The translations under genes were made by a program, and so were the position numbers. 20,000 bases of DNA from an uncultured virus (IMG/VR IMGVR_UViG_3300045927_000049) (taxonomy: Duplodnaviria > Heunggongvirae > Uroviricota > Caudoviricetes), in IMG/VR virus record IMGVR_UViG_3300045927_000049. One strand, given 5' to 3'. Below, piece after piece: positions 1 to 20,000 of this stretch (its first letter is position 1; each line of letters begins with the position of its first letter). The notes below the pieces were generated by a model. The model saw only the letters and a list, made by a program, of their open reading frames with translations. It was not told the origin of the DNA and searched no databases.

Positions 1-124
1 TCAAACAGATTTTTTTGGACGCAGTTATCCCTATAGCCCACTCTTTTCCCCTTCCCATATTTTCCCACCGTGTTTCCTTTTTTTTCGCTTCGCTACCGGT
101 TATCCCTTCCGGCACCCTCTTAAG

Positions 125-462
125 CCACGACCCCCCCTACCCCCCAGAGAACAGCGCGAAGTTTCCCGTCGCGCATTCTGGGGTTAAAGGGGGTGATTGC
201 CACGGGGTCGTCTTCCCCTCCGAACGTTTCCAGCGGCACCTCGTGTGAAGTCCTAAGTTCCACACAGTCGGATGGTTAACCCTGCGCCCACGGATCATGC
301 TGGCTACGAGTTGCACGTAGTCTCCCGTGAATGATCGATTGCCCAATCGACGGTGACCAACGACGGTCGTTCCCCTCGGTCTTGATCCCAAGGTTCGGTC
401 CCTATAGGCGGGACTGGCTATGCGTATGCGCCGGACGGAGGGGATTGGACCCTCTACACCGT
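125..462 (-). ncRNA. Candidate structured non-coding RNA (possible replication-primer or regulatory RNA)
   Basis: No credible CDS. Starts just downstream of a TTGACA-N18-AAAAAT promoter. Consecutive stems at 438-454, 398-414, 381-392, 335-350, 304-320 and 243-265, plus a three-helix hairpin at 133-193. The ends are estimates. Confidence 0.45.
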
Positions 463-468
463 AGCTTG

Positions 469-498
469 ATTTTTCACCCCTGCACGGAAGGCTGTCAA
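469..498 (-). promoter_or_regulatory. Sigma70-type promoter firing leftward into the non-coding region
   Basis: Perfect TTGACA at 498-493, 18-nt spacer, AAAAAT (4/6 match to -10) at 474-469, located just past the stop codon at 506. Predicted TSS about 462. Confidence 0.55.
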
Positions 499-505
499 CC
501 GATAG

Positions 506-832
506 TCAGCTTTCTTTCTGGTTGATCTTTTCCCTGAGAAGGCGACCGTACTTTTTGGCCAGCGAAATCGGCAGGCCAGCCAGCGTGGTCATCTGGTTGC
601 GCATGTCCTCGACATGCACGTTTGCCAAGTAACAGACGGTATCGAAGTCAGGGCTGGCCAGCCATGCAAAGACCTCATCCCTCGCCCGTGGGTCACCCTC
701 GTAGATGTCACGGACTGACTGGCCGATCACTCCCCTCCAGAGACGATACACGGATGACTGTTCGTGGTCGCTGTGGATCAACCAGCCCGGTGACTGTCTT
801 CTTACGGACCTGTCTATCGTTGACGTAGACAC
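506..832 (-). CDS. Conserved phage hypothetical protein (LWxxVIxQ...WL.SPDF..VC.LA type), about 108 aa
   Basis: C-terminal part of ORF 506..964. YRLWRGVIGQSVRD...AWLASPDFDTVCYLANV resembles a common small phage protein family. Proposed GTG start at 832 is uncertain and overlaps the RusA-like gene. Confidence 0.6.
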   Translation of the reverse strand: MSTSTIDRSVRRQSPGWLIHSDHEQSSVYRLWRGVIGQSVRDIYEGDPRARDEVFAWLASPDFDTVCYLANVHVEDMRNQMTTLAGLPISLAKKYGRLLREKINQKES

Positions 833-1130
833 GTCCTTGCAGGGCGTCGAGGATGAGGCTTTCATCAAGGTCAGGGCGTCGGCTCGTGTAGTAGATTTCG
901 AGTTCGACATGGACATCCCCAAGGAACATGGGATCAAGCGTCGGACACTGCATGGCGAACGCACTCAGGTAACCCAACGCCTCATCGCTTTTGATGAAAC
1001 GGACTTTGCCGTTGACGTGTACCAGTTTGCGGGAGTTCGCCTTGCTATGTGGCTGACCGAGGATCACCTTGGTCCATGGAACCTCACGCCCGAGAAGGTT
1101 CTGTTTTTTCCTTGCCTTGACATTCTTCAT
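708..1130 (-). CDS. rusA: RusA-family Holliday junction resolvase
   Basis: Motifs GQPHSKANSR, DVHVELEIYY-SRRPDLD, ILDALQGRVYVNDRQV and PRTVIRV match the RusA pattern. Start is ATG 1130 or GTG 1067. Confidence 0.85.
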   Translation of the reverse strand: MKNVKARKKQNLLGREVPWTKVILGQPHSKANSRKLVHVNGKVRFIKSDEALGYLSAFAMQCPTLDPMFLGDVHVELEIYYTSRRPDLDESLILDALQGRVYVNDRQVRKKTVTGLVDPQRPRTVIRVSSLEGSDRPVSP

Positions 1131-1197
1131 GGGTCTGATGCTATGAACTGTCGTGTTATCAAACCATGAGCCGGGAGAAATATCCACCAGTCCCGGC
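1117..1197 (+). promoter_or_regulatory. Possible rightward early promoter and leader hairpin
   Basis: TTGACA at 1117-1122 and TGcTATGAA extended -10-like element at 1139-1147 (long 19-nt spacer). 7-bp inverted repeat GCCGGGA/TCCCGGC at 1170-1197, in the divergent intergenic region. Confidence 0.35.
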
Positions 1198-1224
1198 GAT
1201 CAAATTTTCCAGCGGGGTAGGGCA

Positions 1225-2145
1225 GTGAAGTACACCAACAAATTCAATCTGCCGGACACCATTGTCCGCGCAGCCTATGTCAACAACGACAAGTACAACA
1301 AGGGCGACGTGCACCGGTCGGTGACACAACTGATCCAGCCGCCGCGCATCGACATGCTGCGCAAGGCGCACTTCGTGGATATGGAGAAAGATATTTCGGA
1401 GGAGTGGTGGGCGCTGTTCGGCTCCGCTGTCCACCACATTCTGGAGATGGGGGCTTCCACCCCAACGCTTGTCGAAGAGCGGCTGGCCTGTGAGATCGAT
1501 GGCTGGAAGGTGTCGGGGATGATCGACCTTCAGGAGATCACCATCGATGGTCTGGTCTTGTCCGACTACAAGGTGACCACCGCCTTCGCCCTGATGCAGG
1601 AGGAGGTCAAGCCGGAGTGGATCAACCAGTTGAACCTTCTCGCTTATCTGGTTCACTGCAACAAGCCGGAGTTCAGGATCGCGGCATTGCAGATCGTCGC
1701 CATCGTCCGCGACTGGCAGCGCACGCAGGCAGCGATGGATGCCATGTATCCGGTGGCTCCGGTGGTCAGGTTGAAGGTGCCGCTGTGGTCCGTCAAGCGA
1801 CAGGAGAATTACCTGCGCGAGCGGGTCAGGCTGCACCGCGAGACGGAGATGCTGCACGAGATCGGGGTGCCGCTGCCCTACTGCTCCGATGAGGAACGCT
1901 GGATGCGCGACAGCAAATGGGCGGTCATCAAGGAAGGGAGTAAGAAGGCGGCACGGGTGTTCTTCAACGAGGCCGAGGCCAAGGAACATCTCAAGGAAAG
2001 GAAGAATGGCTACAAGGTAGAGTTCCGTCCCGGCAAATCGGTCCGCTGTGACGGGGATTATTGCGGCGTAGCTAAGTGGTGTGAGCAGTGGCGGCACATG
2101 AAGGAGCATGACAATGATCAAGCGGAACAGGGTGGTGCCGGTTGA
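1225..2145 (+). CDS. PD-(D/E)XK nuclease, Cas4/RecB-like phage exonuclease
   Basis: FGSAVHHILE, VSGMIDL, DYKVT, QLNLLAYL, and a C-terminal Cys cluster (LPYC...RCDGDYCGVAKWC). Probable GTG start at 1225 after GGGGTAGGG. Confidence 0.85.
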   Translation: MKYTNKFNLPDTIVRAAYVNNDKYNKGDVHRSVTQLIQPPRIDMLRKAHFVDMEKDISEEWWALFGSAVHHILEMGASTPTLVEERLACEIDGWKVSGMIDLQEITIDGLVLSDYKVTTAFALMQEEVKPEWINQLNLLAYLVHCNKPEFRIAALQIVAIVRDWQRTQAAMDAMYPVAPVVRLKVPLWSVKRQENYLRERVRLHRETEMLHEIGVPLPYCSDEERWMRDSKWAVIKEGSKKAARVFFNEAEAKEHLKERKNGYKVEFRPGKSVRCDGDYCGVAKWCEQWRHMKEHDNDQAEQGGAG

Positions 2146-2326
2146 TAAAAACCGTGCGGTCATTTACGATGAGCGGGACTACGAGGCGACAGGCACAAGC
2201 TATCTTTCCCATACGGTCTACCTTTCAGAGGAACCGGCAGCGGTGGATACCGGACTGCTTGACGCCAGTGGCAACAAGATCATGCGTGATGCAGAAAAAC
2301 GAACCATCGGGTTCATAAAATTTTAG
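2108..2326 (+). CDS. Small hypothetical phage protein
   Basis: AAGGAG just upstream. Fills the gap between two operon genes. Ends TGLLDASG...IGF. Confidence 0.65.
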   Translation: MTMIKRNRVVPVDKNRAVIYDERDYEATGTSYLSHTVYLSEEPAAVDTGLLDASGNKIMRDAEKRTIGFIKF

Positions 2327-2334
2327 GAGAAACA

Positions 2335-3057
2335 ATGTCAGACGAACAGTTTGTCCAAGCCATGCAGGCACTGCATGAACTTGGAGATCAAGTGGCTGTC
2401 CCAATGAAGGGCGGCAAGTCCTACGTCATGGTCAAGGACCGCATCGAAATCTTCCGCAAGGAATTCGGTGATCGCTTCGGTATCAGGACTGAGGTTGATT
2501 ACAAGGAAGGCTTCGATCAGGGAGCGCCGGTCGTGGCGTCTGCCTTCATCCTCAACAGCGAGGGACTTGTGATCGCATCCGGATGGGCTGTCGAGTTCGT
2601 CGGCTCGACCAAACTGACCGATGCCTCGCCGGTCGAGGTGGCTGAGACGAGCGCGATAGGACGCGCCTTGGCCTGCTTCGGCCTGCATGGTGGAGAGTAC
2701 GCCTCACTGGATGAGATGCAGACCCACCAGAGGAAGGAAGAATTCCGCGCGGCACCACGCACTGTGGCCAAGCCAGCCAATGGCAACGGTCCCGACAGAC
2801 CAGTTGAGCAGAAGCCAATGCCAAGCAGATGGTACGTACCGACTGTCGATGACTGGGAAATCCAGCCCGACGAAGCGGCGCAGAATGTCATGGACGAGAT
2901 CGACCGCATCGATACCACCCATGAACTCGGCAAATACTGGGGTGAACTCAAGCCGTCGCTTGACACCCTCAAGAAATTTGCGGGAGCGCAGGACATTATC
3001 GCAGAGATCAAGGCCACGTTCGCAACGCGGCACAACACAGTGGGGTCAAGGAAATGA
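2335..3057 (+). CDS. Sak/Rad52-like single-strand annealing protein
   Basis: GKSYVMVKDRIEIFR and AETSAIGRALACFGLHGGEYASLDE motifs. AGGAGA RBS. Lies between the exonuclease and SSB genes. Confidence 0.75.
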   Translation: MSDEQFVQAMQALHELGDQVAVPMKGGKSYVMVKDRIEIFRKEFGDRFGIRTEVDYKEGFDQGAPVVASAFILNSEGLVIASGWAVEFVGSTKLTDASPVEVAETSAIGRALACFGLHGGEYASLDEMQTHQRKEEFRAAPRTVAKPANGNGPDRPVEQKPMPSRWYVPTVDDWEIQPDEAAQNVMDEIDRIDTTHELGKYWGELKPSLDTLKKFAGAQDIIAEIKATFATRHNTVGSRK

Positions 3058-3605
3058 GTGACTGGGGTAGAGCACGCAGCAATCGTGGCCGTGGAAACTA
3101 TGACGACAGGGATGATGACAGGCAGCAGCAGAGGTTCCCCAACAATGGCGGTCTGTTCCCGGTCAAGGATAAGCGTTCGGACAATTCGCCCGACATGAGC
3201 GGCACCATCCTGATTGCCGACGATGTGCTCGACTACATCGTGCGTGAGGCACAGAACGGCAACGAGGTGCTGATGGAACTGAAGGGCTGGCGGCGCATCT
3301 CGCGCAACAACACCAACTACGAGAGCATCGCCATCAACATCCCGTACAATGTCCGCATGGAAGAGGGCGGCAACCCCACCTACAGGTCACAGCGCGGTGG
3401 CGGCAGGCGTTACAGCCAGCCACAGAGACGCAGGGATGATGACCGTGGTGATCCGCAGGGCAACCGCTACTCGCAGCAAAGCGGTCGTGGCAGATACGAC
3501 GAACGCAACCCGCCGCCACGCAGGAATGATGACGACGAGTTCTCGCGTGGCGACCGGATGCCAGACTTTCTGCGCGACGATGACGATGATGCCCCACCGT
3601 TCTGA
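3054..3605 (+). CDS. Single-stranded DNA-binding protein (DUF736-like OB fold) with acidic tail
   Basis: GGLFPVKDKRSDNSPDMSGTI motif, LKGW strand, and DDDDDAPPF C-terminus typical of SSBs. ATGA overlap with the annealase gene. Confidence 0.75.
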   Translation: MSDWGRARSNRGRGNYDDRDDDRQQQRFPNNGGLFPVKDKRSDNSPDMSGTILIADDVLDYIVREAQNGNEVLMELKGWRRISRNNTNYESIAINIPYNVRMEEGGNPTYRSQRGGGRRYSQPQRRRDDDRGDPQGNRYSQQSGRGRYDERNPPPRRNDDDEFSRGDRMPDFLRDDDDDAPPF

Positions 3606-3954
3606 CCGGGAGTACCGGGTAGTTTACACACGGCGCAAGCGGAAGGAAGACCCGTTCCGTTTGCGTTCTTTCTCCTATCTCTACTTCATCCGTGGCAAGC
3701 CGTGCCTTCAGTGCGGCTCACCCGGTGAGGCCCACCACATCCAGTACGCACAGCCACGAGCACTGGGACGCAAGACCGGCGATCAGTACGCAGTTCCCTT
3801 GTGCCATCCCTGCCACATGAAACTGCACAACGATGGCATACCGGAGCGGACGTGGTGGGCCTTGCGTGGAATTGATCCAGTGAAATGGGCAGAGAGAAGC
3901 TACGAGGAATGGAGCAAGGAGCATGGCGTACACAACGACGACACCGGTTCTTAG
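3586..3954 (+). CDS. DUF968/HNH-like zinc-binding putative nuclease
   Basis: YLYFIRGKPCLQCG...EAHH...KTGDQYAVPLCHPCHMKLH. Real start is probably one of the ATGs at 3580-3589, not 3349. Confidence 0.75.
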   Translation: MMPHRSDREYRVVYTRRKRKEDPFRLRSFSYLYFIRGKPCLQCGSPGEAHHIQYAQPRALGRKTGDQYAVPLCHPCHMKLHNDGIPERTWWALRGIDPVKWAERSYEEWSKEHGVHNDDTGS

Positions 3955-4774
3955 TGCGACGGGGATCGCGCCGGTTCAGATCGGCAACCAGATATTCAAC
4001 GGGCCACCTATGTGGGCGGATGCACAGATAGCAATTGGTGACCCACGCAATGTCATCGTCGCCGGGAAGAAGCTGAAGGTACTGTCGAGGTTTGAGCAGG
4101 GCAGGAACCGGCTTCAGCGCAATTTCGGTGAGGAGAAGCAAGGCATCGACTGGTACTACGAAGCGGTGCCGGTCGAGGAAGTGATCGATGCGCTTGGCTG
4201 GTGGAACCCGATGCAGTCCGGTCGCCCCAAGCTGTATGCCCAGAAGCTGCTCGACGGTCTGCCGTCTCCGTGTCCCGGCAAGGGGTTTCGCTGGAAGGCG
4301 TGTGGCCTGATGCTCTTCACGCCGCCGGAAGTCGGACGGCACCGCTCCAAGAACCGCACCTCATCGGCAGGGTTGGCCCTGCTCAAGCACTGGGCTGAGA
4401 GCCGCCCGAAGTTCCGCCCGTTCTTCAATGCTTACTACAGTGAGAAGGCAGAGCGTGAGATCACCCTGATCTGCGTGGACCTTGCGCTGGGTGTGATGCC
4501 CGCTGCTTGGAAGCAGATCATGGAGCGCAACAAGCTGGTGGTTGAGGTGAAGTCGGAACAGATCAGGAAGAGCATGCACGCACAGGCACAGGCCAACCAG
4601 ACCTACAGTCAGGGAATTCAGTCAAACATGCTGGCGCAGCAGGCGATGCTGGCGCAGCAGGCCAACAGCATCAGTAACCAACTGTATGGAATGGGTCAGT
4701 CGGCAAGTCAGATTGGTCAGGGTCTTTTGGGAAATCTGTTTGGGGGAGGATTGAACATCAATGCAAGACGATGA
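3923..4774 (+). CDS. Hypothetical protein with Q/G-rich C-terminal tail
   Basis: AAGGAG RBS, 283-aa ORF coupled to its neighbours. No family recognised. Confidence 0.75.
   Translation: MAYTTTTPVLSATGIAPVQIGNQIFNGPPMWADAQIAIGDPRNVIVAGKKLKVLSRFEQGRNRLQRNFGEEKQGIDWYYEAVPVEEVIDALGWWNPMQSGRPKLYAQKLLDGLPSPCPGKGFRWKACGLMLFTPPEVGRHRSKNRTSSAGLALLKHWAESRPKFRPFFNAYYSEKAEREITLICVDLALGVMPAAWKQIMERNKLVVEVKSEQIRKSMHAQAQANQTYSQGIQSNMLAQQAMLAQQANSISNQLYGMGQSASQIGQGLLGNLFGGGLNINARR
4628..4662 (+). repeat. In-frame tandem duplication with 18-nt period (MLAQQA x2)
   Basis: atgctggcgcagcaggc at 4628-4644 and 4646-4662. Confidence 0.85.
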
Positions 4775-5228
4775 GGAAAGAGAAATCGAATTGCTGTCCT
4801 CGAAATTCGAGGCAGTGAAGATCGCCATGAACCAAGACAAGACGGGGTTCATCCTCAAGCTGTCGGTCCACCCGAACGATGCTCCGGAAGACATCATGCG
4901 TGATCCGGTTGGCACCCGCTATCTGGTGGTGGCTGTACGGATTGGCGATGAGGGTGAGGCGATTGCCTCACCTTCTCTTCGTGATGGGATCGTGGCGGTT
5001 AATCTGGCGGGACAGCTTGCACGGGACAGCCGCTTTCAGACATGGCTGGTGCAGCAGGAATTATCGGACGTGATCTCCGAAGCCGCAGCCGCAGATGCCA
5101 TCCGTACTCATTGCGGCGTGGTGTCACGTTCTGACCTTAAGACCAATGTGGCTGCACGCCGCCGGTTCCTTGCCCTGCGCGACGAATTCGCCAATGATCT
5201 GCGCCGTGGCACCGTACCAAAGGGGTAG
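4761..5228 (+). CDS. Conserved phage hypothetical protein
   Basis: GGAGGA RBS. FEAVKIAMNQDKTGFILKLSVHPND...GTRY and CGVVSRSDL resemble a recurrent phage protein. Function unknown. Confidence 0.75.
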   Translation: MQDDEEREIELLSSKFEAVKIAMNQDKTGFILKLSVHPNDAPEDIMRDPVGTRYLVVAVRIGDEGEAIASPSLRDGIVAVNLAGQLARDSRFQTWLVQQELSDVISEAAAADAIRTHCGVVSRSDLKTNVAARRRFLALRDEFANDLRRGTVPKG

Positions 5229-5231
5229 ATT

Positions 5232-6077
5232 ATGGAAGAATATGAGTGGGCAATGAGCAGTTATGTGAGGTCGAAGAAGTTCGAAAAGCTTTCTCCGAAC
5301 TCCAAGAGAATATACAGCGACGGCATCGATACTCTGGCACCGTACTTCAGCGGTGTCCTGTTGAAGGATATCGACAGGCCGATGGTGATCGCGTTCCGTG
5401 ACGCACACTACGATCAACCGGGCAAGTGCCGGGTGGCGATCAATGTCCTGAAGAACATCCTTCAACACGCTTATGACAAAGGCTGGGTGACCGGCAATGT
5501 CGCCATGAACCTGCGCGACATGCCGCCGTCCAAGGAGATCGAACGCTGGCAGGAGGATGAGATCGACAGGTTCTGTTCGACCGCACCCTTCCACATCAGG
5601 GATGCCATGATGCTGGCGCTCTACACGGGGCAGCGACGTTCCGATCTGGTGCGCATGTGCTGGTCCGACATCAATGAGGAGAGCGGGTTGCTTTATGTGA
5701 AGCAGCGCAAGACGGGCGTCGAGCTGTGGATACCCATCCATCCCAAGCTGCGCCGTCATCTCGACGGGATGCAGAAACGCAAGAGCGTGCGAACGGTCTT
5801 CGCCCAGAACCACATCCTGACAAACCATTATGGGATGCCGTGGGTGCCTGAAAGTTTGCGTGCGGCTTTCAAGCGTCACTGTGCCAAGATCGGTCTGACG
5901 GGAAAGCAGTTGCATGGTGTGCGTAAGACTACCGCGTCGATCCTTGGCGAACTTGGTTGCACCGCACTCCAGATCATGGCGATCACCGGTCACCAGTCCC
6001 TCAAGGAGGTCCAGCGTTACACGGTGGGTGCAGAGAAGAGGCGATTGGCAGAGGAGGCCATGGCGAAATGGCAATGA
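5232..6077 (+). CDS. Tyrosine recombinase/integrase (core-binding + catalytic domains only)
   Basis: Complete catalytic set: YTGQRRSD (R), QRKTG (K), HGVR (HxxR), ITGH (H), VQRY (Y). 281 aa. Confidence 0.92.
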   Translation: MEEYEWAMSSYVRSKKFEKLSPNSKRIYSDGIDTLAPYFSGVLLKDIDRPMVIAFRDAHYDQPGKCRVAINVLKNILQHAYDKGWVTGNVAMNLRDMPPSKEIERWQEDEIDRFCSTAPFHIRDAMMLALYTGQRRSDLVRMCWSDINEESGLLYVKQRKTGVELWIPIHPKLRRHLDGMQKRKSVRTVFAQNHILTNHYGMPWVPESLRAAFKRHCAKIGLTGKQLHGVRKTTASILGELGCTALQIMAITGHQSLKEVQRYTVGAEKRRLAEEAMAKWQ

Positions 6078-6259
6078 ATGTAACGCTGAGAACCAAGAAT
6101 GGGGGAGAGGTGATGACCAAAGACCTTGGTGGTCTTCCCGCCTTTCCTGAAATCATTAACCGGGGTGGGAAACTCTATGTCCTGAGACGGGTTACGCCAG
6201 ACAAGGAGAACGCCTTCTATCATGAGGCGAATGTCTTGGACATGGAAGAGGGGGAATAG
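6074..6259 (+). CDS. Small hypothetical protein (61 aa)
   Basis: ATGA overlap with the recombinase stop. C-terminal part of ORF 5957..6259. Confidence 0.6.
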   Translation: MNVTLRTKNGGEVMTKDLGGLPAFPEIINRGGKLYVLRRVTPDKENAFYHEANVLDMEEGE

Positions 6260-6616
6260 ATGGGGGAGGTTGTCGAACTTAACAATTACAAGGACATGAC
6301 CCCACGCTTCTCGCTTGAGGCAACGATGGACGAGGAAGGATCATGGCGTGTGGCCATTACCGATTTCTATGACGACAGGATGGATACCCATGCTGTCTAC
6401 CGGGAGATCGCGGAGGCGCTGATCCCGATAGCCGGGGGTATGGTCCACAGTGCCGAAGACCTTGAGCCGACGAAGAATGGCTGCATCATGACCAGCATCC
6501 TGCTCTTCCAAGGCGGGCACATCGACTTCCGCTCCCATCCTCTGGACACCAAGGAAAGGAAGGATTGGGTTTGCTCTGCCCTCGACCGCATCAAGCGCAA
6601 CGTGCGCAAGGGTTGA
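6260..6616 (+). CDS. Hypothetical protein
   Basis: GAGGGGG RBS. 118-aa ORF directly after the previous stop. Confidence 0.7.
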   Translation: MGEVVELNNYKDMTPRFSLEATMDEEGSWRVAITDFYDDRMDTHAVYREIAEALIPIAGGMVHSAEDLEPTKNGCIMTSILLFQGGHIDFRSHPLDTKERKDWVCSALDRIKRNVRKG

Positions 6617-6648
6617 TAAATGACCGTGAAGTACGATATAAATCGTGC
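6613..6648 (+). promoter_or_regulatory. Putative promoter with overlapping operator-like inverted repeat
   Basis: TTGATA (6613-6618)-N18-TATAAA (6637-6642). Inverted repeat ACGAT-ATAA-ATCGT at 6633-6646 covers the -10, upstream of the HTH gene. Confidence 0.4.
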
Positions 6649-6675
6649 GGGCATAATGGAACAGGGCGAACCAGT

Positions 6676-6924
6676 ATGAGTATCCATGCAACAAATCTGT
6701 GGGCCAGCATCGACAAGATTGCGGAGCAGGAAAACACCACGCTTCCAAGGCTTGCTTTGAAGGCGGGGCTTGACCAATCAACCTTCAGCCATGCACGCCG
6801 CAAGCGGAACTGGATGAGCCTGAAGACACTGGCCCGCGTGCTCAATGCACACGACATCACCATCAGGGAATGGGCGCGTCTGGTCGATGACAAGATGCCG
6901 AACCCCGATCCTGAAAACGTATAA
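6676..6924 (+). CDS. XRE/CI-type helix-turn-helix regulator (82 aa)
   Basis: LWASIDKIAEQ...RLALKAGLDQSTFS...W.S..TLARVL resembles the N-terminal HTH of alphaproteobacterial repressor-like proteins. Start reassigned to ATG 6676. Confidence 0.8.
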   Translation: MSIHATNLWASIDKIAEQENTTLPRLALKAGLDQSTFSHARRKRNWMSLKTLARVLNAHDITIREWARLVDDKMPNPDPENV

Positions 6925-6937
6925 CCAGAGAGGAGAT

Positions 6938-6993
6938 GGATAGTTCTTCCGAACTATCCTCTGATGGCGGCGGTCAATCGATTGCCGCCATCA
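6938..6993. terminator. Twin hairpins at the convergence of early and late transcription
   Basis: GGATAGTTC-TTCC-GAACTATCC (6938-6959, 9 bp perfect) and TGATGGCGGC...GCCGCCATCA (6962-6993, 10 bp perfect). No clean U-tract. Confidence 0.6.
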
Positions 6994-9900
6994 CTTCATT
7001 GGCGCGTCCAACGAGATTGTCCTGACGATCCTTCAGCATCTTGATCCGCGCTTCCCTGCTCTCCTCGGTGCCCTTCTTGCTTTCCCTGATCTTCTTGATC
7101 TTGGTGCTGATCTTCTTGCGGGCATTCTCAAAGGCGTTGATGCGGGCGGCGATCTTGTACTCCTTCGGATACTTCTGGATGATCGACAGGTACATCGCAT
7201 CGTCGTTATCCCTGCGGGCATCCTTCATTGCCTTGTGTACGCGCAGCACCTGATCCCTGCCCTCAATGTAGTCCTGTAGGTCGTTGCGCGTGGTGATGGT
7301 GCCGTAGGCTTTGCGCAGGAACGGAATGTCGGTGGCTTCGATCTCCATCTCCGGCAGTTCGCCGGTCGCCCCGCCATACATCAAGCGACCGGCGCGGGCC
7401 AGAAATGTCCCGGTGCCACCGGTAATCCAATCGACTGCATACTCGACCTGATTGGGGGAGTACTCCATCTTGCCGGGTATGTAATCTCCCTGCCGACCGG
7501 TTAGCTGGGACATCCAGTCCGCGATGGAAACAAACAGCGGATGGGTGTTGTTCCAGTATTGCTGGCTGCGGTTTTCTCCAACGTTATCATAGGGGCTGAC
7601 CGGTGGCGCGATGGGCTTGCCGGTGAAGTCCTCATTCATGTAGAGGTCCACTACCGGGTCGATAATCGATGGTACCACCCAGTTGAGGAAGGAGTTCGAT
7701 CCGCCCATCGGGTTGAGGCTGTCGATCATCGTCATGCCGCCCGTGCTCATCAGTTCACCCATCGTGTACTTGCCACGCGCGGCACGGGACGAGGCGCGGC
7801 CCCAGTTGTAGATGCCGTTCATCAGGTACGGCATCGGTATCTTGAAGTAGCCGCGCTCACTGATGCCGAACGGGTCCATGAACACCATGTTATGTTCAAG
7901 CACGTGCGGCGGTATCTTGTCGTAGGTCTTCTCTCCGTCATCGTCTTCCGGGGAAAGCGCCGACATCAGCATGTCCTGCACGGCACCGGCTGCAAGCACC
8001 GACGCCCAGACATACTTCATCCGGCGCGAGCGGATGAACGGGTTGAGCAGCGCCATCGATCCCTGCATCGACGCATTGAAGAACATGTAGAAGGCGGTCA
8101 TCATCGGTTTCATCTCGCCGCCCATATTGAAGTTGACGGTGAGGTTCTTGGCTGCGAATGCCGCCATCTCCTTTGCCCGCAACTGGTTCTGTGCATCGTG
8201 CGGGTCACCGCTGAGTTCAAGGTACTGGTCCCGAAGAACCTTGTAGGCGGCGAGACGGGTGCCGTTTTCAATGGCAAGGTTGTAGTCGGAGATAAACTTG
8301 CCAAGCGCCTTGAGCGGCTTCAGAACTTTGTGTTTGGCACCGGAGACATCCTCGGCCAGATGCTGGTTGATGTGGTCGATGGTGTCAGCCAGTTCACGGA
8401 TGCCGAAGACGGCGGTATGTCCGCCATGCCTGCGGAATTCCTCATGCACCTTGGCCCACTCGCCGGTCGGGTTGCCGGAACGCAGCGACTGCCGCACCCC
8501 GTTGAGTGCCGGGAGAACCGAAGCGATCACCTTGCGGCGCACACCCTTGCGCTTCTGCTCGGACAGGTTGACCATCGCCGCCTCAAGGTCGCGCAGCATG
8601 TTGGCGATCATGAACTCCGGATTGTAGCTGGTGCGGGTGGCGGCAAGGAACCGGTTGACTGCCGCCAGACCTTTGATCAGGGAGTGCATGCCGGTGTTCG
8701 AACCCAGCCCGGACTTCGATCCCATCGCCCTGACGATCTTGTCGTCTTTCATCTTGATGTAGAATTGCTGGCCATCGACCTTGCCCTTGAGCACGGTCGG
8801 ATCGGTCATCACCTGATTGTCCACTGACTGCACGACGGTGCCGGTCTTGACATCGTACCGGTATTTGGTCCTCGGCATCTGAAGGATTTCCGCCACGCCC
8901 GCCATCTGCGCCGGGTTGTCGAGGATCAGCTTGCGGAACGACTGCGCCACCTTGTTCTTCCCGGCCCGCACAATCGTCTCTTGGTTCTGCATGATGGCGT
9001 GGGCAATCAGGTCACGGCCCATGCTTTCGCGGCCAAGGGCTGAGTAGTCTTCCTTACCCCTGATGTTGAAGCCCTTGCCGGTCTTGGCAAAGTCGGACAT
9101 GTCCTCATCCCTGAGAGATGCTTCGCCAAGGAAGCCACGGATCGGCACGTAGTCCTGATAGGTATCGACCGGGGTGCCGTCCGGATGCAGCAGGGTGCGG
9201 AAGTCGGGGGTCAGTCCGGATGCCACGCGGATGTCGTTGGTGGACCTGACGATGGCCCGCATGCGGGAGCGCACGGAGTTCGGATTGGTCGGCTCCATGA
9301 ACTCCCGTGCAAATGGTTTGGTGGCAAACCAGTCGAGCACGGCCTGCGCCTCACCGTCACCCATGCCGGACCCGGCTTCGTACTGCATCGGTCGTTCGCC
9401 AGCGATGCGCTCGTTGCGCTTCTTCATCAGCGCATTTCGCTCCAGTGCATGCTGTGCATAGAGATAGAGTTCAGCCAGTGCGTGCTTGTGGTTGACCTTG
9501 TAGCCGTCGAGGAAACCGGCAACCCTTGGCGAGATGGTGCGTGCTTCGTCGTAGTCCCGGCGGGTGACGCTCAAGCCTTGGATGGTGTCCATCATCGGCT
9601 TGTAGAAGTCCTTGTCGTTGGCGGTCAGATGGGCGTCGGTCTGGCTGGAGTACAGTTGCTCCCTGAGATAGACATCGTTCTCGTTGGTGATGAAGCCGCC
9701 GTTCTTTTTCATGCGGTCGATCAGCCTGCCAATCGACAGCATGCGGTCCTGCAAGGAGATGATGGTGTCGTCGGCCTTCTCCTTCAGGAGAGCCTTCTGC
9801 CTGCCGCCGGGGATGGTCCAGTCGATCAGCTTGTGCAGGACAGGAGACAGGTTGTCGTAGGTGATCCTGTTGTGGACTTCGGACAGCCTGTCGATGGGTG

Positions 9901-12900
9901 GCACGGGCGGCACCCGTGTTCCGGTCGGTGCCGCCGCCGAATACTGTGGGTTTGCCTGCGCCTGTGCCTGCCGGACCATGGAGAAGAAAGGCTGGTCGCC
10001 CTTCTCGAAACTGTCCATCATCGGCTGAGTGAACATCAGGTCGTAGGTGTCGAGAGGAACGCCACCCTTCTGTTCGTCCATCCCCATCGCGGCATCCAAG
10101 CCACGATAGTAGTCGCCGTGCGCATGCCAAGACAGAACATGGTTGATCTCGTCCCGCTCCAGTCCGGCGGATTTCAGGATGTCATCCGGATCATAGTTGC
10201 GCCGGTTGCGGGTGACGTGCATCGCCGTCTTCAGCTTGTCGATCAGCGTCTCCGCGTCCTGCTTCTCGCTGTCGTGCTGGTACACGTCGTCATGGATGTT
10301 GTCCTGATGGTTTTTGTGCAATGCATTGATGAAGTCGAACATGTCTTCCCGTTCAGGCAGGGCTTCGGCGGCACTGAGAGACGGTCCCTCGTCTATCCCC
10401 AGTTCCCACGGCTCCGGCTCCCACGTCGGAGGACGATCCCTGCTTTGCACGACTGAGTGCTCAAGAACTGCACCGAATGGATCGGCAATGCCGCGTGTGA
10501 TACGGGGAAGCTTGAGAAGGTAGCGGTTGACGATGGGTGAGACGGAGACATCTCCATAGGCGGTGTACTGGTTTCGCCCCTTCTCGTCCTGTGTCGTTTC
10601 CAATTCGCCATAACCCTCTGTCACGGCAACGCTTTCCGGAGAGCCGTGCCATGAGATGCCGTCATAGCCATGCTCGACTGCATGCCGGATCATGCGGCGG
10701 ATCACATAGTCTTCCCAGTTCGATTTGAAGGGAGCGTTGGGGATAGCCAGTCGTTCCCGCGCCGCAGCCATCTCTTGGACCACATCGCTGTGCTCTTTCC
10801 TGACGGCATCGATCTGCGGTCCAAGATCGACCATTTCCTGTAGTCGCTCCTGCACCTGTCTGCGGTTGGTGAGTAGCCGCTCGTTCACCGCGCCACCGGT
10901 TTCGGCGCGTATCCTTTTCTCCATCTGTTGCAGCATCCATATCTGGTCAGCGATGACGACCTTCCTGCCTTCCAATTGGCGTTGCTTGTCGTAGAGAGCA
11001 CGCGCCTCATTTCCCAACTGTTCGTACTTGGCTACGGCTGACTTGGAGTAGTAGCCAACCTTCGACCCCCGCTGATGAAGGTCGGACTGCATTTCCTCAA
11101 GGAACATGATACGTTTGCCGTCCCGTTCCACGTCCCTGAAACGGACGAAGGCCAGCACGTTCTCAAGCTTTCGCCTACCCTTGCCTGCGGGCACTGTCAT
11201 GTGCCCGTTCTTGTCGAAGTAGTCCGGCTCCCCTTCCTTACCGGGGAAGGTGAGCGCCACTTCGGCATAGGTCTTGTCGGCCTTGCTGGTCTGGCTGCGC
11301 TCCACCCACTGCGGGCTGGATATCGCCGCTTGACCCAAGTCGGGGTGTGCCGGGTTGGCAAAGACGACAGCACGCACATTGGGTCCGGACGCCTTGACGA
11401 AGTTCATGATGTCGTTGCGGTGGACTTCCTCACCTTTCGGCAAGTCCTGTAGCCACTGCTTGATGCCCAGCCAGTTCAGTTCATCCGGCTTGATCCCGGC
11501 ACTGGACAGCATCTTGATCCAGTCATTCTTCGGTGCCGTCTCACGGGTGACCTTCTCAAGGAAGCGCATGGTGTCGAGATAGAAGTTGTCGGTCTTGAGC
11601 AGCGAGTAGGTGATGTCGTCGGGACCGCGCGGACCCAGCCCGCCATGACCAATCTCACGGTCGGCAATGCCACCGGAGAAGATGGTGTCCATCAGGTCGG
11701 CGGCATCGTGCCGCTGCGACAGCCGCATCATCTTCTTGATGAAGTCGGCTATCTTTCTCAGCAGGCTGCGCTCCGGATTGCGGAACGCGGTCGGGTCGTT
11801 CATGTAGTGCCGCGCCATCTCGGCAATGGCTTCCTCGGCAAGGATGTTGGAGCTGGAGCCTTCGGCGCGGATGGCTGCGCGTTGCAGCCATGTGTACTTC
11901 TTGCCGGGAACCTTGGCGTTCACCGCATGCTGGAACAGGGTGTCCCATTCCTGCGGAGTAAGGAGATCAAGGCTGCGTAAGGCATGGATCAGTTCGTGGT
12001 TGAAGACCTGTTCCATCAACTGAGCACGCTGCTCGGTGGTCAGGTTCGGATTGTAGAGATCGTTGGCAATCCGGATCAGGTTGCCGATGACCCGCTTCAT
12101 GCCATCCGGATCGGTGCGCTTGATGTCCTGTGAGGTGCCTTCGACAATACCGTCCGGCGCTTCCGGGTTGGTCAGCCGTGGCAGGATGCCGACATCCACC
12201 CGTCCCTTGCCCAGAACCTTTTCGCCGTAAGCCTTCAGGCTGTCGGCAACCGGACCCACCTGCTTGGTGAAGTCCTCCTCGATTGCCGCCTGCTTCTCTT
12301 CCGCTGTCTGCTGTTCTTTGTGCTGATTGCTTTCCGGGGAGTAGGCGGCATCGAAACCCTTCAACGCTTCGGTGGCTTCGTTCTCGGTGACGAATGTCTT
12401 GAGCAGCGTGTCACTGACCGTCCGCTGATCCTTGCCGGGGATGTGCTCATGCTGGAGTTCATGGATGCCGTACTGAATACCCTTCGGGTCTTCGCTTACG
12501 GTGGCTTCCTTCTGCCGGTTGGCCGGGATGTTCTTGTCGATCCAGTCAAGCGCCTCTTCGCGTGTGGCAAAGTTCACCTTGCGGCCAACCTTCTTACCGT
12601 CCATCTCGACGGAGAACGGCTTCGCATCGGCTGACTGCACCGCTCTGACGACATACTCACGGGTGCGCCGCTTGCGCCCCTTGCCCGTCTTGTCCACCGT
12701 CTCGCCGGTTCCATGCGGTTCAATGATCTTGATGTACTGGTCCTTGTTGCCAGCCGCATGGGCATCGCCACGCTTCAGTATCTCGTTGAAGTAGGCTTCT
12801 GCCATCGGCTTGGAGACGCCCAGCGTTTTCCTGATCCTGTCGATGGACAGAGTGCCCTTGTCCCGCAAGGCGACGACGGATTTCTTGTAATCGGTTTCGC

Positions 12901-14698
12901 TGATCGGTGAGACTTCCTCACCAATCTTCGGTGTCGCCGTTACCCGGCTGGCCTGCGGTGCTGATCCCTCCTGCGTTGTCTCTGAACCAGCAGCCGCAAC
13001 ACGCGGCGACATTCCGGTGACAGCGGACTTGTTGATGACGGCGTACTCGGTGCGGCCCTTCGGGCCAGTGCCCGCCACCACACCGTAACCTTGGTTAGCC
13101 AGTTCATTCATCCGCTCCTGTGTCAGCCCGATGATGGTGCCCTTCTGGCGGAAGATTTTGGTGCCGGGGGCGATGTCCACATTATAGACGGTGGGTGTGC
13201 CGCCCATCCTGCGGGAGAAGTTCTCGGCCTGTGACAGGTCTTCCTCGGCATGGCCGAAGAACCCGGCATAGAGACGGCCCTTCTTTCCGGGTCTGTCATG
13301 GATGAGGTTGATGCGGTCCTGCGTCAGTTGCGCATCGCCGGTTCCATGGATCAGCCGCATGCCCTCCTTGCCAACCAAGTCCGGCACGGCGTGCGGCGAT
13401 AACGGGGCGGAAGGGACTGGTGCAGGGGGCGCTGGAGGTGGCGGCTTCGGTCCTTCGGTTTCCGTATCCTTCAGACCGGCAGGAAGCTTCTGCTCATCGT
13501 CCTCCGTGAAACTTTCCACGATGTCGCTGGCATTGTCCGGCTGCGCACCGGCAACCACCTGATTGTCCAGCGGTTTCGCCAGCGCATCCTCAACTTGAGG
13601 GGGTTGGCCTTCCTGCTTGGGACCGAAAGCTTTCTGTCTGGCGGAAAGGTCGGCGGCTTCGGCGTCAATGTCCTCCTTCGCCTGCCGCAAGGCTTCTTGG
13701 TTTTTGGCTTCCTTCATGCCGCCGTGAGCACCAGCGCCAGCGCCGAAGATGCTCTCGACAATGCCGCCCATGATGGCGCTTTCGATGTACTCGGCCTTGG
13801 CCTTGTCATCCATCATCGGCAGTTCGGCCTGCCAGCGTTCCAGCCCCTGCTGGATCACCTCTTCCGACGCACCGGTTACCGCAGACAGCGCAGCCCCTTC
13901 GCCAATCCGCTTGGCGACAAGCGTCATCGATTTCTGCGTGGCCTTGGCCACCGCATCCTTGATGACCTTCTGCGTTGCTTTGGGAACGGTTGCCTTCCCG
14001 GCGGCACCGATGACGCCAAGAACGCGCAGTCCTATCTTGTCGGTGATTGTCTCGACGCCAGACTGGAGAGCGGTCGAGGCGTAAGCCTTGCCCCAGTCCT
14101 TGACGTAACCATGCTCTTCGATCTGCCGTTCGGCATTGGCGTTGAGCATCTGGGGTCCATAGCCCAGTGCGCCGCCGATGACGCCGCCGATGGCACCACC
14201 GATACCAGCCCCAATTGGCCCGCCAAAAGGAGCGCCAATAGCTGCACCAACGGCAGTCCCAACACCCATGCCGCCAAGACCCAGACCCATCGACGGGGCA
14301 GACTGTCCGATGGTTCCGGCGATGGCGTTGGCTTTGTTGGTATTGCTGTCGAGGAAGCTGCCCTCCGGTGTGCCATACGTATCTCTCTCAGCCCGCTGTG
14401 CCTGCGCTGCCTGTTCCCACTCCTTGGCCCGCGCAGGGTCACCCAAGGCTTCGAACAGTGACTGACCGGCGGTATCGACGCCAGCCTGTATTTCGTTCCA
14501 GCCACGCGCAACACCTCGACCGAACTGGGTCAGCATGCCGGGGGCTTCTTCCTTGGGGGGTTCAGTGGTGACCGCTGCCTGCGGCTTGGCTGTCAGGTGC
14601 GCGTTGATGCGGGCCATCTCCGTTTGGGATGGCGCTTCGCCTTTGATCCTGAAAATAATCGGGGTGCCGTTCGCTCTGCGTGCGAGAAACTGGCCCAT
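6974..14698 (-). CDS. Giant internal virion/ejection polyvalent protein (2574 aa)
   Basis: Gly-rich hydrophobic N-terminal segment, HGT...EY ART-like module, FtsK-gamma-like winged HTH, HELIH...EEAIAE zincin, LEEMQSD domain, and an LPD38-like C-terminus (TVNFNMGG, YMFFNASMQG, YFKIPMPY). Last gene of the ejection cluster. Confidence 0.88.
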   Translation of the reverse strand: MGQFLARRANGTPIIFRIKGEAPSQTEMARINAHLTAKPQAAVTTEPPKEEAPGMLTQFGRGVARGWNEIQAGVDTAGQSLFEALGDPARAKEWEQAAQAQRAERDTYGTPEGSFLDSNTNKANAIAGTIGQSAPSMGLGLGGMGVGTAVGAAIGAPFGGPIGAGIGGAIGGVIGGALGYGPQMLNANAERQIEEHGYVKDWGKAYASTALQSGVETITDKIGLRVLGVIGAAGKATVPKATQKVIKDAVAKATQKSMTLVAKRIGEGAALSAVTGASEEVIQQGLERWQAELPMMDDKAKAEYIESAIMGGIVESIFGAGAGAHGGMKEAKNQEALRQAKEDIDAEAADLSARQKAFGPKQEGQPPQVEDALAKPLDNQVVAGAQPDNASDIVESFTEDDEQKLPAGLKDTETEGPKPPPPAPPAPVPSAPLSPHAVPDLVGKEGMRLIHGTGDAQLTQDRINLIHDRPGKKGRLYAGFFGHAEEDLSQAENFSRRMGGTPTVYNVDIAPGTKIFRQKGTIIGLTQERMNELANQGYGVVAGTGPKGRTEYAVINKSAVTGMSPRVAAAGSETTQEGSAPQASRVTATPKIGEEVSPISETDYKKSVVALRDKGTLSIDRIRKTLGVSKPMAEAYFNEILKRGDAHAAGNKDQYIKIIEPHGTGETVDKTGKGRKRRTREYVVRAVQSADAKPFSVEMDGKKVGRKVNFATREEALDWIDKNIPANRQKEATVSEDPKGIQYGIHELQHEHIPGKDQRTVSDTLLKTFVTENEATEALKGFDAAYSPESNQHKEQQTAEEKQAAIEEDFTKQVGPVADSLKAYGEKVLGKGRVDVGILPRLTNPEAPDGIVEGTSQDIKRTDPDGMKRVIGNLIRIANDLYNPNLTTEQRAQLMEQVFNHELIHALRSLDLLTPQEWDTLFQHAVNAKVPGKKYTWLQRAAIRAEGSSSNILAEEAIAEMARHYMNDPTAFRNPERSLLRKIADFIKKMMRLSQRHDAADLMDTIFSGGIADREIGHGGLGPRGPDDITYSLLKTDNFYLDTMRFLEKVTRETAPKNDWIKMLSSAGIKPDELNWLGIKQWLQDLPKGEEVHRNDIMNFVKASGPNVRAVVFANPAHPDLGQAAISSPQWVERSQTSKADKTYAEVALTFPGKEGEPDYFDKNGHMTVPAGKGRRKLENVLAFVRFRDVERDGKRIMFLEEMQSDLHQRGSKVGYYSKSAVAKYEQLGNEARALYDKQRQLEGRKVVIADQIWMLQQMEKRIRAETGGAVNERLLTNRRQVQERLQEMVDLGPQIDAVRKEHSDVVQEMAAARERLAIPNAPFKSNWEDYVIRRMIRHAVEHGYDGISWHGSPESVAVTEGYGELETTQDEKGRNQYTAYGDVSVSPIVNRYLLKLPRITRGIADPFGAVLEHSVVQSRDRPPTWEPEPWELGIDEGPSLSAAEALPEREDMFDFINALHKNHQDNIHDDVYQHDSEKQDAETLIDKLKTAMHVTRNRRNYDPDDILKSAGLERDEINHVLSWHAHGDYYRGLDAAMGMDEQKGGVPLDTYDLMFTQPMMDSFEKGDQPFFSMVRQAQAQANPQYSAAAPTGTRVPPVPPIDRLSEVHNRITYDNLSPVLHKLIDWTIPGGRQKALLKEKADDTIISLQDRMLSIGRLIDRMKKNGGFITNENDVYLREQLYSSQTDAHLTANDKDFYKPMMDTIQGLSVTRRDYDEARTISPRVAGFLDGYKVNHKHALAELYLYAQHALERNALMKKRNERIAGERPMQYEAGSGMGDGEAQAVLDWFATKPFAREFMEPTNPNSVRSRMRAIVRSTNDIRVASGLTPDFRTLLHPDGTPVDTYQDYVPIRGFLGEASLRDEDMSDFAKTGKGFNIRGKEDYSALGRESMGRDLIAHAIMQNQETIVRAGKNKVAQSFRKLILDNPAQMAGVAEILQMPRTKYRYDVKTGTVVQSVDNQVMTDPTVLKGKVDGQQFYIKMKDDKIVRAMGSKSGLGSNTGMHSLIKGLAAVNRFLAATRTSYNPEFMIANMLRDLEAAMVNLSEQKRKGVRRKVIASVLPALNGVRQSLRSGNPTGEWAKVHEEFRRHGGHTAVFGIRELADTIDHINQHLAEDVSGAKHKVLKPLKALGKFISDYNLAIENGTRLAAYKVLRDQYLELSGDPHDAQNQLRAKEMAAFAAKNLTVNFNMGGEMKPMMTAFYMFFNASMQGSMALLNPFIRSRRMKYVWASVLAAGAVQDMLMSALSPEDDDGEKTYDKIPPHVLEHNMVFMDPFGISERGYFKIPMPYLMNGIYNWGRASSRAARGKYTMGELMSTGGMTMIDSLNPMGGSNSFLNWVVPSIIDPVVDLYMNEDFTGKPIAPPVSPYDNVGENRSQQYWNNTHPLFVSIADWMSQLTGRQGDYIPGKMEYSPNQVEYAVDWITGGTGTFLARAGRLMYGGATGELPEMEIEATDIPFLRKAYGTITTRNDLQDYIEGRDQVLRVHKAMKDARRDNDDAMYLSIIQKYPKEYKIAARINAFENARKKISTKIKKIRESKKGTEESREARIKMLKDRQDNLVGRANEVMAAID

Positions 14699-16392
14699 CA
14701 GTCAGCCACATCCACGTCTTCGTCTCCTGCCGCAACGATTTCGCCACGGAGCAGGCTCTCCTGCATGGCAGCGAGCGTCTGCTTGTAGAGTTTTGCCTTG
14801 CGTTCTACTTCGACTGGATCGGCAGTGGCGTCATCGGCTGACGGCTCAAGCGGCTTCAAGGCTTTGGTGAAGTAGTTCCTGATGTCCTCGTGGGACAGCT
14901 TCAGTCCCTCTTTCTTCGTCTCCTGTTGCAGCTTGTAGCTTTCCCACTCGCGCTTGTTCCTTTCGGTGAACAGGGTCCGCTGATCCTCGCGTGCCTGTGC
15001 TTCCGCATCTGTGTACATCTTCAGTGCCGCCTGCCTGCGGGCGGTGTCGTAGGTCATCTGCGCTTCCATCTGCTTGCCGTAGCGGTCGGCACTGTCCTGA
15101 AGCGCCTGCTGATATTTCTGGAAACCCTTGTCGTAAGTTCCGGCGGCACTCTCAAAGCCTGCACCCAGACCTTCCCACATCGTCCCGGCACCTTTGACCA
15201 TTCCGGCTGCGAGAGACAGTTGTGCCAGCATGGCAGTGCGGTCGAGATCGCGCCGCGCATTGGCATCGGCTTCCGCCTGCTTGGGATTGGTGAAGTCGAG
15301 ATCGGGATATGCCTGCTTCATCTTCTCGATGTAGGCGTCCAGCGACAGTGCCCCGGTCGCTGTCTCTGTCGTGGTGCCGGGAAGTCCTGCCGCACCGGTA
15401 AGTTCTGTTGCATCAATCTTCGGTGCTTCGACAGCGGTTCCCGGTACGACGGCTGGCTGCTCTGCTGGCTTGTTGGGATCGGGAGGAAGCACCAAGTCTT
15501 CCGGCCTGAAGCGTGTCGCTCTGTCTTCTGCGAACTTGGTGTCCGGAGTAGGCGGCGGCATCGGCGGTCCCTGTTCGGGTGCGTTCAGCCAGCGGTTATG
15601 GGCACGCATCCGCTGGAGTTCCCGCGCATCCTCCTCTTCCGGGGTCAGCGGCGGCAGTTCGCCGGTCCTTGGGTTTCTCCCCTTCTTGGTCAGGAACTTG
15701 ACGATGGAACTTTCAGATGGATCGTTGGGGTTCCTGTCAGGGACGACCAGCGGTTCACCGATGACATTCGGTTCAGCAATGATGCCGGTGGTGTAGGCAC
15801 GGGGATCGGTTCTCTCTTCTCCCGGTCTGTAGCGGGTTGCCCTGTCCTCTGCCAGAACCACTTCCGGTGCAGGCTGGAAGCGGGTCAGCCTGTCCTCCAG
15901 CAACGGCACATCGTCATAGCCCTTGGAGATCAGGGTCGCTGCCGTGTCCTCTGCTACCGGTGGAGGTTCGAAGCGTGTCGCCCTGTCTTCTGCGAAGACG
16001 ATGGGTGCCGCGTCTGGGCGTAGGTTAAGACCAGTCTCAAGAAGTCGAGTTCTTGTTGCACGGTCCTCCAGAAATTCCGGAGCCGACATGACATATTCAT
16101 CGTCCTTCTGCCGGTCGGTGTCTGGGTAGAGCGCAATGGCAGGATCACTTGGGTAACCCATCGCCGTGTTGAGATCGACCGGTGTCCCAACAATCGGGTT
16201 TGGCGGATGGACAATCCGTACCGGTGGAGCAGCGACCGCTGCGGCAGGACGCAAGTTCAGTCCCGTCTCCAGTACGATGGGCGTGCGTGAGCGGGAGGCT
16301 TTCTTCTGTGCCGAACGGTCGAAAGCTTTGACGGCTGACCGGTAGAGAGAACGGATACCCCTGTCGATCAGCGGAAGATCAGGCGAGGCCAT
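14698..16392 (-). CDS. Putative ejection/internal virion protein with Pro-rich EDRATR repeats (564 aa)
   Basis: AAGGAGAG RBS before ATG 16392. TGATG coupling to the giant gene. Amphipathic LAQLSLAAGMVKG segment followed by coiled coil. Confidence 0.75.
   Translation of the reverse strand: MASPDLPLIDRGIRSLYRSAVKAFDRSAQKKASRSRTPIVLETGLNLRPAAAVAAPPVRIVHPPNPIVGTPVDLNTAMGYPSDPAIALYPDTDRQKDDEYVMSAPEFLEDRATRTRLLETGLNLRPDAAPIVFAEDRATRFEPPPVAEDTAATLISKGYDDVPLLEDRLTRFQPAPEVVLAEDRATRYRPGEERTDPRAYTTGIIAEPNVIGEPLVVPDRNPNDPSESSIVKFLTKKGRNPRTGELPPLTPEEEDARELQRMRAHNRWLNAPEQGPPMPPPTPDTKFAEDRATRFRPEDLVLPPDPNKPAEQPAVVPGTAVEAPKIDATELTGAAGLPGTTTETATGALSLDAYIEKMKQAYPDLDFTNPKQAEADANARRDLDRTAMLAQLSLAAGMVKGAGTMWEGLGAGFESAAGTYDKGFQKYQQALQDSADRYGKQMEAQMTYDTARRQAALKMYTDAEAQAREDQRTLFTERNKREWESYKLQQETKKEGLKLSHEDIRNYFTKALKPLEPSADDATADPVEVERKAKLYKQTLAAMQESLLRGEIVAAGDEDVDVAD
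15508..16272 (-). repeat. Dispersed peptide repeats (A/L)EDR(A/L)TR x5 and LETGLNLRP x2
   Basis: LEDRATRT, AEDRATRF, LEDRLTRF, AEDRATRY and AEDRATRF, plus degenerate AEDTAAT. LETGLNLRP occurs at about 16246-16272 and 16018-16044. Confidence 0.85.
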
Positions 16393-17989
16393 AGGCTCTC
16401 CTTTGCATAAAGAAGGGGTTCTGCATGAACTGCCGTGCATCGACAGGCCGCGCCACTGGTTGCGCCACTGGAGCCGGTGCCGGTGCAGCCGGTTGCTGTT
16501 GTTGTGCAAACAGTTGCTGCATCAGGAAATACTGGCTCATCGGGTCGCCTTCTGCCGCACCTTCGGCAGAAGCCATCTTGCCTGCGGTATCCGCTGCCTG
16601 CGTGGCGACAGCATTGGAAGCCTGCGCGGTTCCCGCTGCCGCCGCTGCGGTCGGATTGTTGAGCGCCGTCTGGTAAGCGGAGACAAAGCGGTCGGTGCCA
16701 ATGCCCTGTTCGATGCCGCCGGGAAGCGAGGTCCATGTCTTGTTCAGTGCCTGACCGACACCGGCAAGAGCGGTCGGGTCACCGGACTGAAGCACTGCGT
16801 CGAGGTCGCCACCGGTCGCCGCCTTGTACTGTTCCTTTGCCAGATAGTAAGCACCAAGGTCTTGGTTCTGCGGCGAGAAGTCAGCGAGGTTGTACCTCTG
16901 GGAGATGTCATCCCACGTCGAACCGAGGAACTGGTAGCGGCCTGCGGCACTGGAAGTGTCTCCGGCATTCGGCCCCGTCCTGATTGGGATCGCTACGCCG
17001 GGATGCCGTGTGTAGTCATCGAAGGTCTGTCCGCCATAGATGACGTTGTACTTCCCGGCGCTCTCCGGTCCCGCAATCGTATCCAAGAGAGCGCGGGCCT
17101 GCGGACTGAGGGCTGAGACGACCTGTCCGCCGCCACCGGTATACATCAGCGGCAGTTCACCGCGCAGTCCGGCTTCGATTGCCGCCTGTTGTGCTGTGGT
17201 GTATTGCCCGCCCTGATCGGCATAGTTCCAACTCATGCCGCCACCGGCAGGCGGGGTTGCCCATTCGTCCAGATGGATGCCGCCGCCATGCATCTCCATG
17301 CCAACGCCGCCATACTTCTTCGCCGCCCAATACTGACCGAGCGGAGCCAGTGCATCGCCGCTTAACCGGTTACCCTCTGGGTCGATGACATAGACATCGG
17401 CGGCGCGTCCCTCGTTGTGACGCACGGAGCCGGTTCGCCTTTCACCGGATTGTCCGCCGCTGTAGACCCCCAGCCTGTAGCCGGGACCATAGACGTTGCT
17501 GACCGCATCACCGAGATAGCCATACAACTGTTCGGTAAGCTGCTGATTTCGGATGGCGTCTTGGTTCATGTAGAAGACGGGACCACCACGGGCCAAGCCA
17601 ACGACGCCACCATTATGATACCCTTGCGGTGCTTGCGCCTGCGGCATTGAAGCAAGGCCGCTGGGTGCCGGAGGTGGCAGACCAGCGATACCACCACCGG
17701 GTTGGGATTGTGGAGGGAGCACTCCCGGTGGCGGCATCGCCTGCGGTGTGGCCGGTTGGGACAAGCCAGCACCCGCATAGATGTTCTGGATGTTGCCTGC
17801 ATACTCTTCCGCCATCGACGGACGCTTGTTCTGGTTGCTGCCGGTGGTTGCCCGTATCCTCTTGCGCTCATGGATTTCCCCAAGCGCCAGCCAGCCGGGG
17901 ATCGAACCGGAGGGAGAAGAGATTTCTTTCTGGAGGATATGATCGGGAAGGCTTTTGATTTCGGAGAAAGCCTGCGCCAGATCGGCCAT
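16379..17989 (-). CDS. Virion-associated peptidoglycan hydrolase: M15-like peptidase + lambda-R-type (GH104) lysozyme
   Basis: GSVRHNEGRAAD...GIHLD (H-x6-D...H zinc site), then ALLDTIAGPES, SSAAGRYQFL..TW, DFSPQNQD and TWTSLPGG. Confidence 0.85.
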   Translation of the reverse strand: MADLAQAFSEIKSLPDHILQKEISSPSGSIPGWLALGEIHERKRIRATTGSNQNKRPSMAEEYAGNIQNIYAGAGLSQPATPQAMPPPGVLPPQSQPGGGIAGLPPPAPSGLASMPQAQAPQGYHNGGVVGLARGGPVFYMNQDAIRNQQLTEQLYGYLGDAVSNVYGPGYRLGVYSGGQSGERRTGSVRHNEGRAADVYVIDPEGNRLSGDALAPLGQYWAAKKYGGVGMEMHGGGIHLDEWATPPAGGGMSWNYADQGGQYTTAQQAAIEAGLRGELPLMYTGGGGQVVSALSPQARALLDTIAGPESAGKYNVIYGGQTFDDYTRHPGVAIPIRTGPNAGDTSSAAGRYQFLGSTWDDISQRYNLADFSPQNQDLGAYYLAKEQYKAATGGDLDAVLQSGDPTALAGVGQALNKTWTSLPGGIEQGIGTDRFVSAYQTALNNPTAAAAAGTAQASNAVATQAADTAGKMASAEGAAEGDPMSQYFLMQQLFAQQQQPAAPAPAPVAQPVARPVDARQFMQNPFFMQRRAYGLA

Positions 17990-19155
17990 TAGCTGCTTGT
18001 CCCTCTGCCGAGGTTATAGAGCGCCTGAAGACCCATCGCCGTGCCAGCCATTCCGGCGATGTTGTTCTGCGGCGAACTGGTGGTGATCGACTGGTTGGTT
18101 CCCATTGGTTGGCTGGCCAGCATGCTGGAGACAAAGGACAGGTTCTGGCGTGGCCAGTTCACTTGGTTCTGGAAATCCTCATAGGCCAGATCAAGCGCCC
18201 GTTGCTGTCGGTCCTCCTGCATCTGGCCGATACCGAGCATGGTCTGGAACCGCTGCATCTGCATGCTGTCCGACAGTTTCTGGAAGTCGGCCATCTGGCT
18301 GGCGGTGTTCCCGGCAAGCTGTAGTCCCTGCAATCCCAACTGCTTGCCAGCCTGACGCAACTGTTCCGTCTGGCTCTGTGCCTGCATACCGAGTTCCGAT
18401 GCCGCCCGCCTGCCCTCCTCGCCTTGGGCATAACCGAACTGGCGGGAACTCTCGCCCATGCCAAGGGCTTCCAAGTTCTTGGCCTGATTGGCAAGCTGCG
18501 CCTGAAGGCCACGCCCTTGGTCCCGCTCAAACTGTTGCTGGGCATTCTCGAATGCCGCCTGTCGTCCCTGCACACCGATGTCACTGATGCGCTGTTGCGC
18601 GGCGTTTGCAGCCATCTGTTGCTGGACTGCGGCGCGTGACCCTCCGAAACCACCCGTCAGCCCCTGTTGGGACCGAAGCATGGTCATCTCTTCCATGGCC
18701 TTTTCTTGGGCGTCCCGCTGCGCAGCCGCCGTCACCGCGTCCATGTAGGGCGACATGTACCTGTCGCGAGCCGCCGCATCGAACTCTCCGGTTCGCACCT
18801 GATCGGCAGTGAACTGTCCGGCCTGCCAGTCGGCTGGTCCCATATAGGTGTTGTTGACCCCGCCAGCCTGATAGTTCTGAAGATCGACCGCACCTTGCGC
18901 CACGGTATTGGCGAGGCTTCTGGCGTTGTCGAGATCGCCCGCACCGGACGTGGCGAACTGTTGCGCCATGTTCATGCCAGCCGTGGTCTGCGCCGTCTGG
19001 TCCGCGATCCGCTGCCCTTCATAGGTCTGGTAGGGGCGCTGGCTTTCCGCCTGCGCCCGGTCCATCAGGCTGTGATAGTACGGCTCTGCGTATTTCGGCA
19101 GGGTGGACTGATAGACCTGTGAGGTCGAACTCTGCTTGCCGCCACCTTTACCCAT
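17989..19155 (-). CDS. DNA ejection/pilot protein
   Basis: GGG-S/T-rich N-terminus, LPKYAEPYY, PYQTYEGQRIA, YMSPY, GGFGGSR, Q/A-rich coiled coil, and a Gly-rich hydrophobic C-terminus typical of podoviral ejection proteins. Confidence 0.75.
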   Translation of the reverse strand: MGKGGGKQSSTSQVYQSTLPKYAEPYYHSLMDRAQAESQRPYQTYEGQRIADQTAQTTAGMNMAQQFATSGAGDLDNARSLANTVAQGAVDLQNYQAGGVNNTYMGPADWQAGQFTADQVRTGEFDAAARDRYMSPYMDAVTAAAQRDAQEKAMEEMTMLRSQQGLTGGFGGSRAAVQQQMAANAAQQRISDIGVQGRQAAFENAQQQFERDQGRGLQAQLANQAKNLEALGMGESSRQFGYAQGEEGRRAASELGMQAQSQTEQLRQAGKQLGLQGLQLAGNTASQMADFQKLSDSMQMQRFQTMLGIGQMQEDRQQRALDLAYEDFQNQVNWPRQNLSFVSSMLASQPMGTNQSITTSSPQNNIAGMAGTAMGLQALYNLGRGTSS

Positions 19156-19585
19156 CGGTCTTTTCCTTTATGTCGTACTCCATCAGGATGCCCATGCGCT
19201 TGCCGCCCCACTTGTCCACGTAGGCAGCGGTGCCGGGGCGAGCGACCATCTCCATGGATGTGCAGCCCTGATCTCTGGCGTAGTCCACGATGGCGTTCCA
19301 CATGTCATCGAACCACTCTTCGCGGTTCTTGCCCGCGATGTAGTCGATGCGTCCGCACTTCATGCCGCTGGGATATTCGGTGATGACGAACACCAGCGAG
19401 CCGATGATCTCCTTGTCATGAAGCGCCAGCCACAGGGACGCCACGCCCTCAAGCAGCGATGTCAGGATATCGACATTGTGGAAGCGGCCATGCGTTCGCT
19501 TGATCGCCTTGTCCATGTCGGGACTGATCGACAGCCAGACGTTGGAGATGTGCTCACGCGGGACTGCGGTAATCATCGAACTCAT
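19148..19585 (-). CDS. GNAT-like small virion assembly protein
   Basis: LWLA...IIGSLVFVITEYP...IDYIAG...YARDQGCTSMEMVARPG pattern. Typical position just upstream of podoviral ejection genes. Confidence 0.7.
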   Translation of the reverse strand: MSSMITAVPREHISNVWLSISPDMDKAIKRTHGRFHNVDILTSLLEGVASLWLALHDKEIIGSLVFVITEYPSGMKCGRIDYIAGKNREEWFDDMWNAIVDYARDQGCTSMEMVARPGTAAYVDKWGGKRMGILMEYDIKEKTDG

Positions 19586-20000
19586 CCCCGCTGTCCTCCT
19601 GCCTTCGGACCACCGGCATACAGACCGGAGCCACCCTTGTTCATCATCTGCATGCGTTGCAGATCGGTCGGCCTGTAGTTCGGGTCTTTCGCGTATTTCT
19701 GCTGGAGGTATTTCTGTCCGCCAGCACCCATGCCGCCGATGAACATGTCGAACTTGCTGATGCCCTTGTTCTTGGTTGAGGTGTCTTCCACCTTGGCTGG
19801 CGGTTGCCAGATCGTTTGTTTCGGACCCGCAACAAATTTCTCCGGCGTCTTGATCTCACTCATGTTGATGCCGCTGAACATGCTGCCGGTGTTGCCGGTG
19901 GTTGCTGCTGCGCCGGGTTTCCAAGAAACCGTTGCTGCCGGTGTCGCTGCGACAGGTGCCGGAGCAACAGGTGCCGGAGCCACTGGAGCCGGAGCGGCTG
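19582..20000 (-). CDS. Hypothetical virion-region protein, 5' part outside the window
   Basis: Frame stays open to the window edge (AAPAPVAPAPVAPAPVAATP, imperfect 15-nt repeats). ATGA coupling to the next gene. Confidence 0.65.
   Translation of the reverse strand, partial: AAPAPVAPAPVAPAPVAATPAATVSWKPGAAATTGNTGSMFSGINMSEIKTPEKFVAGPKQTIWQPPAKVEDTSTKNKGISKFDMFIGGMGAGGQKYLQQKYAKDPNYRPTDLQRMQMMNKGGSGLYAGGPKAGGQRG

Follow-up and report, generated by a model that had tools for sequence, protein, structure and literature searches.

In phages of the lambda type, the origin of replication lies inside the gene of the initiator protein (O) and combines iterons with an adjacent unwinding region. Other origins are activated or primed by a transcript, as in ColE1 (RNA II), T4 (ori(uvsY) and ori(34)), T7 (primary origin) and mitochondria (LSP/CSBII). 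Phages also produce regulatory RNAs and leaders, among them oop and 6S of lambda, sar of P22 and put of HK022. Like such regulatory RNAs and like the large ornate RNAs GOLLD and ROOL, the locus described here is a promoter-proximal, non-coding and hairpin-rich stretch of phage DNA, for which a sequence-only reading had proposed a densely structured, functional RNA of about 340 nt and possibly of an undescribed class. Unlike them, it gives no Rfam match at or near the gathering score and shows no terminator, no conservation and no folding above background. The comparisons below rather suggest that the stretch may be a control region of the slot it occupies in the replication module than a discrete folded RNA gene. 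The G6TAG7 box within it is the part worth following, and the claim of a structured-RNA class is not shown.

The window, meaning the whole stretch of 20,000 nt that was analysed, is the reverse strand of a viral record of 42,154 bases, and its minus strand corresponds to the plus strand of that contig. The sole other copy of the stretch that was found (100% identical) is in another viral record, 57.5 kb long and 94% complete, which is identical across the locus (2701 of 2701 bases). Along the strand of the candidate RNA, a RusA-like resolvase gene is followed by a 75-aa ORF, the promoter-like site TTGACA-N18-AAAAAT, approximately 400 nt free of genes, orfA (104-128 aa), the Cys-rich orfB (54-60 aa) and a hairpin. 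The features in the window are:

708..1187, minus strand: RusA-like Holliday-junction resolvase gene (PF05866, E 1.4e-6; phrog_140; 283 homologues)
506..733, minus strand: conserved 75-aa ORF, always after RusA and forming the left edge of the variable slot (homologues in related loci)
469..498, minus strand: sigma-70-like site TTGACA-N18-AAAAAT (10/12 matches), beginning 9 nt past the stop codon of the small ORF
66..462, minus strand: non-coding, probably transcribed stretch between the predicted start (about 462) and the AAGGA-N6-GTG that opens the next gene
133..193, minus strand: long 3' hairpin of the sequence-only reading, with a C-rich arm CACCCCCUUUAACCCCAGA, an inner GCGCGA/UCGCGC stem and a G-rich arm
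130..146, minus strand: G6TAG7 box TGGGGGGTAGGGGGGGT, a conserved element in the G-rich arm of the 3' hairpin and a widespread exact 17-mer
24..121, minus strand: two imperfect direct repeats, AAGAG.G.G ... AGGGATAAC (121-98 and 45-24), with an A8 tract between them at window 89-82

Depending on the start codon chosen, either the GTG at window 68-66 or one situated shortly past the first base of the window, orfA lies largely or wholly past the window. Pfam, PHROGs, PADLOC, the Atlas and phage records gave no function for orfA or orfB, and the one relative of orfA that was found (P0122, 62% identity) shares its contig with a RusA relative (P0024, 67% identity). An ORF of 615 aa lies about 3.3-3.7 kb further along from the gap, with orfA, orfB and several accessory genes in between.

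The gap itself is non-coding, as the sequence-only reading had it. None of the three ORFs tested in it (84, 63 and 82 aa) has a match among Pfam or PHROG families; the 84-aa ORF found no word-sharing protein among 5.8 billion clustered proteins, and the 82-aa ORF had 0 matches among 1.84 billion representatives. GC content by codon position is flat in the first half of the gap (0.59/0.58/0.60), compared to 0.56-0.62/0.38-0.42/0.62-0.73 in four neighbouring genes (RusA, the small ORF, a 277-aa gene and the primase-helicase). With these ORFs lacking a family and the 84- and 82-aa ORFs lacking a homologue, a protein-coding reading was rejected. The promoter called at 498-469 on the minus strand is present with the motif claimed for it, but the count of such sites is no better than chance, since a scan of 2.1 kb on both strands returned one site against 1.0 +/- 1.1 in shuffles.

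The small ORF allows the slot to be followed into other phages. It is 81% and 53% identical in two loci (L082 and L083); across another 21 viral loci (L169-L190) the identity falls to 35-38%. A tblastn search with the small ORF and its marine version from L170 matched 133 of 190 loci, several of which are the same contig repeated. In the two nearest of the relatives compared (RusA identity 88% and 66%) the pair of RusA and small ORF is kept and unrelated DNA follows the stop codon. Blastn and nhmmer searches of 159 related loci revealed no DNA similar to the stretch (best blastn match 29 nt at E 0.064, nothing with nhmmer), phage records held no match, and exact words from the 5' and central hairpins gave only chance-level matches or the longer record of the same phage. 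Neither did the syntenic loci collected by RusA, the small ORF and orfA from viral, metagenome and genome collections contain similar DNA.

In the marine relatives, an ORF of about 600 aa starts 70-240 nt past the small ORF, and all 16 of the gaps inspected among the 133 matching loci are AT-rich and full of short repeated words. Toprim together with DnaB_C or AAA_25 domains was found in both of the ORFs tested (L055 and L005) and in the 615-aa ORF of this phage, and by these domains the ORFs look like T7 gp4-like primase-helicases. The slot is syntenic between this phage and its relatives; in this phage it carries a 3.7-kb set of accessory genes that the marine relatives do not have. The stretch is thus placed where an origin would be expected, in a replication module near an initiator or primase-helicase gene, and occupies the same slot as the repeat-rich gap of the relatives. 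This origin-like gap is a first likeness to origins of the lambda type.

A second likeness lies in the box. In the 42-kb genome, runs of at least six G or C have six start positions at four places, and double runs occur at the same two places only in both the 42-kb and the 57.5-kb record, namely as G6TAG7 in the 3' hairpin and, inverted and imperfect, as C6TCTAC8 3.1 kb downstream. The exact 17-mer TGGGGGGTAGGGGGGGT was found in 96 IMG/VR stretches compared to 8 that contain a control 17-mer taken from this RNA, an over-representation that rests on one control word and is to be read with the possibility that G-runs have a background of their own. A 19-mer recovered only the longer record of the same phage. 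The 80 of the 96 stretches that were compared fall into 46 sequence clusters, including that of this phage, and come from AT-rich as well as GC-rich phages.

In other phages the box is widespread and lies in initiator genes in three reading frames. Long ORFs spanning or touching it match, in 17 of 24 cases tested, PHROGs named replication initiation, primosomal, DnaD-like or O-like, and one further ORF carries a Gemini_AL1 (geminivirus-type) Rep domain. As in lambda-type origins, the box of at least 17 loci lies inside O-like, DnaD-like or primosomal initiator ORFs, directly after a repeat-encoded peptide. The box is C-rich in the sense strand of 19 of the 20 ORFs examined and is read in frame 0 (n=13), frame 2 (n=5) or frame 1 (n=1), giving the peptides TPPTPQ/H (13), (I/V/T)PPLPP (5) and HPPYPP (1) directly after the low-complexity, repeat-encoded peptide. 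As the same word is kept in three frames, the constraint would act on the nucleic acid and not on the protein. At a lenient threshold, 23 of 46 clusters have tandem repeats whose start lies no more than 60 nt 3' of the box as read on the G strand, and in 11 of 46 such repeats end within 60 nt on the 5' side. The G6TAG7 tract is the only part of the stretch with comparative support, and it behaves as a DNA-level box associated with replication-initiator genes and iteron-like repeats, not as an RNA helix. The association with initiator genes has exceptions: terminase or HNH genes are the neighbours of some copies, others are found where the DNA has no long ORFs, and DUF1376 initiator genes of cultured phages contained the box in 0 of 4 cases.

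A family of AT-rich phages (L201, L203 and 25 IMG/VR loci, a cluster of 27) carries the exact box between CCAAGTA-type words, in a surrounding 1.4 kb that has no stop-free frame of 90 codons; no match to this family was found among cultured phages.

At the locus itself, the exact TGGGGGGTAGGGGGGGT at window 146-130 minus is followed, in the direction of the G strand, by weak repeats, the same order as in 23 of the 46 clusters. The two direct repeats (121-98 and 45-24) align with a score of 26 compared to 19.3 +/- 3.8 in shuffles (36 of 500 as high), and two of the three copies of AGGGATAAC in the genome lie in window 24..121. These repeats downstream of the box could be regarded as weak candidates for iteron-like elements. 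A8 and A7 tracts are present, GC content is 47-57% and there is no strongly AT-rich block. An iteron-type phage origin would be expected to have at least three iterons and an AT-rich unwinding element.

Given the position of the slot, which is an origin-like gap in relatives, and the occurrence of the box together with repeats in initiator genes, the most likely reading, though somewhat short of probable, is that the stretch serves as a control region of the origin type, with a promoter directing transcription into a conserved origin box. The slot holds, in this order, the promoter-like site, a non-coding part of about 320 nt, the G6TAG7 box and the two weak repeats with their A tracts. The box would be a constant DNA element of phage origins, and transcription from the promoter would carry a G-rich RNA into it. 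This RNA might activate or prime initiation as an R-loop like those of ColE1 RNA II, T4 ori(uvsY) or mitochondrial CSBII, or it might just extend into the two small genes that follow. We infer the origin function, the role of the transcript and the incidental nature of most hairpins from these comparisons.

Several observations stand against the origin-type reading or set the locus apart from known origins. Clear iterons are missing at this locus, unlike in lambda; no O-like gene was found among the scanned genes of this phage, which has a gp4-like primase-helicase instead; and the constant part of the lambda origin is AT-rich rather than G6TAG7. The primase-helicase gene is 3.3 kb away and has a box copy of its own. 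In its sequence layout the locus resembles transcript-activated or transcript-primed origins, with a G-rich tract 330 nt past the promoter-like site and a purine-rich stretch behind the tract. Polarity differs, as the predicted transcript is G-rich at this locus and the sense RNA of initiator genes is C-rich.

A bolder form of the origin-type reading is rather improbable. G6TAG7/C7TAC6 would in this case be an undescribed constant origin element of many unrelated tailed phages, at which a G-rich RNA of about 400 nt primes or licenses initiation. The box would be written into initiator genes in whatever frame, beside iterons specific to each lineage, and the RNA from the dedicated promoter would anchor to the box by forming an R-loop or a G-quadruplex hybrid, a phage counterpart of mitochondrial CSBII and ColE1 RNA II. 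The interrupted poly-G/poly-C form of the box does resemble blocks of the vertebrate mtDNA control region. In the open-access literature searched, no phage paper on the box was found, and its 15-mer appeared only in six papers on vertebrate mitogenomes (bird, fish and parrot), of which some mention the control region, and in three unrelated papers. If the box is an origin element, it would provide a sequence handle for locating replication origins in uncultured phages, and it raises the question of what recognizes an interrupted G-run whose every letter is preserved across three reading frames.

Among soil samples, the stretch was found in 18 DNA runs and 6 metatranscriptome runs, and 22 of these 24 listed runs contain at least half of its sampled words. 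The listed runs and both viral records probably represent one phage population. All four of the RNA-library runs that were examined, which were chosen for containing the stretch, have a contig over it (contig positions 27266-27850, 27352-27719, 27313-27690 and 27336-27671); these contigs give no strand, ends or level, and carried-over DNA is possible. The contig of the stretch is the deepest of the locus in X20 (28.7) and X22 (about 7) and not in X19 or X21, a contig depth that cannot rank genes.

The idea of the sequence-only reading, here taken as a free-standing, trans-acting and structured RNA of about 350-400 nt that the phage would transcribe from a dedicated promoter, is unlikely. The stretch is indeed non-coding and preceded by a promoter-like site, it belongs to no Rfam family, and it has a contig of its own in each of the four RNA runs (from about 27266-27352 to 27671-27850), which is a weak hint in favour of such an RNA. 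Rfam 15 (4227 models) gave 0 matches at the gathering threshold in the window, the best score being 20.6 bits for mir-647 against a threshold of 93 and others being likewise far below, so the RNA would be new if it existed. ARAGORN found 0 tRNA or tmRNA genes in the window, in line with the sequence-only reading, and the UCCAAUC loop that it had called T-loop-like differs from the T-loop consensus at the second position.

All seven stems that had been listed were located, and the fold is strand-specific. The 341-nt minus strand reaches a z-score of -2.83 (0 of 100 shuffles as good) compared to -0.79 for the plus strand (25 of 100), and a 398-nt version gives -2.46 on the RNA strand and -0.44 on the other strand. 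The RNA strand therefore beats its shuffles, but no excess remains over the background of the genome. Among 64 other 398-nt windows of the same genome (mean z -0.90, sd 1.35), at least 10 score lower than the -2.46 of the target. Local folding is ordinary as well: on the RNA strand, the three 150-nt windows that cover the stretch have z-scores of -1.48, +1.84 and -0.07, where 530 windows across the genome average -0.51 (sd 1.30). The strand asymmetry of the fold is real, and the amount of structure is no more than is found elsewhere in the genome. In a genome whose background folds this well, the description as densely structured is not established, and hairpin-dense gaps led by a promoter in GC-rich phages generally need a genome-matched background before a structured RNA is called.

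Other evidence also weighs against a free-standing RNA. No terminator was found by the promoter/terminator scan at the 3' end of the stretch or before orfA, and the 3' hairpin at 133..193, which does appear in minimum free energy (MFE) folds, has no U tract behind it and is therefore not an intrinsic terminator. The nearest relatives lack the stretch, and no diverged copy that could reveal covariation was found. The sole conserved piece, the box, would be constrained as DNA within protein genes. Another exact word, GGGTCCAATCCCCTCCG, occurs in seven foreign stretches with four sequence contexts, some of which form the same hairpin; as their flanks are dissimilar, these copies were taken as chance or independent hairpins.

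One version of the free-standing RNA would have its G tract pair with a C-rich loop 3.1 kb downstream, before the primase-helicase gene. The C6UCUAC8 tract is displayed there in the 32-nt loop of a 10-bp hairpin, UGGCUGCACC/GGUGCAGCCA (contig 30760-30870, outside the window; L300 about 560-670). A terminator-like hairpin with a run of U comes next, 150 nt before the gene. G6UAG7 could form 15 contiguous pairs with this loop, one of them G-U.

It is similarly doubtful that the stretch is a long structured 5' leader acting in cis on orfA and orfB, although the layout would suit one. A single promoter-like site lies upstream, no terminator precedes orfA, and an AAGGA sits 6 nt ahead of the GTG used by gene callers for orfA (P0121, 128 aa). 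In the MFE fold, the first 8 nt of the transcript pair with ACACGGUG, which contains this GTG. A 19-nt inverted repeat after orfB (89% complementary, 8-nt loop), about 1 kb downstream, closes the unit, although the promoter/terminator scan did not call it as a terminator, and the RNA contig in X19 extends from upstream of the promoter into orfA. On the other side, the predicted closing helix has only 7 bp, the only relative of orfA (P0122, 62%) has a different, protein-coding N-terminal extension at the position of the leader, and with no known function or ligand for orfA and orfB there is no sign of a sensor.

Finally, the stretch could be functionless filler at a mosaic junction, with hairpins that arise by chance in DNA of 58% GC and with at most the G6TAG7 box of importance, a reading to which we likewise give a low probability. 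The background distribution of z-scores covers the target, the promoter count equals the chance expectation, relatives have unrelated DNA at this place, and the slot carries a 3.7-kb accessory set missing from marine relatives. Against filler, 400 nt without genes are unusual for this packed genome, and the RNA libraries cover the stretch. Its identity in two viral records and the presence of at least half of its words in 22 of the 24 listed runs count weakly in the same direction, as these probably derive from one population.

Three further candidates were rejected. Type III toxin-antitoxin RNAs of the ToxI kind are built of units of about 34-45 nt repeated in tandem ahead of an endoribonuclease gene; the stretch contains neither a tandem nor a direct repeat family, and PADLOC gave no match for orfA or orfB in this context. 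For a CsrA/RsmA sponge of the CsrB/RsmZ type, the excess of GGA is compositional (17 compared to 12.7 +/- 2.9 in shuffles, 202 of 2000 as high), and neither a terminator nor a match to CsrB/Rsm models of Rfam was found. If the locus were a mobile element, the two boxes would be its terminal inverted repeats, yet they match over 15 nt only and their flanks fail to align.

Four minor observations were made along the way. TTGCCCCCCTCTA at contig 35009-35021 repeats 13 nt of the box copy that lies upstream of the primase-helicase. Two unrelated phages (L194 and L197) carry, in intergenic DNA, a CGGAGGG-UCCAAUC-CCCUCCG hairpin like that at window 438-454 with longer stems; these hairpins are presumably independent of the one in the window. 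After the orfB hairpin and an AT-rich patch, contig 28380-28600 (outside the window) is a second gene-free and hairpin-rich stretch, with no Rfam match above threshold and with a 16-nt inverted repeat (94% complementary) directly before a small signal-peptide-like ORF. Inside the window, an ORF of 2574 aa (6974-14698, minus strand) matches very large phage proteins of unassigned function over its last 900 residues (phrog_14770, E 8e-121) and also bears a short methyltransferase-like stretch.
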